A DNA stretch of 64,000 nt. Source: Candidatus Helarchaeota archaeon (GTDB lineage: Archaea > Asgardarchaeota > Lokiarchaeia > Helarchaeales > RDOG01). This document shows, one piece after another, positions 1-64,000 of this stretch. The first letter of the stretch is position 1. Each line of letters opens with the position of its first letter. The DNA lies in NCBI GenBank assembly GCA_019058315.1, contig JAHPZH010000001.1, forward strand, positions 245,566-309,565, written 5' to 3'. The notes below the pieces were generated by a model, which saw only the letters and a list, made by a program, of their open reading frames with translations, was not told where the DNA came from and did no database searches. The position numbers and the translations under genes are program-made.

Positions 1-91
1 TTAGATTTAGAGAATCTATAAGGATTTATGTTGAAGCTTATATAACCTAATTGTAAGTTTAATAAACAAAAGAAAAAAATAAACAAGCGAT

Positions 92-529
92 TTATCGAAT
101 TTCCATTACATTGTAAGCATTCTTAAATCCGAATTTTTCGTAATAAGGTATTTGTTTTTGAGTTGCGTTGATTCTAATAATTTCAGCACCCATTGACTTG
201 AGATATTCGATACTTTTTTCTACTAATTTAGATCCTATTCCTTGACCACGATAATCTGTATCCGCTATAACTTGGCGAATATAACCCTCTGCTTTCCCAA
301 ATGGATCAATAATCAATTCTGCATAAATCATACCAGCAATTTTGTCCGTCACACTATCTTCAGCTATCAGTAGACCATGTTTTTGAAGTCTATCAAATAA
401 ACGCCTTTTAATACCCCAATCAAATCGCTTCTCTTGGAATTCAACACCTTGAACTTCGCATAATTGGACCATTAATCTTCTCATTTCATCAATATCGGTT
501 TTTTCTGCAGTTCTTACTTCAATAACCAT
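92..529 (-). CDS. GNAT family N-acetyltransferase
   Basis: Acetyl-CoA motif YRGQGIGSKL and C-terminal YYEKFGF; 145 aa. Confidence 0.9.
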   Translation of the reverse strand: MVIEVRTAEKTDIDEMRRLMVQLCEVQGVEFQEKRFDWGIKRRLFDRLQKHGLLIAEDSVTDKIAGMIYAELIIDPFGKAEGYIRQVIADTDYRGQGIGSKLVEKSIEYLKSMGAEIIRINATQKQIPYYEKFGFKNAYNVMEIR

Positions 530-669
530 GAAATTTACGCTCCATAAAATTTCTGTTATTTTTTTTATATTATTCTAATATTTTATAAGATTTTTGTCAT
601 CATATTTCACAATTAAAAAAATTTTTGAATGAAGATTCTTTGAATTATTTAAGAACTTTGGTGAAAGCC

Positions 670-1542
670 ATGTATTTTAAATCAGAAGATGGTGCAAATC
701 TTTTCTATGAAATTCAAGGGAAAAAAAACGGTAGACCACTAATCTTTTTGCATGGCTGGGGGGTAGGATCAGTATTTTTTAGTGAACAAATCCCTCCGCT
801 CGTTAAAGAAGGATATAAAGTTATAACTATGGATGCCAGATCACATGGAAAGAGTGATAGAGATACAAAATACATGGAATTATATAAGGATCGCATGTTA
901 GATCTTATGTATAAAGATTTTAAGAACTTTTTATACCACTTAGACTTAAAGGAAGAGTTTACTCTTATTGGTCATTCTGCTGGAGGGGGGATAAGCATCG
1001 CTTTTAGTAGTCTAACTGAATTAAAAGAAAAAATTGCATCTATAGTAATTATCAATTCTGGTTATACGATTTCGGAACATCCATCTGTTTTACTTTTATG
1101 GGAATTAGTTCCTCTCTTCGTTAATGTATTGTATAATCCATTATTACGAACAGGATATAAATTAGTCTTACGAAATGATGCAACTATTACTGCCTTGGCA
1201 TTAGCCCTTCAACAACCTCGTGAAAAGGTTAAAAGTTGGATAAACGATCTAATAAATATCCCAAAAGAGCAAATAATATTGGAATATCAAAATTTTAAAC
1301 GTTATAATCTGAAAGAACATTTGAAAGATATTAAGTGCCCCTCTTTAATTATTGGCGGTCAACTGGATATGGTAACTCCTGTTTATATGTCAAGACAGAT
1401 GGCAAAAGATATACCAAAATCAGAGTTATTTATTTTAAGAAACGCAGGACATTTTGCTATGCTTGAACAAGCTAAGCAAGTTAACAAAAAAATTCTTGAA
1501 TTCTTACGAGTACATTATCCTGCAAATGGTATATCTATTTAG
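670..1542 (+). CDS. alpha/beta hydrolase
   Basis: HGWG oxyanion motif, DARSHGKS, nucleophile GHSAGG, Asp (QLDMVTP) and His (AGHF). Start moved from 625 to ATG 670, which follows a GGTGA SD. Confidence 0.88.
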   Translation: MYFKSEDGANLFYEIQGKKNGRPLIFLHGWGVGSVFFSEQIPPLVKEGYKVITMDARSHGKSDRDTKYMELYKDRMLDLMYKDFKNFLYHLDLKEEFTLIGHSAGGGISIAFSSLTELKEKIASIVIINSGYTISEHPSVLLLWELVPLFVNVLYNPLLRTGYKLVLRNDATITALALALQQPREKVKSWINDLINIPKEQIILEYQNFKRYNLKEHLKDIKCPSLIIGGQLDMVTPVYMSRQMAKDIPKSELFILRNAGHFAMLEQAKQVNKKILEFLRVHYPANGISI

Positions 1543-2161
1543 TTTTCTTTATTTTTCCCAGAGCTTCTTTAGCCGCATTTTTAACTCCATCATCTTGATC
1601 ATTAGTTGCGGTTTCTAGAACTTCGATATATTTTTCTATTTCCTGAGGAACTTGAGACCCAATCTCTCCCAAAGCATATGCTGAATAATATCTAACTATC
1701 CAAGACTCATCTGATTTTAATCTTTGTGCTAAGTAATCTAATGTTGATCCAGATAAAATAAGGTCTGGAGCCTTATGACCAATATCTCCCAAAGATTTAG
1801 CTGCAGATCCTCTTGCCCCTTCATGTTCATCTTTTATTAAGACTGAAACTATATTTGGGATAATGTCTTTTATTATGTGGGGGTTACTTGCACCAATTTT
1901 ACCAAATGCTTTTGTAATGGACTCTCGAACCCAACCATCTTTTTCATTAATTAAATGCATAGACATGGATTGAATAGTAGTAGAAAAAAGCTCCTCCGGG
2001 AGGGATATTTTACCTAATTCTCCTAAAATTTGAGCGGAATACGATCTGATACTCCAATCTGGATTAGATAAAGAAGCAAGTAATACTTCAATCGCTTTTT
2101 TAGTTTCACCTTCTGCTACTAATTCGATTGCCTTTCTGACTAGATTTTCTTCAGTAGGCAT
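1535..2161 (-). CDS. HEAT (PBS-lyase-like) repeat protein
   Basis: Repeated D-x-x-W-x-(V/I)R-x-x-x-A-x-x-LG-x-IG units. Confidence 0.85.
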   Translation of the reverse strand: MPTEENLVRKAIELVAEGETKKAIEVLLASLSNPDWSIRSYSAQILGELGKISLPEELFSTTIQSMSMHLINEKDGWVRESITKAFGKIGASNPHIIKDIIPNIVSVLIKDEHEGARGSAAKSLGDIGHKAPDLILSGSTLDYLAQRLKSDESWIVRYYSAYALGEIGSQVPQEIEKYIEVLETATNDQDDGVKNAAKEALGKIKKTK

Positions 2162-2337
2162 TTACCCAATCCCGTCACGATTTGTCCAATAAAATATTTT
2201 CTTTATTTACATTTCTTCATTATAATTAATTACAATTAAACTAATTATCATTCTTTATTAAATTTTATTTTTATATCTTATTTTATAAAAATCAAATGGA
2301 TATCATCTAAATAAAGATTTGTAATTTTAATAACTTA

Positions 2338-2499
2338 TTATACAATTTTAATTCGTTCTTTTTGACATTTAGAACATATCCAAGTTGTATCCTCCCCCTT
2401 TGGAAGTCTTTTTACCATTTTAACCCTTCCTACTTGCTTTTTTGGAAATTCTTGTTGACAAATTTTACAAATAAACGTAGCTTTGTGTTTTTTTGGCAT
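2338..2499 (-). CDS. Small C4 zinc-finger protein, 53 aa (not in ORF track)
   Basis: Hand translation MPKKHKATFICKICQQEFPKKQVGRVKMVKRLPKGEDTTWICSKCQKERIKIV*; two CxxC pairs; GTGA SD-like motif upstream of ATG; fills an otherwise empty gap. Confidence 0.75.
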   Translation of the reverse strand: MPKKHKATFICKICQQEFPKKQVGRVKMVKRLPKGEDTTWICSKCQKERIKIV

Positions 2500-2705
2500 A
2501 TTAAGTCACTATTATTTTATTTATTCAGTATTATTTTAAAAATTCTTGTTTATAATAATTTAAATTAATTGGATTTTTTGTAATAATTCGTAATTAGTTT
2601 GTTAATTTTATAATACGAAAGATATTTATGTTGACTATTTTCTTTTTAAAATTAATGTTTTTAAATAATTATATTAATTTTTTTGGAAGATTGGACGAAT
2701 AAATT

Positions 2706-3440
2706 ATGAAAAGAAAATCAAAGAAAGCTATAAAAAGGATAATGCTTTGTTTAAGCGTATTTATGTTAACGGGATTATTTTTTAATATTGTTTTTAATAA
2801 TAATTTATCCTTTGGCTGTCATGATTTAAGTTTTCAAGGTATAGGGGGAACTTCTCTAGTTATTTTTGGAATAGGAATGAATAGTTTTTCAGATTTTTTT
2901 ACACCGACTGATCAGAGGTCTGAATTAGAACAAAATACGCGATTACGTATTTATAATTTAATCCTTGAGGATGAAGGTATTCATTTACGAGAGGTCTGTA
3001 GAAAATTAAATAAGAAAATGGGGGTAATTCAATATCATATTAATGTATTAGAAAAAGCAGGGTTAATTAATTCGTTAAAAGATGGAAGGTATAGACGCTT
3101 TTTCGTGAATAATAACCATAGTTCAGATTCCAAAAGAAATCTAATAATTTCTGTTATAAAAAGAGAGCCATCTTTCAAAATATTACAAACTCTTATTGAA
3201 AATAAAAAAGTATACCACAATGATTTGGCAACACTTTTAAAAATTAGTAGTCAAGCAATAACTTGGCACATTAAAAGACTACGAGGATATGAACTTATTG
3301 ATTATGAAAAAGAAGGAAAGCAAAAAGTCTATTATATTCGTCAAGATGTATTACCGCTTCTAAAATCGATTTTAGAGAATGCAAAGTCAGGAATTAGTGG
3401 GGGTTCCGCACCACTTACAGAAACGCCAACTGGGATCTAA
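2706..3440 (+). CDS. Membrane-anchored tandem winged-helix transcriptional regulator
   Basis: Basic N-terminus plus hydrophobic segment(s), then two wHTH domains (GIHLREVCRKL..GVIQYHINVLEKAGLI; ISSQAITWHIKRL). Confidence 0.8.
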   Translation: MKRKSKKAIKRIMLCLSVFMLTGLFFNIVFNNNLSFGCHDLSFQGIGGTSLVIFGIGMNSFSDFFTPTDQRSELEQNTRLRIYNLILEDEGIHLREVCRKLNKKMGVIQYHINVLEKAGLINSLKDGRYRRFFVNNNHSSDSKRNLIISVIKREPSFKILQTLIENKKVYHNDLATLLKISSQAITWHIKRLRGYELIDYEKEGKQKVYYIRQDVLPLLKSILENAKSGISGGSAPLTETPTGI

Positions 3441-4082
3441 TAAAGTTCCACAATTTTTACATGTATTTTTCTCTTTAAACATATCTTCTTTTAATAAAAA
3501 GCCACACTTCTTACAAAAACGCCATTCTTTATTTATAACTTGTTGACAATTTGGACATCTGTTATAATCTTTTCCCTTTTTAATTATTTCATTTTCTTTT
3601 TGACTTGGAACACTATATTTTAACTTAATCATTTTACCCTCAATTTTAACATCTATTTCCGAAATTTTAGAGTACAATTGTTTGAAAGCATGTTGAATTT
3701 TTTTGAGTTCAACTGATTTAAAACCATCAAATTCGCGAGTTCGAAGAATTGAACCACAATTAGTACAAATATTCTCATTAAGTATTGACGAATCATTTAA
3801 ATGTTTTTGATGAAAAGGGAAACCACATTTTATGCATGATAAAGTCGGCTCATCATCTTCTAAACTTCGTTCGCATTTTGAACAAAGTAAATTTTTACTG
3901 GATTTTGACATTTGAATATCAAGCGACTTTAATTTGGCAAGATATTTTGCTTTAATAATTTTAAATAGATTAGGATCAATTTCTTTCATCTCCAGTTCCC
4001 TAGAAAGTATTTGTAATATATCTAAAATGATGTTACGTTCAACCATAATGTTAGAAAGAACTTCGAATTTTACATTATCCAT
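3387..4082 (-). CDS. RING-variant finger + double zinc-ribbon protein with N-terminal SHOCT/steadiness-box-like helical hairpin
   Basis: C-x2-C-x12-C-x2-C-x4-H-x2-H-x11-C-x2-C at 3756-3884; two C-x2-C-x10-C-x2-C (W-R-F-C) ribbons at the C-terminus; likely start ATG 4082 (track starts at TTG 4124). Confidence 0.75.
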   Translation of the reverse strand: MDNVKFEVLSNIMVERNIILDILQILSRELEMKEIDPNLFKIIKAKYLAKLKSLDIQMSKSSKNLLCSKCERSLEDDEPTLSCIKCGFPFHQKHLNDSSILNENICTNCGSILRTREFDGFKSVELKKIQHAFKQLYSKISEIDVKIEGKMIKLKYSVPSQKENEIIKKGKDYNRCPNCQQVINKEWRFCKKCGFLLKEDMFKEKNTCKNCGTLLDPSWRFCKWCGTPTNS

Positions 4083-4178
4083 AAATATAACTGTCCAAAT
4101 TAGTATTAAATTGCATACTATCAATAAAAGTGAAAAATTAATAAAAAATTAAAAAATAAAATTAATCTTAGAGATAAT

Positions 4179-4709
4179 TTATTCTTCTTCTACAGCAATC
4201 CCTGGAAAATACCATCTTTTGCCGGTAACACGATCTTTATGTGCCACAGCGATATTTTTTTCTTCGAGTTTTTTTATTTCTTGCTCTGCTATTTCTGAGT
4301 TTAGATTACATGCCTTCATTATTTCCTCTAGATTAGTCCAGCCTTTTTCTGCAGCTAATTCGATGATAGAATTTTCAATTCCTGTTAATTCTAGAGGTGT
4401 AAATTCAATTAGTACTATTTTTTTCTTTGTTTTCTTTATTGAAATCAATTTTTGATCTTTTAACTTATCAATTGCTTCATTCATTTCTTCAATAGATACT
4501 TGATCGCTTTGCATCCTCTTTTTATTTACTTCTAAAAATAATTGAGCAAGATCCATAATCCCATGACTTATATCAGGGTTCTTTCCAATTTCTAAGATTT
4601 CGTTAGTTAAACGCTCAATATTTGCTTTTTCAATTTCTTTCTTGGATAATTTTTCCCCTACTTTGATTTTTTTACCGCCAATTTTAACGGTAATTTTTCT
4701 TTGTGACAA
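4179..4709 (-). CDS. ESCRT-II Vps22/Vps36 (EAP30)-like tandem winged-helix protein
   Basis: Pattern EILEI..HGIMDLAQLF..VNKKR..VSIEEMNEAIDKLK..LIEFTPLEL..IIELAAEKGW..RWYFPG matches the recalled SNF8/Vps22 C-terminal WH pair (GLITLEEL..VSQDDLIRAIKKLK..LIQSVPAEL..YWLP). Confidence 0.8.
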   Translation of the reverse strand: MSQRKITVKIGGKKIKVGEKLSKKEIEKANIERLTNEILEIGKNPDISHGIMDLAQLFLEVNKKRMQSDQVSIEEMNEAIDKLKDQKLISIKKTKKKIVLIEFTPLELTGIENSIIELAAEKGWTNLEEIMKACNLNSEIAEQEIKKLEEKNIAVAHKDRVTGKRWYFPGIAVEEE

Positions 4710-4720
4710 ATTTGTTCTCC

Positions 4721-5749
4721 CTAATCTTCTCCTAATTCTTTTAATCTGTTTTTATATCTTGTCATCATTTTATCGTATCGTTCTTCAGAGATGGTTCCAT
4801 CTATGAGCTTTTCATCTAATTTTAACATTAATTCACGGATTTTTACAACTTCACTTGATTCAGTAGGTCTAGTTCTTGCTGTATCACTTTTGATAGGTCC
4901 CATTATATTAGCTAATACTTGTGAATCGTAAACAGTACCTATTCCGCCTCCTTTACGTCTTGCCAATTCCTGCATAGCTTTGATTTTTTCCATATCTAGC
5001 GCACTAATTCCTGCATCTTGGAGCATTTTATATCTCGTTATTTCCGCTTCTGCATCTGTTACAGAAACAACTTTTTGAGTATAGGCTTTTTCTATCTCAT
5101 CAGGAAGTTTAACACTTATTAAATTCAAATCAATAAATTTAATTCCAAATTCGTTAAACATCTCTCTGGATTTAACTCGTGCTATAGATTCAACAGTTTC
5201 TTTCTGGGTATACACTTCCATTGATCCCATTTTTGACAATGCAGAACCTAAAATTTCCATTATTTCATCTCTAACCCAATTTCGAATGTCACCTTCATAA
5301 TATTTAGGTTGACCTGCTACAAGATTGGTGAGAAATATTTTCGGATCTTCGATTTGAATCGTCACATTTCCATAAGAGCTCATAGGAATCCTATCACGGG
5401 ACATTATTTGCCCTTCAGGGATTCCAAATTTAATTTTTAAAAGGCCTAAATCGACAAAAGTATAATCTGAAACTATAAAGAATTTATCATCAACTTTATG
5501 TCTACCAGGCCCTAAGACATCATAAATTTTGCCGTCTCTATAATAAACACAAGCTTCTCCTTCTCGCACTAGGACATTTTTATCTCCTTTTGGGACCTCT
5601 TTTCCTTTTCGTCCACAGTAGAAACGTTTAATAATCTCCTTTCCTCTTCCTTTATCTTTTGATGGAGAAGTAACGTACATATCATCAAGTTCCGCTGGAG
5701 TATAGTCCTTTTCCCATCCTAATTTCCATTCTTTTCCCATTTTAATCAC
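4721..5749 (-). CDS. Soluble SPFH/band-7 protein (YdjI-like) with C-terminal SHOCT-like hairpin
   Basis: LVREGEACVYYRDGKIYDVLGPGRH, IEDPKIFLTNLV, FGIKFIDLNLISVKLPDEIEKA are SPFH hallmarks; no TM helix; C-terminal LDEKLIDGTISEERYDKM. Confidence 0.88.
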   Translation of the reverse strand: MIKMGKEWKLGWEKDYTPAELDDMYVTSPSKDKGRGKEIIKRFYCGRKGKEVPKGDKNVLVREGEACVYYRDGKIYDVLGPGRHKVDDKFFIVSDYTFVDLGLLKIKFGIPEGQIMSRDRIPMSSYGNVTIQIEDPKIFLTNLVAGQPKYYEGDIRNWVRDEIMEILGSALSKMGSMEVYTQKETVESIARVKSREMFNEFGIKFIDLNLISVKLPDEIEKAYTQKVVSVTDAEAEITRYKMLQDAGISALDMEKIKAMQELARRKGGGIGTVYDSQVLANIMGPIKSDTARTRPTESSEVVKIRELMLKLDEKLIDGTISEERYDKMMTRYKNRLKELGED

Positions 5750-6246
5750 TCCATTTCTATTATTTGTTTAGTCCCGGAAACAATATCAATACGTTCCTGG
5801 TATTTTTCTCTAAAATCTCTCATTTTTTTTATGACTTCACGTACCTGTTCAGTTACATCTTCTTTGCTGAACGCCCTACTATTAATATCTGAAGTATAAT
5901 CTTTAAGATCTTGAGCCATAAGTATAATTTCAGAGTCACAAGCTATCATTGCCTCTAATAATTTCTCTTGGATTGATACTACGTTCCAACCGGGTGCGTA
6001 TCCATATTCTGCTGTTTTAATTTTTGTGATGTAATTGTGAATATCGCCCCTAGCTTTTTCAATAATTTTCATAAGATCTTTGTTACCTGCGTTAACTGCA
6101 CTTTCCAGTGTACTGACCATATTTTCTTCACTTTCTTTCAAGAGCCTTATTGCTTTTTCTCTAACGACCCTATCGGTTTCTCGGCGTTCTTCCTTTTTTT
6201 TATAGCCACGATATCCTGGCACTAACTTCATCATCTTTCCTAACAA
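5746..6246 (-). CDS. Conserved all-helical protein (PG-Y-x-GY...ERRETD family)
   Basis: TTG start with AAGGAG SD; motifs VPGYRGYKKKEERRETD and AEYGYA; 4-nt overlap with SPFH gene; predicted helical bundle; function unknown. Confidence 0.7.
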   Translation of the reverse strand: MLGKMMKLVPGYRGYKKKEERRETDRVVREKAIRLLKESEENMVSTLESAVNAGNKDLMKIIEKARGDIHNYITKIKTAEYGYAPGWNVVSIQEKLLEAMIACDSEIILMAQDLKDYTSDINSRAFSKEDVTEQVREVIKKMRDFREKYQERIDIVSGTKQIIEME

Positions 6247-6685
6247 ATTTAATTCTCCTTATTGATTAATTGATATTTTTGTTCTAATTTTCCTCATGTA
6301 AAATTATTTTTAATTTGTACGTAAATTGTTACTTAAAATATATAATTTTATGGAAAATGGTAATGTAAATCGCATTTTTTTTTATGTTTTTTAATTTTTT
6401 TTATGTATAATAAGAATTAATAAAATTGATTAACTTTTTTATATAATCCGAAGTTTAAAGAGATGTTTTTACTAATTCTTATTAATAAAAATAAGAGAAT
6501 GATTAATTAATTTAAATTCAAAAATACAAATCAACCAAATTGCTATTATTTTTATTAAAAATTATGAATTTTAAAATTCTAGATTTTGATTATTAATATT
6601 TAAATTAATATTCACTAAAGGAAAAATATATTATATAGAAAACTAAACAAATTTGTAAATATCATTTTTCACGGGTGACCTAATC

Positions 6686-6886
6686 ATGAGTAAAATAGTA
6701 GAAATTGAGAAAAGTACAACCACAGTTGATAAATTAAAAACTAAAACTTTTATCGTTTTTAAAACAAGAGAACTGGCAAGTTTCATGAAAAAAATTCATG
6801 ATTTAATATCTGCTAATGATACGGCAACTGCTAGCCAAATGATCATCCAATTCCTTCAAGGGTTAGCTCATAAAATAAAAGGTTAA
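6686..6886 (+). CDS. Hypothetical protein, 66 aa
   Basis: GGTGA SD before ATG; T-rich tract after the stop. Confidence 0.6.
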   Translation: MSKIVEIEKSTTTVDKLKTKTFIVFKTRELASFMKKIHDLISANDTATASQMIIQFLQGLAHKIKG

Positions 6887-6901
6887 TTTGATTTCTTTTT
6901 C

Positions 6902-9418
6902 TTACATTCCCGTTTCAATTTCATGGATTAAATTATTTATTTCATCAATCCAATGCCTAGCTATAAGCACTGCTTCTTGTTGATTCCTTCCCTCCGCATA
7001 TATTTCAAAGGAATCATCTATTGCAGAAGGTTTTATTAGAACCCATCCATAATCTTCAAAAAACATTTTAATTCCATCTAGAGTGTTAAAATTAAAATAA
7101 TAAGCTTCTTCAATCAAATTTAACATTACTTTTCCCCGTATAGTAATGGGACATGGAACAATCTCTTTTGCCATGAAAAAGTGTGGAATTTCCTTAGTTA
7201 ATTCGCTTAAAGATTTCTCTTTTTTAACAAGATATTCCGTTAGATAGGCTGCAGCAAGTATCCCATCCCGTACAATATGAAAATCGGGAAAAACAAACCC
7301 ACCTGTTTCTTCTCCGCCAAATATTGCCCTTTCTTTTTGAACCATTTCTAATAAAGGGCGATTTCCAGTTTTAGTCCTAATAACTGAGCCATTATATTCT
7401 TCTACAACCTGTTCAATAATATGTGAGGTGTGAACAGGAACAGCTATTTTGCCTTTTCTCTTTTCTAAAAGCCTGATTTTAGAAAAAAGTGTAACTGCAG
7501 TATCGCCTTCTAGAATTTCACCTTTTTCATCAACAAATAAAACTCTACCTGCATCTTCATTAAGGAAAAATCCTAAATCTGCATTAAGAGCTTTAACTGT
7601 TTTTGATAAATTTGAAAGTGCTTCAGTATGAGGAGAAAAATCTTTTAATGGAATTGTGGTTTCCCACATAGTATTAAGAGAAATTACTTCACAACCCAAT
7701 TTTTGAAAAACTTGTGGTGCAATAAGAGAACCAGCACCATTGCCACAATCTAAAACTATTCTTGGCCTTCTTTTTTCAATGATTTCTCCATTAATAAATG
7801 CCAATATCCTTTCTAAATATTGTTCGTACGCCATTTTAAAAGAGACTATATCTCTAATTTGGTTAGGGTTTACTCTTTTAATATTTTCTTTAAAAAATAT
7901 ATCTTCTATTTGTTTGGATCCTTTTGGTGAGATTTCTATACCATCATTTTCAAATATCTTTACATTAATTGAGTTTATTTCCGCAAAAGGAACTTTTACT
8001 AAGATGCCTGCTCGACCACCATTAATTTTTGTAGCATATTTAAGTAAAGGAAGTGGCAATGCTTCAACATTATAAACTTCGATACCAGTTGACATCAAAC
8101 CTGACATTAATGCTCTTTTCATCATCCTTGATATCAACATAGTATCTCTTCCTACAAAGACTTTTGATCCGGGACCAAGATAAGTACCAATGGCTGAACC
8201 AAGTTTTGTAATTTTCTCTGGTGTAAATTCATAATTCACAAGGCCCGTTATGCCATATGGACCAAATAAACTCTTTTTTACATATGTGCCATGCTTTAAA
8301 TTCATGTTTATAAATGAACCTGGCTCAATTTCCTTGTTAGGCCAGATTTTTATGTTATGCTTTATAATGCTATGTTCACCTATATGACAATCTTCCCCTA
8401 TTACTGAATTAGCCATAATTTTAGCCCCTTCTCCAATTTCTGTTCGTGGGCAAATTATTACATTATTTTCAATAAATGCATTATCTCGTATGGTAGCGTT
8501 ATTTAAAATAATTGATCTTCTAATTTCAGTATTTTTACCGATACGGACATTATTTCCAATTACTGATAGTCGGTCAATTGTACTATTATCACCTATTTTA
8601 CAATTTTTACCGATTATACATGGTCCCCACAAATTTGCACTGGAAGAAATTTCAGTTCCCTCCCCAATCCATACATTTTCTTTTATTTCTTTCCCCAAAT
8701 GGTCTAAATTAATTCTTTTTGCTAAAACATCATGATTTGCTTGAACATATTTAGTATTTTCTCCAATATCTAACCAATAACAGTTCATAGAAAATCCATA
8801 CATCGGAAAATTCTCTTTCAATAATTTTGGAAAAAGTTGTTTACTGAAATCAAATTTTTCGCCCTTCATAATAAATTGAAGAACATGAGGCTCCAAAATA
8901 TAAATTCCAGCATTTATTTTATCAGAAAATATTTGACTCCAACCGGGTTTTTCTAAGAATTTAGTGATTCTATGATTATCATCAGTCACTACGATTCCAT
9001 AAGCAACTGGAATTTCAGCAGTAGTTAGTGCTAATGTAGCTGTAGATTCATTACTTTTATGGAATTCATACATCTGTTTTAGGTTTAGATCTGTGATAAT
9101 ATCACTACTTATTACAAGAAATGTTTCATTAAATTGGTCTTCTAGGAGCTTTAAGGCTCCAGCTGTTCCAAGAGGAAAAGTTTCCTTAAAATATGTTATC
9201 TTAACTCCTAATTCTTTTCCATCCCCTAACAGATCCTCAATTTGGTTTCCCAAATACCCAATTGTAATTATTATTTCATCAAATCCATGCTTTTTCAATA
9301 AATTAATAGTATGAATAATCATTGGAGTATTTACTATCGAAGCTATAGGTTTTGGAATATTACTGGTTAAAGGTCGTAATCGAGTTCCTTTTCCACCAGC
9401 CAAAATAACTGCTTTCAT
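6902..9418 (-). CDS. Mannose-1-phosphate guanylyltransferase-like NTP transferase + hexapeptide repeat + PMM/PGM-like fusion
   Basis: ILAGGKGTRLRPLT..PKP, PLGTAG, FLEKP, YWLDIG; left-handed beta-helix repeats; LFGPYGITG, GRDT, LDCGNGAG, GGEETGG, RDGI phosphohexomutase motifs. Confidence 0.9.
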   Translation of the reverse strand: MKAVILAGGKGTRLRPLTSNIPKPIASIVNTPMIIHTINLLKKHGFDEIIITIGYLGNQIEDLLGDGKELGVKITYFKETFPLGTAGALKLLEDQFNETFLVISSDIITDLNLKQMYEFHKSNESTATLALTTAEIPVAYGIVVTDDNHRITKFLEKPGWSQIFSDKINAGIYILEPHVLQFIMKGEKFDFSKQLFPKLLKENFPMYGFSMNCYWLDIGENTKYVQANHDVLAKRINLDHLGKEIKENVWIGEGTEISSSANLWGPCIIGKNCKIGDNSTIDRLSVIGNNVRIGKNTEIRRSIILNNATIRDNAFIENNVIICPRTEIGEGAKIMANSVIGEDCHIGEHSIIKHNIKIWPNKEIEPGSFINMNLKHGTYVKKSLFGPYGITGLVNYEFTPEKITKLGSAIGTYLGPGSKVFVGRDTMLISRMMKRALMSGLMSTGIEVYNVEALPLPLLKYATKINGGRAGILVKVPFAEINSINVKIFENDGIEISPKGSKQIEDIFFKENIKRVNPNQIRDIVSFKMAYEQYLERILAFINGEIIEKRRPRIVLDCGNGAGSLIAPQVFQKLGCEVISLNTMWETTIPLKDFSPHTEALSNLSKTVKALNADLGFFLNEDAGRVLFVDEKGEILEGDTAVTLFSKIRLLEKRKGKIAVPVHTSHIIEQVVEEYNGSVIRTKTGNRPLLEMVQKERAIFGGEETGGFVFPDFHIVRDGILAAAYLTEYLVKKEKSLSELTKEIPHFFMAKEIVPCPITIRGKVMLNLIEEAYYFNFNTLDGIKMFFEDYGWVLIKPSAIDDSFEIYAEGRNQQEAVLIARHWIDEINNLIHEIETGM

Positions 9419-9537
9419 ATCTTCGCAACCAAGAAAAGTTAAAAACTAATTATCAAATTGAAGGTTGTTATAAATAGACATATATAATATATTTAATAAT
9501 ATTATAAATTACTTTACTTAATAAGGGTATTTCAATT

Positions 9538-12500
9538 ATGAAAACTCAAAGTGTTCTAAAAAGATTAGTTATAATGTTTTTTTTCATTTTTTCACCATTT
9601 TTATCACTATTTTTACTTAATAATTCATCCTTTTCATTCCCTGATTTGAATAACCTTAAAAATAATTCTTATACAAACCCTCCCCTCTCAAAAACTCCTC
9701 TAAATCTTGGAACTTCAACAAACATTGCTATTAATGACCAAGGAAATGATCTTTCATATCAGGCGGTAGCTAATGTAACAGGAAGCACCTCATTTTTTCT
9801 AACTCCATTTCCCGTAGAAACAAACGTATGGAATATCACCTATACTTCTTTTAATATAACTAATATTAAGGCGGGCACAGTGATCCAGATTCAAGAAAAT
9901 GATAGTAATTCTCAGGAACCAGTAGATACAACAAAGTTATTTGCAAGGCAATTTTCTGTATATAATAGTTGTGTAATTAATAATTTTTCCATTTATAGAA
10001 GTGCCCTTGCTAATGATACTCTTCAACTCACTAACGGAAGCACCGTAAATGTCGATTATGGTCCATTAAATGTTTCCCTGATAATCTGGAATGCAACATT
10101 TTCAGGGCTCTGGTATGAACCTGATGAACCCATTAAAAAAACAACTTTAATAGATAATTATTATGGATGGGCAATGAATGGCTCTCCTCAGCATATTGAA
10201 TACCCAGAAATAGGCTGGGAAACCTTTGATATGAGTAATTTTTACTTAAATGCTGATAATACTCAAAACAATTTATTTTTCATTTCTATCAATACATCAA
10301 GAAGTAATTCAACTTATGATGGAAAACCCATTAGTTCCCATTATAGATGGTATTTACAAAATTCTACATTGTTTAGTCATTATACTGTAAATTCAACAGA
10401 TGGTGGCAATAATTGGGGTGTACCCACTATTCTTCCAACTTATTCTATGACTCTTAGAGTTATGCTCTCTCTCCCAGACACATTCTATCCCTCAAATATT
10501 AGTTTAACAATTGAGGGTATTCCTGTAAATGATACAACTACTACCAATCAAGGTAACTGGAAAAGATTGTATTTTTATCCCTATGATGGTGATAATTACG
10601 AATATTATTCAGCCTCATCAAATTGGCCAATTATTTCTTTTGACGTTTCATTTAATTGTACTATGAATAAAAGTGGATCTATTTCATCTTATTATTTAGC
10701 AAATGGAACAAAAGATTACATAGATTGGAATTCTACGCTAAATTTTGATCTTCCAAATAGTAATTTAAATAATACAATTCAAATAACGTTCCCAGTAAGT
10801 TGGAATATTACTTGGATTACTCCAAGTCAAAATTCAATAAATTTCACTCAAGGATCGAATAAAATTCTCGAAATTTATAATGGTACTGTTGGAAATATAA
10901 TAACATATTACAGGAGCCCTAATTATATAAACAAAATTTCCATTGAACAATATAAGGGTGGTACCGTATATTTGGATAGTGGATTTACTCAATATATTGA
11001 TGAAACGATCAGAATTAATGCCACATTCAGTAAAAATGTTACATCAGAAATTGCAAACCTTTCTATTTTTGATTTCAATAATAAAATAAATTATACCAAA
11101 CAACGAAATCCATTGAATGCTATTGTGTCATTTCCGAATTGGGATATTGAGACTACAACAAAATCTAATGGTTCATATTTGATTCGTATCTTTTGGACAA
11201 ATGGTACAGCTGTGGGAATAAATTCTACTATTCTCCATATTATATACCCAACAAAATCCTCCTTGATATCCCCCTCCACAACACAGATATTCTATAATCA
11301 ACCAATAAATTTAACAATTTATTTTGAAAACGATTTTTCAGATAATATTTATGGAGAAGTTGGAATCCAAAATGCAAATGTAACTGCAATATTTAATGAA
11401 ACATCAAATATTTACAATTTGAACGAAACTCTCGGAGCCGGTTATTATAATACCACAATAGACACCTCTGGTTTCGAAAATGGAACCTATGATCTTAATA
11501 TTACTATCCAAAAATATGGTTATCAAAATAAATCCTATAATTTACAAATTGAAATTCTCTATAATACTTCCTTATTTATAAATACAACCTCTCTAACAAT
11601 ATATTACTCTGAAACCTTTGATGTTGAACTTAACTATAATAGATCCGATCTTTATATCAATAATGGGGTTAATGCTTCTACAATTCAAGTTCTAATTAAC
11701 GGGACCGATGAAACTTCTAATATAACAATTGATAATACAGAAGAAAATGTAGGAAATTATACTTTACATTTCAACACTACTAATTGTAGTAATCTTCTGC
11801 CAAATTTTGCAATAATTATCATTAAAATTTCAAAACAAGGATTTTATGAAAGGCAAGCACAAATAAACATAACGATATTAAAGGCGATAACAACTTTAGA
11901 AAATTATACCATTATGAAAAGACGAGGCGGATTAGAAGTTTTTAATATTACAGTATTTTATAATAACACTATATTAAATAAGGGTATTAGCGGGGCTAAT
12001 TTCTCAATATATAAAGATGGTTTACTTATTGTTGAAGTTTTTTCTCTAACAGAATTGAATAATGATACTTTTTATCTATATGATTTTCAAAACGGAACAT
12101 ACAATATAGGAATGAATATAACGATAGGTAAGAACTATACAATGGAAATACTTATCGTATCAAATAAAATTGGCTATATTAACGGGAGTAAGACAGTATA
12201 CCAAGATATTTGGGTTCGTGCTACAATTGTTCCTATTTTTATTTTCTCCAACACTGTAACTTATGGTCAGAACCAAACAATAACCTTGCAATATAATGAA
12301 ACTGATGGAATTGGTATTTCTTCAGCAAATGTTTTTTCAACATGGGATGAAATTGGGTTCTTTGATGAATTTTTAACTGATTTTACGAATGGTACCTATA
12401 CTCTTACCTTTGATACTAACTTAACAATGGCTGGAAATCATTCAATTATTGTTCATGCCAGGAAAAATGGTTATGAATGGAATTCTACCACAATCACATT

Positions 12501-14385
12501 TCGTATTACTGGGTATCTCACAAATATTACCACCTTAAATTCAAGTATACATTTTATCTTTGTAAATGATTCAATCTTTAATATCCGAATCCGATATTAT
12601 AATATAAGTGATATTTTCAATATAAGCAATGGTAATGTTATATTTCAATTAAGAAATGGTAGTAATTATTTATTTGATTCAGAGGTCACATCAAACTATA
12701 TCTCATATCAAAACGAAACTAATGGAGAGTATAATTTCACAATTCATACCACAAGTCTACATGCAAGTATATACAGTTTAAATATCACAATTGAATTTCA
12801 TAATATTTCTATCGCTTTTGAATATAGTATAATTTCATTTATTATAAACATAACCCGACTACCTTCTAACCTAACATCTATATTACACACTGGAAATTGG
12901 TGGAAGAATCAAAATACTTCTCTGCAATGGTTTGAGTGTGAAAATATTACTATATATATTAATTTTAAAGCAGATTTTTATGATACTGGTGTTCCTATTG
13001 TAGGTAATGTTTCCTGGGGTAATTTATACTATGAAATTACTAAAGTTGGAGAGGTAATACCAGTACTTCAAGGACAATTCCTTAATCTTGGTGGTGGAAT
13101 TTATGAGGCTATTATAAATTTGAGCATGCCAATTCGAAGTAAGACATCAGAAAATTACAATTTAAGTATAACTGGAGTCGCTCTTGACGTTCAAAATGTG
13201 ACCACAGAAATAGATCTGAAAGTTATTGCAAAGAAGGAAATTTTGATACTGTTCCTCCCACTACAAGAAGAAATCGTTGAAAACGATATTATCCTAATAA
13301 GGATTCTTGCTTTGGATACTTTAGGACACCTTGCAAATGGTGAAACTCTAATAATTAATATTCATATTGCAACATCCGCTGGATATTATAATTTTAAAAT
13401 TCCTGTTAAAATAGTAGGTGGAGTTGCGGCTATTAATTTACAGATACCTTATAATGTTATAGGGATTGTAATTGAAGCTAAAACAGAAAGCTCTATGACG
13501 AGTTGGGCTTCTAAATCATACTATCAACCTGTTCCAACTTTGCCCCCTATTTATAATTCAGTAAGATTCTTAAGATTCGCTTGGCCATTTATAACTGCTT
13601 TTACAATAGCTGCTGTAGCACTCTATTACTATAAAAGAAAATATAAACCTAAAAAAATTAAACAGAAAGAAGTTCGGGATACTATTTCATATAGGTTTAA
13701 ATCAGCTGCAAATTTAGTTCATGTTCTAGTTTATGATCAAAAGACTTCCGAATTATTATATGTTTATTCCACTCCCGGTATTAGACTAACATCATATCTG
13801 ATTAATAGTATTTTAGAAAGTATCTCAATGTACGATAATATGACAGTTACACGTGAAGAAATTTATCTCAGAGATGATGCTCGGCTTATTTTACATGATG
13901 GTGAATTTGTTCGTATAGCTATGATAACTAAAGAATTACCTTCTGTTGAAATGCAAAAACAATTAGAGCACTTCTTAAGCGAATTTGAATTAAAATTCGG
14001 GAAAATGATACCTGAATGGAGGCAAGATATTTCTAGACTTGCACGTATGATGGATATGGGTTTTGCCAACGAATTAATTGAGCTGGCGTTTGAGAAATCC
14101 TTAACATTCCCTCATAATATAGCTCTACCCGAAGAAGGAGAAAAATTAACTGATTTAGAATCAGCACTCTATGAACTTGCTAAAAATATCCGTAGTAAAT
14201 CTGGACCATTTCTATTACAACGTCTTATTGCCAGAGGACATACCGAATTATCTCCAAAACCACTACTACAAATAATGGAAGGTGTATATAATTTACGTAA
14301 AAAGAAAGCTCTTATACCAATTAGTCCAAAGGAAGCTCAACGGTTAAAGGATGAAACTTTTAAAAAAGGAATTAATGGGAAATAA
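9538..14385 (+). CDS. Giant single-pass surface glycoprotein with Ig-like ectodomain and cytoplasmic longin-like domain
   Basis: Signal/TM N-terminus; Asn/Thr-rich beta repeats (G-x-Y-x-L-x-x-DT..K-x-GY) with very many NxS/T sequons; TM helix followed by YYYKRKYK; cytoplasmic beta-beta-alpha-beta-beta-beta-alpha pattern (VHVLVYD..LINSILESI..GEFVRIAMI..LEHFLSEFE). Confidence 0.75.
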   Translation: MKTQSVLKRLVIMFFFIFSPFLSLFLLNNSSFSFPDLNNLKNNSYTNPPLSKTPLNLGTSTNIAINDQGNDLSYQAVANVTGSTSFFLTPFPVETNVWNITYTSFNITNIKAGTVIQIQENDSNSQEPVDTTKLFARQFSVYNSCVINNFSIYRSALANDTLQLTNGSTVNVDYGPLNVSLIIWNATFSGLWYEPDEPIKKTTLIDNYYGWAMNGSPQHIEYPEIGWETFDMSNFYLNADNTQNNLFFISINTSRSNSTYDGKPISSHYRWYLQNSTLFSHYTVNSTDGGNNWGVPTILPTYSMTLRVMLSLPDTFYPSNISLTIEGIPVNDTTTTNQGNWKRLYFYPYDGDNYEYYSASSNWPIISFDVSFNCTMNKSGSISSYYLANGTKDYIDWNSTLNFDLPNSNLNNTIQITFPVSWNITWITPSQNSINFTQGSNKILEIYNGTVGNIITYYRSPNYINKISIEQYKGGTVYLDSGFTQYIDETIRINATFSKNVTSEIANLSIFDFNNKINYTKQRNPLNAIVSFPNWDIETTTKSNGSYLIRIFWTNGTAVGINSTILHIIYPTKSSLISPSTTQIFYNQPINLTIYFENDFSDNIYGEVGIQNANVTAIFNETSNIYNLNETLGAGYYNTTIDTSGFENGTYDLNITIQKYGYQNKSYNLQIEILYNTSLFINTTSLTIYYSETFDVELNYNRSDLYINNGVNASTIQVLINGTDETSNITIDNTEENVGNYTLHFNTTNCSNLLPNFAIIIIKISKQGFYERQAQINITILKAITTLENYTIMKRRGGLEVFNITVFYNNTILNKGISGANFSIYKDGLLIVEVFSLTELNNDTFYLYDFQNGTYNIGMNITIGKNYTMEILIVSNKIGYINGSKTVYQDIWVRATIVPIFIFSNTVTYGQNQTITLQYNETDGIGISSANVFSTWDEIGFFDEFLTDFTNGTYTLTFDTNLTMAGNHSIIVHARKNGYEWNSTTITFRITGYLTNITTLNSSIHFIFVNDSIFNIRIRYYNISDIFNISNGNVIFQLRNGSNYLFDSEVTSNYISYQNETNGEYNFTIHTTSLHASIYSLNITIEFHNISIAFEYSIISFIINITRLPSNLTSILHTGNWWKNQNTSLQWFECENITIYINFKADFYDTGVPIVGNVSWGNLYYEITKVGEVIPVLQGQFLNLGGGIYEAIINLSMPIRSKTSENYNLSITGVALDVQNVTTEIDLKVIAKKEILILFLPLQEEIVENDIILIRILALDTLGHLANGETLIINIHIATSAGYYNFKIPVKIVGGVAAINLQIPYNVIGIVIEAKTESSMTSWASKSYYQPVPTLPPIYNSVRFLRFAWPFITAFTIAAVALYYYKRKYKPKKIKQKEVRDTISYRFKSAANLVHVLVYDQKTSELLYVYSTPGIRLTSYLINSILESISMYDNMTVTREEIYLRDDARLILHDGEFVRIAMITKELPSVEMQKQLEHFLSEFELKFGKMIPEWRQDISRLARMMDMGFANELIELAFEKSLTFPHNIALPEEGEKLTDLESALYELAKNIRSKSGPFLLQRLIARGHTELSPKPLLQIMEGVYNLRKKKALIPISPKEAQRLKDETFKKGINGK

Positions 14386-14386
14386 T

Positions 14387-14956
14387 CTATAAACTATCCC
14401 TCAACATAGCCCAGAAAGGCACATCTGTTTTAGGAATAATTGTTTCTTCTACAATTTTAAAATTAAAATGTTTGTAAATTGAAACATTTCTTTCCTTATT
14501 TGTATATAAATAAACAGGTAATTTTTCTTGATCAATTCTCCCTAACATGGATCTTAAAAGTAGACTTGCATATCCCTTTCCCTGAAACTCAGGATCTACT
14601 GCAAGAGGTGATAAATACCAATGTGGGAAAGGAGCATATCGTTGTTGCACAGAATACACAAATTGTTCAACGCGTTGTATTTTTCTAGTAACATTCCTCT
14701 CAAATTTGGATATTAATTCAATACCACCGCACTCTAACATTCTTTCAATGGTCATTATAGCACTTTCAGGAGGCCACCAAGCTGCTATTCCTTCTAATTT
14801 ATTAGATATTGAATAAACTTTTCCATAAAAAACACCATAACGAATTAAAAACTCAAAAGCATAACCACTATTAATTAACCTATCAGCATCATCTGGAAAA
14901 TAATACATCGTTAAAGGATCATCAAAGAAAGCTCTAGCACATAAATCTGCGGCCAA
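14387..14956 (-). CDS. GNAT family N-acetyltransferase (puromycin-acetyltransferase-like)
   Basis: AFFDDP, PHWYLSPLAVDPEFQGKGYAS, NVSIYKHFNF; true start may be upstream (CTG 15007). Confidence 0.88.
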   Translation of the reverse strand: MAADLCARAFFDDPLTMYYFPDDADRLINSGYAFEFLIRYGVFYGKVYSISNKLEGIAAWWPPESAIMTIERMLECGGIELISKFERNVTRKIQRVEQFVYSVQQRYAPFPHWYLSPLAVDPEFQGKGYASLLLRSMLGRIDQEKLPVYLYTNKERNVSIYKHFNFKIVEETIIPKTDVPFWAMLRDSL

Positions 14957-15025
14957 TTTGATATTATCTTCATTTATAAGAATAAGATCCTTTGATTTGG
15001 AAGACAGTTTACTTAATCCCTTCTA

Positions 15026-15916
15026 TTATTTTAAAAAAGAAAGACTTTTTTCTAATCTCTTTATTGTTTTTTCACTTAAAGATGGTAAAGGGCTTCGAAC
15101 AACGGTTTCAATATTCCTTCCTAAAATTTTCATTGCCTCTTTTGCCAATGATACACTATTTTGTATTGGGGAAGCATATTGAAGAACATTTACAATTATT
15201 TTGTTGAATTTACCATATAATTCATCAAATACTTTTTGATTCTTGTTTATAAAAGCATTATATAATTGTGAATGAAGTTTTACTGCAAAATTTGAAGACC
15301 CAAGGATTGCTCCTTTTGCTCCTATTTCTAAACTGGGCTTTAATAATGGATCAACACCTACTAAAACAACGAAGTTTGGGTCGTTAACTAGTTCAATAAC
15401 TTCCTTTACATGGTCAATTTTCATTACAGTCTCCTTAACACCAATGATTAACTTATTTTCTGCTAATTTCTGAATTGTACTGGCTTTAATCTCAAATGTG
15501 ATCGAAGGAAAATTGTATAAAAATAAAGGCAAGTTAATTCCATTTGAAAGGGTTTCGAAATAAGAATATACTTCCTTTTTTGTTACAGGAAAATATGCTG
15601 GTAAAATAGCCATAGTAGCATTTGCACCTACATCCTCTGCATATTTTCCCCAATTTATTGCTAATCTCACACTTGGCGAAGAAATCCCCGCAATAACTGG
15701 GACTTTTCCATTAACTTGATCTACTGTAATCTTTAATACTTGCTTTCTTTCTTCATCTGATAAATAGGCAAATTCACCCGTTGAACCCAAAGAAAATATT
15801 CCATGAACTCCATTTTCGATAAGAAAATCAATATGATCCCTTATGGAACTCTCATCTATTGAACCATCTTTCTTGTATAATGTTACTATTGGTGGAATTA
15901 TCCCTTTTATTTTCAT
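15026..15916 (-). CDS. Dihydrodipicolinate synthase/N-acetylneuraminate lyase family class I aldolase
   Basis: GSTGE motif, LYNFP Tyr, Schiff-base Lys in GVKET; substrate not assignable. Confidence 0.9.
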   Translation of the reverse strand: MKIKGIIPPIVTLYKKDGSIDESSIRDHIDFLIENGVHGIFSLGSTGEFAYLSDEERKQVLKITVDQVNGKVPVIAGISSPSVRLAINWGKYAEDVGANATMAILPAYFPVTKKEVYSYFETLSNGINLPLFLYNFPSITFEIKASTIQKLAENKLIIGVKETVMKIDHVKEVIELVNDPNFVVLVGVDPLLKPSLEIGAKGAILGSSNFAVKLHSQLYNAFINKNQKVFDELYGKFNKIIVNVLQYASPIQNSVSLAKEAMKILGRNIETVVRSPLPSLSEKTIKRLEKSLSFLK

Positions 15917-15967
15917 ATATTCATCCCATATATTCAGGTATTTTTTAACACATTAACAAAAAAATAA

Positions 15968-16609
15968 TTAAGAAGCAATATCTGAAATATCACTTCCCCC
16001 TAATGGAGAAGGAAGAATGACTGTATAAAATAATATGAGAAATATTACTGTGGCAGCTATAGCAATAATCACCGCTGCATAAATATATTTTTCCTTGCTT
16101 GTTATTTGACAAATTATATAAAATATTTCAGAATATTCTTTTATTATTCTTTGTAATTCCAAAATATCTTTAAATAAGGGATTGTATTCAGGAAATGCTA
16201 ATTGTCTTTTGATTGAATTAATTTCTGGATTTTGAGTAACAGATATATTCCAATAATGGTGAAACTTATCCTTCCACTTTTTTAAGAATGGTTGGATATG
16301 CTGATTTATAAGCTCTAAAATTATTGAACTCAAAAAAATTTGAATTTCGCCTTTCTTTTGAATGCTAGGACCAAAATTTCGGGGACCTAAATCCTTTATT
16401 TTTTGTATAGCAAATCTAGAAAAATTATCCCATGAATCTATGACGTCAATTAATAAATCCTCTTCTTCTTTAATTTCATTAACACCTATTAAAGGTAATA
16501 ATTCACAATATAATTCCCATATAATTCTTTGATCTTTTTTGTTGAATTTTATTAAGCATTCTCCAAAGGGTTTTGGTAAAGCTACTATCTCTTTCAATTT
16601 TATTCTCAC
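15968..16609 (-). CDS. Hypothetical tail-anchored membrane protein
   Basis: 213-aa helical ORF (WELYCEL..PFLKKW) with one C-terminal TM helix. Confidence 0.65.
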   Translation of the reverse strand: MRIKLKEIVALPKPFGECLIKFNKKDQRIIWELYCELLPLIGVNEIKEEEDLLIDVIDSWDNFSRFAIQKIKDLGPRNFGPSIQKKGEIQIFLSSIILELINQHIQPFLKKWKDKFHHYWNISVTQNPEINSIKRQLAFPEYNPLFKDILELQRIIKEYSEIFYIICQITSKEKYIYAAVIIAIAATVIFLILFYTVILPSPLGGSDISDIAS

Positions 16610-16818
16610 CTTTTCGTGATAATAACCATATTTTCTTTAAAATCTTATTTATTAAATAAGAAAATATGAAATAATTTGAAACTACTTATCATAAAAAGTT
16701 ATTTATTAGAAAAAAAATGTTTACTTCATCATTTCTGAATCTTAAATATTATTATGTATCATCGCTGCAATTTTATATAAGTAATTATATAAAATAATAA
16801 TATCTTTTCTAATATAAT

Positions 16819-17571
16819 ATGGTTAAAAAGATGGTCAAATTTTTGAATATTAATGAATTAAAAACAATTAGACGAATTGGTTGTTTAGGTGCCGTAATTG
16901 GTGCTATTATTTTTATTATTTTAACTATTCTTGCAATGTTAACTTCCTCTTATTTATTTCTATTGATGTATCGTATCCCATATAACTTTCTTTACGATTA
17001 TTTCAGCGATCTTGGAAGAGCATTAGAATATATTATTATCCCAATTACTCAAATCCCTATAAAAATTGTACCTCTTGCACATGACTCTATTTTATGGGAT
17101 GTTGCGATTATAATTGTAGCAATTTCATTCTTTCCTTTTTGGATAATTATTCAAACGCTTTTTAGAGATAATAAGAAGATGAAAATTATTAGTATAATTG
17201 GCTCAATATTGGGTGTGATCTCTACTTTATTCTTCATTGCTGTAGCAGTTTTCCCAGTAGATATTAAAGGAAAAGAACACCTAATCTCAGGGGATGCTTT
17301 TTTCATACTCGTTTCTGCAGCTATACTCCTTTATTCCCTTGATATATTTCTTCGACCTGAATATTATAATAAATATGCTATTTTAGGTGTAGCAATAGTA
17401 ATTTTCATCGCATTTTTCTATATCGTCAGTATTTTCTTTTCTGCAATGATAATTATTTCTATTACTCGACCAAATCCTTTATTACAAAAACTCTCAGTCT
17501 ATAGCATCATTCTATGGGTTGTAGTTCAGACCTGTAGAGTCTGGAGTGAAGTTGGACCACCAAAAACTTGA
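16819..17571 (+). CDS. DUF998-like multi-pass membrane protein
   Basis: YNFLYDYFSDLG motif, AVFPVD..H; about 6 TM helices. Confidence 0.7.
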   Translation: MVKKMVKFLNINELKTIRRIGCLGAVIGAIIFIILTILAMLTSSYLFLLMYRIPYNFLYDYFSDLGRALEYIIIPITQIPIKIVPLAHDSILWDVAIIIVAISFFPFWIIIQTLFRDNKKMKIISIIGSILGVISTLFFIAVAVFPVDIKGKEHLISGDAFFILVSAAILLYSLDIFLRPEYYNKYAILGVAIVIFIAFFYIVSIFFSAMIIISITRPNPLLQKLSVYSIILWVVVQTCRVWSEVGPPKT

Positions 17572-17808
17572 TTAAAAAAATTTTTTAATAATGAATTTCT
17601 GTTAATATTAGAAATTTTGACATTGGTTTGGTAATTAAAAATCTTTAACCATTATAACGAGGTTAAAGATATTATTATAAAATTGAGAACTTTTAAGAAT
17701 AATATATCTCTAATTAAAAATGAATTAATATTCTAATTCATACTATTGTTTATTAAGAAATTCATTCCCTTATCTTAACAATTAAAAAATGACGTACTAG
17801 TGATACAT

Positions 17809-18246
17809 ATGACGATCTTAAAAGATGTATGGGTTCTTACAATAGATGGCATTCCCGTATATCACCAATCATTGGAATCTGATTTAGATGAAAGTTTGTT
17901 TGGTGGTTTCATGTCTGCAATATGTACTTTTATCGAGGAAATGGGGGAAAAGGATCTTAGCCAATTGGAAATGGCAGGTTCGAAAATAAGAATACTTAGA
18001 TCTGAAGATAAACGATGGTTATTTGTTGGGAGATCAGATATAAAAATAAAGGACAAGAAAATTGAAAAATATTTACGGGAAATAAGAGATATATTTTACA
18101 GGGAATATAATTCTATTTTACCTAAATGGAACGGAGATGTTTCCTGTTTCGATGGTATGGATAGTTATATTGACTTAACACAGTCTGAAACCCCAGAAAA
18201 GTTACAACAAGATAAGGAACAAAGAAAAAGGGGAGGATTTCTATAG
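17809..18246 (+). CDS. Stand-alone longin-like domain protein
   Basis: VWVLTIDGIPVY..ESLFGGFMSAICTFIEEM..LREIRDIFYREY..WNGDVSCF, the typical Asgard longin pattern. Confidence 0.78.
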   Translation: MTILKDVWVLTIDGIPVYHQSLESDLDESLFGGFMSAICTFIEEMGEKDLSQLEMAGSKIRILRSEDKRWLFVGRSDIKIKDKKIEKYLREIRDIFYREYNSILPKWNGDVSCFDGMDSYIDLTQSETPEKLQQDKEQRKRGGFL

Positions 18247-18261
18247 TAAAAGGTGTTTTAA

Positions 18262-18948
18262 TTGGATTTAATTGAGCTAAATTTGATTCTATTAGCAGTG
18301 ACGTTAATAACATTGATTATTATTTGTGGCTATCGAGTGATACAAAATCTAAAGACTGAAGGTCGAAATGCGGCGATTTTTTTCTTATTGATATGGTTAA
18401 TTAGCTTTATGGTAACCTTATTAGCCATGGGTGGACAAGCCGCACCTTATGGTTCAAAATCTGCCGAAGTCTTCATTAGAACTGCAGATTCCCTCTCTCC
18501 CGGAATAATGTTGTCAATGGTCTTCTTTTCTGACTCAATTTTATACGGCACGATCTACAAAGAAAGAAAAGCATTACTGCTTTCTCTTTATGTCTTAATA
18601 CAAGGTATAATTATCTCTATATTATATTGGACTTTACCAGTCACATTCTTAGTACCGTCTCTAGGAAATATAATTAATGAAATAACATATTCGCTTCATT
18701 TTCTCATTACAATAGTAGTAATGCCAATGATTATTCCTATATTATACACATTCATTGATATGGAGCGAATAGATCCAGCTAATAAACTGAAATACCGACT
18801 ATATTTTATAGGATTTATATGCATCCTTGTAAATATTGCCTTTGATATGCCAGGAACACTACCAGAGCTGGTATTCGTTTGGAGAAATTTTGCTTTAGCC
18901 TCCGTAGTCCTATCGCTTATCGCCCAATTACTGCCCCGAAAAGACTAG
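18262..18948 (+). CDS. 7-TM membrane protein (putative sensor)
   Basis: About 7 hydrophobic helices; TTG start with AGGTG SD; 15 nt downstream of the longin gene. Confidence 0.65.
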   Translation: MDLIELNLILLAVTLITLIIICGYRVIQNLKTEGRNAAIFFLLIWLISFMVTLLAMGGQAAPYGSKSAEVFIRTADSLSPGIMLSMVFFSDSILYGTIYKERKALLLSLYVLIQGIIISILYWTLPVTFLVPSLGNIINEITYSLHFLITIVVMPMIIPILYTFIDMERIDPANKLKYRLYFIGFICILVNIAFDMPGTLPELVFVWRNFALASVVLSLIAQLLPRKD

Positions 18949-19253
18949 TTATCTTGAAATCTATAAATCTTTTTACTCTCAATTCTTTTTTTTCCATTTT
19001 GGATAATTTTTAAACAAATTTATTATATTATCATGAAATAATTAGAGAGGATTTTCCTAATTTCATTTATTAAATACAAAATATTTTATTAATATAAAAT
19101 GAATTAGAAAAGTTTTTGTAGTAAAACATTATCTTCTTTCTTCAATAAAAAAAAATGTACGACATTTACCTTGAAAAAGTAGAAGTCGGATAATTAGATG
19201 CCTCCTTGGCTTATTAAAAATACTTCTCCTTTATGTAAATAGGAGTTTTTATA

Positions 19254-20045
19254 TTGCCAAATCCAAAAAACAATCATAAAGTTTGGAATTATTTATTAGA
19301 GAGGATAGAGGAAGATGGAACTCTACATTTCACTCTTATAGATCCTGATCTTACATTCCAAACACTTAGATTTATAGGGAAAGTTATAAAATACTGTACA
19401 GAAGCAGGTACAGACGCTATTCTGGTCGGAGGCTCTACAATTGCTGATCAATTAGCTGTTCAAAAAGTTGTAAATAAAATTAAAGAAAATTCAGATCGTC
19501 CTGTAATAATATTTCCTGGAAACATTAATGCTTTTTCCAAAGCTGCAGATGCTATATTTTTTATGTCCTTGTTAAATAGTAGAAATTTATATTGGATTAT
19601 TCAATCTCACATGATTGGAGCCCCACAATTAAAACTTTGGAATATGGAATCAATATCATTAGCATATCTAATTATTGAGCCTGGTGGTACTGCTGGATAT
19701 ATTGGGGATGTAAGATTAATCCCTAGAAATAAACCGAAAATTACCTCAGCATACGCATTAGCTGCCCAATATATTGGTTTTAAAGCTGCATATTTAGAAG
19801 CTGGAAGTGGTGTAGATAAAAGTGTTCCTGTAGAAATGGTAAAAGCAACTAGTAATTTCGTTGATATTCCCTTATTTATTGGTGGTGGTATCAATAATGG
19901 AAAAGTCGCCGCTCAATATGCTTCTGCTGGGGCAGCAGCTGTAGTTCAAGGAACATATATCGAAAAAAAAGTTATTCAAGATAAAGGAGCCGCTTTAAAA
20001 AGAATTGTTAAAGAAATTAAATTAGCAGCCCGTAAAAATCTCTAG
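19254..20045 (+). CDS. Geranylgeranylglyceryl phosphate (GGGP) synthase
   Basis: HFTLIDPD, GTDAILVGGS, IIFPG, ADAIFFMSLLNSRN, YLEAGSG, GGGI motifs. Confidence 0.95.
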   Translation: MPNPKNNHKVWNYLLERIEEDGTLHFTLIDPDLTFQTLRFIGKVIKYCTEAGTDAILVGGSTIADQLAVQKVVNKIKENSDRPVIIFPGNINAFSKAADAIFFMSLLNSRNLYWIIQSHMIGAPQLKLWNMESISLAYLIIEPGGTAGYIGDVRLIPRNKPKITSAYALAAQYIGFKAAYLEAGSGVDKSVPVEMVKATSNFVDIPLFIGGGINNGKVAAQYASAGAAAVVQGTYIEKKVIQDKGAALKRIVKEIKLAARKNL

Positions 20046-20055
20046 AGGAATTTTT

Positions 20056-20991
20056 ATGACTTTAAATTTTCTCATAACTAACCCAGCTTTATTTTGGATT
20101 CTTGCAATTATAGGTGGAATTGTTGTAGGCTTATTTGGGCTATTATCAATTAAAGCTGGTATTGTCGACACTTCTGGATTAATCGCCGGATTTATTGTAG
20201 GTTTAGGTGTATGGATTGGGGGTGGTTTTACATGGTTTTTAATAATATTAACATTTCATTTAGTTGCTGGGGGTTTTACAAAGTATAAATATGAAAGAAA
20301 GAGAAAAGCTGGTTTTGCGCAAGAAAAAGGAGGGGCACGTGGTTGGCCAAATGTTTTTGCAAATGGGGGATTTGCCACAATATGTGCTGTTTTTGGTGGT
20401 GTTGCTCTATATTATGCCCAAAGTAGCTCTTTTACGGTTATTCAGAATTTGGATCTGTTAGGAATTGCTTTTTTTGGGTTCCTTGGTGCTGTATCTACAA
20501 TGATTGCTGATACACTAGGAACTGAAATTGGTTTATTAAGTAAATCAAAACCTAGGTTAATTACCCATCTAAATCAAAAAGTAGAGCCAGGCACTTCTGG
20601 TGGTGTGACAATTTTAGGGGAGCTTGGTGGAGTTCTCGGATCCCTTATAGTTTCACTGATTGCTGTGTTTATTTATATAATCCATATTACATTTGGATTT
20701 CCATTTTTTCAGCTTCCATTTTTTGGACTTGAATTAATTATAATCGGTATAGTTTCTGGTTTAGCTGGTGGTGCTGTAGATTCGGTTATTGGTGCAACTG
20801 TACAAGGAATTTTCCAATGCCAGGGTGCATGTAAAAAAATTACTGAAAAAAGTAAGCATTGCGGAGTACCAGCAAAACATCTTCGGGGATGGAGATACTT
20901 AGAAAATAATATGGTAAATTTTCTTGCCAGTCTTTCAGGAGGAATTGTTGCTATTATTTTAGGATATATATTTTTAATATTGAGGATTTAA
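20056..20991 (+). CDS. DUF92/TMEM19 (VTE6-like) membrane protein, putative polyprenyl-phosphate kinase
   Basis: R-G-W-x-NVFANGG, ADTLGTEIG, PGTSGGVT-x-LG, DSVIGATVQ, NNMVNF are DUF92 signatures. Confidence 0.88.
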   Translation: MTLNFLITNPALFWILAIIGGIVVGLFGLLSIKAGIVDTSGLIAGFIVGLGVWIGGGFTWFLIILTFHLVAGGFTKYKYERKRKAGFAQEKGGARGWPNVFANGGFATICAVFGGVALYYAQSSSFTVIQNLDLLGIAFFGFLGAVSTMIADTLGTEIGLLSKSKPRLITHLNQKVEPGTSGGVTILGELGGVLGSLIVSLIAVFIYIIHITFGFPFFQLPFFGLELIIIGIVSGLAGGAVDSVIGATVQGIFQCQGACKKITEKSKHCGVPAKHLRGWRYLENNMVNFLASLSGGIVAIILGYIFLILRI

Positions 20992-21008
20992 TATTGAGGT
21001 GAAGTTTA

Positions 21009-21800
21009 ATGGGAGATATATTGTATAATTTTATTGTTTTAATTTGTGCATATCTTTATGTGTTTATAGTTGTTGGAATTGGCATCTTTATTCAAAAGAA
21101 GACTAATAAAAGCTCTGAATTTACAAGAAAAACCATTCATGTTCTTGCGGGATTTGTGGTGTATTCAGTCTTTTTATTTACTCCAGATTTTGCGTGGCTA
21201 GCTTTAATTATCGCTATTACATTTGTTATTTTACTTTGGGCTAGTGGACCCACCGGACCGGAATTCATGAAAGCTATGTTCGACTCTATGGCAAGAACTG
21301 ATGATATAGAAGAAGGTAAAATTTATGGTCCACTTTATTATGCGATTTCAATAACAATATTAACTACTATTTTTACACTTCCATTTTGGAATTTAGTTGA
21401 ACTTTATTGGATTCCAGCCTCTGCTTTGTCAATAATGTATTTAGGTGACGGTATTGCCCCATTTATAGGCAAAAAGTTCGGAAGATATCAATACGGTCCT
21501 AATAAAAGAACAATTACTGGATCAGTTGCAGTTTTTATACTTGGAATAATTGGATGCCTCATAACGATGTTTATTGCTGTTACCTTAACGAACGGTGGTC
21601 TTTCTTCCCAAAAGTTAGAAATTAATATATTTACATTAGTCGTCTCTATAATAACTGCAGGTGTTTTTACAATACTTGAAGCAATTACACCTAAAGGATT
21701 CGATAATATAACGTGCCCTCTTACAAGTACTCTCGTTTTATGGCTAATTTCCTCGTGGGTTATACCAACCGTTCCGAGATTTATTGCTTTATTTCCCTAA
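21009..21800 (+). CDS. CTP-dependent polyprenol kinase (VTE5/SEC59/DGK1 family)
   Basis: EFTRKTIH, GPLYY, GDGIAPFIGKKFG, KRTITGS, EAITPKGFDNI motifs; multi-TM. Confidence 0.88.
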   Translation: MGDILYNFIVLICAYLYVFIVVGIGIFIQKKTNKSSEFTRKTIHVLAGFVVYSVFLFTPDFAWLALIIAITFVILLWASGPTGPEFMKAMFDSMARTDDIEEGKIYGPLYYAISITILTTIFTLPFWNLVELYWIPASALSIMYLGDGIAPFIGKKFGRYQYGPNKRTITGSVAVFILGIIGCLITMFIAVTLTNGGLSSQKLEINIFTLVVSIITAGVFTILEAITPKGFDNITCPLTSTLVLWLISSWVIPTVPRFIALFP

Positions 21801-21857
21801 TTTTTAAAAAAATGAAAAAAATAGAATATTTGGGTTAAAAAAATTATTATTCTGACT

Positions 21858-23945
21858 TTAACGTTCTTGCAATCGACGAATTAATATTAGACCTATAAAT
21901 GAACCAACCGCTACAAGTACCATAACTAATGTGATTAAAGGCAAATTATCCTCTTTAGGAATAAGCAAAAGTAATAATGGTAAAAGACTAGGTTCTGAAG
22001 GTGAGGGACCTCTTGTAATATTTACAAAAACAGTGTCAGTTAAAACTTGACCTGTAGTTGTGTTGAATTCAATTGTATAATTGAATAATCCTATCGTAGA
22101 TCGATTTATTGCTATATTTAATGGTGTTGCATTTGGCCAAGTTGTCCAATTAATCCATACATAATAATTATCATTAGTATCATTTACCCATATTCTGTAA
22201 TATCCCGAACCGAAATCATCAAATAAGGTCCAATTAATGGTTTCTGAACTGGTTGTTGTTGTATTAATATCTGAAGGTTGGTTAGTAGTTGGTAGTGCAT
22301 CCGTTATATTAACTATGACGATATCTGTGTTTAATTGGTTGTAACTGTCATTAAATTGAATTGTGTAATTGTAAATTCCCGGGGCAGTGCGATTAATTGT
22401 TATATTATATTGTGTATTATTTGTCCATGATGCCCAATCTACCCATACATAATAATTATCATTTGTATCATTTGCCAATACTCTATATTGTCCCGTACCA
22501 AAATCATCGGATAGTGTCCAATTGATAGTTTCTGTTCCACTTGCAGAAGTCGTAATATCAGTTGGTTGGGTTGAAGTCGGTTTTTTATCTGAGGTTGTAT
22601 ACATTATTTCGGAATCAGTTCCCCATTCAGCATCAGTACCATCTTCCCAGACTATATGTACTCGTCCATTATTCTCAGCTATTATACTCGGTGAACCACT
22701 AAGACCAGAATTCCAACCGTAAATATCCGAAATCGCTGTAGCATTGGACCATACAGCACTAGTATAGTTTACATACATTATTTCCTGGTCTGTTCCCCAT
22801 TCACCGTCTGTATCATCTGACCAGACCACGTGTATTTTTCCATTCTTATCAACTACGATGCTTGGGGCAAGACTCAGGTCATTATTCCAACCATAAATGT
22901 CTGAAATCACAGTTGCATTTGACCAGCCCGCACTAGTATAGTTTGCATACATAATTTCGATATCTATTCCCCAGGTGCCATTTGTCCCATCTTCCCAGAC
23001 CACATGTAAGTTATTATCATTTGCAACTGCGATGCTTGGAGAACTACTATCATCATCATTCCAGCCATAAATATCCGAAATCACAGTTGCATTTGACCAA
23101 CTTGCACCTGTATAGTTTGCATACATTATTTCCTGGTCTGTTCCCCATTCACCAGCCGTCGAATCTTCCCAGACTACGTGTAAATTTCCATTATTATCAA
23201 TTGCAATGCTCGGAGAACTACTATCATCATTATTCCAACCATAAATATCTGAAATCACAGTTGCATTTGACCAGCCTGCACCAGTATTGTTTGCATACAT
23301 TATTTCCCAGTCTCCTCCCCATTCACCGTCTGTATCATCTGACCAGACCACGTGTATATTACTATTATTATCGACTACGATGCTAGTGAATCTACTATCC
23401 TGATCATTCCATCCATAAATGTCTGAAATTACAGTTGCATTTGACCAGCCCACACTTGTATAATTTGCATACATAATTTCGCTATCAGTTCCCCATTCAC
23501 CATCTGTATCATCTTCCCAGACCACGTGTAAGTTACTATTATTATCAACTGCGATACTCGGGGCAAGACTCGGCTCATTATTCCAACCGTAAATATCTGA
23601 AATCACAGTTGCATTTGACCAGCCAGCACTAGTATAGTTTGCATACATAATTTCGGAATCAGTTCCCCATTCACCATTTGTATAATCTTCCCAAACAACA
23701 TGTATGTTTCCATTATTATCGACTGCAATGCTTGGATCTAAGCTTTCGTCAATATTCCAGTTGTTAATGTCTGAAATTACTGTAGCATTAAACCAACTAG
23801 AAGTATTTAGGGTCGAATGGTTATTTTCGTTAACTGCAGATAAGGGTATAACTACAGAATTAAATTTAGATAAAGAACCAACAAATATTAATGTAAAAAT
23901 TAAGAAAATCTGAGTAATTACTATTATTGCTTTTTTTTTCTTCAT
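21858..23945 (-). CDS. Secreted/anchored 7-bladed beta-propeller glycoprotein with two Ig-like repeats
   Basis: Signal peptide; seven 58-aa repeats; two ~95-aa repeats (P-x-x-x-QP-x-DI..INWTL..YNYTI); C-terminal TM with basic tail. Confidence 0.82.
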   Translation of the reverse strand: MKKKKAIIVITQIFLIFTLIFVGSLSKFNSVVIPLSAVNENNHSTLNTSSWFNATVISDINNWNIDESLDPSIAVDNNGNIHVVWEDYTNGEWGTDSEIMYANYTSAGWSNATVISDIYGWNNEPSLAPSIAVDNNSNLHVVWEDDTDGEWGTDSEIMYANYTSVGWSNATVISDIYGWNDQDSRFTSIVVDNNSNIHVVWSDDTDGEWGGDWEIMYANNTGAGWSNATVISDIYGWNNDDSSSPSIAIDNNGNLHVVWEDSTAGEWGTDQEIMYANYTGASWSNATVISDIYGWNDDDSSSPSIAVANDNNLHVVWEDGTNGTWGIDIEIMYANYTSAGWSNATVISDIYGWNNDLSLAPSIVVDKNGKIHVVWSDDTDGEWGTDQEIMYVNYTSAVWSNATAISDIYGWNSGLSGSPSIIAENNGRVHIVWEDGTDAEWGTDSEIMYTTSDKKPTSTQPTDITTSASGTETINWTLSDDFGTGQYRVLANDTNDNYYVWVDWASWTNNTQYNITINRTAPGIYNYTIQFNDSYNQLNTDIVIVNITDALPTTNQPSDINTTTTSSETINWTLFDDFGSGYYRIWVNDTNDNYYVWINWTTWPNATPLNIAINRSTIGLFNYTIEFNTTTGQVLTDTVFVNITRGPSPSEPSLLPLLLLLIPKEDNLPLITLVMVLVAVGSFIGLILIRRLQER
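22590..23795 (-). repeat. Intragenic tandem repeat, 7 x 174 bp
   Basis: Near-identical gttgcatttgacca / ccccattcacc / gcatacat blocks recur every 174 nt and encode WSNATVISDIYGWN..HVVW..EIMY. Confidence 0.92.
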
Positions 23946-24254
23946 AAAAACCCTTCTTTTAAGGAATTTGTAATAAAAATATATTTTTATTTTAAATTTA
24001 AATTTTTTTTAATATAATAAAGTCTGAATATTAATAAATTTGAGGGATAATAAATGGTTAATACAGTTTTAGTAACGATATATCGTGATAAAATCTTTAT
24101 GGACGGTGATGTGATCATAGATGATTAAGAAATTGAGGAATTATTTCCAGATTTTATATTACATTCCTTCAGACATTTAAAAAAAATAAATTTTGACTAG
24201 GATTAAAAAATTTGAATTTCTAAGTATAGTATCAATTTATTTTAATATTCCAAA

Positions 24255-24752
24255 TTAATTGGTCTTTTCTTTCGTTAAAATACTTTCTATTTTTTTAAGA
24301 GCTTGATTTATTTCAACGTTTTTTTCATCAATTGGTGAATTTTTTTCATGATCATCAATAGCTTTCTTAAATGTTATTAATTTTTTATGAGCTGCATCCA
24401 CATTTTTCCAAAAATTACTCAATTTTGGATTAATATTAAGTGCTTTTTCGTAACAGTCTAATGCTTTTTTAAAATTCCATAAATCCATATATACATTTCC
24501 CAATGCGTTCCAAGCATCAACATTATCAGGATTTAACTCAAGTATTTTCTTATAAGCACTAATTGCTTTATTATAGTCAGCTAATTTAGAAAAAACAGTT
24601 CCCGTATGATATAATGCCTTTTCATGTCTTGGATCGATTTCCACAACTTTCTGGAAATAATCTAGAGCTTTTTCAAATTTATATGCTTTAAAATATCTAA
24701 TTCCCTCTTCATATAAGCCTTGAACCGTTTTTTCATCTAAAGTTTCTGACAT
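24255..24752 (-). CDS. TPR repeat protein
   Basis: Three 34-aa TPRs (A-x-x-x-Y-x-K-x-L-x-x-x-P). Confidence 0.9.
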   Translation of the reverse strand: MSETLDEKTVQGLYEEGIRYFKAYKFEKALDYFQKVVEIDPRHEKALYHTGTVFSKLADYNKAISAYKKILELNPDNVDAWNALGNVYMDLWNFKKALDCYEKALNINPKLSNFWKNVDAAHKKLITFKKAIDDHEKNSPIDEKNVEINQALKKIESILTKEKTN

Positions 24753-24781
24753 TGATATCTATATAATTGAAAAATATCTAA

Positions 24782-25726
24782 TTATTTAAATTTGGTTAAA
24801 TAGGCAATGATATTCTTTTTTTTAGCTTTTTTTGCAACATCTAAAGGTGTATCTCCAATTTTATAGGGTTCAAAGTCTTTTGTTAGTTTTGAATTTACAT
24901 CTCCACCTTTTTTAATGAGAAATTTCAAAACATCTAGATGTCCATTTTCCGTAGCTTCATGTAAAGGTGTAAAACCATAATTTTCTTTAATAGTTACATC
25001 TGCTCCCGCTGCTATTAACATTTTAACAATATTTAAGTGACCTTTACGACTTGCGAAATGTAATGCAGTTAGACCAAAAACATCTTGATGGTTTATATTT
25101 TCGACTCCTTTTTTCAATAACATCTCGACAATTTCATCACAACCTTCATCAGATGCATGAAAAAGAGGTGTTTGATCTTCTTTCTTTGTTTTTTGATTCA
25201 CATTTATCCCATTATCAATCAGATATTTCACAGTGTTTATATAACCGTAATATTCATCATCTGGATGAGATCCCTGAATTTTACGAATCTCATCTGGATC
25301 ACTAATTTCAACTTTTTTTCCATTGCGTTCTATTATAAGTTTGAAATCCATGGGTCTCCCAGGTAATTTTTTGGCGATTTCATGGATTGGATTAAATCCA
25401 CTATCCAATGCTACATCAATTTTCGCACCGTTTTTATGGAGATAGACTACCACATCATAAAAACCCTCAAGTGCCGCCATATATAAAGGAGATTCATTAT
25501 CTATAGTTACCGCATTAACATTCGCACCATTTTCAACAAGTAATTTCGTAATTTCCAAAAATTTTTTATCTTGAAGATGTGGCATCCAAGTCATGGCATT
25601 ATGGAGAGCTGTAAGACCATCTTCATTTGCCGCATTGACATCCACACCATCCGCAATCAATTTTTTAATTTCTTCAATTCTACCTGAATAAGCATAACCT
25701 CTAAGATCTTTCTCTTTTTCACTCAT
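24782..25726 (-). CDS. Ankyrin repeat protein
   Basis: Repeated G-x-T(A/P)LH-x-A..G-x-L-x-IVK-x-L..GA-x-VN. Confidence 0.93.
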   Translation of the reverse strand: MSEKEKDLRGYAYSGRIEEIKKLIADGVDVNAANEDGLTALHNAMTWMPHLQDKKFLEITKLLVENGANVNAVTIDNESPLYMAALEGFYDVVVYLHKNGAKIDVALDSGFNPIHEIAKKLPGRPMDFKLIIERNGKKVEISDPDEIRKIQGSHPDDEYYGYINTVKYLIDNGINVNQKTKKEDQTPLFHASDEGCDEIVEMLLKKGVENINHQDVFGLTALHFASRKGHLNIVKMLIAAGADVTIKENYGFTPLHEATENGHLDVLKFLIKKGGDVNSKLTKDFEPYKIGDTPLDVAKKAKKKNIIAYLTKFK

Positions 25727-25933
25727 TATAACACCTTATTTCCATATCTCAATTTTTAAAATTAAATTGATTGAATATTTAGTTTTATAGCAATAGTTCA
25801 AACCATATTTTTCTATTTATTTATTCATATCAAATTTAAAATCATAGCTAATTATGAAACAAAAATTATTTATTCTAAAAAAAACAAATATCTTTACTTT
25901 TTTTCTTTTTTAATATTTAAAGGGAATGATTTT

Positions 25934-27553
25934 ATGAATAAAAAAGAAATTATTTTTCTTTTAACCTTACAGATATTTACATATCTAGCGATAGTTCCTT
26001 GCTTTATATCAATTTCAAATGATTCATCGTTAAATGAAAACATGATAAATTTGAATTCAGTAAGCTCAATAAGTAAATTACAAGAATCTGCTTGGATAAA
26101 TAATGGTGTTCCAATAGTGAATTTATCAAATGGGCAAACCTTTCCTCAAATTTGTTCTGACGGAGCTGGAGGAGCAATAATTGTTTGGCATGATGAGAGA
26201 GATGCATTTAATAATGATAGAATTTATGTCCAGCGTATTAATTCGAGTGGAGATATATATTGGACTACAAATGGAGTTCTTATTTGTGCTTTAATAAATT
26301 CTGTTTTAGATCAGATAAAAATTATTGCTAATGGAAATGGAGGAGCCATAATAACATGGAGGGATTATAGAGATAGCAATTACGATATTTACGCCCAGAA
26401 GATAAATTCAACCGGGCATACAAAGTGGTTCGGGAATGGATTAGCCATTTGCAATGATACATCAGCCCAAGAGTCTCCAAACCTTTGTAGCGATGGTGCT
26501 GGAGGAGCTATAATCACTTGGCATGATTATAGAAATTTTGGGACTACTGATTATGACATCTATGCTCAACATATTGACACAAATGGTATCACTCAATGGA
26601 TGAACAATGGTACTTTAATATGTAATGCTAGCAATTATCAACGATATCCCCAATTATGTAGTGACGGAAATGGAGGTGCAATTATCACTTGGTATGATGG
26701 AAGAGGTACAAATTATGATATTTATGCACAAAGGATTAATTCTTCTGGAAATCTTTTATGGAATAACAATGGTGAAGTAATTTGCAATGCTACTGGTGAA
26801 CAATCTAATCCTAGAATTTGTAAAGATGGAATAAATGGCTCAATTATCGCTTGGGTAGATGCCAGAGACGTGGATAAAGATATTTACTCCCAAAGAATTA
26901 ATTCAAGTGGAATTGTCCAATGGATTTCAAATGGTATTTCTATATCTAAAGCTAATAATACCCAAGAAAATCAACAAATTTGCTCTAATGGGGTAAATGG
27001 GTCAATAATTGTATGGGAAGATAATAGAACTGGTTCCCGTGATATTTATGCCCAAAAAATTAATTTAACTGGATCTACTATATGGGAAGCTAATGGAAGT
27101 GTCATATGTGACGCCACTAATCATCAAGAGCAACCTCAAATTTGTGCTGACGAATTAGGTGGTGCGTTTTTTACATGGCAAGACCAAAGATCCAGTGCAT
27201 TTGATATATATGCACAATATATTGACAGCGATGGAATTGCACAATGGAGAAAAAATGGGATACCAGTATGTACAGCATCTGATGAGCAACGTTACCCTCA
27301 GCTTTGTGTGGATGGAGCTAATGAATTGATAATTACTTGGCATGATTTGAGAAACGGTACACTAGATTATGATATTTATGCTCAAGGGACATCAGCCATT
27401 AGGAAACAGGAGAAAGCGGGACTCGAACTAGAAGGAATTCTTTTAATTCTTAGTGCATTAAAAACAGAAGATACTTTTATTATACTAATTATAGGTATCG
27501 TTGCCGCTATAGTCGTTGTTGTCTTAATTGTGATAATCAAAAGACAAAAATAA
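25934..27553 (+). CDS. Secreted/anchored 8-bladed beta-propeller glycoprotein
   Basis: Signal peptide; eight ~55-aa repeats Q-x-x-PQ(I/L)CSDG-x-GGAIITW-x-D-x-R..DIYAQ..W..NG..IC; C-terminal TM + KRQK. Confidence 0.82.
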   Translation: MNKKEIIFLLTLQIFTYLAIVPCFISISNDSSLNENMINLNSVSSISKLQESAWINNGVPIVNLSNGQTFPQICSDGAGGAIIVWHDERDAFNNDRIYVQRINSSGDIYWTTNGVLICALINSVLDQIKIIANGNGGAIITWRDYRDSNYDIYAQKINSTGHTKWFGNGLAICNDTSAQESPNLCSDGAGGAIITWHDYRNFGTTDYDIYAQHIDTNGITQWMNNGTLICNASNYQRYPQLCSDGNGGAIITWYDGRGTNYDIYAQRINSSGNLLWNNNGEVICNATGEQSNPRICKDGINGSIIAWVDARDVDKDIYSQRINSSGIVQWISNGISISKANNTQENQQICSNGVNGSIIVWEDNRTGSRDIYAQKINLTGSTIWEANGSVICDATNHQEQPQICADELGGAFFTWQDQRSSAFDIYAQYIDSDGIAQWRKNGIPVCTASDEQRYPQLCVDGANELIITWHDLRNGTLDYDIYAQGTSAIRKQEKAGLELEGILLILSALKTEDTFIILIIGIVAAIVVVVLIVIIKRQK

Positions 27554-27568
27554 CTCATTTCTTTTTTT

Positions 27569-28831
27569 TTATATTATTGGTAATAAATTGATACCTTCTG
27601 GTACAACATAAACAGATTTTTTCGAGCCATCATCTAGTAATTTAACTGCTTCTTCAAAATTTTTGGTATATTGAAGTCCTATTTGCTTTAATTCTTCCTT
27701 ATATTGCTCTTGAGTTATAATTATAATTCTTTTTTGTTTAATTTTTGTAAACAAATAAAGAACACAAGCTTCTCCAGGAAGCTCACCTTTTTTTAATAGT
27801 GCTAATAATTCTGCAACTTTTAGGTTCTTTAAAAGTAATTCTTTAAAAGTTTCTGAAGCTGAAATTCCATTTTCTGCAGTTATAAAACAAATAATAGTCC
27901 CATTTTCTTTTGTTAACAAATCTGCTACAAAAAGAGCTTTTAATCCTTTTCCAATAGTTTTATATCGTGGATAGGAAGTTATTATACAGATATCAGCTTT
28001 ATCTTGAATTTCTATTCCATAATGGTCTTTAAAAGAATCTGCACCTTTTTTATGTGCTTCTTTATAATTTCCTGTAAAAACCTCAAATATGTTTCCATAA
28101 TTATCAAGCATTACATTAACGATAAAATCAAGATTTACAAATTTTGCAGCTTCTTCCATGTCCAGTCTAACTTGATTGCCTTCTAAATTACCAAAATATG
28201 AATTGCTATTAATCTTAAATAATAATGAATGATTCAATCTTATAGTTTTTCTTGATGCTACCCCAGGAACTATAATTGCTGCACCTCCACTGAATCCGGT
28301 TAATTCATGAGGCATTATTGTCCCTAATGAAATAATGAAATCTGCATTTACAACTTTTTTATTTATTTCAACTGGCACTTTTGATGTTGTAGTTCCTAAA
28401 AGTTTAAAATCTTTATCTGGATTATGAATAAAAAAAGGGAATTTATCTGGTAAATCTTTAAATTTTGCCTTGATTTCTCGATCATTAGGGGCTGGATGAA
28501 GTCCCTTTCCTACAATTATTTTAATATTGTGATTAGAAATGCCACAATCATTTAATTTTTTAACTAAGATGGAAATTAAATCGTAAACTGGAGTTGGTCT
28601 TGTCTGATCATCAGAAATAATAACAACATTTTTCTTATTTTTTAATAATTCTTCTAATTTTTTTGTTCCAAAGGGGTTATTTAACGAACTTTTAATCACA
28701 TCTGGAATATATCTTTTAGGTCTGTAATACCTAGGAATTAATTCTTGTAGAACTATCCAATTATCAGGAATTTGGATAGAAATATTATTTTTTTCATTTA
28801 ATTTTATGTCAAAATTCTGCTTCTGATCCAT
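27569..28831 (-). CDS. LarA-family nickel-pincer (NPN) racemase/epimerase
   Basis: SDDQTRPTP, GLH, IHNP, PHELTGFSGG, NH, N-x-VR-x-DMEEAA; start more likely ATG 28831 or 28840 than 28915, which overlaps the upstream gene. Confidence 0.82.
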   Translation of the reverse strand: MDQKQNFDIKLNEKNNISIQIPDNWIVLQELIPRYYRPKRYIPDVIKSSLNNPFGTKKLEELLKNKKNVVIISDDQTRPTPVYDLISILVKKLNDCGISNHNIKIIVGKGLHPAPNDREIKAKFKDLPDKFPFFIHNPDKDFKLLGTTTSKVPVEINKKVVNADFIISLGTIMPHELTGFSGGAAIIVPGVASRKTIRLNHSLLFKINSNSYFGNLEGNQVRLDMEEAAKFVNLDFIVNVMLDNYGNIFEVFTGNYKEAHKKGADSFKDHYGIEIQDKADICIITSYPRYKTIGKGLKALFVADLLTKENGTIICFITAENGISASETFKELLLKNLKVAELLALLKKGELPGEACVLYLFTKIKQKRIIIITQEQYKEELKQIGLQYTKNFEEAVKLLDDGSKKSVYVVPEGINLLPII

Positions 28832-28832
28832 T

Positions 28833-29159
28833 TCAATCATTTTCTGCATATGCTTTTTGAGTATATTTGCCACATTTTTCGCAAAATACTTCGCAATCCC
28901 AATATCTATCTCCACTCATGGGATGTACACTAAATTGCGCGGCAATTATCTTCACACCCTTATTCCCACAATGAGCACATCCAAACTTACGAATAAAACG
29001 CTTTAACGGATGTTTCTCCCAAGCTATACCGGTTCCTTTATACCAAGTTTTACCTGATTCTCTAATTTCTTCACATGGTTTATTGTATCTTTTTTTATAA
29101 TCCTTCTCTATTAATCGAGGTTCATCATTTACCCATTCATACATAAAAATCAGTCCCAT
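28833..29159 (-). CDS. Zn-ribbon hypothetical protein (paralogue B)
   Basis: CAHC..CEKC; closely similar to neighbour, both end AYAEND. Confidence 0.75.
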   Translation of the reverse strand: MGLIFMYEWVNDEPRLIEKDYKKRYNKPCEEIRESGKTWYKGTGIAWEKHPLKRFIRKFGCAHCGNKGVKIIAAQFSVHPMSGDRYWDCEVFCEKCGKYTQKAYAEND

Positions 29160-29169
29160 TTTTAGTTAT

Positions 29170-29502
29170 TTAATCATTTTCGGCATAAGCACGCTTTGTG
29201 TATTTGCCACAATCCTCACAATATAATTCACAATCCCAATATGAATCCCCACTGTGATATGAAACCGACCACTGTGCTGCGATAATTTTCGTGTTTTTAC
29301 TTTCACAATTCTTACATTCAGTGCCTGCCCACTCAGGGATATATCCCTTTAAAGGATGATCTTTCCATTCAACTCCTGTACCTAAATACCAATCTTGACC
29401 ATATCTATGAATTTCTTTAATAGGTTCTTTATATTTCGTTTTATAATCCTTTTCAATTAACTGTGGCTCGTCATGAACCCATGACCAGGTCATATAAGTC
29501 AC
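29170..29502 (-). CDS. Zn-ribbon hypothetical protein (paralogue A)
   Basis: CKNC..CEDC; tandem duplicate of 28833-29159. Confidence 0.75.
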   Translation of the reverse strand: MTYMTWSWVHDEPQLIEKDYKTKYKEPIKEIHRYGQDWYLGTGVEWKDHPLKGYIPEWAGTECKNCESKNTKIIAAQWSVSYHSGDSYWDCELYCEDCGKYTKRAYAEND

Positions 29503-29571
29503 TTCGTTCCAGTTATCTAATCTTAATATAAAAAATAAAAAAAGGGATAATATTTAATTTATTCTATATTT

Positions 29572-31482
29572 TCACTGAATAAACTTTGCTTCTTTTTCTA
29601 ATCCAAGTTCTTTTAATCTTTCCACTGTAGGATATCCTTTTGCATCCCATTTATTTTCCTTAAAATATTCTTGCAATTGTGTTTCAATATCAGGGACGAC
29701 ATTTGCAGTAGAACCGGTTTTAAGAGGTTCCAGTAATTTCTTAGGTAATACATCGTCTTTTGCGCTTATTCCACATCTAATATTATATAATCTCTTGAGT
29801 GTGTTTATTCTTCCACCGCATTTGTAAATGAGATCTTTAAAGTCATAATCAAATTTGGGTCCTGCTGTGGCTTTTAATAAACGACAAGTATCAGTTGAAC
29901 CATAAACCAGTGCTGCGAATTGACAAACGATTATCGAGTTGAAAATGGCGTGGACTTCTTGTATCTTCTTATCAATGATGCCTTTGCCTTTATTTACAAA
30001 TCTACTGGTTTTATAAGAAATACCTAGAACCGGAAGTATCATTCCTTGCGAAACTGAACTTGGCAAACCATTCACATGACATGCGCCTCGATTTGAAGTT
30101 GCGTATTGTACGCCCATTGAGACAAAAGCTCTAGGATCATGAGCTGGTACTTCCAAACCTTTGACTTGAATTGCGTAATCTGATGAATTCTTGCCTATCT
30201 CTTCCGCTGCTTTGCGAGTTCCCTCAGCTAATACTTTCCCAAAACCCTCTTTTTTAGCGATCAATTCAGTTAATTTGACGATAGCTTCAGCATTTCCCCA
30301 TGTAAGGTCCAAGCCGCCAGTATCCTCCTTTGTAATTATTCCTTTTTCGTATAAGTCCATTGCGAATGATATTGTTCCACCTACTGAAATAGTATCTAGT
30401 CCATATCTATTACAAATATCATTGGCTTTACAAATGGATTCTAAATTATCATTTAAACAATTTGTACCCAACATTGCCAAAGTCTCGTATTCGGGAGCAT
30501 GTCCCTTTATACCTTTGTATGGTCCTTCATCAACCTCTATCTCGCATCCACAAGCTATGCTACAGCCATAACACGCATATAATCGCTTTTTATATTTGTC
30601 TCTAAGTGAACTTCCTGCTAGACGATTTGTTAATATAAAAGGTTCAATACCTTTTTCATCAGCCCAATCGTGAACGGAAGCTCCCCAATTTTTAAAGGGT
30701 ATATCACCAAGAACCCAGAACGCGTCTAGAAACGTCGCAGTGCCATATGATTTAAGTATATTAACCATAGGACTCATATTCATTTTACTATACAGACTTT
30801 TATTTGCTTTTTTAAGTAAATCTTTGTCAGCAATCTCTACTTTATTGGTGCCTCTACATGCGATTGCTTTAAGCTTTTTCGATCCCATTACTGCTCCCAT
30901 TCCAGTTCTTCCAGCAGCTCTTCCCAAGTCATTTATAACTGCTGCCATTTTAACTTGTTTTTCACCAGCAGGTCCTATAGAAGCAGTTCTAATTTTATTA
31001 TCACCCAATTCCTTTTGGATTTTAGCTTCTGTCTCAAAGGTATCTATACCCCAAAGTGAGCTTGCATTTTTTAATTCGACTTCTCCATCGTGAATCCATA
31101 AATATTTCGGGGCCTCAGCTATTCCCTCAATGATGACACCATCAAATCCCGAAAATTTCAACTCAGGTCCCCAAAAACCGCCACTACATGCCTCACCAAA
31201 AATATTTGTCAAAGGAGATTTAGCTGCTACCATATATCTTCCAGTACTTGGAGAGGGAGTTCCTACAAGTGGACCTGTGAAAAAACAAAGTTTATTTTGT
31301 TCTGACAAGGCATCAATTTCGGGTGGTACTTCATCGTATATGTATTTAATCCCAAAACCAGAACCTCCTATATAATCTCTAGCGAAGTCTAGATCTAAAT
31401 CTTCAATTTTAATATCATCAGATGATAAATTTACTCTAATTATTTTGCCGATATAACCCGTTATATTTCCCAACAAGATCAC
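29572..31482 (-). CDS. aor: Tungsten aldehyde:ferredoxin oxidoreductase family protein
   Basis: AKSPLT, IGPAGE, AAGRTGMGAVMGSKKLKAI, C-x2-C-x3-C (CYGCSIAC), PEYET, GLDTIS, RGACH. Confidence 0.93.
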   Translation of the reverse strand: MILLGNITGYIGKIIRVNLSSDDIKIEDLDLDFARDYIGGSGFGIKYIYDEVPPEIDALSEQNKLCFFTGPLVGTPSPSTGRYMVAAKSPLTNIFGEACSGGFWGPELKFSGFDGVIIEGIAEAPKYLWIHDGEVELKNASSLWGIDTFETEAKIQKELGDNKIRTASIGPAGEKQVKMAAVINDLGRAAGRTGMGAVMGSKKLKAIACRGTNKVEIADKDLLKKANKSLYSKMNMSPMVNILKSYGTATFLDAFWVLGDIPFKNWGASVHDWADEKGIEPFILTNRLAGSSLRDKYKKRLYACYGCSIACGCEIEVDEGPYKGIKGHAPEYETLAMLGTNCLNDNLESICKANDICNRYGLDTISVGGTISFAMDLYEKGIITKEDTGGLDLTWGNAEAIVKLTELIAKKEGFGKVLAEGTRKAAEEIGKNSSDYAIQVKGLEVPAHDPRAFVSMGVQYATSNRGACHVNGLPSSVSQGMILPVLGISYKTSRFVNKGKGIIDKKIQEVHAIFNSIIVCQFAALVYGSTDTCRLLKATAGPKFDYDFKDLIYKCGGRINTLKRLYNIRCGISAKDDVLPKKLLEPLKTGSTANVVPDIETQLQEYFKENKWDAKGYPTVERLKELGLEKEAKFIQ

Positions 31483-32834
31483 CTTTCCACATATTCGGTC
31501 ATATCAATTCTATTAGGATTTCTTTTAAATCCACCATCTTCTGCATTTGGATTGGGAAGTGGATTTTTTAAGGCATATAACCTTCTCAACACACGTCCAG
31601 CAATACCACTATCTGGGAGTAGACCACCTTCCTCCATTTTAGGAACTTCTTGAGGAATAACATTTCGAAGCCTATATTCTTTGATACCTAATCCGTTTTT
31701 TACTGCAGACATGATTTGAATGTTTTCGCTTACTCCTACTAAAGAACCACAAGCTGCCATTTTAGGAATTCCTGCGTTAATGACATCTTTTGACTCAGCT
31801 ACACTATTCGGAGTTCCCTCGGATTCTGTGATTGCATCGAGACAAGCAACATCTATTGCTACAGGATCTCCTACAGATGCGAATATGCCGATATTTGGAA
31901 CTATTGGAACATCGGTCCATGGTATACAATCACACCAAGGACTAACATCGATAGCCATATTGATAAAACCCACGTTCTCTTTACCTACTAAGTTCATAAA
32001 TGCTTTTGCTGAATCGGAAATTCCTATTGCTGCGGTCTCTAATCCATCAAGAATTTCTAGACTCAAAAATACACCACATCCCATCGTTCCAAATAAATGA
32101 GCCGTACAACCAATACATTTTTCTTTTTCCCAGTGAACCCCATTTTCATCGATTTTTATTGCATCCATAGGACATATTGACATACATCTTTCAGCATTTG
32201 GACATTTAAGACCTAAACAAAGAATAGGATTATAAGAATAGGTATGTAAACCGTATTTTGGGTGCCTACCACCGTGTAGATTTAGTTTTCCACGTTGGGA
32301 AGCACAGCCCACCCCGATATTTTTTATTGCACCGCCAAACGTTCCCAAAGGATGACCCTTAAAATGGCTCAAGACAATAACCGCTGAAGCCATAGCAAAT
32401 CCACTTGCAATATATTGTTCCTTTAAAAAGATTCCTTCGGGTAAATCTACTCGAATATCGTCCTGACCGAAACCATCTGCGATTACTATCGGACAACCAC
32501 AACTCTCAGCTGTAAACCCATTTCTTGCAGCAGTCTTTAAATGATCAATTGGATTTGTTCGCCCTGCCCAAGGAGTATATGGCAGCGTGCATGTATCCGT
32601 TACAAATGGTATTCCTTTATATTGTTTTATCTTTTCTGCTATCACTCTGACATAAACTGGTCGCAAATATCCTGTATTATTATATTCTCCCATGTGTAGT
32701 TTAATGGCTACATATTCACCTTCGTTAAATAAATTCTGAAACTTTGCCGCGTCAAATAAAGCTGCAACTTTTGCTGCTAAGGAATGATTCATATGTTGTG
32801 CTCTAGCATCCATAAAATATACTGTTTTTTCCAA
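31479..32834 (-). CDS. DUF362 Fe-S protein with ferredoxin-like insert
   Basis: VAIKLHMGE, SHFKGH..FGGAIKNIGVGCAS, Cys clusters, SPWCDC, DPVAIDVAC; 4-nt overlap with aor. Confidence 0.85.
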   Translation of the reverse strand: MEKTVYFMDARAQHMNHSLAAKVAALFDAAKFQNLFNEGEYVAIKLHMGEYNNTGYLRPVYVRVIAEKIKQYKGIPFVTDTCTLPYTPWAGRTNPIDHLKTAARNGFTAESCGCPIVIADGFGQDDIRVDLPEGIFLKEQYIASGFAMASAVIVLSHFKGHPLGTFGGAIKNIGVGCASQRGKLNLHGGRHPKYGLHTYSYNPILCLGLKCPNAERCMSICPMDAIKIDENGVHWEKEKCIGCTAHLFGTMGCGVFLSLEILDGLETAAIGISDSAKAFMNLVGKENVGFINMAIDVSPWCDCIPWTDVPIVPNIGIFASVGDPVAIDVACLDAITESEGTPNSVAESKDVINAGIPKMAACGSLVGVSENIQIMSAVKNGLGIKEYRLRNVIPQEVPKMEEGGLLPDSGIAGRVLRRLYALKNPLPNPNAEDGGFKRNPNRIDMTEYVER

Positions 32835-32965
32835 TTTTTTGCCCTCATTAATAATTCCATCAAAATTATTTATTTTATTATTTAATTATAGTTAGATGTA
32901 AAATTGATTTAAAGTTTGTAGTTAAATAACCATAAATGGAATTTTAATTCTGTAAAAAGGAGAAT

Positions 32966-33526
32966 TCAATTATTTTGCATATTCTTTTCTTTTCTGAACT
33001 GTCTCGAATATATTAACGCTATAGTTTGAATGATAATTCCAGGTATTATCATCCAATAAAGAGTGGGAATTCCTAAGAACCAATGAGCATGAATACGATG
33101 AGCATAATCATAAAATTTATCAAGACCCCAAATAACATAACATCCAAAATCTTCCATTACACCAAATGTCATCCAATCTCCAATTAAAAGAAGCAAATAA
33201 AGACTTGCTTCCTTTGAATATTCTTTTCCAAAGGGAACATAACCCTCTTCTCGACTCTGCGCATAGATAAACATAGTTAAGAAAGTTAATGGAATGATAA
33301 AAGTCTGCATCAGTCCCCAAAAACCATAGTGCCAATTGTCCCCCCCATAAACGATAAAAATATCTCCTGGATTCCATAATGGAGACTCCCAAATGCTGAC
33401 TGAAACATAAATTGAACCATGAAAGAAAAATGTAATAGCGAAGCCAATGTGGCATTTGTAAAATATGATTATAGAAATACACCCCAACAATCCCATAAAT
33501 AGAAAGGCAAATAACCAAGAATCCAT
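32966..33526 (-). CDS. Hypothetical integral membrane protein
   Basis: About 5 TM; conserved-looking HY, ED and H-x-HW..GIP..YW residues; GGAG SD. Confidence 0.65.
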   Translation of the reverse strand: MDSWLFAFLFMGLLGCISIIIFYKCHIGFAITFFFHGSIYVSVSIWESPLWNPGDIFIVYGGDNWHYGFWGLMQTFIIPLTFLTMFIYAQSREEGYVPFGKEYSKEASLYLLLLIGDWMTFGVMEDFGCYVIWGLDKFYDYAHRIHAHWFLGIPTLYWMIIPGIIIQTIALIYSRQFRKEKNMQNN

Positions 33527-33586
33527 TATAAAATCTCCTGATAGAAATTCGAATTTAAAGGAATATTAAATTTTTGATTTAGCAAA

Positions 33587-34282
33587 TTATCTTTTTTCTA
33601 GCCTTGTATTATACTCTTTTTCTATCTCTTCAATAAATTTTAATATAGTTTCATCTTTAAAATCGTATTTATTTTTTAAGCTTCCCAATAAAGAGCGAAT
33701 ATGAATCAAACCTGATAATTCTTTATCACAAGTTCTACCAAAACGCGGAGCTCTACATTCATGGCACACATGAATAGCAAAATCTTGTAAGTTTGTTGGA
33801 CTGATTTCTTTTAATTTAATAAAATTTGGCCCTACCTTTGAAGAACCACAAGGCGAACTCCGAATTATTTCAATTTTTTTTATCTTTTTTTCTTGTTCAT
33901 CTAATTCACACACATATTTAGGACGACCAAAATAATGAGCAAATGTATCAATTTCAAATATTCCTGTATTTGGTTCAAGAGAACACATTGTTGGAAATGC
34001 GAGGACTTCCTGATTTATTTCATGAATTTGTTTAAAAAACCCAGCACCAAAACTTATCCCTAATAATGTGGGCTTCCCCAATTCTGCAAGTGCTATTACT
34101 TGATCAGGATGTCTTAAGTAAGATATGTAGAGATCACATTCAGGAATCTCTAATTTATAATCGTCTAAAATTTGAGAAGAAGAAATTTCTTCTACTTGTA
34201 TCCATTCACAAGAAAATATCCGCTGAATGTTCTCAAAGGCACGTTCCCCGTATTTTCCATCGGTAACGATGCCTATTTTCAT
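33587..34282 (-). CDS. DUF166 family protein
   Basis: GKYGERA, HPD, P-x-MCSL, FGRP, RSSPCGSS, CRAPR motifs. Confidence 0.72.
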   Translation of the reverse strand: MKIGIVTDGKYGERAFENIQRIFSCEWIQVEEISSSQILDDYKLEIPECDLYISYLRHPDQVIALAELGKPTLLGISFGAGFFKQIHEINQEVLAFPTMCSLEPNTGIFEIDTFAHYFGRPKYVCELDEQEKKIKKIEIIRSSPCGSSKVGPNFIKLKEISPTNLQDFAIHVCHECRAPRFGRTCDKELSGLIHIRSLLGSLKNKYDFKDETILKFIEEIEKEYNTRLEKR

Positions 34283-34283
34283 T

Positions 34284-34637
34284 TTATACTTCCTTTAAAC
34301 TATTTAAAATATGTTTTGTTGAGTCATTGAGCTTATAGAATTTCCACTTAGATTGTAGGTATGTGCTAACGAGACCACTACCTTTCATAACCGAAAGATG
34401 GTGGGAAATTAAGTTAGGTTTTTTATTTAACTGTTCAATCAGTTCACAAACACAATGATCCCTTAAAAGTAGTAGAAAAGCAATTTTTAAGCGAATAGGG
34501 TGGGATAAAGCGTGAAATGCTGAACCTAACTCGTCCAAAACCTCTTCGGGCGGTATATCTTCTAACTCTTTCAACAATTCTAACCTTAATTCTTCTTTTG
34601 TTTTAGGATCAGTTGCACAGCATGGATGTTGGTTCAT
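34284..34637 (-). CDS. ArsR/SmtB family metalloregulator
   Basis: FHALSHPIRLKI..CVCEL..ISHHLSVMK..GLV; N-terminal HPCC. Confidence 0.9.
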   Translation of the reverse strand: MNQHPCCATDPKTKEELRLELLKELEDIPPEEVLDELGSAFHALSHPIRLKIAFLLLLRDHCVCELIEQLNKKPNLISHHLSVMKGSGLVSTYLQSKWKFYKLNDSTKHILNSLKEV

Positions 34638-34672
34638 ACTTAGATATTATCTTCAACTTATTTAAGTCATTG

Positions 34673-34701
34673 ATTTTGAATTCAAAATTTTTTGAATTTA
34701 A
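34673..34701. promoter_or_regulatory. Candidate ArsR operator (overlapping inverted repeats)
   Basis: Perfect ATTTTGAATTCAAAAT (34673-34688) overlapping imperfect 12-2-12 TTGAATTCAAAA-TT-TTTTGAATTTAA (34676-34701), 36-64 nt upstream of the ArsR start. Confidence 0.45.
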
Positions 34702-34727
34702 ATATACAAGTAAAAAACAAGAAAAAA

Positions 34728-35297
34728 TTAATTAGAATCATGCATTACAAATTTAAATTCACAAATATCGTCCCCTTCTGAGATACGCTTTAATGGTATT
34801 ATTTCACCATTAATACCAGCAGCCTCTAACCATCCTCTATGTCTGAAATTACAAGCACATTCATATTCCGATTCACCTTTTGATTTTTGTACCATTTGCC
34901 ATATGAAGCACTTTTTAACGATGCCTAAGCCCTCTTTATCAGAATTTATGACAAATTTAAACTTCATTATTTTAGGAAAATAAGCATCCATTATAGTATT
35001 CATGAGTTTGAATATTTCCGGCATTGTTTTTATGTCTCCTTTGCTGATGTTTAGAGCATTCATAATGTGTCGGGCTTCGATTTTCCCCATAGCTAATAGA
35101 GTTTTTTGATTTAGCTCATTTGCTTTCTTAAAACCTAGTTCACTTTTACATTTTAAAAACCATTGAGCATCATGTTGTGCCCAACACATTTGTAAAATGA
35201 ATTTTTGAGTATCTAAGGATAATTTATATTTTTCTTTAATTTTCTTTTTGGAAAAATTCTCATTATTTCTCTCAACTATTGAAGATCTTCCAATCAT
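34728..35297 (-). CDS. DUF6125/V4R-like small ligand-binding protein
   Basis: W-x-x-HDAQWF, KKCFIW..Y-x-CAC..RGW..GDDICEF. Confidence 0.65.
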   Translation of the reverse strand: MIGRSSIVERNNENFSKKKIKEKYKLSLDTQKFILQMCWAQHDAQWFLKCKSELGFKKANELNQKTLLAMGKIEARHIMNALNISKGDIKTMPEIFKLMNTIMDAYFPKIMKFKFVINSDKEGLGIVKKCFIWQMVQKSKGESEYECACNFRHRGWLEAAGINGEIIPLKRISEGDDICEFKFVMHDSN

Positions 35298-35352
35298 TAT
35301 AAGAATCTCCTTTTCAATTTAATAATATTTACCCTATAAATCCTAATATTGA

Positions 35353-35394
35353 TTTTCGATCGAAAACAACTTTTTTTTAGTTGTAGTTCTACAA
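35353..35394. promoter_or_regulatory. Two palindromes in the divergent promoter of the TrmB gene
   Basis: TTTTCGATCGAAAA (35353-35366) and TTGTAG-TT-CTACAA (35381-35394). Confidence 0.45.
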
Positions 35395-35403
35395 TATTTT
35401 ATA

Positions 35404-36300
35404 ATGTCAAATAATTTAACCTATGAATTGAAAGAATTTTTAAAAAGTGGAAAGCTTTCGAATTACGAAATAAAAGCATATTTAGCAATGTTAGAATTTA
35501 ATGATTTAACTGCGAAAGAAATTAGCCAAAAGTCAAGAGTCCCTGCTGGTAGAATTTATGAAGTTTTAGAGGAACTAAAAATAAAGGGCTTGATCGAAAT
35601 TCAAGAGTCGAGACCAAAAAAATATAGAAAAATCCATCCAAATAAAGCTTTATATAATCTTATTTCGCATTTTGCAGATGAGAATAGGAAAAGAATGACT
35701 TATTTAACCAATCAAGCCAAAAATTTGGAATCTCAATTAAAAAATTCTAAACTTTTTACCAAAGAAGACTCTTCGAGGATTTTTTGGTCGACAGCTTTTG
35801 GTTGGAAGTCTGTTTTCGATTTATACTTAAAAAAGTTCAGTGAAATGCAAGAAGAACTACTTATGACTGGTTTTATAGATAATAATACAATAAAAATTCT
35901 ACATTTTGCTAAGCCTTTCTATTTAGGTATTAAAAGGTTAATAGATCGAGGTATTTCTGTGAAATATCTTTGGTGCTTTGACCATGATCAAAGAGCTATC
36001 TCAGAAGACCTTAAAATAAAAAATGAGACACTTTATGATAAATTAATGAAAAGGTTTAAAGAATTATACGATTTTACTCCAAATCCAAATCTAGAAGTAA
36101 AGTTTATACATAATAGGATCCCAACTTATTTTGATATTCTAGATAAGAGAAGAATAATAATAAAACTCCAAGATCCATTACAACCACATAGAATTTTCTC
36201 CGCGTTAAATGTGTTAGACCCAAATCTGGCAAGGGAGTTAAGAAATAAATTCTTTGAAATTTGGCTTTTTGTAGCTAATGAAGGAAATATCTCTTTATAA
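35404..36300 (+). CDS. TrmB family transcriptional regulator
   Basis: LSNYEIKAYLAML..TAKEISQKSRVPAGRIYEVLEELKIKGLI..RPKKY; C-terminal PLD-like effector domain. Confidence 0.9.
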   Translation: MSNNLTYELKEFLKSGKLSNYEIKAYLAMLEFNDLTAKEISQKSRVPAGRIYEVLEELKIKGLIEIQESRPKKYRKIHPNKALYNLISHFADENRKRMTYLTNQAKNLESQLKNSKLFTKEDSSRIFWSTAFGWKSVFDLYLKKFSEMQEELLMTGFIDNNTIKILHFAKPFYLGIKRLIDRGISVKYLWCFDHDQRAISEDLKIKNETLYDKLMKRFKELYDFTPNPNLEVKFIHNRIPTYFDILDKRRIIIKLQDPLQPHRIFSALNVLDPNLARELRNKFFEIWLFVANEGNISL

Positions 36301-36551
36301 AAACTTAAATCAAAAATTGGGAGAAGAAACAGAAACAAAACCTCGAAATTAATTAAAATTGATTCAAATAATAATTGAATTATTTATATTTTTTCTTAAG
36401 CTGATATTATTTTAATACCTGTGATTAACGAAAGAATTACATCATAGTATATACATTATGATCGAGTGCAAAAATTAAAAAAAGAAAGAAATCATATTTC
36501 TTTTTACCTTTTAAAAACATAAAAATTTAAAATAAAAAAGAAGGTAAAAAA

Positions 36552-36929
36552 ATGGCAATTGAGGATATTCAGACATTTGTTTTTGGAATAATAATTATGG
36601 TTCTTGTGATAGTAGGGATAATCATTGGCGTGGCAGTAGTTGAAAATCCGACACTAATGGAGATATTGGATAATCTTGCTGCAGTTATTTATATTAATGC
36701 TGGACTTGTGCTCTTATTGGGTGGTGTATGGAAAAGCAAGACCTTAATAACCGTTGGATTTATTTTAACGTTATGTGCATCAGGAATCCTTATACCAGGC
36801 TTTACATTCTCGATTTTCTATGCACCATATGATACTGCTAGCGTAATCGGTGCTATTATTTTGCTTTGTTTTGTAGGTACTGGTTTAGTCCTTGCAATCA
36901 TATCCTTTGTTAATGTCCAAAAAGAATAA
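36552..36929 (+). CDS. Small 4-TM membrane protein
   Basis: Four hydrophobic helices; AAGGT SD; oligo-T downstream. Confidence 0.7.
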   Translation: MAIEDIQTFVFGIIIMVLVIVGIIIGVAVVENPTLMEILDNLAAVIYINAGLVLLLGGVWKSKTLITVGFILTLCASGILIPGFTFSIFYAPYDTASVIGAIILLCFVGTGLVLAIISFVNVQKE

Positions 36930-36931
36930 TC

Positions 36932-36949
36932 CTTTCTCTCTTTTTTTTT
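36932..36949 (+). terminator. Archaeal pyrimidine/oligo-T terminator
   Basis: CTTTCTCTC followed by a T9 run right after the stop codon. Confidence 0.4.
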
Positions 36950-37105
36950 GTAATGCTTGTTAAAAACCATAAGATAATTTTTCTGAACTATATTCTTTTA
37001 GAAGCTTTGAATAATCAACGATAAACTAATTGAAATAGTATTAATGTAATTTATTACAAATAGATCAAATTCGTTATTTAAAATTGATAAAAATAAACTA
37101 AAGAA

Positions 37106-37432
37106 CTAATAATATCCTCCTCCACTCAAAGGTGGAACAAGATAAAACTCATCCCCCTCATTTAACTCTAAATCTAAGTCCTTTTCTAAATCAAGATCCT
37201 TATAATTTCTCAAAAAATGTATCATTTTAAATTTTTTCTGACTTTTATCAAGAAAACTTTCTGGAAATGAGCCCGAATATCCTTCATATAAATAGTTTAA
37301 GAATGATTGAATGTTCATTCCCTTATCTATTTCCAATATTATTTGCTTTTTTCCAATACGCTCTCCTATTAACCCCATAAGATGAACTTTAATTTGAATT
37401 TTGTTACGATCCGATTTTTCTTCTTTTACCAT
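37106..37432 (-). CDS. MoaD/SAMP/Urm1-like ubiquitin-fold protein with C-terminal extension
   Basis: beta-grasp C-terminal motif LNEGDEFYLVPPLSGG followed by GYY*. Confidence 0.85.
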   Translation of the reverse strand: MVKEEKSDRNKIQIKVHLMGLIGERIGKKQIILEIDKGMNIQSFLNYLYEGYSGSFPESFLDKSQKKFKMIHFLRNYKDLDLEKDLDLELNEGDEFYLVPPLSGGGYY

Positions 37433-37511
37433 AAATTAACAACCAGTTTTTTTTAAAAAACTCTCTAAACAATATTATTATGTGTTAAATTCAAAAATAA
37501 ATTGATTATTT

Positions 37512-38663
37512 ATGAAATCCAAATCATTAGTTTCTATTGTAAAAGGGCAAGATCCAATAATAATTACTCAAAAAGCTATAAATCTATTGAGAGGAATTAA
37601 TAAATTTATTAAAAAGAGTGATAAAGTAGTAATAAAACCTAATTTAGTAGTTCCTCTACCAAACGAAACTGGAGTTACAACCTCTCCCTTAGTTGTAAAA
37701 GCTATAATTGAGCTACTTAAGAAAAATGGAAATGAAAAAATAACTGTAGGAGATTCGCCTTTCTTTCCATTTAATGCAAGGGATTGTTTTGAAAGAACAA
37801 GAATGAGGGAAATTATTGAGGATAATAATGTAGATATCGCATATTTTGACGAAGAAGAATATATTTCATTAGATAATCCACAAGGGAAATTACTTAAAAA
37901 GATCAATCTTCCCAAAAGCATTGTTGATTGTGATGCTATCATATCAGTTGCTAAAATGAAATGTCATTCTCAAACTCTAGTATCACTATCTATAAAAAAT
38001 CAGATTGGAATTCTCTCTCCTAACGATAAACAGATTTTTCATCGAGATGATCTTCATCAAAAGATAATAGATTTTTTTATTGCATTAAGAAGTAAATTAA
38101 AATTGGCAGTAATGGATGCAATTATTGCTTTAGAGGGTCAAGGACCAACATATGGAAATCCTGTAGATCTAAACCTTGTTTTGGCAAGTCAAGATTTTTT
38201 AGCATTGGATTCGGTTTGTTGTGAAATTATGGATATAGAAATGAATTCAATAGCCCATCTTCGTCTTGCAGTTCAAGAAGATCTTGGAAAATATAATTCA
38301 AATAATATTGAAATTCATGGAGAAAAAATTGATGAAGTTAAACACCCATTTGTAAAGGCTTCTCAGGAATTAATAGGTGTTTATCCAAATGTCCATGTCT
38401 ATGTAGGTGGAGCATGTAAAATAGGCTGTTTTGCTTGGGGTAGAGTTGCAATTGATTCCTTAGTTAAAAAGGAAGAATTAGATAAATATGGTGATATTTC
38501 AATAATTATGGGTGTTGATCCAAGTGTTCCTGAAAAACTAATTGGAACGGTTTTTGTTATTGGAGATTGTGCTAAAAAATATCAAGATAAAGGAATTTTT
38601 ATACCTGGGTGTCCTCCCTTTATGACCTATAAAGAGGTTAGAGATAATTTAATGAAAAAATAA
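37512..38663 (+). CDS. DUF362 Fe-S protein
   Basis: VVIKPNL, KMKCH..LSIKN, EGQGP, D-x-LALD; C-terminal GAC..C..GDCA..GCPP domain. Confidence 0.85.
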   Translation: MKSKSLVSIVKGQDPIIITQKAINLLRGINKFIKKSDKVVIKPNLVVPLPNETGVTTSPLVVKAIIELLKKNGNEKITVGDSPFFPFNARDCFERTRMREIIEDNNVDIAYFDEEEYISLDNPQGKLLKKINLPKSIVDCDAIISVAKMKCHSQTLVSLSIKNQIGILSPNDKQIFHRDDLHQKIIDFFIALRSKLKLAVMDAIIALEGQGPTYGNPVDLNLVLASQDFLALDSVCCEIMDIEMNSIAHLRLAVQEDLGKYNSNNIEIHGEKIDEVKHPFVKASQELIGVYPNVHVYVGGACKIGCFAWGRVAIDSLVKKEELDKYGDISIIMGVDPSVPEKLIGTVFVIGDCAKKYQDKGIFIPGCPPFMTYKEVRDNLMKK

Positions 38664-38686
38664 AGATAATCAAACATTTCTAATTA

Positions 38687-39916
38687 TTATTCTATTTTTG
38701 TTTCAATATCCGGAGAAATGGATTTCATTTTATATCTTTTAGGAAGGTCTGCAATATGTTTAGGACCTTCTTCCATTGCAATTTTAAAACCAACGCCAGC
38801 TCTTTCTTCAATTCGATGAAATGGTGTTTCTCCAATAGCTTCTTGAATGATCTCGGTTATGAAGTAGATTGGTATTTTAGATTCAAGTGTAACTTTTGCT
38901 AATGAGAGTATTAAAAAACATCCTCCACAATAAACTACTAGACCTTCAGCTCCTGATTCTTCTGCTTCTTTCAATCTAACTTGGGCGTCCATTACTATAT
39001 CCATTATATCTTGTTTTCTTGCAAATGAAGCAATCCCACAGCATAATGCGTTTTGTTTATTATGTTTCATCTCCACAATTTCTACGCCACAAGTTTGTAA
39101 AATTTTACGACTAAGATCAAAATAATGTGTTCCAAATGGTTTCGCATGACAATTATCATGTAATGTAAGTTTTTTGTTTACTTTATTCCTGATTTTTATG
39201 TTTCCATTCTCTATCCTTTCTGAAAGAAAATCCAATAAGCCAGTAGCTTCGAAATCATATTTAACATTAAATTTATCTGGATATATTTTAAGGATGGTAT
39301 CATAGCACCCTAAGCATGGAAATAATATTTTTTTAACTCCTATTTCTTTAAATTGTTTTTCCAGTCTCTTTGCAGTTTGTTCAGCTGTATCAAAAACGCC
39401 TAATCTATAAAAAGGTTCTGCACAACAAAGTTCATCCGTCATCATAATGTTCTGGTCTTCAAAAAGTTTCGATTTAAAAAGAAAAAAAGCCCCACCACAC
39501 ATAGAGCATCCAGGATATAGAAATTCTTCACACTTAGTTAATTCAGACCAAGATGTATAGAGTTGTTTTTCATCTTCAGGAACTCTCTCTTTTAAAATTG
39601 ACCATAAATTTGGTTTTGGTTGAAGGGGAGTGAGTATAAATCTAGAAATGTTTGCTAACCCTTTCTCTTTATATTTCTCATACCATCTATAAAGAATCAA
39701 TTCATAAGGATTGCAATTATTAGGACAAATTAGATTACACGTCATGCAGCTAGTACATTTTTTAATAATATGTTTGGCCTTTTCACCCTCAATTAATTTT
39801 CTCATTTCTTCTTTTGCTTCTTCTAAAGGCAATTCTAATACTGGACATTTGTGTAAACAGAGACCACATAAATCGCATTGCTCTTTTTTAAAAAAATAAT
39901 ATTTGTTTTCAACCAT
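38687..39916 (-). CDS. HdrD/GlpC-like Fe-S oxidoreductase (2x4Fe-4S + CCG domains)
   Basis: CDLCGLCLHKCP, CTSCMTCNLICP, PGC, LCCA, C-x2-C, HDNCH, LCCG. Confidence 0.87.
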   Translation of the reverse strand: MVENKYYFFKKEQCDLCGLCLHKCPVLELPLEEAKEEMRKLIEGEKAKHIIKKCTSCMTCNLICPNNCNPYELILYRWYEKYKEKGLANISRFILTPLQPKPNLWSILKERVPEDEKQLYTSWSELTKCEEFLYPGCSMCGGAFFLFKSKLFEDQNIMMTDELCCAEPFYRLGVFDTAEQTAKRLEKQFKEIGVKKILFPCLGCYDTILKIYPDKFNVKYDFEATGLLDFLSERIENGNIKIRNKVNKKLTLHDNCHAKPFGTHYFDLSRKILQTCGVEIVEMKHNKQNALCCGIASFARKQDIMDIVMDAQVRLKEAEESGAEGLVVYCGGCFLILSLAKVTLESKIPIYFITEIIQEAIGETPFHRIEERAGVGFKIAMEEGPKHIADLPKRYKMKSISPDIETKIE

Positions 39917-39930
39917 TATTAATCTCCAAA

Positions 39931-40872
39931 TTAACTAAAATAACCCTTAGTTATTTCAAAAACCCGATAACCAAGTTCTGGTAACTTTTTTAGAATAAGC
40001 ATTTCCGTTTTTGGGTTTTTAGAATAACACGTAATAAAATAAGTATCATCTTTAAATGAAAATTTTTGAAAATAAGCCTTTCCATTTTCTAGCTCAATAT
40101 CAGTCCAAAAATCTATAACATCTGTAATCCTTTTTGAGGAATCATCTTTTATTGAATCTTCAACCCAACTATTTAAGAATTGTTTAAGAGCAGATTGAGC
40201 GATCTGGAGATTTTCTTCATTACTACTATGTTTTTCTAAAATGAGGAGATTTTCTTCAAGAAGTATTATTGAAGAGGAAAATGTCGCTCTTGCAAATTCT
40301 TTTAATAATTTTTTGAAAAGATCTTTTATTACAGTGATTTGTTTCAGTCCTTGTGAGAAACTATTAATTATTGACCAATAATCATAAATAGAAGTCTCAA
40401 AAAATGTAACGTTTTTCAAGCTACCAAATTTATTCTTAATCTCTTCAGCTCTTTGTTGAATCTCTGGAAGCTCTCTTTTATCTGGGTCCATTTTATGAAT
40501 TAATATGAAAACACGAGAAGTGTCTATTGATTTAATTTCTGATACTTTCATTAATTGTTGAAAATATTCAAAGGATTCATCAATATTATCGCCTTGAACA
40601 TCCACGAAATAATATATTATATCATTATCCGTGAGGAATTTATGCGATTTTTTAATATATTCATCCCGATATATTTTTTGTCCTCCATAATCCCAAATTT
40701 GAAATTTATATCCGAGAATATTCAATGAATTCCTCTGCGCACCTGTTGTAGGCTTTAAATTATAAAGAGATCCAAACTTCTTTTGTAATACACTTAAAAA
40801 TGTTGATTTTCCAGATTCTTCCATACCTAAAAAAGCAATTCTTTTTGCTAATTTATCATCTAATTCTTCCAA
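39931..40872 (-). CDS. Rag/Gtr-like small GTPase with C-terminal roadblock-like domain
   Basis: G1 GMEESGKST, G2 PTTG, G3 WDYGGQ, G4 HKMD, G5 ETSIYD; ~130-aa alpha/beta C-terminal domain. Confidence 0.82.
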   Translation of the reverse strand: MEELDDKLAKRIAFLGMEESGKSTFLSVLQKKFGSLYNLKPTTGAQRNSLNILGYKFQIWDYGGQKIYRDEYIKKSHKFLTDNDIIYYFVDVQGDNIDESFEYFQQLMKVSEIKSIDTSRVFILIHKMDPDKRELPEIQQRAEEIKNKFGSLKNVTFFETSIYDYWSIINSFSQGLKQITVIKDLFKKLLKEFARATFSSSIILLEENLLILEKHSSNEENLQIAQSALKQFLNSWVEDSIKDDSSKRITDVIDFWTDIELENGKAYFQKFSFKDDTYFITCYSKNPKTEMLILKKLPELGYRVFEITKGYFS

Positions 40873-41030
40873 TTTAATATTTTACTCCAGCTAGTCAATT
40901 AACTAAAAATATTGAGTTTTATCAGTATTTATCTCATATTAAAAAATTTTAGGTACAATATTGAATTCATTTTAATAATTTTTATTGAAAATTATGATTA
41001 TCCTTTTGAAAAAAGAAAAAAGAAATTCAA

Positions 41031-41327
41031 TTATGATGTTAAATTTTTTATGACTTCTTCTGTTTGTTCAATTGACATAACTTGTTTTACTTCATAAAAA
41101 GCAAATGGAACATATTTTTGGGTTGCATTAGTAACTTCAACTTCAGTTCCTTCCATAATACTATATCCTTTTGTTTCACCAACAAATAATCCCCAATCCT
41201 TGGTTAGACCTTGTTTAATTTGTTCCTTTATCATGGACAAAAGAAAATTCCACCCCGTTCCTCGATCTTTACGACCAGTTGGTATTCTTCTTTGGTCGAT
41301 TTCCCAAAGAATTAGATATTTTGGCAT
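41031..41327 (-). CDS. DUF3303/GYD-like small alpha/beta protein
   Basis: MPKYLILW..DWG-x-F-x-GE-x-KGYSI-x-EG. Confidence 0.6.
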   Translation of the reverse strand: MPKYLILWEIDQRRIPTGRKDRGTGWNFLLSMIKEQIKQGLTKDWGLFVGETKGYSIMEGTEVEVTNATQKYVPFAFYEVKQVMSIEQTEEVIKNLTS

Positions 41328-41451
41328 AAATTGACACCTAATCTAATCTATTACATTATTATTGAAAAGAGTAAAATTGTATTTTTTTAAAATTAGTATT
41401 AATAATTTTATTAATTTTTTAAATATCATTCTAAAATTAGGTTAAATAAAA

Positions 41452-42501
41452 ATGAAAGCTGCTTTTTTTCAAGGTCCAAATCAAAAACCATTATTTAAGA
41501 TTGAAGATGTAGAAATACCAAAACCTAGCGTAAATGAAGTTTTGGTTAGAAATTATGCCTCAGCATTATGTGGAACGGATTTACATATTATTGACGGTTC
41601 CTTACTAAGAAACATCAAAGGAGAATGGCTGGCATATAAAGATTTGCCTATTGTAATAGGGCATGAAGCTTCAGGAATTGTTGAAGAAGTAGGAAAAAAC
41701 GTTAAAAGGTTGAAGAAAGGAGATCATGTATTCACAGCTCCTAATATATTCTGCGGTTACTGTTCTCATTGTATTCGTGGAAAAACAAATTTATGTAATA
41801 ATCGCAAAGTTATTGGGCTTCACTACCCTGGTTTCCACTCAGAATTCTTTGTTTGTGATGAAAAATCACTTTATTTGCTACCTGAAAATATTGATTTTGA
41901 TACTGGATGTTTAATAGGTGATACTTTAGGAACTGCATATCATGCTATTAAGCAAATAAATATTCAACCAGGTGATATCGTTTCTGTTTGGGGGCTTGGA
42001 CCTATTGGTACGACTGTGGCACAAATGGCAAAGATTGCTGGAGCTTCTAAAATTATCGCAATTGATGTAATGAATGAACGAATTCAATTAGCTAAAGATT
42101 TAGGAATGGATGTTTGTATTCATGCGGATGAAGCAAGAGATAAAATTATGGATTTAACAATGAATGAAGGTGTAGATGTAAGTATAGAAGTGACAGGTAT
42201 AAATATTGTTTTAGAAAATGCGTTTAATACTACCCGTAAAGGTGGAAAGGTCCTAGTTGTTGGGATACATTCAAAAAAGTTAAATTTGTATACTCTAGCT
42301 TTGAGTTATCGGGAAATTTCTATGATAGGGACATTTTCCCATACTTTTAACGAATCCGAACATATTATAAATTTAATTAGCTCAAATAAGATTAATTTAA
42401 AATCGTTAATTAGCCATAAATTTCCCCTAGAAGAAATAAATGAAGCTTATAAATTATTTATTGCGAAAAAAACGAATAAAGTTATCCTAAATCCCCACTA
42501 G
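41452..42501 (+). CDS. Zn-dependent medium-chain alcohol/polyol dehydrogenase
   Basis: CGTD, GHE, CGYCSHC..C structural Zn, GLGPIG. Confidence 0.93.
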   Translation: MKAAFFQGPNQKPLFKIEDVEIPKPSVNEVLVRNYASALCGTDLHIIDGSLLRNIKGEWLAYKDLPIVIGHEASGIVEEVGKNVKRLKKGDHVFTAPNIFCGYCSHCIRGKTNLCNNRKVIGLHYPGFHSEFFVCDEKSLYLLPENIDFDTGCLIGDTLGTAYHAIKQINIQPGDIVSVWGLGPIGTTVAQMAKIAGASKIIAIDVMNERIQLAKDLGMDVCIHADEARDKIMDLTMNEGVDVSIEVTGINIVLENAFNTTRKGGKVLVVGIHSKKLNLYTLALSYREISMIGTFSHTFNESEHIINLISSNKINLKSLISHKFPLEEINEAYKLFIAKKTNKVILNPH

Positions 42502-43147
42502 AACTTCTTGAAAAAATATTTAGACTTCCACCAGCTGTCATGTAAGCCTTCATAAACACGTCAAATATATGTTTTAATGGAAGATCTGCAAATGTTCCCC
42601 TATCACTTATATATTCAATATGTTTTTTACCATCTAAAGTGGTTTTTGGAAGCATACCATCATTAATTCCATCGAATTCGACAGTTTTGTGACCAAATTT
42701 CTGACATAGCTCTATATTAAAAGCGGGCGTAGCTTTAATCCATTTATTATTAAGATACAGCTCTGTGTAACCATGAAAAATAAACAAGTCTGTTCCCATT
42801 TCGTTTTTCAATTTTGGCGTTATTTGATGATTTCTAATATCTGCAAAATGTAGTCGTGATGGGATATTAACGGCTCTCGCTAATGTTGCAAGAACAACGG
42901 CCTTAGGAACACACCAAGCTCTTCCTTTTCGAATTATATTAGAAGCTTTGTAGCTTTTTTTCATAAACGAGAGAGAGTAAGGATCGTAAGGGATCTTATC
43001 CCGAGTCCAATAGAATATACTCTTTGCTTTTTCTATTGGATCAGACATATCCCTTGTGAGTTCATATGCAATATCAGAAATTAATTCAGAATCTGTATCA
43101 ATAAAATAAGTCTGTTTAAGATATTTCTCGTCTATTTTAGATTCCAA
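42482..43147 (-). CDS. Transglutaminase-like cysteine protease domain protein
   Basis: WCVPKA..LARAVNIPSRL, FHGYTELYL..W. Confidence 0.85.
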   Translation of the reverse strand: MESKIDEKYLKQTYFIDTDSELISDIAYELTRDMSDPIEKAKSIFYWTRDKIPYDPYSLSFMKKSYKASNIIRKGRAWCVPKAVVLATLARAVNIPSRLHFADIRNHQITPKLKNEMGTDLFIFHGYTELYLNNKWIKATPAFNIELCQKFGHKTVEFDGINDGMLPKTTLDGKKHIEYISDRGTFADLPLKHIFDVFMKAYMTAGGSLNIFSRSSSGDLG

Positions 43148-43302
43148 TTTTAATACTACTCACAATTTGTCTATCCAACAGAGAAATTTTTAGTTATAAT
43201 TATTTCTGAATAACTGGATTTTATTAAATTAGAAAACAAACCTTTAAATTTTAGACGATTAAAATAATAACTGGAAAATTATTTTAACGGAGGTTAGATA
43301 AT

Positions 43303-44310
43303 TTGAGTCAATGGGACCAAATAGTAACAGAAGAAGATGAAGGGTTTCATAAAAAAGATATAATGGAGTGGTATTATATCGCTGGGATTTTTAATGATAC
43401 TAGTCCTGAATTTGAAGATTGGGTATTCGTAAATACGTTTCTGGTCACTCAAGGAATTCGTGAATTTAATAGTATGTGGCTTTTCCCTACACATGAAAAT
43501 AAGGTTTTTGATATAGGTTATATGAGTTTAAAACCACGATCAATAAAAGTGAGTAAAAAACAAGTTGATACCACTTATAAAAATAATTTCTTTAAAGGAT
43601 TCTATCCAAATTATCATCTATACTTCGAGGGAATAGATAATAAATATATTTTTGATTTAAAGTTTAAGGCAGATGCTGAAATAAAATGGGTTACCAAAAA
43701 GGGATCAAATGAGAAAGTAATACGAGCTGACAGAAGTTCATATTTGTATGATTATTTTATTCCCCGCATCTTACATGAAGGGACATTAACAATTGATGGA
43801 AAAGAATGGCCAGTTCGAGCCGATGGTTATTATGAGCATGTACGCGGATTTGTAGACCCAACTGAAACGAAAGGCTGGTTATGGATTGGTACTCCAAGAG
43901 CGGAAGGAAAAGGAAAAAGTAAGAAACTTACCATTAATATCGGTACTGCTTTTAATCTAGACAATACACCACAAAATCAAATGATATATTTCACTGAAAA
44001 TGGAAAAGATTATGGTAGTTTCGAAAAATATGATATTAAAATTCTTGAAATAGAAAAATTTGAGGGTGCAGATTACCCTAATAAGTTACAAATAACTTCT
44101 GAAGAAGGAAGTGATAAGATGGATATTATATTTACAAGGTTACCGAGCACCCATAAAGTTAGTGGAGGAAGGGAGAATGCTATGATTCAAGCAATTTTTA
44201 TAACTGGTCCTTGTGTTTGTAAGGGATATCTGCAATGGAATAATAAAAAATATGATGTCAATAGCATTAGTATCGGAAGTTCCATGTATTTAACACAAAT
44301 TGGGAAATAA
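43303..44310 (+). CDS. CrtC/tocopherol-cyclase/AttH-like all-beta protein (paralogue 1)
   Basis: H..EWYY, G-x-L-x-IDG..GYYEHVRG..KGWLW. Confidence 0.6.
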   Translation: MSQWDQIVTEEDEGFHKKDIMEWYYIAGIFNDTSPEFEDWVFVNTFLVTQGIREFNSMWLFPTHENKVFDIGYMSLKPRSIKVSKKQVDTTYKNNFFKGFYPNYHLYFEGIDNKYIFDLKFKADAEIKWVTKKGSNEKVIRADRSSYLYDYFIPRILHEGTLTIDGKEWPVRADGYYEHVRGFVDPTETKGWLWIGTPRAEGKGKSKKLTINIGTAFNLDNTPQNQMIYFTENGKDYGSFEKYDIKILEIEKFEGADYPNKLQITSEEGSDKMDIIFTRLPSTHKVSGGRENAMIQAIFITGPCVCKGYLQWNNKKYDVNSISIGSSMYLTQIGK

Positions 44311-44339
44311 TTTAATATGAAATAATTTTAATCTGATTA

Positions 44340-45338
44340 CTATTTCTTATTTTTTAAATTTTTTAAAAGATCTATTGCTTCCTGTAAATCTGGTTCAAAT
44401 TCTAAACTTTTTTCTAGGTATTTTATTGCTTTCTGAACATTGCCTATTTTTTCATACGCTTCTCCAATTGTGCACCATGCATATCCATATTCGGGGTCTA
44501 ATTCAACTGCTTTTTTTGAAAATTCAATCGCTTTATCAAAGTCTCCAAGCTTAAAGTAAGCGTCTCCAACCTCATTCCAAGCTTCTGCGTCTTGAGGGCA
44601 GATTTTGATGACCTCTTTATAACATTCTAATGCTTTCTGGTATCCCCCTAACTCATAGTAACTATTTCCCATCGCATACCAGCCATCATTATCTTGAGGA
44701 TCAATTTCCAATACTTTTTTGTAACATTCAATAGCTTTTTGATGTTTATTTAAATATTCATAGCTTGTTCCCATATTATGCCATGCATCTACAAAATCGG
44801 GATCAATCTCTAACGCTTTTTTGGTACACTCAATTGCTTTTTGGTGTTCTTGTAACTCATTATAGGCAATCCCCATGATAAGCCAAGCAAGCTTGAATTG
44901 GGGATTAATTTCAGTTGCTTTTTGGGAACACTCAAGTACTTTCTGATAATTCTCTAGTTCTTTATAAGTTACTGCTAAATTTGTCCATGCTATAAAATCT
45001 TGGGGGTCAATTAATATAACCTTATTATAACATTCAATAGCTTTTTCAAAATTGCCTAAGGCTTCGTAATTATTTCCCATATCAACCCAAGCATGGATAA
45101 ATTCGGGCTCTAGTTTAACTGCTTTTTCAAAGCAATAAATTGCCTTTTGATAATTTTCTGATTTTTCATAATCCAATCCAGCGTTCCACCAAAGATGAGA
45201 AGTTTTCATATCCTCCAAAGGTTTTTCCCCTTTTAATACCGAACGTATAAATTCTTTCGTCCCTTCTCCTCCAACACCTCTTAGCTTTTTTATTTTTTCA
45301 AGTTGAGCTTCTATAATCTTTTCATCTTCTTCTGACAT
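44340..45338 (-). CDS. TPR repeat protein
   Basis: Eight 34-aa TPRs (AW-x-x-MG..KAIECY-x-K-x-L-x-IDP). Confidence 0.93.
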   Translation of the reverse strand: MSEEDEKIIEAQLEKIKKLRGVGGEGTKEFIRSVLKGEKPLEDMKTSHLWWNAGLDYEKSENYQKAIYCFEKAVKLEPEFIHAWVDMGNNYEALGNFEKAIECYNKVILIDPQDFIAWTNLAVTYKELENYQKVLECSQKATEINPQFKLAWLIMGIAYNELQEHQKAIECTKKALEIDPDFVDAWHNMGTSYEYLNKHQKAIECYKKVLEIDPQDNDGWYAMGNSYYELGGYQKALECYKEVIKICPQDAEAWNEVGDAYFKLGDFDKAIEFSKKAVELDPEYGYAWCTIGEAYEKIGNVQKAIKYLEKSLEFEPDLQEAIDLLKNLKNKK

Positions 45339-45443
45339 TTTAGTTCAGCTAAAGTATTTAATTTAAAAGCTGAAAATTTATTTAAAAATATTTTAATTTT
45401 AAAAAAATTGAAAAAAAAAAAATTGCGATAAAAAAGAACCACA

Positions 45444-45671
45444 TTATATTATTTCTAGAAATCCAATTAGAATTAATACTGATCCAATTATAATTCCACC
45501 AATTCCAATTTTGCTATGGTTTGAAACTGCTACTATTCCCATAACTACTACTGCACCGCCCCCGCCTAACCATATATATTCCGCAAATGCAACCGGTAGA
45601 GGTATAACTAAAAGGACCGTACCAATTATGCATGAAAGTAACCCAACTGTATCATAACTTTCCCAAGGCAT
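45444..45671 (-). CDS. Small 3-TM membrane protein
   Basis: Gly-rich hydrophobic helices; GGAG SD. Confidence 0.6.
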   Translation of the reverse strand: MPWESYDTVGLLSCIIGTVLLVIPLPVAFAEYIWLGGGGAVVVMGIVAVSNHSKIGIGGIIIGSVLILIGFLEII

Positions 45672-45784
45672 ATATTTCTCTCCAAAATTTTTTAAAATAT
45701 TATAATAATTTGTTTTTATATTTTTTATTTTAACTTAATACAATTATATCTTACACCTTTAAATTCGAAGAAAAAGAAAAAAAA

Positions 45785-48700
45785 TTATTTCATAAATATT
45801 TTTTCAATAAATTTACCAATTTTTGAAAATACATTCAAATTTCCTGAAAAAGATTCTAATTCTTCCTGAAAAAAATCTTCAACTTCTTCAATTAATTGTT
45901 TTAATTTATTTTGCAGAGTTATTAGTTTTTCCTCAGTGATTAAAGCAATACTCATAAATCTTCCATGCTCAAGAAGTATTGTCATTTCCTCTTGTTCAAC
46001 TATTTTTACTTTTGTTCTATTTAAAGTAAGTTCCTGTATTAACATGGAAATTCCCGTTAGACTTCCTGAAACCAATTGTGGTTCCATTCTACGTTCTGCT
46101 TTAAACGACTGATCAAAAATACAGATTCCCCCTGGAATGAAAAAATATATATGATGAATTCTATCAAACCAGCTTATTTCAGATTCTGCTTGTGTATCAT
46201 GATCTTTCATCTCTTTAATATTTACTGAGGAACTTATTTCGATTGGACAAGGGGGTGCTGTAATTCCTACACTACTTTCAGAGATATTAGGTTTTTCAAT
46301 AAGATTCAATGCTGAGGTAAGTATTGCTTTTTCATTTTTAACCAAATTTAGATACTTTAATATTTCCTCTCTTTTCTGTTTATAACCCGCTGTATTAAAA
46401 ATATCTAGTGCGGTATTGAGATAATTTGTGGCTATACCTAAAAACTGATTTTTCTTAGTATGATCAATTTCATTATCTGCCTGTATTAGATGCCACATTC
46501 CATCAAAGAAAGTGGAGGTTGCTAGGGCCCATTGTGAATCTTGTTCAAAGCCTCCTAAATGATAATTTTTTGAGGATTCCCTTAAATGCATTTTTATTTG
46601 TTTATAAAAATTAATTTTATCATCTAATTTATTGGTTTTGTCAAATAAACTTCCGCATTCAAGAGCTAAACAATAATATGAATTACCTAATGATAATTTT
46701 TTCATTTTGGAATTATTGAAGAGATTACCTGCTTTTTCAAATAATTCTGATGCAACTGAAAAAAGAGATGATCTTTGTTCTACATCGGCCCTCTCCATAT
46801 TTTGCCAAGCTTTACACAAATAGAATATTGCAGTTAATTCATTTTTTTCTCTTTTTATTGTAAAAGTCTGACATAAATTTTCAAAAAGTGAACTTGCTTT
46901 ATTATATAATTCTGCTGCAAGTATGTGGTTTCCTTTTTTACTCTCTAATCTTGCTGTTTCTAATTGATAACGGGCTGTACTGTACATTTCCCGAATTTTT
47001 GCGACTTTAATTAATCTGGATATTCTATATTCATCTTCTGGAGATAATCCATTTTCTAAATATGTTTTTAAAATTTCTCCTACTTCTCGAAAATCTTCTT
47101 GAGCTGTTAGAAATATGTTTGAGGCTTCTAAATGTCTATTTTCTTTACTCAATTTTTCTGCTTTTTGCAACACTGCCCATGCAGAATAAAAAGGAGCTTC
47201 AAATTTATATTCCTTGATTTGATCTAAAATAATGCTTGCTTTTTCATAATTCACTTCTGCATTTTCATGGTCTTCATTTGTATGATAAGACTTAGCAATC
47301 TCAATTAGATTCCAAGCTCTTACATAATTTTTTAATATAACAGTTTCTTTAATTAATTCCGTATAGGTAAGTGTTTTTATTGCACTATCAAATGAATCAA
47401 GAGCTTTCTGATAATCTTCCGCTGCATAAAGATAGTTTCCCAACCTATCCTCAATTCTAGCAAGGTTTATGTATCCCGATCCTACTAAATTATAATAACC
47501 TTTATTTTTACAATACTCAATCGCATCTTTGTATGCTGAGCTAGACTCTTCTAATATTTTATCTTTATTAGTTAATCTTCCAATTTCATAATAAGAATCA
47601 CCAATTAAGAAAATATTTTCTATGTGAAAAAGGGCAACTATCATTTTTTTACTTTCAGTCAAAAGATCTATCGTTGTCTCATAATAATTGACTTTTTCGG
47701 ATATTTTTGGTACATTTTTAGCTAATATTAGTCCCGCTCTAGATACACAAAATAAATATCCTTGATAATGAAAAAAAGTGTTATTTATTTTTTTAGTATC
47801 AAATTCAGATATCTGATTGAAGATTTCAGCAGCTATTTGTAAATATTCCTCTCTCTCTCTCTTTTCTTTTGATAAATCTCCCAATATTGAATTTACCGTG
47901 CATAATTCACAATTATATAGTAGATGAAATATTTTATAACTCGGATCCTTCATTACTGGTATTTCTTCTTTTAATATTCCTAATAATTCTTGAATTTTTT
48001 TTGCCAAACCGATACGTTGTGTTTCTGGACTTGAACGATTAAGAGCACCAACTAAAAAAACACCTGCTGAATAAAAAATATTATGTGCACCCATTGCGCT
48101 AGGAAATAATAGAGACGCTGACCTAACACAGAGGTTTACATCTTCCAAAATATATTGAAATTCCCTCGCTGACTGACCTTTATCTCTCATAAATATTGCA
48201 GAAGTAAATCTCGTGTAATAAAACAACACTAATGGTGAATGAGCCCTTATTTTTGGTAATAATTCTTCTCCCTTCGTAATCCATGCTTGAGCTTTTTTTA
48301 AGTATTTTATTTGTTCAGATTGATTATTTGCATAATAAGTTGCATAAGATGCATGAGTCCAAGAATAAAATGCATAAGCGTAAAATAAACATAGTGTTTT
48401 TATTGAATTTTCATAAATATTGATGAATTCTTCAAATCGATCTATATTTCTTTCTAAAAAATACTTTAGATCTATATTTTCAGCTGGTAAAAAATGCGTA
48501 ATCCAATTGGAAAATTCATGTATGCTTTTTAAATAGGAATATAAATAAATTTCAGGAAAATCTTGCTGTTTTTTTATTTGATCCCATATTTCTCTTATTA
48601 ATATTTCCGATTCTGACACTAAATCTTTTACATCGGCGACCTCATCAATTCTAATGAGTTTTTCACTTATAAACAAACTTAAAGATTTGCTTTCCAAAAT

Positions 48701-49165
48701 TTTCATTTTTAATGAATCTGATAAATTTCCACTATCTATTGATATTTCTTTCGCTTTTTTGAAATATTTCTTTGCAGTTTCCAATAATTTTTCTTCTTTT
48801 CCAACGAAAGTTCCAGATATATATTTCAATAGATCAATAAAACCTAAAGATGCATTTATTTTTTGTTCATTATATAATTTTTTAAATGTTTCATGTGCGT
48901 TGGAAAAATTTAAAATCGATTGTTGAAGATATTCCAAGATCTTTTCCTTGTTATCTTCAAAATCCGCAGCTATTTGATAAATAACTCCCAATTTGTAATG
49001 TATATCACATTCAATTTTTTCCAATTTATTTTCTACACTAATTTCCCATGCTTCTTTTAAAAGATTTATGGCGTTATCCCATTTATATTTGTGTTCTTCT
49101 TCTTCTGCTTTTTGAATTATTCCATTGATTTGTTTTAGAATTTCTTCTTGTGATAAATCTGCCAT
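45785..49165 (-). CDS. Large alpha-solenoid (TPR/SNAP-like) protein with C-terminal longin-like domain
   Basis: About 950 aa of helical repeats (AAELYNKASSLFE); C-terminal IYFFIPGGICIF..QLVSGSLTGISMLIQE..HGRFMSIALI..FSGNLNVF. Confidence 0.75.
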   Translation of the reverse strand: MADLSQEEILKQINGIIQKAEEEEHKYKWDNAINLLKEAWEISVENKLEKIECDIHYKLGVIYQIAADFEDNKEKILEYLQQSILNFSNAHETFKKLYNEQKINASLGFIDLLKYISGTFVGKEEKLLETAKKYFKKAKEISIDSGNLSDSLKMKILESKSLSLFISEKLIRIDEVADVKDLVSESEILIREIWDQIKKQQDFPEIYLYSYLKSIHEFSNWITHFLPAENIDLKYFLERNIDRFEEFINIYENSIKTLCLFYAYAFYSWTHASYATYYANNQSEQIKYLKKAQAWITKGEELLPKIRAHSPLVLFYYTRFTSAIFMRDKGQSAREFQYILEDVNLCVRSASLLFPSAMGAHNIFYSAGVFLVGALNRSSPETQRIGLAKKIQELLGILKEEIPVMKDPSYKIFHLLYNCELCTVNSILGDLSKEKREREEYLQIAAEIFNQISEFDTKKINNTFFHYQGYLFCVSRAGLILAKNVPKISEKVNYYETTIDLLTESKKMIVALFHIENIFLIGDSYYEIGRLTNKDKILEESSSAYKDAIEYCKNKGYYNLVGSGYINLARIEDRLGNYLYAAEDYQKALDSFDSAIKTLTYTELIKETVILKNYVRAWNLIEIAKSYHTNEDHENAEVNYEKASIILDQIKEYKFEAPFYSAWAVLQKAEKLSKENRHLEASNIFLTAQEDFREVGEILKTYLENGLSPEDEYRISRLIKVAKIREMYSTARYQLETARLESKKGNHILAAELYNKASSLFENLCQTFTIKREKNELTAIFYLCKAWQNMERADVEQRSSLFSVASELFEKAGNLFNNSKMKKLSLGNSYYCLALECGSLFDKTNKLDDKINFYKQIKMHLRESSKNYHLGGFEQDSQWALATSTFFDGMWHLIQADNEIDHTKKNQFLGIATNYLNTALDIFNTAGYKQKREEILKYLNLVKNEKAILTSALNLIEKPNISESSVGITAPPCPIEISSSVNIKEMKDHDTQAESEISWFDRIHHIYFFIPGGICIFDQSFKAERRMEPQLVSGSLTGISMLIQELTLNRTKVKIVEQEEMTILLEHGRFMSIALITEEKLITLQNKLKQLIEEVEDFFQEELESFSGNLNVFSKIGKFIEKIFMK

Positions 49166-49336
49166 TTAATAATTTTCCCCGTTTATGTATCACGAATATA
49201 TTATTATGTTTTTTTTAAAAAGATTGGTTTTGAATGATAATAACTAATACTTGTTAATCTGAAAAAAATTTATCCATTAATTAAATTATTATAATGACCA
49301 AAAAGTTAATTTTTAGATAAAATTTATGAAATTTGG

Positions 49337-50350
49337 TTGAAGCTTATGTCACAAAAAGCAAAAATACTTAAAAAACATGAAATTACTCTCGACGATGAAG
49401 GAGAACATAAAAATGATTTATTAGAATGGCATTATTTAAATGGTTTTATTGAAAAAAATTCTAATAATCCATACTCGGGCTGGAAATTCATCACAAATTT
49501 TACAAAAGCTCGAGGTTTTTTTGATAATGTAATGTTCTTATTATTTCCACCTGAAAAAGATCCTATTGATCGCTCAAAATATTCTATGAAATACCGATCT
49601 ATGAAATTTGCTAAAGGCAAATTAGAAGGAAGGGTCCAAAACGATGTGATTAAAGGTCGTTACCCAAATTATGAAATTTATATTGAAAAAACACAAGAGG
49701 ACAAAATCAGTAGTTTAGACGTAAAAATTTTCCCTTTAATAAAAACAAAATGGGCTTTCGTTGAAAAGGGAGGAAAAGCTATTGCAGATCAAAGTAATTT
49801 GGCACAATATGCATTTTTAAAAACTGGAATTGAAGGACAACTAACCGTTGATGATGTTGTTGCTCCAATAAAAGCTGTTGGATATTATGAACATGTATGG
49901 GCAACAATAAATCCGAAAGCGTTTAAAGGCTGGATGTGGTATTGTATCCCTAATGCTTCAAAAACAACACCCAAGCTATCAATTAATATAGCTATTGGTC
50001 TAAGACCTGATGACTCTTTGACCACGAGATTTGTTCATTATACTTTTGACGGAGAAAATTTTTACGCTTTTGATGATTATGATGTGGATATACTAGAAAC
50101 AGCGGTTCATGATAATATGGAATATGGAACAAGGATCAAAGTCACCCAAAAACTTCCAAATAGTGAACTTAATATTACTATTACAAGAGATAAACATCCA
50201 AGTACAAGAACTCATCAAGGAGGTTTTGCGGTTTTAAGATTTATTACAGGTGGAGCTTGGGTAAAGGGTTATATAATCCATGATAATAAAAAATATGAGA
50301 TTGATGGAGATAGTATTGGTAGTTCATTTTTATTATCTTCCTCTAAATAA
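49337..50350 (+). CDS. CrtC/tocopherol-cyclase/AttH-like all-beta protein (paralogue 2)
   Basis: H..EWHY, GYYEHVW..KGWMW; collinear with 43303-44310. Confidence 0.6.
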   Translation: MKLMSQKAKILKKHEITLDDEGEHKNDLLEWHYLNGFIEKNSNNPYSGWKFITNFTKARGFFDNVMFLLFPPEKDPIDRSKYSMKYRSMKFAKGKLEGRVQNDVIKGRYPNYEIYIEKTQEDKISSLDVKIFPLIKTKWAFVEKGGKAIADQSNLAQYAFLKTGIEGQLTVDDVVAPIKAVGYYEHVWATINPKAFKGWMWYCIPNASKTTPKLSINIAIGLRPDDSLTTRFVHYTFDGENFYAFDDYDVDILETAVHDNMEYGTRIKVTQKLPNSELNITITRDKHPSTRTHQGGFAVLRFITGGAWVKGYIIHDNKKYEIDGDSIGSSFLLSSSK

Positions 50351-50387
50351 AATAAATAATGTATTATAAACTAATAAGTGATGAAAA

Positions 50388-51200
50388 ATGCCAAAAATTC
50401 TTGTCAAAGATGTAAAGATTTATTATGAAACTTTAGGAGAAGGTGAACCAATCTGTTTAATTATGGGGTGGGGTGGAAGCAGTGTTATGTGGTACCGGCA
50501 ACGAGAAATGCTTGCAAAATCATATAAAGTAATTTTAATAGATAATCGTGGCACGGGAAGAAGTGCAAAACCAAAATACCCATATAAAATGGAAATGTTT
50601 ATTGACGATATTAAAGGAGTATTAGATCATCTAAATATTTCTAAATTACATCTTATGGGATGTTCAATGGGGGGAATGATTTCTCAACAATTTGCTCTAA
50701 CTTATCCAGAAATGCTTAGCTCACTTATTCTATGCTGCACATCTGCTAATGTGAAGATGCCAGGAGTTCGAAATGAAGATCCTGAAAAATTATTTCTAAT
50801 GACGAGTGTTACTCCTGAAAATTTAAAGGAGATGTTCTCCTTAATATTTACAAAAAAATACATTGACTGGTTGTTTTCAGAAGAAGGAAGAGATGAATTT
50901 AATAACTTAATTGGTGAAATGGCTAAATATCCACCTACAATTAAAGGAATGAAAAATCAATTTAGTGCAATACAAGACCATGATGTTGTAAATCGTTTAG
51001 GAGAAATTAAAATTCCTACTTTGATATTGGTGGGTAAGAACGATGTTTTATTACCTCCTAGAAATTCTAAAATTATTCATAAAAACATAGCTAATTCAGA
51101 ACTGCAGATCCTTGAAGGTGGACATATGTTTTGGATTGAAGCAGAAAAAGAATTCAATAAAGCTGTTATAGATTTTCTTAGTAAGCACAAAATAAATTGA
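50388..51200 (+). CDS. alpha/beta hydrolase
   Basis: DNRGTGRS, GCSMGG nucleophile, D-x-LLPP, GGH. Confidence 0.9.
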   Translation: MPKILVKDVKIYYETLGEGEPICLIMGWGGSSVMWYRQREMLAKSYKVILIDNRGTGRSAKPKYPYKMEMFIDDIKGVLDHLNISKLHLMGCSMGGMISQQFALTYPEMLSSLILCCTSANVKMPGVRNEDPEKLFLMTSVTPENLKEMFSLIFTKKYIDWLFSEEGRDEFNNLIGEMAKYPPTIKGMKNQFSAIQDHDVVNRLGEIKIPTLILVGKNDVLLPPRNSKIIHKNIANSELQILEGGHMFWIEAEKEFNKAVIDFLSKHKIN

Positions 51201-51221
51201 TGAAAAAATAAAAAAAAGAAA

Positions 51222-52835
51222 TTAATTTACTTGTCTCTCTTTACCTTCCCAATATTTTGCTCTTAAATCCTTTTTTAATATTTTCCCTTGTGCGCTTTTT
51301 GGTAATGATCTTTTAAATACAACGCTTTTTGGTGCTTCATATCTTGCTATATTATCCTTACAAAATGCAATAATCTCCTCTTCAGTAACATCCACTCCTT
51401 TTTTATAACCTTTTTTAAGGCTAACAATCGCATGGACTGCCTCTCCCCAACGTTCATCAGGAATACCAATTACTGCACATTCTAAAACTGCCGGGTGTTT
51501 ATAAATGCATTCTTCAACCGCTATAGAATATACATTCTCTCCTCCGGTAATTATCATGTCCTTTTTTCTATCAATGATGTAAAGATATCCATCTTTATCC
51601 ATTCGTCCCAAATCACCAGTATATAACCAATCATCTTTAATTGTTTCTGCTGTTTTTTCTGGCTTTTTCCAATATCCTATCATCATTCCGGAACCTTTTG
51701 CTATAATCTCGCCAATTTCTCCAATTTCTACATCTTCTCCCTTCTCATCAACTAATCTTACATCAGTTCCGACTTCAGGGCGACCCGTGGAAGTTAATTG
51801 ATATTCATTTCCAGGTTTCATCGCTTCTAGATGGTCTAATGGAAGCATTACTGAAATTGTTGGATATTCTGTTTGTCCGAAAGCTTGAAAGAAACAGGCA
51901 TTATAAAAAGTCTCCATTGCCTTTTTCAATACTGTTGGTGGCATTGGACTTGCTGCATAATAAATTTGAATAATGTTTTCTATATGCTCTTTCCTTAAGT
52001 CTTCTTGTTGTAATAATAGGTTTAACATCGTGGGGACTAGTCCAAAACAATTTATTTTTTCATCAATCAAAGTTTGAAGAAATTCTCTTATTACAAAAGA
52101 ATCCATAAGAATAGTTGGAGCTGGTGCCACAACTCCAGATGTTGTTCCCCAAGCACCCATAATATGAAAAAGTGGTGTGGCTATTAAATTTCTCAATCCT
52201 CCCCATTTAATTATTTTTGGAGTCCCCCAAAAAGATGATGCATAAACACGGACTACATTATTTATAATGGCATAATGAGAAAGCATTACCCCTTTTGGCA
52301 ATCCAGTCGTACCTCCAGTATATATCATAAAAGACATATCCATATCTTTGATAGGTTCTGAGGGAATTGGCTCCTCTTTTGAAAACTTCGTGGCTAAATC
52401 CTCATAATCCATATATTCGGATGGCACACCTGTTCCATTTTGATCATACATCACAATATTTTTTATTTTTGGACATTGTTCCTTAATGGCAGGCATGTTG
52501 TAAAGTAAATCATTTGACATTATCAAAGTTTCAGCTTCACAATCATTCAGAATATAGACGATATCATTTTTAGATGCCATATAATTGATAGGTGTTGCGC
52601 AGGCAACTTTAGTTATACCAAAAAAAGAATTCATAACACCATCAGAATTGTGTGCTAGTAATGCAACTCGATCTCCTTTCTTGATATTGGCAATTTCTTT
52701 TAATCCATTAGCAATTGAATTTGCCCTTTCGTTTACCTGTAGCCAATTAAAGCGTTTATTTTTAAAAACTATCGCTTCCAAATCTTTAGTATGTACGAAT
52801 CTAGCATTTTTTTCACAATAATCTCCAATTTTCAT
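51222..52835 (-). CDS. Acyl-CoA synthetase (long-chain-fatty-acid--CoA ligase family)
   Basis: YTGGTTGLPKG, FGQTE, TGDLG, DRKKDMIITGGENVY, GKILK. Confidence 0.93.
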   Translation of the reverse strand: MKIGDYCEKNARFVHTKDLEAIVFKNKRFNWLQVNERANSIANGLKEIANIKKGDRVALLAHNSDGVMNSFFGITKVACATPINYMASKNDIVYILNDCEAETLIMSNDLLYNMPAIKEQCPKIKNIVMYDQNGTGVPSEYMDYEDLATKFSKEEPIPSEPIKDMDMSFMIYTGGTTGLPKGVMLSHYAIINNVVRVYASSFWGTPKIIKWGGLRNLIATPLFHIMGAWGTTSGVVAPAPTILMDSFVIREFLQTLIDEKINCFGLVPTMLNLLLQQEDLRKEHIENIIQIYYAASPMPPTVLKKAMETFYNACFFQAFGQTEYPTISVMLPLDHLEAMKPGNEYQLTSTGRPEVGTDVRLVDEKGEDVEIGEIGEIIAKGSGMMIGYWKKPEKTAETIKDDWLYTGDLGRMDKDGYLYIIDRKKDMIITGGENVYSIAVEECIYKHPAVLECAVIGIPDERWGEAVHAIVSLKKGYKKGVDVTEEEIIAFCKDNIARYEAPKSVVFKRSLPKSAQGKILKKDLRAKYWEGKERQVN

Positions 52836-52999
52836 TTTAAATCACTATCTTAAAAATAAAAATCCACTAATAATGATAATTTTTATCTAAAAATCCTTAG
52901 GAATTTAAAATTTTCTAAAAAAAGAATAAAATTTTAGCAATCAAAGAGTAATTGAGTGTTCATTCTTGGTTATTATTTTCAAAATGACTAATTATAGGT

Positions 53000-53716
53000 T
53001 CAAGTTATGGGCTTAACCGCACCACGCACCATGAATAAGAATATTATATCAACGAAACATATCCAGATTAACCAAAATGCGGTTACTTGAGGAGGCATCG
53101 GAAAGGCTGCGTAAGGTAAGGCAAAGAAAATAACCAATGCCACCAGACCAATACCAATTGTAATTCCTATACTAAAAATACCCACTAAAATCAATCCAAT
53201 ACGATATTTTTGCTCTAACCGTTCCGATGAGCTATCTTTGAAACTTCCAATGGCTAATAACAAATATGCAAACATTCCTAAACAGAATATAACTTCAAAT
53301 ACTAAGTAAGAAATCCAAGGGTAGCTGGTAGGTTGTGTTGTTAAAAATAAGATTGCATTTATTGCAATCAAAGATAAAATCGTAATAAAAATTACCCAAC
53401 CAATAAATTGAAGAGATCTAATGTGCTTAAAGTGAATTTCGAAAACCAAAAGATATACAGCAAAATAAGTACATCCAATTAAAGCGAAGAACATTGAATA
53501 TAGAAATGGGTTCAAATAAAAGTAATAATTAGAAGGTGCAGTAAGTTCAGATATAAATAAACAAATAATTCCAAAGATCAAGGTTAAAAATATAATCGTA
53601 ATAAGGATAATCCATTTATGAGGGAAGAAATCTCCCCATTTAACATTTAATATTAATATAATTAGGCTTAATACTGCTATCGATGTGATATAAATCAAGA
53701 ATAAACCAAAATCCAA
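53000..53716 (-). CDS. 7-TM membrane protein
   Basis: About 7 hydrophobic helices; TTG start with AGGTG SD. Confidence 0.65.
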   Translation of the reverse strand: MDFGLFLIYITSIAVLSLIILILNVKWGDFFPHKWIILITIIFLTLIFGIICLFISELTAPSNYYFYLNPFLYSMFFALIGCTYFAVYLLVFEIHFKHIRSLQFIGWVIFITILSLIAINAILFLTTQPTSYPWISYLVFEVIFCLGMFAYLLLAIGSFKDSSSERLEQKYRIGLILVGIFSIGITIGIGLVALVIFFALPYAAFPMPPQVTAFWLIWICFVDIIFLFMVRGAVKPIT

Positions 53717-53743
53717 ACTAAAACACCTTTTTTAACATCTTTT

Positions 53744-54835
53744 TTATGCACCTTTCTTCTTGAAAAATCTTTCTGGAGCTTCGGGATTATAAAAACACTT
53801 CGGATCGGATGCGGTTATGTCTCCGTGATAAACATGTGCCCTTGCACGACAACCAATGCAAACGTGTCTCGACACACATGATGCACAAGGACCTTTAATA
53901 TTGTATTTGAGCAAGAGTTGTTTCTTGCTTTTTTTAACGATTTCAAGGAGATTATCCTTGTATATGTTTCCCACTGCGAGGTCAGGTAGGAGCAAACAAG
54001 GAACTACATCTCCATTAGCAGTAATTGCTATGTGGCCTTGGCAGCCATATTTACCGTCAGCACTTCCTACCATCAGCATTGATTTTCCTTCAACATCTGC
54101 TCTATGATGAAAAGCTTTTTGTATTTGAGTTAAGGTCGGCTCCCATTTCATTCCTTCATTTATAGAGAGTCCTAATGGTGTGAAAATTGGTAGCGCAACG
54201 TGTTTGGCCCCTTTAGAATAAAACCAGTTCATCAATTCGGTAATTGTCTCGCCTGTCTGAATTGTAAGGGTTGGACATCCATATATCCTATCAGGAGGAA
54301 AACCTTGGTCCAATAAACCTTGATACCCATCTATCTTGGCTTTAAGGCTATTTGGATATCTATTTACTTTATTATATACGTCTTGATTTAAAGTGTCTAT
54401 ATGGATCCCAATGAAAAATTCTTGATCTCTTGATGTAGCGAGTTTTTGAGCCTTTACTAACCATTCAGCTTTGGTCTTTGGGATAAGACCTGCTAGGGGC
54501 ATTAAAAGATGGAATCCTTCCTCAATTGCGTGAAATACCATCTCCTTACAATTTGGATGAATAAGCTGATCTCCTCCATAGAGGTATAGAACTTGTATAC
54601 CAATTTTTCTTAATTCAAGGATTTCCTTGAACTTTTCTAACGATAGATTGTCATTTGGGAGATAATCAAGATCTACTGAGCTTGCGTAACAATACATGCA
54701 GCCTCCAGCACATCTCTGATTGATCTCGATATTAGTACATATTGGATTACCCTTATTATAGATTTTAACTAACTCCCTTCTCGTAAATAAGTCAATTACT
54801 GGATTTTCCCTTTTTAGTTGCCTTTTCGTAAACAT
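53744..54835 (-). CDS. Radical SAM protein with SPASM domain
   Basis: CAGGCMYC; GGD; C..GDVVPC..GNI..CASC..C-x-GCRARA..DPKC. Confidence 0.92.
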   Translation of the reverse strand: MFTKRQLKRENPVIDLFTRRELVKIYNKGNPICTNIEINQRCAGGCMYCYASSVDLDYLPNDNLSLEKFKEILELRKIGIQVLYLYGGDQLIHPNCKEMVFHAIEEGFHLLMPLAGLIPKTKAEWLVKAQKLATSRDQEFFIGIHIDTLNQDVYNKVNRYPNSLKAKIDGYQGLLDQGFPPDRIYGCPTLTIQTGETITELMNWFYSKGAKHVALPIFTPLGLSINEGMKWEPTLTQIQKAFHHRADVEGKSMLMVGSADGKYGCQGHIAITANGDVVPCLLLPDLAVGNIYKDNLLEIVKKSKKQLLLKYNIKGPCASCVSRHVCIGCRARAHVYHGDITASDPKCFYNPEAPERFFKKKGA

Positions 54836-54893
54836 GAAACCATCCTACCATTTTAGAATAAGAAATATATTTCATAAAACTTCCATAATGCAT

Positions 54894-56570
54894 TTATGTA
54901 TATCCCAATTTCAGCAAGTTTGGATATTCAACGTTTGGCAGATCGAATAATAACCCCATAATTGCTTTACCAAGTTTCATTAAATCTCGAAGTCCAATAT
55001 CTTTTAGAAATGCTTTTAATGGAAGACGAGGGGATAGATAGAAGTTGTCCCCGATGAATTTTCTTATGAAATAGTAAAAAGATAATCCCCGAAATACCAT
55101 AAATATTCCCCGTAATTTTAATACTCTCTCAATCATCTCTCTTATCAAAGGCATCTTCATCCCCATGGCGTATTTAATCCAACCATACTCTCCCCACAGC
55201 TCGAATCTTGCTTGAGAAACTGCCTCAGTCTTATTTTTTTCTTCGGTAAAAATTTTCTTGAGCTTTTTAGTTGTTTCTTTTGAAAAAGATTCTATTTTTT
55301 GAAGTCGACCATTATCAAAGTGAACTAATAACGCAGTCTCTAATTTTCCTTTTTCGTCCAGAATAAAAAAGACAATTTTAAATTGAATTCCAAACACATT
55401 AAGAAATCCAAAAATAAATAGTTCTTCCAACCACCAATTTGAAAATCTATTTAAATCATAATCAAAACCCACTCTACGCGCAATCCATCTCATATATCTT
55501 TTAAAAAAGCTTGGTTCTGGAGAGTAAAACCAATATTTTTTATATTCTCTAATGCCAGAAAACATCATCCCCATTCCTTTATCCAATTTTCCAATATCCC
55601 AAGGAGACGGTGCTTTTAAGACTTTTACTATTAATTTTTTCAAAGCGAAACCATCTAATCCTATCGCATCTCTTGCTTTGAATTTTTTTCGAATTTTATT
55701 TGTGAATTTTTGAAGTTTAATACCCCTTTTAAATACTTTATCCGCTTTATCTTGGTTCATTTCAATATTCATTTTTCCCGTTTTCCTTTGGTGGCGAATT
55801 TTTACAAATGTTCCCCAATTATCTGTAAGAATTGCAATACCTATACTCAAGTTTGGCAATACAGCTTTAATCGTATTTCTTAAAAATTGAAAATCCAAAT
55901 CAAACTTATTGTCGATTAGATTAAATATTTGTGGTAGTCCATATGGCGTTGGAATAAATTTAATCCAATCATTAGAAATTACATTTTTTACTGTTTCTAA
56001 AACATTTACAATGACTTTTTCAAAATTTTGTCCTCGTTCAGATTCTTCCCATGCTTTTCTGAATTCGGAAAAAAATTGAATTCCAACAATGTTTATGATA
56101 CCTAATTCAATATGTTTCAAATCCTCTTGTTTATAGACCCATTGCTGGAGATACTCAAATAATTCATCGTCTCTTCTTGCATCTATTAATTCAGCTGCTT
56201 TTTTTGCCCATTCTTCATCGATTCTATCTTTAAGCATAATAAAGTCCTTATAAACTCCGTCATCAGTTTCATGCTCTATACTCGCCCATATTATTCTTTT
56301 ACCATTTTCTCCTAAAATTATGGTGAACATAGAAGCATTCGGTATCTTTAAAATATCATATAATAAGAAAGTCACTAGATGCAAAATTGATTTCATATCT
56401 ATTTCTACCCAAGGAAGGACTTCTAAAATTACTCTGCGTTCTTCTATAGGTAGTTCTCCTTTGGCTTCGCCGAGCTTTTTAAATATCTCGATCATATCTG
56501 CCCAAGGTTTTTTTACATAACGGGAACCCCATGCCAAAGTTTCCTTTTCATAATCACTTAAGTTGACCAT
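54894..56570 (-). CDS. Hypothetical protein, 558 aa
   Basis: Long uninterrupted ORF abutting the upstream DUF362 gene; no motif recognised. Confidence 0.7.
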   Translation of the reverse strand: MVNLSDYEKETLAWGSRYVKKPWADMIEIFKKLGEAKGELPIEERRVILEVLPWVEIDMKSILHLVTFLLYDILKIPNASMFTIILGENGKRIIWASIEHETDDGVYKDFIMLKDRIDEEWAKKAAELIDARRDDELFEYLQQWVYKQEDLKHIELGIINIVGIQFFSEFRKAWEESERGQNFEKVIVNVLETVKNVISNDWIKFIPTPYGLPQIFNLIDNKFDLDFQFLRNTIKAVLPNLSIGIAILTDNWGTFVKIRHQRKTGKMNIEMNQDKADKVFKRGIKLQKFTNKIRKKFKARDAIGLDGFALKKLIVKVLKAPSPWDIGKLDKGMGMMFSGIREYKKYWFYSPEPSFFKRYMRWIARRVGFDYDLNRFSNWWLEELFIFGFLNVFGIQFKIVFFILDEKGKLETALLVHFDNGRLQKIESFSKETTKKLKKIFTEEKNKTEAVSQARFELWGEYGWIKYAMGMKMPLIREMIERVLKLRGIFMVFRGLSFYYFIRKFIGDNFYLSPRLPLKAFLKDIGLRDLMKLGKAIMGLLFDLPNVEYPNLLKLGYT

Positions 56571-58037
56571 TTACAATTCCTCCTTCAAGATTTTTATTTC
56601 CTTTGCCCATCGTTCACTAAATGCTGGGTCATATTCCCAACGATGTTTTGCAGGTTCACTGGCTTCAATTAATATTTTCCATTTTTCAATTAAATCGAGC
56701 ATATTTGTGAGCACGTCAAGTAAAGGAATTGCACCTCTTAATCCATTTACTAATCTCTTGACTCCTTCATAATCGATTTTAAATGGAGGACAACCCCATT
56801 GGTCTACATAAGCGGGTTCTTTTTTGAATAATCCTTTCCTATATTTTTTCTCTCGAAATTTGTAATTTTGTGTGCTACATACTGCACAATCCCCCATTAC
56901 TAATACAACTGCACCTTCGGGTGGTTCTGGTGGGTTTTCACCTACTAATAAAAAAAGAGGATGCCCAATTTTATGGCTTTCAATCAAAAACTTCAACCCA
57001 AAACTCCTAAAAAGGTCAATCATAAATCTAACAGCCATAGAACAAGCACCATTGCAGACATCACCTTTTAAAACAGTCATATATGGTTCAAGATTCTTAT
57101 AATCAAAATTCAAATTTGCCCTAATAACTTCAAATCGATGAGCATCGAGGATTTCACCAATTACTCTAATTTTCGAAATGTCTCCTTGACCAATACCCCT
57201 CTCATGTGCGTCTTTTATTAACTCAATCTCGTTAAGTGGATCAAACCCCATAATATATGAAGTGCATGCATCTACTGCCACAGGATCCGTCCCTGCGAGG
57301 ATGAGATCTTTCTTCACTAGAGGTATTCTGTATCTCGGGTCTGTTTTGGGTGGTATTGGTGAAATCCAAGGTCCCTGTCCTTGAACAACATACCACATAT
57401 CCATGACGACGAGATCTGGTCTTGCTCTAGTCATCATCAAATCTGTAAATTTCCACATTAACGATTTTCCTGCATCTTCCTGAACAGCATGTGATTCCCA
57501 TTTATCCTCATCACATAATATTCCCTGATTGAGTTTTAATGAGAGTGTAACTTGTGTGACTGAATGAGTTTTTGCCACAGGTATCGAAATTAAAACATCA
57601 CTTGTCAATAATTCTTTATGAAGCCTAATTTTTTTGAAAGTTTTACCATTTGGAACATCTACCCATTCAAAATCTTTGTTTCCATCATCCCTCAGATATA
57701 AATAACGTGCTCCCATCCGTTTAGCGAAATCATCATAATTAAGCATACGAAATGTTAGCCTTGATGAAAGGGAGAGAAAAGGCGAATCAGAAATTATAAT
57801 ATCAGAAGCACCCGCTTCTTTACACATTTCTACAACAGTAAATAAAACATCTCCACTAGTTGTGGAATGTTGAGTTGGGCTCATTAAATTAGGTTTAATG
57901 AATACTTTATCTCCCTTTTTTACAAATTTTTCCATTCCACCAAGCTGATTTATGGCAATACGAGTTGTTTGTCTAATTTCAGGACCAAAAGCCACGGAAA
58001 CAGTTGGTGAACTACTTGATGAATTTATTTCAGTCAA
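56571..58037 (-). CDS. DUF362 Fe-S protein
   Basis: VFIKPNL, AKTH..TLSLK, QGQGP, DPVAVDA; C-terminal CNGAC..GDCA..GCPP. Confidence 0.85.
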   Translation of the reverse strand: MTEINSSSSSPTVSVAFGPEIRQTTRIAINQLGGMEKFVKKGDKVFIKPNLMSPTQHSTTSGDVLFTVVEMCKEAGASDIIISDSPFLSLSSRLTFRMLNYDDFAKRMGARYLYLRDDGNKDFEWVDVPNGKTFKKIRLHKELLTSDVLISIPVAKTHSVTQVTLSLKLNQGILCDEDKWESHAVQEDAGKSLMWKFTDLMMTRARPDLVVMDMWYVVQGQGPWISPIPPKTDPRYRIPLVKKDLILAGTDPVAVDACTSYIMGFDPLNEIELIKDAHERGIGQGDISKIRVIGEILDAHRFEVIRANLNFDYKNLEPYMTVLKGDVCNGACSMAVRFMIDLFRSFGLKFLIESHKIGHPLFLLVGENPPEPPEGAVVLVMGDCAVCSTQNYKFREKKYRKGLFKKEPAYVDQWGCPPFKIDYEGVKRLVNGLRGAIPLLDVLTNMLDLIEKWKILIEASEPAKHRWEYDPAFSERWAKEIKILKEEL

Positions 58038-58214
58038 TATTTTATCCTTTTCTTGATATTAGATAATTATAACTAGATAATCGATATTAAATGACAAATT
58101 TTAATTGTATTATTTAAAGTGATTATGATAATTAATAATCAAGATATGTGTCTTTTTAAAAACATCAAATATAATGTAAGCAGAAAATTTTGGTTTTAAA
58201 AGGAGATTACCCAA

Positions 58215-60005
58215 TTGGATAATATTTCTTCTGAAGACGTAATTAATCTCGATTATTCTGATAAAAAGAGAGCTGAAATTATTCGGAAATTAAAGAGCGT
58301 TGATTTCGACATTTTAATTATAGGGGGAGGCATAACTGGTGCGGGAGTGGCTCGGGATGCTGTTTTTCGTGGTTTAAATGTAGCTTTGGTTGAAAAAGAT
58401 GATTTTGCTGAAGGAACAAGTTCAAGATCCACTAAGATGTTTCATGGCGGATTGAGATATTTAAAAGATTATGAAATGAAGTTGGTTAAGGAGTCTACTA
58501 TGGAGCGTAATTGGGCAAGAGATGTAGCTTTGCCGCATAATGTAAGACCCGTTCAATTCTTAGTTCCGGTGTTTGGTGAAAGAAAAGATCCTAAAACCGG
58601 TAACACTATACCGCCCAGTAGCAATGATATGGAAACAATCAAGATAGCGTTAGATATGTATGATGGGTTATGTAATCATCAGAATTACAAACCTTGGCAA
58701 ATTATAGATGATCCAAAAAAAGTCGCTGAAATAGAACCCGAACTTAATACCACTTCTCTAATCGGTGCTGGTCTATATTATGATACTAACATGGATGATG
58801 CTCGCATAGTGGTCGAAACAATCAAAGAATGTGTTGCTTCAAGTAAATGTACAGCTTTAAATTATCTAAAAGTAATTGATTTTATTAAAAATGATAAGGG
58901 GATTATTAATGGTATCAAAGTAGTTGAAAATGATAAATTCTCGCCTGATCTAAAATCAGAACCTTTTATAATAAAAGCAAATATAGTTGTCAATTGCACA
59001 GGTATTTGGGCCGATGAGATATTAGAAAACAAAGGAAAAGATAAGATAATCTCACCCACAAAAGGAATCCATTTTATTGTCAAAAAGGATGATTTTAACA
59101 TTAACCACGCAGTCGGTATGAGTATCATAGAAGATCATAGATTCACATTTGTAATACCCCGAGAAAATTGGATTTTAATTGGTACATCTGATACTTTTTA
59201 TGACAAAGATTTTGATAGTCCCGTCGCTACAAATGATGATATTGAATATTTTAGAAATTCTGTAAAGTTTTTATTTCCTAATGCAAAAATTGATGATGCA
59301 CACATCCTAGGGACTTATGCGGGGCTTCGTCCTCTAGTACGTGAGCCCGGTAAAAGTGAAAGTGATATAAGTAGAAAACATATCTGCTTGGATAGAGAAG
59401 ATGGGCTTTTTTCATTACTAGGTGGTAAATATACGACTTTTAGAGCAATGGCAGAAGACTTAATGCGAAAATACATCATACGAAGCAAAAAAGTGGATAT
59501 AACTCGAGGTGGAAAAATTAATGTGCTGAAGGATAAAAAACTGACGAAAGTGCCTTATAAAATTGCACTAAAACGTAATGAATTTGAAACTAGTAATCAA
59601 TATAAAGCAGCAAAAGATAAAATTCACCCAACAATCTTGAACCATCTCTTTATAGAATTTGGTAAGGGTGTTCTAAAGATAATAGATGAAATTTTAAAAG
59701 ATAATGATTTGGGAAAACAATTAATTGAAGATCCCAAATATCCACCAAAATATTTCCCTTGGATAAAAGGAGAAATTAAATATATAGTAAAACATGAAAT
59801 TCCTAGACATTTAAAGGATGTATTATGCCGACGCACAGAAATTTGTTGGTTAGTAGATCCTTCAAGACAACGCAAAGTAGCTAACGCAACAGCTGATATT
59901 ATGGGTGATTTATTAAACTGGGATGAGGATAAAAGACAAAAGGAGATTGAATTTTATCTAAATTATATTAAAGCAAATTCTGTTTTTTATAAAGGAGAAA
60001 TCTGA
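58215..60005 (+). CDS. glpD: FAD-dependent glycerol-3-phosphate dehydrogenase (GlpA/GlpD)
   Basis: IGGGITGAGVARD, GTSSRSTKMFHGGLRYL, DDAR, KGIH, AGLRPL, GGKYTTFR-x-MAE. Confidence 0.92.
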   Translation: MDNISSEDVINLDYSDKKRAEIIRKLKSVDFDILIIGGGITGAGVARDAVFRGLNVALVEKDDFAEGTSSRSTKMFHGGLRYLKDYEMKLVKESTMERNWARDVALPHNVRPVQFLVPVFGERKDPKTGNTIPPSSNDMETIKIALDMYDGLCNHQNYKPWQIIDDPKKVAEIEPELNTTSLIGAGLYYDTNMDDARIVVETIKECVASSKCTALNYLKVIDFIKNDKGIINGIKVVENDKFSPDLKSEPFIIKANIVVNCTGIWADEILENKGKDKIISPTKGIHFIVKKDDFNINHAVGMSIIEDHRFTFVIPRENWILIGTSDTFYDKDFDSPVATNDDIEYFRNSVKFLFPNAKIDDAHILGTYAGLRPLVREPGKSESDISRKHICLDREDGLFSLLGGKYTTFRAMAEDLMRKYIIRSKKVDITRGGKINVLKDKKLTKVPYKIALKRNEFETSNQYKAAKDKIHPTILNHLFIEFGKGVLKIIDEILKDNDLGKQLIEDPKYPPKYFPWIKGEIKYIVKHEIPRHLKDVLCRRTEICWLVDPSRQRKVANATADIMGDLLNWDEDKRQKEIEFYLNYIKANSVFYKGEI

Positions 60006-60042
60006 TTGTGATTTTTTCTGATTAACTAAAAATTGGGGAATT

Positions 60043-61182
60043 TTGATGAGTAAAGTTCCAAATTCAAATGAAGAAAACAAATCAAACGTTAAAGAAACCG
60101 CATCAGATTGGTTTGATAAGGGAATTGAAAATTGCAAGTCTAAAGACTATAATAAAGCTTTGGAATGTTTTAAAAAAGTGATTGAGATTGATCCTAAATA
60201 CGAGGATGCTTGGTTCCAATTAGGATGGGTGTACTCTGAACTTTACAATGCACAGAAACCTCCTGAGGATCCATTTGGATTTGATGATAATCCCTTTTAT
60301 GGCGAAAATGATGTTGAGCTGCTTAAAAATGCAATTGACTGCTACGAGAAAGCAGTTAGCTTAGAACCAGAAAATTGGCAAGCTTGGTATAATCTGGGAA
60401 AGAAATATCAAGATGAGCATAAAAATTACCAGAAAGCAATTGATTGTTACGAAAAAGCTCTAGAAATTTCTCCCGAATTTAGTTACGCTTGGAACAATAT
60501 GGGACTTGCATATGATGATCTAGGAGATCACCAAAAGGCTGCAGAATGTTATGAAAAAGCAATTAAGTTCGATCCTAAAAATCAAATTGCTTTGGTTAAT
60601 TATGCGATTAATCAACATTCTTTAAAGAACTATTTGAAATCAATGGAATGTTATGACCAAGCAATGGAGGTTGAACCCCTAGATTTTACTGCAAAGATGA
60701 GTCTACAAGCAGCAATGGAATCTATCAAATCAAAAATTAAGCCCAATCATAAAAATATAGATTTATGGATGCAAATGGGGATCAATTATGGAAAGTTACT
60801 TATTCATAATAAAGCTATTGAATGTTTTAAACAGATAATTGAATTAGATGTACAAAATTTTGCTGCTTGGCATAACATCAGTATTACTTACCATATATTA
60901 AATGATCACCAAAAATTTCTTGATTGTTTTGAAAAGCGTGACAAATTATTAAAAGATTTAAAAAGAGTCTCGATAATCACTACTGATCAAGGACCTTTCT
61001 ATCCCGATATATTTTGGTTATTAGAAAGCAGCTCTGAAATTGGGATTATCCCCCAAGAAGGGCCAGATTCGGAATTTCTTATAAAAGTACAACCTCTTCC
61101 CAGCTTCGACAATAAGGCAGTAATAATGGCAATGACGAGTTCAGAAGATAATATTTTTGTCTGCTGGGAAAAAAAGAAATGA
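60043..61182 (+). CDS. TPR protein with distinct C-terminal domain
   Basis: Multiple TPRs; ~70-aa tail TTDQGPF..DIFW..LPSFDNKAVIMAM..CW. Confidence 0.85.
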   Translation: MMSKVPNSNEENKSNVKETASDWFDKGIENCKSKDYNKALECFKKVIEIDPKYEDAWFQLGWVYSELYNAQKPPEDPFGFDDNPFYGENDVELLKNAIDCYEKAVSLEPENWQAWYNLGKKYQDEHKNYQKAIDCYEKALEISPEFSYAWNNMGLAYDDLGDHQKAAECYEKAIKFDPKNQIALVNYAINQHSLKNYLKSMECYDQAMEVEPLDFTAKMSLQAAMESIKSKIKPNHKNIDLWMQMGINYGKLLIHNKAIECFKQIIELDVQNFAAWHNISITYHILNDHQKFLDCFEKRDKLLKDLKRVSIITTDQGPFYPDIFWLLESSSEIGIIPQEGPDSEFLIKVQPLPSFDNKAVIMAMTSSEDNIFVCWEKKK

Positions 61183-61193
61183 AATGAAAGTTA

Positions 61194-61976
61194 ATGGCAC
61201 AAATAAATCTAACAATATCAATAAGTGGTAAAGGAGGGACAGGAAAAACTACTTTTACAGCATTATTATTAAAATATTTGATTCAAAATGATTTTAAAAA
61301 TATCCTCGCTGTAGATGCAGATCCAGCAGTAAACCTTGGAGATGTATTGGGAATTAGGGTGATTAATAATACTATTGGGGAAATTGTGGATAAAACTATG
61401 GATGAAGTTGAGGATAAATCTGAAGATTATGATGCTCCTACACTTTTAGAATATAAAATTTGGGAATCAATTATAAAAAATGAAGACCTGCATTTTGATC
61501 TATTATCAATGGGCAAAACTAGCGGAAATAAATGTTATTGTGCAGTAAATAAAGCACTAGTTGCTATGCTAGATTACTTAAAATCTTTTTATAATATCAT
61601 TTTGATAGATATGGAAGCAGGACTAGAGCATTTGTCCCGTGGAACCGATAAAAATATGGATATTCTATTTATTGTGGTTAATCCATCTCGTATGTCACTT
61701 AATACTGCAACAACAATTTCTGAAATATTGAAGGAATGTCACTTAACTTTTAAGGATGTTTACGTAATTGGAAATAAATTTCTAACAAATTCTGATAAAA
61801 TTTTAGAGGATTTTTGTAAAAAAATTAATTTTAAATATGTAGGCTCAATTCCATACGATAAAGATATAGAAAAATTGAATTTTGATGGAAAATCTCTTTT
61901 AAATTTATCCGAAAATTCTAATGCTTTTAAAAAATTAGAAGAAATTCTTAATTATTATACTTTTTTAGCTAAATGA
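61194..61976 (+). CDS. cooC: CooC/AcsF-type nickel-insertion ATPase
   Basis: GKGGTGKTT, DADP, CYC Ni-binding motif, DMEAGLEHLSRGT. Confidence 0.87.
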   Translation: MAQINLTISISGKGGTGKTTFTALLLKYLIQNDFKNILAVDADPAVNLGDVLGIRVINNTIGEIVDKTMDEVEDKSEDYDAPTLLEYKIWESIIKNEDLHFDLLSMGKTSGNKCYCAVNKALVAMLDYLKSFYNIILIDMEAGLEHLSRGTDKNMDILFIVVNPSRMSLNTATTISEILKECHLTFKDVYVIGNKFLTNSDKILEDFCKKINFKYVGSIPYDKDIEKLNFDGKSLLNLSENSNAFKKLEEILNYYTFLAK

Positions 61977-62018
61977 TGAAGTTATTCGAGTTCACAGATT
62001 TAAAAAAGAAAAAATGGT

Positions 62019-62834
62019 TTAAAGAGTACCTAAAAAGTCTTCCAAAGCTTTATGATAGTCATCAGTTGCTTCAAATTGAATCATATGACCAATTTTAGGG
62101 GATAGCTTTACTAATTTTGAGTTGGGTATTAATTCATTCATTTTTTCTGAGTCTTGAGGGGGAATAAAAATATCTGAAACACCGGTTAGAATTAATGTAG
62201 GAACATTAATGTTCTTCAATTTATCTACCACATCGTAATTAAGAACAATTGCATGCATAGTTTTGACTCCGATAAACTCTTCATTTTCTAAAGTTAATCT
62301 GATAAATTCTTTAACTATATCCTTATGCTCCCTTTTATATGATCTATGGAAGCAAAGATTCACGAGAATATTTTTAACCGAATCTGGGTCTATAACTTTC
62401 ATAGTTCCAGCATCAATATCCTTGATATATTGATCAAGACCTGGATTTTGTAATTTAGGTGCTGTAGACATTAAGACTAATCCTTTAAGTCTTTTCGCCA
62501 AATTTGGAGTCGTTGCATAGGTTTGAGCTATCATACCTCCCATAGAATGACCTATTAATACAATCTTTTCATCCCCGATTATTTGTTCAAGAGCTTCATC
62601 CAAATATTGAGCTAAATCTTGCAAATTATATTCTTCCGATTCTGGTTTATCACTTTTTCCATGTCCGAGATGATCAATAGCAATTGCACGATACCCCTTT
62701 TTGGAAAAATGTTCAATTTGTGCTTCAAATAACCAAGTTGAACCCAAATATCCGTGAATAAATACTAAAGGTTGTCCTTTTCCCTTTTCAATATAATTTA
62801 CCTTATAACCTTTTTTTATTTTTACAAATGGCAA
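62019..62834 (-). CDS. alpha/beta hydrolase
   Basis: HGY, GHGKS, GHSMGG, IGHM. Confidence 0.9.
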   Translation of the reverse strand: MPFVKIKKGYKVNYIEKGKGQPLVFIHGYLGSTWLFEAQIEHFSKKGYRAIAIDHLGHGKSDKPESEEYNLQDLAQYLDEALEQIIGDEKIVLIGHSMGGMIAQTYATTPNLAKRLKGLVLMSTAPKLQNPGLDQYIKDIDAGTMKVIDPDSVKNILVNLCFHRSYKREHKDIVKEFIRLTLENEEFIGVKTMHAIVLNYDVVDKLKNINVPTLILTGVSDIFIPPQDSEKMNELIPNSKLVKLSPKIGHMIQFEATDDYHKALEDFLGTL

Positions 62835-62946
62835 AATATCACCTTTAAAATTTTTATTTGTTAATCCTATAAACAGATGAAATTAAAAATATTCAGTAAA
62901 ATAGCTAAACATATTAAATAAAATTTGATATTAAAAGTGTTCGAAT

Positions 62947-64000
62947 TTGAATGAAAATAAAGTAGGATTAATAAAAAACCTACGAATTAATCCGAATCTT
63001 GGTCATACTGGAGCAATATCCTCGGTAGCGGTCTCTCCTGATGGAAAGTTTATTATTAGTGGAGCATGCGATAGAACTGTTAAAATCTGGGAATTCGAAT
63101 CCGGAAAACTGCTCCGTACACTCGAAGGACATACTGATTTTGTGCACTCAGTCTCAGTTTCTCCCGACGGTAATTATATAATCTCAGGGGCTTCTGACAG
63201 CTCTATCAAAATTTGGGAGCTAAAGACAGGAAAGCTCATTCACACAATTCAAGAAGTTGATTCAATGCGGCTTCCACATTCTATGTGGTCTGTGGTTTTT
63301 TCACCTGATGGAAAATATATTATTAGTGGAACAAGTGCTTTTGAAAAGTACGTTATGATGTGGGAATTAAAAACTGGGAAGTTAGTTCATGTTTATAAAG
63401 ACCATGAAGGATCAGTGGAATCTGTTGCGGTTTCACCAGATGGTAAATATATTGTTTCTGGATCTGATGATAGAACTGTAAAAATCTGGGATTTAAAGAC
63501 TGCAAAACTTATTAGAAATTTATTAGGTCATAAGTTTACTATTACTTCTGTTGCAATTTCTCCTGATGGAAAATATATTGCCAGTGGGGGTTATGATGAG
63601 ACTGTTAAGGTCTGGGAAATGGAGACAGGAAAGCTTGTTTATGACCTTATAGGGCATGAATATAATATAAATTCTCTCATATTTTCAACTAACGGAAAAA
63701 TTATTAGTGCATCTGAAGGAGGGGTTATTAAAATTTGGGACATAAAAACGGGGAAGCTTATCCATACAATTAAAGCGCATTTAGATATGGCTAGTGTTGC
63801 AGTTTCTCCCGATGGTAAATATCTTGTAAGTGGTTCCAGTGATATGACCATTAAAAAGTGGGATATTGAAACATGGAAACCAAAGCTTACTATTGAATGT
63901 CATAGAGATAGTATATCATCAGTTGCAACATCCCATAATGGTGAATTCATAATCGCTGGTTCTAATTATGGTACAATTAAAATATGGGATAAAACCTGGA
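62947..64000 (+). CDS. WD40 repeat protein (partial, runs off the window; not in ORF track)
   Basis: Frame-1 translation from TTG 62947: GHTGAISSVAVSPDGKFIISGACDRTVKIWE, then about 7 more H..V-x-x-SPDG..SG-x-x-D-x-x-(V/I)KIW repeats; no stop seen before 64000. Confidence 0.92.
   Translation, partial: MNENKVGLIKNLRINPNLGHTGAISSVAVSPDGKFIISGACDRTVKIWEFESGKLLRTLEGHTDFVHSVSVSPDGNYIISGASDSSIKIWELKTGKLIHTIQEVDSMRLPHSMWSVVFSPDGKYIISGTSAFEKYVMMWELKTGKLVHVYKDHEGSVESVAVSPDGKYIVSGSDDRTVKIWDLKTAKLIRNLLGHKFTITSVAISPDGKYIASGGYDETVKVWEMETGKLVYDLIGHEYNINSLIFSTNGKIISASEGGVIKIWDIKTGKLIHTIKAHLDMASVAVSPDGKYLVSGSSDMTIKKWDIETWKPKLTIECHRDSISSVATSHNGEFIIAGSNYGTIKIWDKTW

Follow-up and report, generated by a model that had tools for sequence, protein, structure and literature searches.

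In Bacillus subtilis, the pspA-ydjGHI (samGHI) genes encode YdjI, a Band_7_1-type SPFH protein with a zinc ribbon, YdjG with two zinc ribbons, and PspA (PMC11237479; PMC13713150). The SPFH protein is regarded as a platform beneath the membrane on which a protein of the ESCRT-III superfamily would act (Scholz 2021, cited in PMC10936438). In archaea, a protein combining SPFH, coiled-coil and zinc-ribbon parts occurs in the 'Meth_adaptin' ESCRT neighbourhoods of methanogens, for which the authors also draw the YdjI–PspA comparison (Makarova et al. 2024, PMC10936438). The canonical Vps22-like protein of Asgard ESCRT-II corresponds to asCOG cog.002769 (Hatano 2022; Makarova 2024, PMC10936438), and in eukaryotes flotillin-1 has been linked with ESCRT-0/I (Meister 2017, as cited in PMC10936438). 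Here, we describe an operon of four co-oriented minus-strand genes from a Candidatus Helarchaeota archaeon contig, in which an SPFH gene stands next to a gene of the ESCRT-II EAP30 family.

Organization and conservation of the operon

The features of the operon, numbered within the 64,000-nucleotide stretch analysed (the window), are as follows.

6247 to 6685, no strand: AT-rich intergenic region 5' of the operon, presumed promoter region (GC 0.137–0.24 over 6151–6750)
5746 to 6246, minus strand: gene 1 (P0001), four-helix-bundle protein, 166 aa
4721 to 5749, minus strand: gene 2 (P0002), TM-less SPFH protein of Band_7_1/YdjI-like type
4179 to 4709, minus strand: gene 3 (P0003), EAP30-family (Vps22/36-like) tandem winged-helix protein, 176 aa
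3387 to 4124, minus strand: gene 4 (P0004), zinc protein with a helical hairpin, an eight-ligand zinc finger and a double zinc ribbon
3900 to 4079, minus strand: N-terminal helical hairpin of gene 4 with a suggestive resemblance to a steadiness box (residues 2–61 from M15)
3756 to 3884, minus strand: eight-ligand zinc finger of gene 4 (residues 67–109 from M15)
3399 to 3557, minus strand: C-terminal double zinc ribbon of gene 4, two C4 ribbons (DZR match)

Genes 1 and 2 overlap by 4 nt if the SPFH gene starts at GTG, or are 5 nt apart with the ATG used by its relatives; genes 2 and 3 are separated by 11 nt, and genes 3 and 4 by 54 nt (TTG start) or 96 nt (ATG, M15). The ATG at 5740 appears the more likely start of P0002 (339 aa, versus 342 aa from GTG), and its orthologues begin MGK. 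For P0004, the ATG at 4082 (M15) is likewise the more likely start (231 aa, versus 245 aa from TTG), and six homologues of 230–231 aa all begin M-D/E-N. The ORF positions agree with the four co-oriented genes and spacing reported in the first-pass annotation, as does the composition of the long AT-rich upstream region (13.7% GC at 6301–6600). This intergenic region is common to the operon and a divergent conserved 66-aa ORF (6686–6886, plus strand), and a separate regulator with two wHTH domains adjoins the operon at 2706–3440.

Purifying selection acts on each of the four genes, with dN/dS values against the L002 orthologues of 0.05–0.21 (0.05 for gene 1, 0.18 for gene 3 and 0.21 for gene 4), and the gene order is retained in relatives at 70–94% identity. 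With the zinc protein taken from M15, a search for TM segments was negative for all four products. The four genes constitute a real conserved module that is wholly soluble (peripheral), and their products very probably form a functional unit. That the operon is a real module had been proposed from this window; the association of its parts proves to be conserved elsewhere, gene fusions included.

Structural features of the four products

The AF2 model of P0001 is a confident four-helix bundle (pLDDT 87.7) with helices at residues 18–53, 56–78, 94–126 and 132–157. Its family, so far uncharacterised, is the conserved partner of Band_7_1 SPFH genes and is marked by the motifs PGYRGYK..RRE.D and TA.YGY.P; the protein falls into no Pfam family, its model has no PDB fold match at E<0.1 in Foldseek, and it weakly matches the NCBIfam model LIMLP_15305_fam (E 2.3e-6). 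A PspA/ESCRT-III-like identity was considered and rejected, given the compact four-helix bundle and no PspA or ESCRT-III match in the PDB (Foldseek). The first-pass description of a 'Psp-like scaffold' is therefore valid only for the YdjI-type SPFH protein, and not for the helical protein.

P0002 matches Band_7 (PF01145; E 1.7e-18, 67.7 bits against a cut-off of 23.6) and Band_7_1 (PF13421; E 7.6e-15, 55.5 bits against a cut-off of 24), and its nearest solved chains are those of stomatin (E 1e-3). It has no TM anchor, as no 19-residue hydrophobic window reaches 1.6, and no cysteine ribbons, so that the C-terminal zinc ribbon of the COG4260-type architecture is absent. In Thermoproteota and in a paralogous 'type B' operon, however, the SPFH polypeptide itself carries a double zinc ribbon homologous to that of gene 4.

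P0003 matches EAP30 (PF04157) over profile positions 90–215 of 219, scoring 33.3 bits (cut-off 26.8), and likewise exceeds the cut-off in a genome-wide scan (31.4 bits). In a single-sequence PDB search its top five matches are ESCRT-II subunits (VPS36, SNF8 and Vps22; E 0.017–0.066), whereas transcription factors reach 0.4, about 20-fold weaker than the best ESCRT-II match. Profile A4, in which canonical Asgard Vps22 is included, finds SNF8 at E 4.7e-20 and the best transcription factor at 8e-4. A generic wHTH identity was rejected, as the profile search places ESCRT-II about 16 orders of magnitude ahead of transcription factors, and the Vps22/36-like assignment of the 4179–4709 product stands on Pfam, PDB and profile searches alike. 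Pfam matches also agree with the SPFH protein, the tandem winged helix and the double zinc ribbon claimed initially. The N-terminal helical domain, which serves Vps22–Vps36 pairing and carries the steadiness-box extension in Asgard, is absent from P0003 (profile positions 1–89 unmatched), and only about 45 residues, a lysine-rich basic segment, precede the first winged helix.

P0004 consists of three parts. Its N-terminal hairpin is modelled by AF2 at pLDDT 75–88. With VIA, five of the top seven matches are CdvA or ESCRT-I Vps23/TSG101 hairpins at Z 6.5–7.1, with values below 8 being common for hairpins, and Foldseek aligns the hairpin with 6vme at probability 0.92–0.97, rmsd 0.6 Å over 51 columns and 27% identity, yet at E 0.6–1. 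The likeness to a steadiness-box hairpin is thus suggestive only. The zinc finger has the ligand pattern C-x2-C-x12-C-x2-C-x4-H-x2-H-x11-C-x2-C, a PHD/RING-CH-like spacing, and all eight ligands are invariant in seven sequences down to 44% identity. Its model has a pLDDT of 64–82, and whole-protein fold searches were filled by matches to the hairpin. No RING family of Pfam reaches its cut-off on the finger: Prok-RING_1, the best RING model, gives E 0.035 and 14.5 bits against 29.1, and C1_1 is also sub-threshold (21.4 bits against 26.5). The earlier assignment as a RING-variant or E3 protein thus retains the resemblance in ligand spacing, but not a significant RING match. The C-terminal double zinc ribbon matches DZR (PF12773; residues 190–240, E 5.6e-14, 52.5 bits against a cut-off of 27.3) and is 37% identical to the C-terminus of the SPFH–DZR fusion proteins of L004 and L045.

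ESCRT genes of the same genome

Gene 3 lies on contig C3 next to the SPFH gene, and not in the ubiquitin–ESCRT locus on contig C10; the expectation that the canonical locus would lie outside the window was correct. The genome contains Vps25 (L013:6608–7438), Vps4 and three Snf7 genes, with the E1, E2 and ubiquitin genes also at L013. Canonical Vps22, Vps28 and PspA were not found in this genome (94% complete), including by the PspA model PF04012, which was positive as a control in nine genomes. As no canonical Vps22 was found and Vps25 is kept, P0003 is the best Vps22/36 relative in the genome, although a canonical Vps22 could sit in the missing part. None of the SPFH-containing loci examined adjoins an ESCRT-III, Vps4 or Vps25 gene. 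The only examined locus with such a neighbour, L046, has no SPFH gene.

Distribution of the core cassette and recurrence of the EAP30 adaptor

We found 399 relatives of gene 1. Of 80 loci from Thermoproteota and Chloroflexota, 69 have an SPFH gene directly after the helical gene. Among Asgard archaea, 108 of 201 genomes contain the helical gene. The helical and SPFH genes, with or without a zinc ribbon, are an old and widespread prokaryotic cassette. An Asgard origin of the core cassette was rejected because of this spread; the special part is the EAP30 addition. Most Asgard genomes with the pair have no EAP30 gene within 1.5 kb, indicating that the pair works without EAP30. The module is patchily distributed: searches for its helical gene were negative in five other species of the same order (82–94% complete) and in 43 sister-family genomes.

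An EAP30-family adaptor accompanies the cassette in at least three Asgard lineages. The type B operon of Helarchaeota encodes a helical protein, an SPFH–DZR fusion, two zinc proteins and an EAP30-like protein, with parts 23–30% identical to those of the present operon. In Sifarchaeia/Borrarchaeum (WP_287587870.1 cluster), the helical bundle and EAP30 are fused in a 386-aa protein (PF04157, E 7e-17), with the SPFH gene 18 nt downstream and a DZR protein upstream. In four of four further helical–EAP30 fusion clusters (P0037, P0066, P0067 and P0018), an SPFH gene comes directly after the fusion gene. By comparison, none of 30 canonical Vps22-like control loci has an SPFH gene within 1.5 kb. Because the parts recur and are sometimes fused, they probably work together. 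In addition, one of these fusion pairs, that of L205, is flanked by JAB and E2 genes, flanks that would fit a ubiquitin theme, and the L206 and L203 pairs adjoin proteins with UFL1/DDRGK-type winged helices. The EAP30 tree did not separate single from repeated recruitment.

Possible mechanism of the module

We moderately favour the explanation that an ancient cassette of SPFH and helical-bundle proteins had an ESCRT-II-family adaptor added in several Asgard lineages. The SPFH protein would oligomerise under the membrane, as suggested by its family (e.g., B. subtilis YdjI/SamI), with the helical-bundle protein as a putative obligate partner, judging from conservation of the gene pair. The fusions elsewhere suggest that the EAP30 adaptor would be held on the scaffold via the helical-bundle protein, and the zinc-ribbon/zinc-finger protein may supply the zinc modules found on the SPFH polypeptide itself in other lineages. 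The winged helices thus displayed would most plausibly recruit Vps25 and, via Vps25, Snf7-type ESCRT-III, and possibly also cargo tagged with ubiquitin-like proteins; the module could thereby repair or remodel membranes locally, or control the quality of membrane proteins. We infer the coupling to ESCRT-III or ubiquitin, and that the unit feeds into either machinery is a tentative proposal, somewhat short of probable.

Alternatively, the SPFH/helical-bundle assembly may need neither Vps25 nor ESCRT-III, with the tandem winged helix contributing only to its structure or regulation. Such a module could, for example, organise membrane microdomains, control proteases or cargo, or buffer stress, and the EAP30 domain would have been recruited because winged-helix pairs are convenient protein–protein modules. 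The helical–SPFH pair is widespread where ESCRT-II is absent; to our knowledge, Chloroflexota lack ESCRT-II. In Chloroflexota/Anaerolineae and L202, the same pair is coupled to an unrelated protein with a PCI-type winged helix and a zinc ribbon, which argues that the role of the winged helix may lie in the scaffold itself. The missing Vps22/36 pairing domain of P0003 and the lack of a linked ESCRT-III or Vps4 gene at every SPFH-containing locus examined point the same way. However, what at least three Asgard lineages use is specifically an EAP30-family adaptor, in one case encoded among JAB and E2 genes, and the own genome seems to have no other Vps22/36 relative, yet keeps Vps25. We regard ESCRT independence as rather unlikely.

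It is improbable that P0003 is a DNA-binding regulator held by the scaffold and freed upon envelope stress, in the manner of Psp/Lia-type signalling. EAP30 winged helices are established protein-binding modules, and a separate regulator with two wHTH domains (2706–3440) is already next door. The winged-helix fold and lysine-rich N-terminus of P0003 would suit such a role, and MarR/AdcR-type repressors follow ESCRT-II as weaker profile matches (E ~1e-3), but transcription factors score below ESCRT-II in both profile and single-sequence searches. SamI (YdjI) is reported to link membrane stress with differentiation in B. subtilis (PMC13713150). In other lineages, EAP30 and the helical bundle are permanently joined in one polypeptide, as would be expected of a scaffold subunit more than of a factor to be released. 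A chance neighbourhood, in which P0003 would be a displaced, truncated ESCRT-II subunit in a genome where no canonical Vps22-like gene was found, is highly improbable, as the adjacency is conserved in orthologous loci, in the paralogous operon and, as fusions, in other classes, and canonical Vps22-like genes never show it.

Comparison with known systems

We found no publication describing a helical–SPFH–EAP30–zinc module, and the main text and available supplements of Makarova 2024 (PMC10936438) do not mention the present Asgard arrangement. Like pspA-ydjGHI, the operon encodes a TM-less Band_7_1 SPFH protein together with double-zinc-ribbon modules. It differs in that neither operon nor genome yielded a PspA and that YdjG/YdjH-like membrane anchors are missing; the partner is an uncharacterised four-helix bundle whose fold is not PspA-like, and the operon includes an EAP30 adaptor, a protein absent from bacteria. 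P0003 shares the tandem winged-helix core with the canonical Asgard Vps22-like protein P0013 (36% identity). By comparison, it has 176 aa instead of about 245, without the N-terminal helical/steadiness-box part, and its gene accompanies an SPFH gene rather than those of UEV, Vps28, Vps25 and Vps4.

As in the Meth_adaptin neighbourhoods, an SPFH–zinc-ribbon protein and ESCRT parts are linked by gene context in archaea. There, in genomes of the Methanosarcinales type, the SPFH gene occurs with Vps4, ESCRT-III, adaptin-appendage and GOLD proteins, whereas the Asgard SPFH gene occurs with an ESCRT-II-family adaptor and a four-helix bundle, away from Vps4 and ESCRT-III. In eukaryotes, the SPFH proteins ERLIN1/2 partner RNF170, and the likeness of the flotillin and ERLIN links is one of concept, an SPFH scaffold acting with parts of the ESCRT or ubiquitin machinery, rather than of demonstrated homology of the partners. 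These links are protein interactions rather than operons, and their SPFH proteins are TM- or lipid-anchored.

The Sifarchaeia/Borrarchaeum operon, like the present one, combines a helical bundle, an EAP30 tandem winged helix, SPFH and DZR. It is distinct in that the helical bundle and EAP30 form one polypeptide, a zinc ribbon lies at the SPFH N-terminus, the DZR is carried by a 503-aa beta-sandwich protein, and the genomes retain a canonical Vps22-like gene, of which none was found in the present genome. What sets the Asgard module apart is the EAP30 adaptor added to a widespread helical–SPFH–zinc-ribbon core.

Organization of the operon

The operon lies on contig C3 of an Asgard genome (5.8 Mb, 12 contigs, 94% complete) and comprises four open reading frames:

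5746-6246, minus strand: gene 1, helical-bundle protein (P0001)
4721-5749, minus strand: gene 2, SPFH protein (P0002)
4179-4709, minus strand: gene 3, EAP30 (Vps22/36-like) protein of 176 aa (P0003)
3387-4124, minus strand: gene 4, zinc protein (P0004)

The four-gene arrangement described in the first-pass annotation is confirmed; the spacing between the genes agrees with that description, and the low-GC stretch upstream of the operon is present (~14–24% GC). Judging by relatives, the SPFH gene probably starts at the ATG at 5740, and the zinc protein, with M15 (4082) as its first residue, is probably 231 aa long. Pfam searches identified Band_7 (E 1.7e-18) and Band_7_1 (E 7.6e-15) in gene 2, EAP30 in gene 3 (33.3 bits, over the gathering score of 26.8) and the double zinc ribbon DZR in gene 4 (E 5.6e-14), and assigned no family to gene 1; none of the four products contains a transmembrane (TM) segment. 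Relative to orthologues of ~56–80% identity, the four genes have dN/dS values of 0.05–0.21, and all four are therefore real genes. A search of sequencing runs returned a single possible source run, together with partial matches to sediment metagenomes, with 0.06 of the words present in the sole RNA run.

Several neighbouring genes are also conserved in related loci. A 66-aa ORF (6686-6886, plus strand) is divergent from the operon and keeps its position in L001, L002, L004 and L005; it belongs to no family, shares 77% identity with the L002 copy (dN/dS 0.23), and could act as a small regulator or form a fifth component. At the other end, a regulator with two winged helix-turn-helix domains (2706-3440, plus strand) is convergent with the operon, overlapping its end by 54 nt, and beyond it a HEAT-repeat protein of 208 aa is encoded (1535-2161, minus strand), which matches Adaptin_N weakly; both are kept in L001 and L003. 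A 1615-aa ORF without any Pfam match (9538-14385, plus strand) adjoins an NTP-transferase/phosphomannomutase fusion gene, a neighbourhood kept in L001 and L002.

Identity of the gene 3 product

Judged by sequence comparison, gene 3 is a bona fide EAP30 family member at the level of its two winged helices. The best five PDB matches obtained with the single sequence comprise human VPS36, human SNF8 and yeast Vps22, and the alignments extend to a C-terminal aromatic-F/Y-P motif; the N-terminal helical part of the family (profile positions 1–89) is absent. With EAP30 over its gathering score and ESCRT-II subunits at the top of the PDB list, the proposal that this protein is Vps22/36-like rather than a generic winged helix-turn-helix protein holds.

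P0003 and P0004 were also considered as a split form of the Asgard protein cog.002441, in which three zinc ribbons and a steadiness box accompany two winged helices. This reading is unsupported by comparison: none of the EAP30 representatives, not even the zinc-ribbon-bearing P0015, is similar to P0004 in sequence.

Features of the helical-bundle, SPFH and zinc proteins

The gene 1 product is modelled confidently as a four-helix bundle (pLDDT 87.7, pTM 0.85; alignment of 78 sequences). Neither a sequence profile nor Foldseek gives a PDB match at E<0.1, and its Atlas neighbours are exclusively unnamed 'hypothetical protein' clusters. The fold of this compact bundle is not that of PspA or ESCRT-III, and the 'Psp-like' label given to the system is rejected as far as gene 1 is concerned. 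For the SPFH protein, there is no Pfam match to SHOCT at the C-terminus at E<=1.

Gene 4 encodes an N-terminal helical hairpin, an eight-ligand C4-H-H-C2 finger and a double zinc ribbon. The eight ligands are invariant among homologues, and no Pfam RING model is significant, so that the RING/E3 label first attached to this protein reduces to a resemblance in ligand spacing. The best structural neighbours of the hairpin include CdvA and the steadiness-box hairpins of ESCRT-I Vps23/TSG101, with scores in the common hairpin range; both fold searches of the P0004 model are dominated by the hairpin, not the finger, and an Atlas feature search with residues 15–160 gave no usable match. The EAP30-like protein carries the motif V-K-I-x-G-K-x-I-K at its N-terminus (residues 6–18; 4656-4694, minus strand), and the zinc protein carries it mid-sequence (residues 143–156 from M15; 3615-3656, minus strand); the motif is kept in homologues of both and may be a docking hairpin common to P0003 and P0004.

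Distribution of the helical-SPFH cassette

The gene 1 family has 399 relatives confirmed by tblastn in GTDB species genomes. The best 80 of these 399 belong to Thermoproteota (Desulfurococcaceae, Sulfolobales, Thermofilum, Caldarchaeum and Bathyarchaeota) and Chloroflexota (Anaerolineae), and in 69 of these best 80 loci the next gene encodes a Band_7_1 SPFH protein, often with C-terminal zinc ribbons. The family is present in 108 of 201 Asgard genomes, but was not found in any of 43 genomes of the two sister families in the same class or in five other species of the same order. In view of this distribution, the helical bundle, SPFH protein and zinc ribbon constitute a widespread but patchy prokaryotic unit. 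The searchable literature yielded no description of the unit under any name, and the sole family label matching gene 1, NCBIfam LIMLP_15305, scores far under its cut-off. Our survey defines a large uncharacterised family of four-helix-bundle proteins that partner Band_7_1 SPFH proteins in the Thermoproteota, the Chloroflexota and Asgard archaea.

In nine Desulfurococcaceae-type loci (L072:5628-6608 and eight others), the second gene past the helical one, immediately following SPFH, encodes a conserved protein of 326 aa whose matches to MIT and TPR are weak and sub-threshold. An MIT domain, if real, would suggest interactions of the ESCRT-III/Vps4 type in Thermoproteota.

Association with EAP30 proteins in operons and fusions

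The gene association is specific and recurs elsewhere. In orthologous operons of 70–94% identity the gene order is unchanged, with the separate zinc gene absent in two metagenome-assembled genomes. A paralogous 'type B' operon of Helarchaeota, found in L045 and in L004, where it adjoins an operon orthologous to that described here (type A), encodes a helical protein (26% identity), an SPFH-DZR fusion (23–30%), two more zinc-finger proteins and a 178-aa EAP30-like protein (29%). Furthermore, in Sifarchaeia/Borrarchaeum a 386-aa protein consists of the helical bundle (residues 8–178) fused to EAP30 (PF04157, E 7e-17); a zinc-ribbon-SPFH gene lies 18 nt downstream and a DZR protein gene upstream. 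An HMM of the helical domain finds further fusions among EAP30 family representatives clustered at 50% identity, and in all four on readable contigs the SPFH gene directly follows the fusion. These gene fusions argue for physical contact of the helical-bundle protein with the EAP30 adaptor.

The window's own genome holds a second EAP30-SPFH adjacency on contig C5 (L014:5641-10388):

EAP30 protein: 557 aa, one TM segment, C-terminal EAP30 of 26.1 bits
SPFH protein: 235 aa, 4 nt after the EAP30 gene
Multi-TM protein: 786 aa, after the SPFH gene, C-terminal zinc-ribbon hint
GvpD/KaiC-like ATPase: opposite strand, adjoining the EAP30 gene upstream

A hidden helical-bundle domain in the 557-aa protein is unsupported (hhalign probability 1.9%). 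None of 30 canonical Vps22-like loci has an SPFH gene within 1.5 kb. Of two other long EAP30 proteins, P0031 (570 aa) has a PLD-like gene rather than SPFH after it, and P0039 is encoded at the very end of its contig. In the tree of winged-helix cores at least three label changes are forced, and the deep nodes do not settle one recruitment versus more. Separately, an OB_Ssb-like gene adjoins EAP30-family genes in three unrelated contexts (L004:9414-10025, L005:4208-4933 and L046:3492-4040), in L046 together with a Snf7 gene.

Neighbouring genes and the ubiquitin-ESCRT locus

In L205, genes for JAB (E 6.8e-11) and E2 (E 3.3e-16) proteins flank the fusion-SPFH pair, and in L206 and L203 the pair adjoins genes whose products carry winged helices of the UFL1/DDRGK type. 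In six Anaerolineae loci (including L060:6393-6920 and L104:6370-6900) and on one archaeal contig (L202:2443-3429), the helical-SPFH pair has as its neighbour a protein that combines a PCI-type winged helix with a zinc ribbon at the C-terminus, apparently a non-EAP30 counterpart of genes 3 and 4.

The canonical ubiquitin-ESCRT locus, correctly noted as missing from the window, is on contig C10 (L013:2900-12600). It encodes E1, E2, ubiquitin, an 87-aa RING-like protein, UEV, a 276-aa Vps25, Vps4, three Snf7 proteins and a HerA-like ATPase, with no Vps22-like or Vps28 gene; neither these two nor PspA was found elsewhere in the 94%-complete genome, in which the best relative of a canonical Vps22-like protein (P0013) is P0003. 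Complex prediction for P0003 and Vps25 (residues 90–276), both as alignments, gave a score of 0.00 without controls, which has no bearing either way. IFT52_GIFT/ABC_transp_aux-like proteins occur at the ubiquitin-ESCRT locus (L013:2013-2849) and on an unrelated contig (L206:3560-4795), there adjoining a helical-EAP30 fusion and SPFH pair. A reading as a defence system was discarded, PADLOC giving weak spurious matches alone (LeoBC, 17.6 bits; Cas12f zinc finger, 20.5 bits).

Discussion

Of the earlier interpretation, the reality of the module and its EAP30 link stand, and the ESCRT-III and E3 steps are putative. The four products very likely form a real module; its coupling to ESCRT or ubiquitin is put forward tentatively. 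The SPFH/helical-bundle assembly is most likely a sub-membrane scaffold, which would display the EAP30 winged helices and zinc modules to recruit partners. In B. subtilis, a YdjI-type SPFH protein works with an ESCRT-III-superfamily protein. If the same applies here, the Snf7 proteins are the only candidate partners, and we infer that the EAP30 adaptor would reach them by the obvious route, Vps25.

The main rival, which we consider somewhat doubtful, is that the winged helix serves the scaffold only, as the Chloroflexota PCI-type proteins must, and is unrelated to ESCRT-III. Less likely, and quite improbable, is a sequestered DNA-binding regulator: a profile including the canonical Asgard Vps22 matches SNF8 at E 4.7e-20 versus ~1e-3 for MarR-type regulators. 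Chance adjacency is excluded by conservation.

ESCRT-II is a eukaryotic signature complex. In the loci described here, operons and gene fusions repeatedly connect an ESCRT-II-family adaptor to a conserved SPFH-scaffold partner, which gives a testable hypothesis of an ESCRT-I-independent route to ESCRT-III and of a link between SPFH microdomains and sorting/ubiquitin machinery before eukaryotes. In its fullest form, which is unlikely as a whole, the SPFH scaffold would be an alternative upstream recruiter of ESCRT-II/III in several Asgard lineages, in place of ESCRT-0/I; the EAP30 adaptor, tethered via the four-helix bundle, would bind Vps25 and set off Snf7 filament formation on membrane patches that are damaged or loaded with cargo, and the zinc modules, in some lineages with JAB and E2, would read or write a ubiquitin-like tag. 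If true, this would functionally bridge the YdjI-PspA system of bacteria and the eukaryotic pathway from ESCRT-II to ESCRT-III, and would make the module a prokaryotic precursor of the connections that flotillin and erlin have with ESCRT and ubiquitin in eukaryotes.

Comparison with known systems

The PSP survey (PMC11237479) describes PspA with the band-7 and zinc-ribbon proteins of the ydj operon. Makarova et al. (PMC10936438) reported widely diverse Asgard ESCRT-II architectures, and SPFH-ESCRT links in the 'Meth_adaptin' loci of methanogens; its main text and available supplements make no mention of an SPFH-EAP30 module. Those loci differ from ours in combining SPFH with Vps4, ESCRT-III, adaptin and GOLD proteins. 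Our analysis additionally provides the split Helarchaeota forms, the recognition of the fusions' N-terminal domain as a widespread family of SPFH partners, and a broader view of where the cassette occurs. The module joins two elements of known kinds, a YdjI-type SPFH cassette and an Asgard ESCRT-II paralogue.

Follow-up and report, generated by a model that had tools for sequence, protein, structure and literature searches.

A short SPFH-linked Vps22 with a conserved, predicted N-terminal hairpin in a Helarchaeota genome, and the probably coincidental likeness of this hairpin to a segment of the adjacent RING protein

The window, that is, the whole stretch of 64,000 nucleotides of Candidatus Helarchaeota DNA analyzed here (GCA_019058315.1, contig JAHPZH010000001.1), contains a compact gene cassette followed by a gene for a RING protein, all on the minus strand, with homologues that carry Helarchaeota annotation. 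The first gene of the cassette (5746..6246) encodes a 166-aa helical protein and overlaps by 4 nt with the gene for an SPFH/Band 7 protein (4721..5749; Pfam Band_7, E = 1.7e-18) that terminates in a steadiness-box-like helical hairpin. The helical protein belongs to a family with matches in 137 of the 400 genomes of the phylum, and in many loci of Asgard archaea an SPFH gene adjoins it. The SPFH protein is 78-89% identical across the lineage, and has an invariant Asp-Gly-Lys stretch of its own. The SPFH gene ends 11 nt upstream of the gene for a 176-aa Vps22/EAP30-like protein with a tandem winged helix (4179..4709; Pfam EAP30, 33.3 bits, cut-off 26.8), which we refer to as the short Vps22. 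After an AT/T-rich gap of 96 nt (4083..4178, minus strand) comes the gene for a 231-aa RING-DZR protein (3387..4082; Pfam DZR), with the ATG at 4082, where its homologues begin as well. On the plus strand, a double-HTH gene (2706..3440) converges on the RING gene; the same adjacency is kept in relatives (genomes G001, G003, and G005 and loci L023, L025, L028, and L101), and in the genomes of the order the two genes are usually arranged tail to tail. A 53-aa zinc-finger-like protein encoded farther along (2338-2499, minus strand) is near-identical in L025, is positionally conserved, and has no close paralogue in the genome.

The short Vps22 resembles the Asgard Vps22/EAP30 proteins (PF04157; cog.002769, PMC10936438; PMC9192718) in the tandem winged helix, along which its core aligns with that of canonical Asgard Vps22, and in the C-terminal G-K-x-W-Y-F-P-G motif, at 25-36% identity. 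In contrast to canonical Asgard Vps22 of ~240 aa, in which the N-terminal region includes the steadiness box (PMC10936438), the short protein has a basic, hairpin-like start instead of the N-terminal helical/steadiness-box region, and its gene sits behind an SPFH gene rather than in an ESCRT locus. In the alignments, ~65 N-terminal residues of the canonical protein are missing from the short Vps22 and from all homologues in its clade, which bears out the proposal of an earlier, sequence-only reading of this DNA that the hairpin stands in place of the canonical helical region. In the phylogenetic tree, the short Vps22 forms a clade of its own on a long stem, and AU tests rejected none of four placements (p 0.16-0.35). 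No other stand-alone Vps22 was found in the genome, which is 94% complete.

The N-terminal hairpin is the best-conserved part of the short Vps22, with 85% pairwise identity compared with 68-79% elsewhere; residues G11, G12, K13, I15, K16, G18, E19, and K20 are invariant in the nine homologues. Such strong conservation suggests that the hairpin is probably functional. The first 28 residues hold 8-11 Lys or Arg, and the segment of residues 6-16 (4662..4694, minus strand), with its Gly-Gly turn, can plausibly be read from the translation as a two-residue beta-hairpin with one Ile/Val face (I6, V8, I10, I15, V17) and one Lys face. The 150 best Vps22 matches, drawn from 400 genomes, showed no counterpart of this N-terminus, for which an alignment with the canonical Vps22 linker can also be made. 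An NfeD-like domain is no more than a lead as to its source, with no Pfam NfeD match in the genome or in the flotillin-linked proteins. Judging from the conservation pattern, the alignments, and the gene order, the short Vps22 is a real variant of Vps22: lineage-specific, N-terminally truncated, equipped with a putative basic hairpin and linked to SPFH.

The RING protein consists of a steadiness-box-like helical hairpin, a RING-like finger, a beta-beta-alpha-hairpin segment, and a double zinc ribbon. All eight cross-brace ligands of the finger (C67, C70, C83, C86, H91, H94, C106, C109) are invariant in the lineage, and the nearest Atlas clusters are RING-type, with a TM score of only 0.33. The RING finger encoded in the window (3756-3884) lacks the hydrophobic E2-contact residue and the proline of C-P-x-C, which suggests that E3 activity was lost in this lineage; the proline is kept in most outgroup RING orthologues and also in L024 and L101. 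Most outgroup RING orthologues retain the usual E2-contact residues. Residues 1-65 matched the ESCRT-I headpiece 6vme with a probability of 0.84 and an rmsd of 0.6 A over 52 residues, but with an E-value of 1.5, and the Z score of this N-terminal hairpin (6.4) was tied with those of many unrelated helical hairpins, so that the headpiece likeness is nonspecific. Steadiness-box-like hairpins are thus present at the C-terminus of the SPFH protein (window 4724-4855) and at the N-terminus of the RING protein (3897-4082); two further proteins of the genome convincingly fit the pattern (C5:555873 and C5:130026).

The second hairpin segment comprises residues 143-153 of the RING protein (3624..3656, minus strand), after the RING domain and the helix 128-140 and ahead of the double zinc ribbon. 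An AlphaFold2 model of residues 1-168 from a 22-row alignment (mean pLDDT 79) places strands at 144-147 and 150-153, with a pLDDT of ~65 compared with ~35 in the first model, built from a shallower alignment; we therefore treat this segment as a predicted beta-hairpin with modest confidence. In most orthologues across the order the hairpin is alignable and divergent, and in G001 and P0016 it is ambiguous. The outgroup hairpins presumably resemble strands 3-4 of ubiquitin. A possible partial ubiquitin-like fold of residues 112-153 drew no support from the fold searches, which were filled with matches to the helical hairpin rather than to the beta region. Probably, the RING hairpin is an old, private structural element, packed against the helix and strands that precede it.

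The sequence-only reading described both segments as one motif, I-x-VKI-x-GK-x-IK. On translation, its coordinates, the identity of 8 of 11 positions, and the location of the second segment between the RING domain and the zinc ribbons all proved correct (the coordinates span 11 residues, the quoted strings 12). Two-residue beta-hairpins commonly have an x-Gly turn followed by Lys. The two segments share with such generic hairpins, of which the proteome has 10-19 examples, the alternating Ile/Val and a turn glycine with a lysine behind it; three further matching positions are found in this genome only. In a scan for further copies, the exact pattern, which was itself derived from these two segments, occurred in no other ORF of the genome, and 19 of the 4,629 genes carried the generic core I-x-[VI]-x-[IV]-x-G-K. 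Ile and Lys make up 10.4% and 8.8%, respectively, of the residues of this proteome.

Several comparisons put the per-pair probability of an 8/11 match at ~0.002-0.003 (about 0.2-0.3%). When the pair was shuffled, such a match arose in 7 of 3,000 trials (an equal BLOSUM62 score in 87 of 3,000), in ~20 of 6,000 random pairs of unrelated proteins, and in 4 of ~3,150 unrelated adjacent gene pairs genome-wide. The last number does not exceed that predicted by the rate in random pairs, which means that the genome as a whole shows no excess. Since a window contains some 50 neighbour pairs, we estimate that an 8/11 match should turn up in roughly one of every 7-10 windows. A BLASTP comparison of the short Vps22 with the RING protein yielded an E-value of 0.28 under default statistics, and in a search with a profile of the Vps22 hairpin, the RING hairpin ranked 5th of 6,356 ORFs, below unrelated proteins.

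The likeness fades in the relatives. Across the six loci where both genes are paired, the Vps22 and RING hairpins are identical in 8 (the window), 7, 5, 5, 4, and 4 of the 11 positions; against a constant Vps22 hairpin, the identity increases solely along the RING tree in the direction of the window's branch, and the deeper-branching RING proteins match it worst. What persists in the RING segment is the hydrophobic face together with the glycine of the turn and the next lysine, a core (I-x-V-x-I-x-G-K) present in 6-7 of the 7 RING proteins of the lineage that bears the cassette. Six of the eight matching columns are found in most RING proteins of this lineage, one in 3/7 and one in 1/7 of the RING orthologues. 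The RING proteins of the cassette lineage fit the Vps22 hairpin at 4-8 of 11 positions, compared with 1-2 (5 in one case) for the outgroup RING proteins; this better fit is a single evolutionary event and inseparable from chance. Thus, the statement that the same motif occurs in both proteins does not carry over to the orthologous loci, where 4-7 of 11 positions agree and the generic core alone persists. Poor conservation in orthologues, which the sequence-only reading had itself named in advance as evidence against the motif, is largely what these loci display, with no joint change of the two segments.

Could the two segments nevertheless share an origin without sharing a function, a piece of the RING gene having been copied once into the truncated start of the Vps22 gene when the cassette arrived, fixed there, and allowed to decay in the RING gene? 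The genes adjoin, the Vps22 N-terminus is new, none of the 150 best Vps22 matches mentioned above having a counterpart that covers it, and the six widely shared columns would be accounted for. However, the flanks of the segments are dissimilar, the poorest matches come from the deepest-branching RING proteins, and the codons are identical at 5 of the 8 matched residues (P 0.36), a level set by codon bias that gives no indication of recent copying; accordingly, recent gene conversion between the segments was rejected. Moreover, the N-terminus of the short Vps22 can be aligned to the canonical linker, so remodelling in place would suffice. Such a copying event strikes us as quite improbable.

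The gene orders in the order to which the window's genome belongs point to separate histories of the RING gene and the cassette. The RING gene was identified by profile in 6 of the 7 genomes (the match in G006 covers the generic RING only). RING orthologues, most with a divergent hairpin at the same position, occur in G001, G003, G004, and G005 (82-94% complete), the same four genomes in which neither the short Vps22 nor the cassette SPFH was found. In G001, a genome of the same family, and in L104, the RING gene directly follows a homologue of a 66-aa gene, with no cassette between them; conversely, in L026 and L027 the SPFH gene and a hairpin-bearing Vps22 gene are followed by an SSB gene where the RING gene would adjoin. 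(In L027, the SPFH gene, at 1755-2774, is split into parts of 265 and 60 aa, possibly by an assembly error; it is intact in L026.) Contig scans with the RING and SPFH alignments found nothing. An SPFH gene lies directly upstream of the short Vps22 gene in every locus with context, and the RING gene adjoins the cassette in 7 of 8 sampled lineages. Within the same loci, the RING proteins are 50-53% identical compared with 70-87% for the products of the cassette genes.

The spacing of the genes tells a similar story. The claim that the RING and Vps22 genes belong to one operon is unconfirmed: the 4-nt overlap and the 11-nt gap within the cassette contrast with the 96-nt T-rich gap ahead of the RING gene, and a T-rich gap of 89-120 nt recurs in all paired loci long enough for checking. 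The gap possibly accommodates a candidate terminator and a separate RING promoter, and the RING gene would seem to be transcribed on its own. Given the RING genes without a cassette in relatives, the tight spacing within the cassette, and the gap that follows it, we read the locus as the likely outcome of insertion of the helical-SPFH-Vps22 cassette upstream of an older, separately expressed RING gene.

These observations also bear on a functional connection between the hairpins. The two hairpins do not covary: that of Vps22 is fixed while that of the RING protein varies, and in L024 both differ, in different ways. Each is also found in loci in which the gene for the other is not adjacent, and unrelated proteins fit the Vps22 profile equally well or better, so that the proposal of a shared motif for pairing is unsupported here. 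Direct pairing by strand exchange, coupling the RING module to ESCRT-II, would make use of two adjacent genes, of two (predicted or putative) amphipathic hairpins in the same register, and of the known involvement of RING proteins and ESCRT-II in one Asgard pathway (PMC9192718). Still, it appears very unlikely in view of the lack of parallel change, the occurrence of each hairpin in loci without the other next to it, the apparent separate transcription of the RING gene, and the like charges that would meet, both hairpins being lysine-rich. Complex prediction for RING residues 1-160 and the short Vps22, with separate alignments, scored 0.00 twice against a mark of 0.32; the controls came out unfolded as well, so that this result is evidence neither way. 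Alternatively, the hairpins might be versions of one docking element that binds the same partner, most likely an SPFH oligomer recruiting ESCRT-II and the RING protein at equivalent sites. The persistence of the hydrophobic-face and turn columns in the cassette-lineage RING proteins, less so outside, is compatible with this scheme, as is the adjacency of the genes in most lineages. We nonetheless regard it as quite improbable: RING orthologues have a hairpin at this position where the cassette SPFH was not found, the RING protein diverges faster than the cassette proteins, the charge of its hairpin is not constant, the turn glycine is missing in one orthologue, and the steadiness-box-like hairpins would provide a more conventional SPFH-RING link, if there is any. 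Taking both forms together, a shared docking motif is unlikely.

Because the likeness fades in the relatives and the genes have separate histories, it is most likely a coincidence, that is, a probable convergence of two unrelated short beta-hairpins. Under this convergence, a Vps22-like gene would have been stripped of the N-terminal helical/steadiness-box region and become part of a cassette with the helical-protein and SPFH genes; the cassette carrying the short Vps22 would then have been inserted ahead of the resident RING gene, and recent drift within the sub-lineage, in an Ile/Lys-rich proteome, may have lifted the convergent likeness to 8 of 11 positions. As the short Vps22 is always encoded behind an SPFH gene, the role toward which we lean is docking, with the hairpin serving as a tether between the winged-helix pair and the SPFH scaffold, an acidic membrane, or both. 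The earlier suggestion of SPFH as a partner is therefore reasonable for the conserved Vps22 hairpin, but not for a motif common to both proteins. Somewhat less probably, the hairpin would close off the surface exposed by the loss of the helices, either in its own chain or in a homodimer. There is a functional analogy, and no more than that, with human VPS22, which binds the membrane via a basic N-terminal helix (bioRxiv 10.1101/2022.09.13.507863): both N-termini are strongly basic, but the element is a helix, H0, in the human protein and a predicted beta-hairpin in the short Vps22.

The coupling of an SPFH scaffold gene with an ESCRT-type component is shared with Meth_adaptin (PMC10936438) and the Bacillus pspA-samGHI/ydjGHI genes (PMC13713150), where an SPFH protein recruits PspA, a homologue of ESCRT-III (PMC13713150). 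Other parallels are the pairs of SPFH/flotillin and Vps22-like genes of Lokiarchaeia (L116-L118, L124), with a winged-helix pair and a variable N-terminal module; SPFH/flotillin genes adjoin genes for Vps22-like winged-helix proteins with different N-termini in G167, G168, G173, and G010. The cassette described here differs from the other SPFH-linked loci in that the N-terminal module amounts to only ~25 residues, the SPFH protein ends in a steadiness-box-like hairpin, and an ESCRT-III gene is missing. In L116-L118, flotillin-linked proteins combining a beta domain with EAP30 start with K-[IV]-P-[IV]-G-[EK]-[KE]-V, similar to residues 14-21 of the short Vps22, which may be due to chance; the tree is compatible with a kinship of these proteins with the short Vps22 (p-AU 0.30).

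Other combinations of these modules were encountered as well. A protein of 495-557 aa that begins with an HTH and has an EAP30-like C-terminus is encoded beside a second SPFH-like gene in L022/L127 (G000 C5:1093640-1096024) and in L126 (G001). The two genomes of the family have in common 628-644-aa proteins with a Vps22-like C-terminal winged helix (G000 C5:494814-496700 and L097:2513-4447). A second cassette of helical-protein and SPFH genes, followed by a zinc/TPR-like gene (L026:473-2441 and L125:950-3956), adjoins the first one in L026, and G213 has a related one. In L070:109-1926 and L086:127-1932 (family f26), fusions of ~600 aa comprise zinc ribbons, a coiled coil, a possible PH domain, and a Vps22-like end, and in L093-L095 (family f28) zinc-ribbon-Vps22 paralogues adjoin an ESCRT-III-like gene.

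The ESCRT/ubiquitin locus of the genome (L098; G000, contig C10, 102-113 kb) encodes Vps4, two ESCRT-III proteins, Vps25, UEV-Vps23, ubiquitin, E1, E2, and a RING protein. Vps22 is absent from this locus, and Vps28 was not found in the genome, which is 94% complete; neither was a stand-alone Vps22 found in G001, G003, G005, or G006. In this locus, Vps25 is tail to tail with UEV-Vps23 across a gap of 56 nt, and G002 has Vps22 and Vps28 there. With these gaps in mind, one could think of the two hairpins as one new docking element that emerged after the cassette had brought a truncated Vps22 next to the RING gene, binding SPFH or each other in replacement of the lost Vps28/steadiness-box link between the ubiquitin machinery and ESCRT-II, a scheme that we consider distinctly unlikely. 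Should the shared-motif reading hold, it would amount to a new wiring of a RING protein to ESCRT-II; as it stands, the likeness, viewed as a shared motif, is probably of no consequence. The Vps22 variant itself matters, if modestly: in a genome with an ESCRT locus lacking Vps22 and Vps28, the sole stand-alone Vps22 found carries a 12-residue basic hairpin and belongs to an SPFH cassette. The arrangement of SPFH with Vps22-like genes recurs in Lokiarchaeia, and the hairpin offers a small, deletable element with which to ask whether Asgard ESCRT-II may depend for its recruitment on SPFH membrane scaffolds instead of ESCRT-I.
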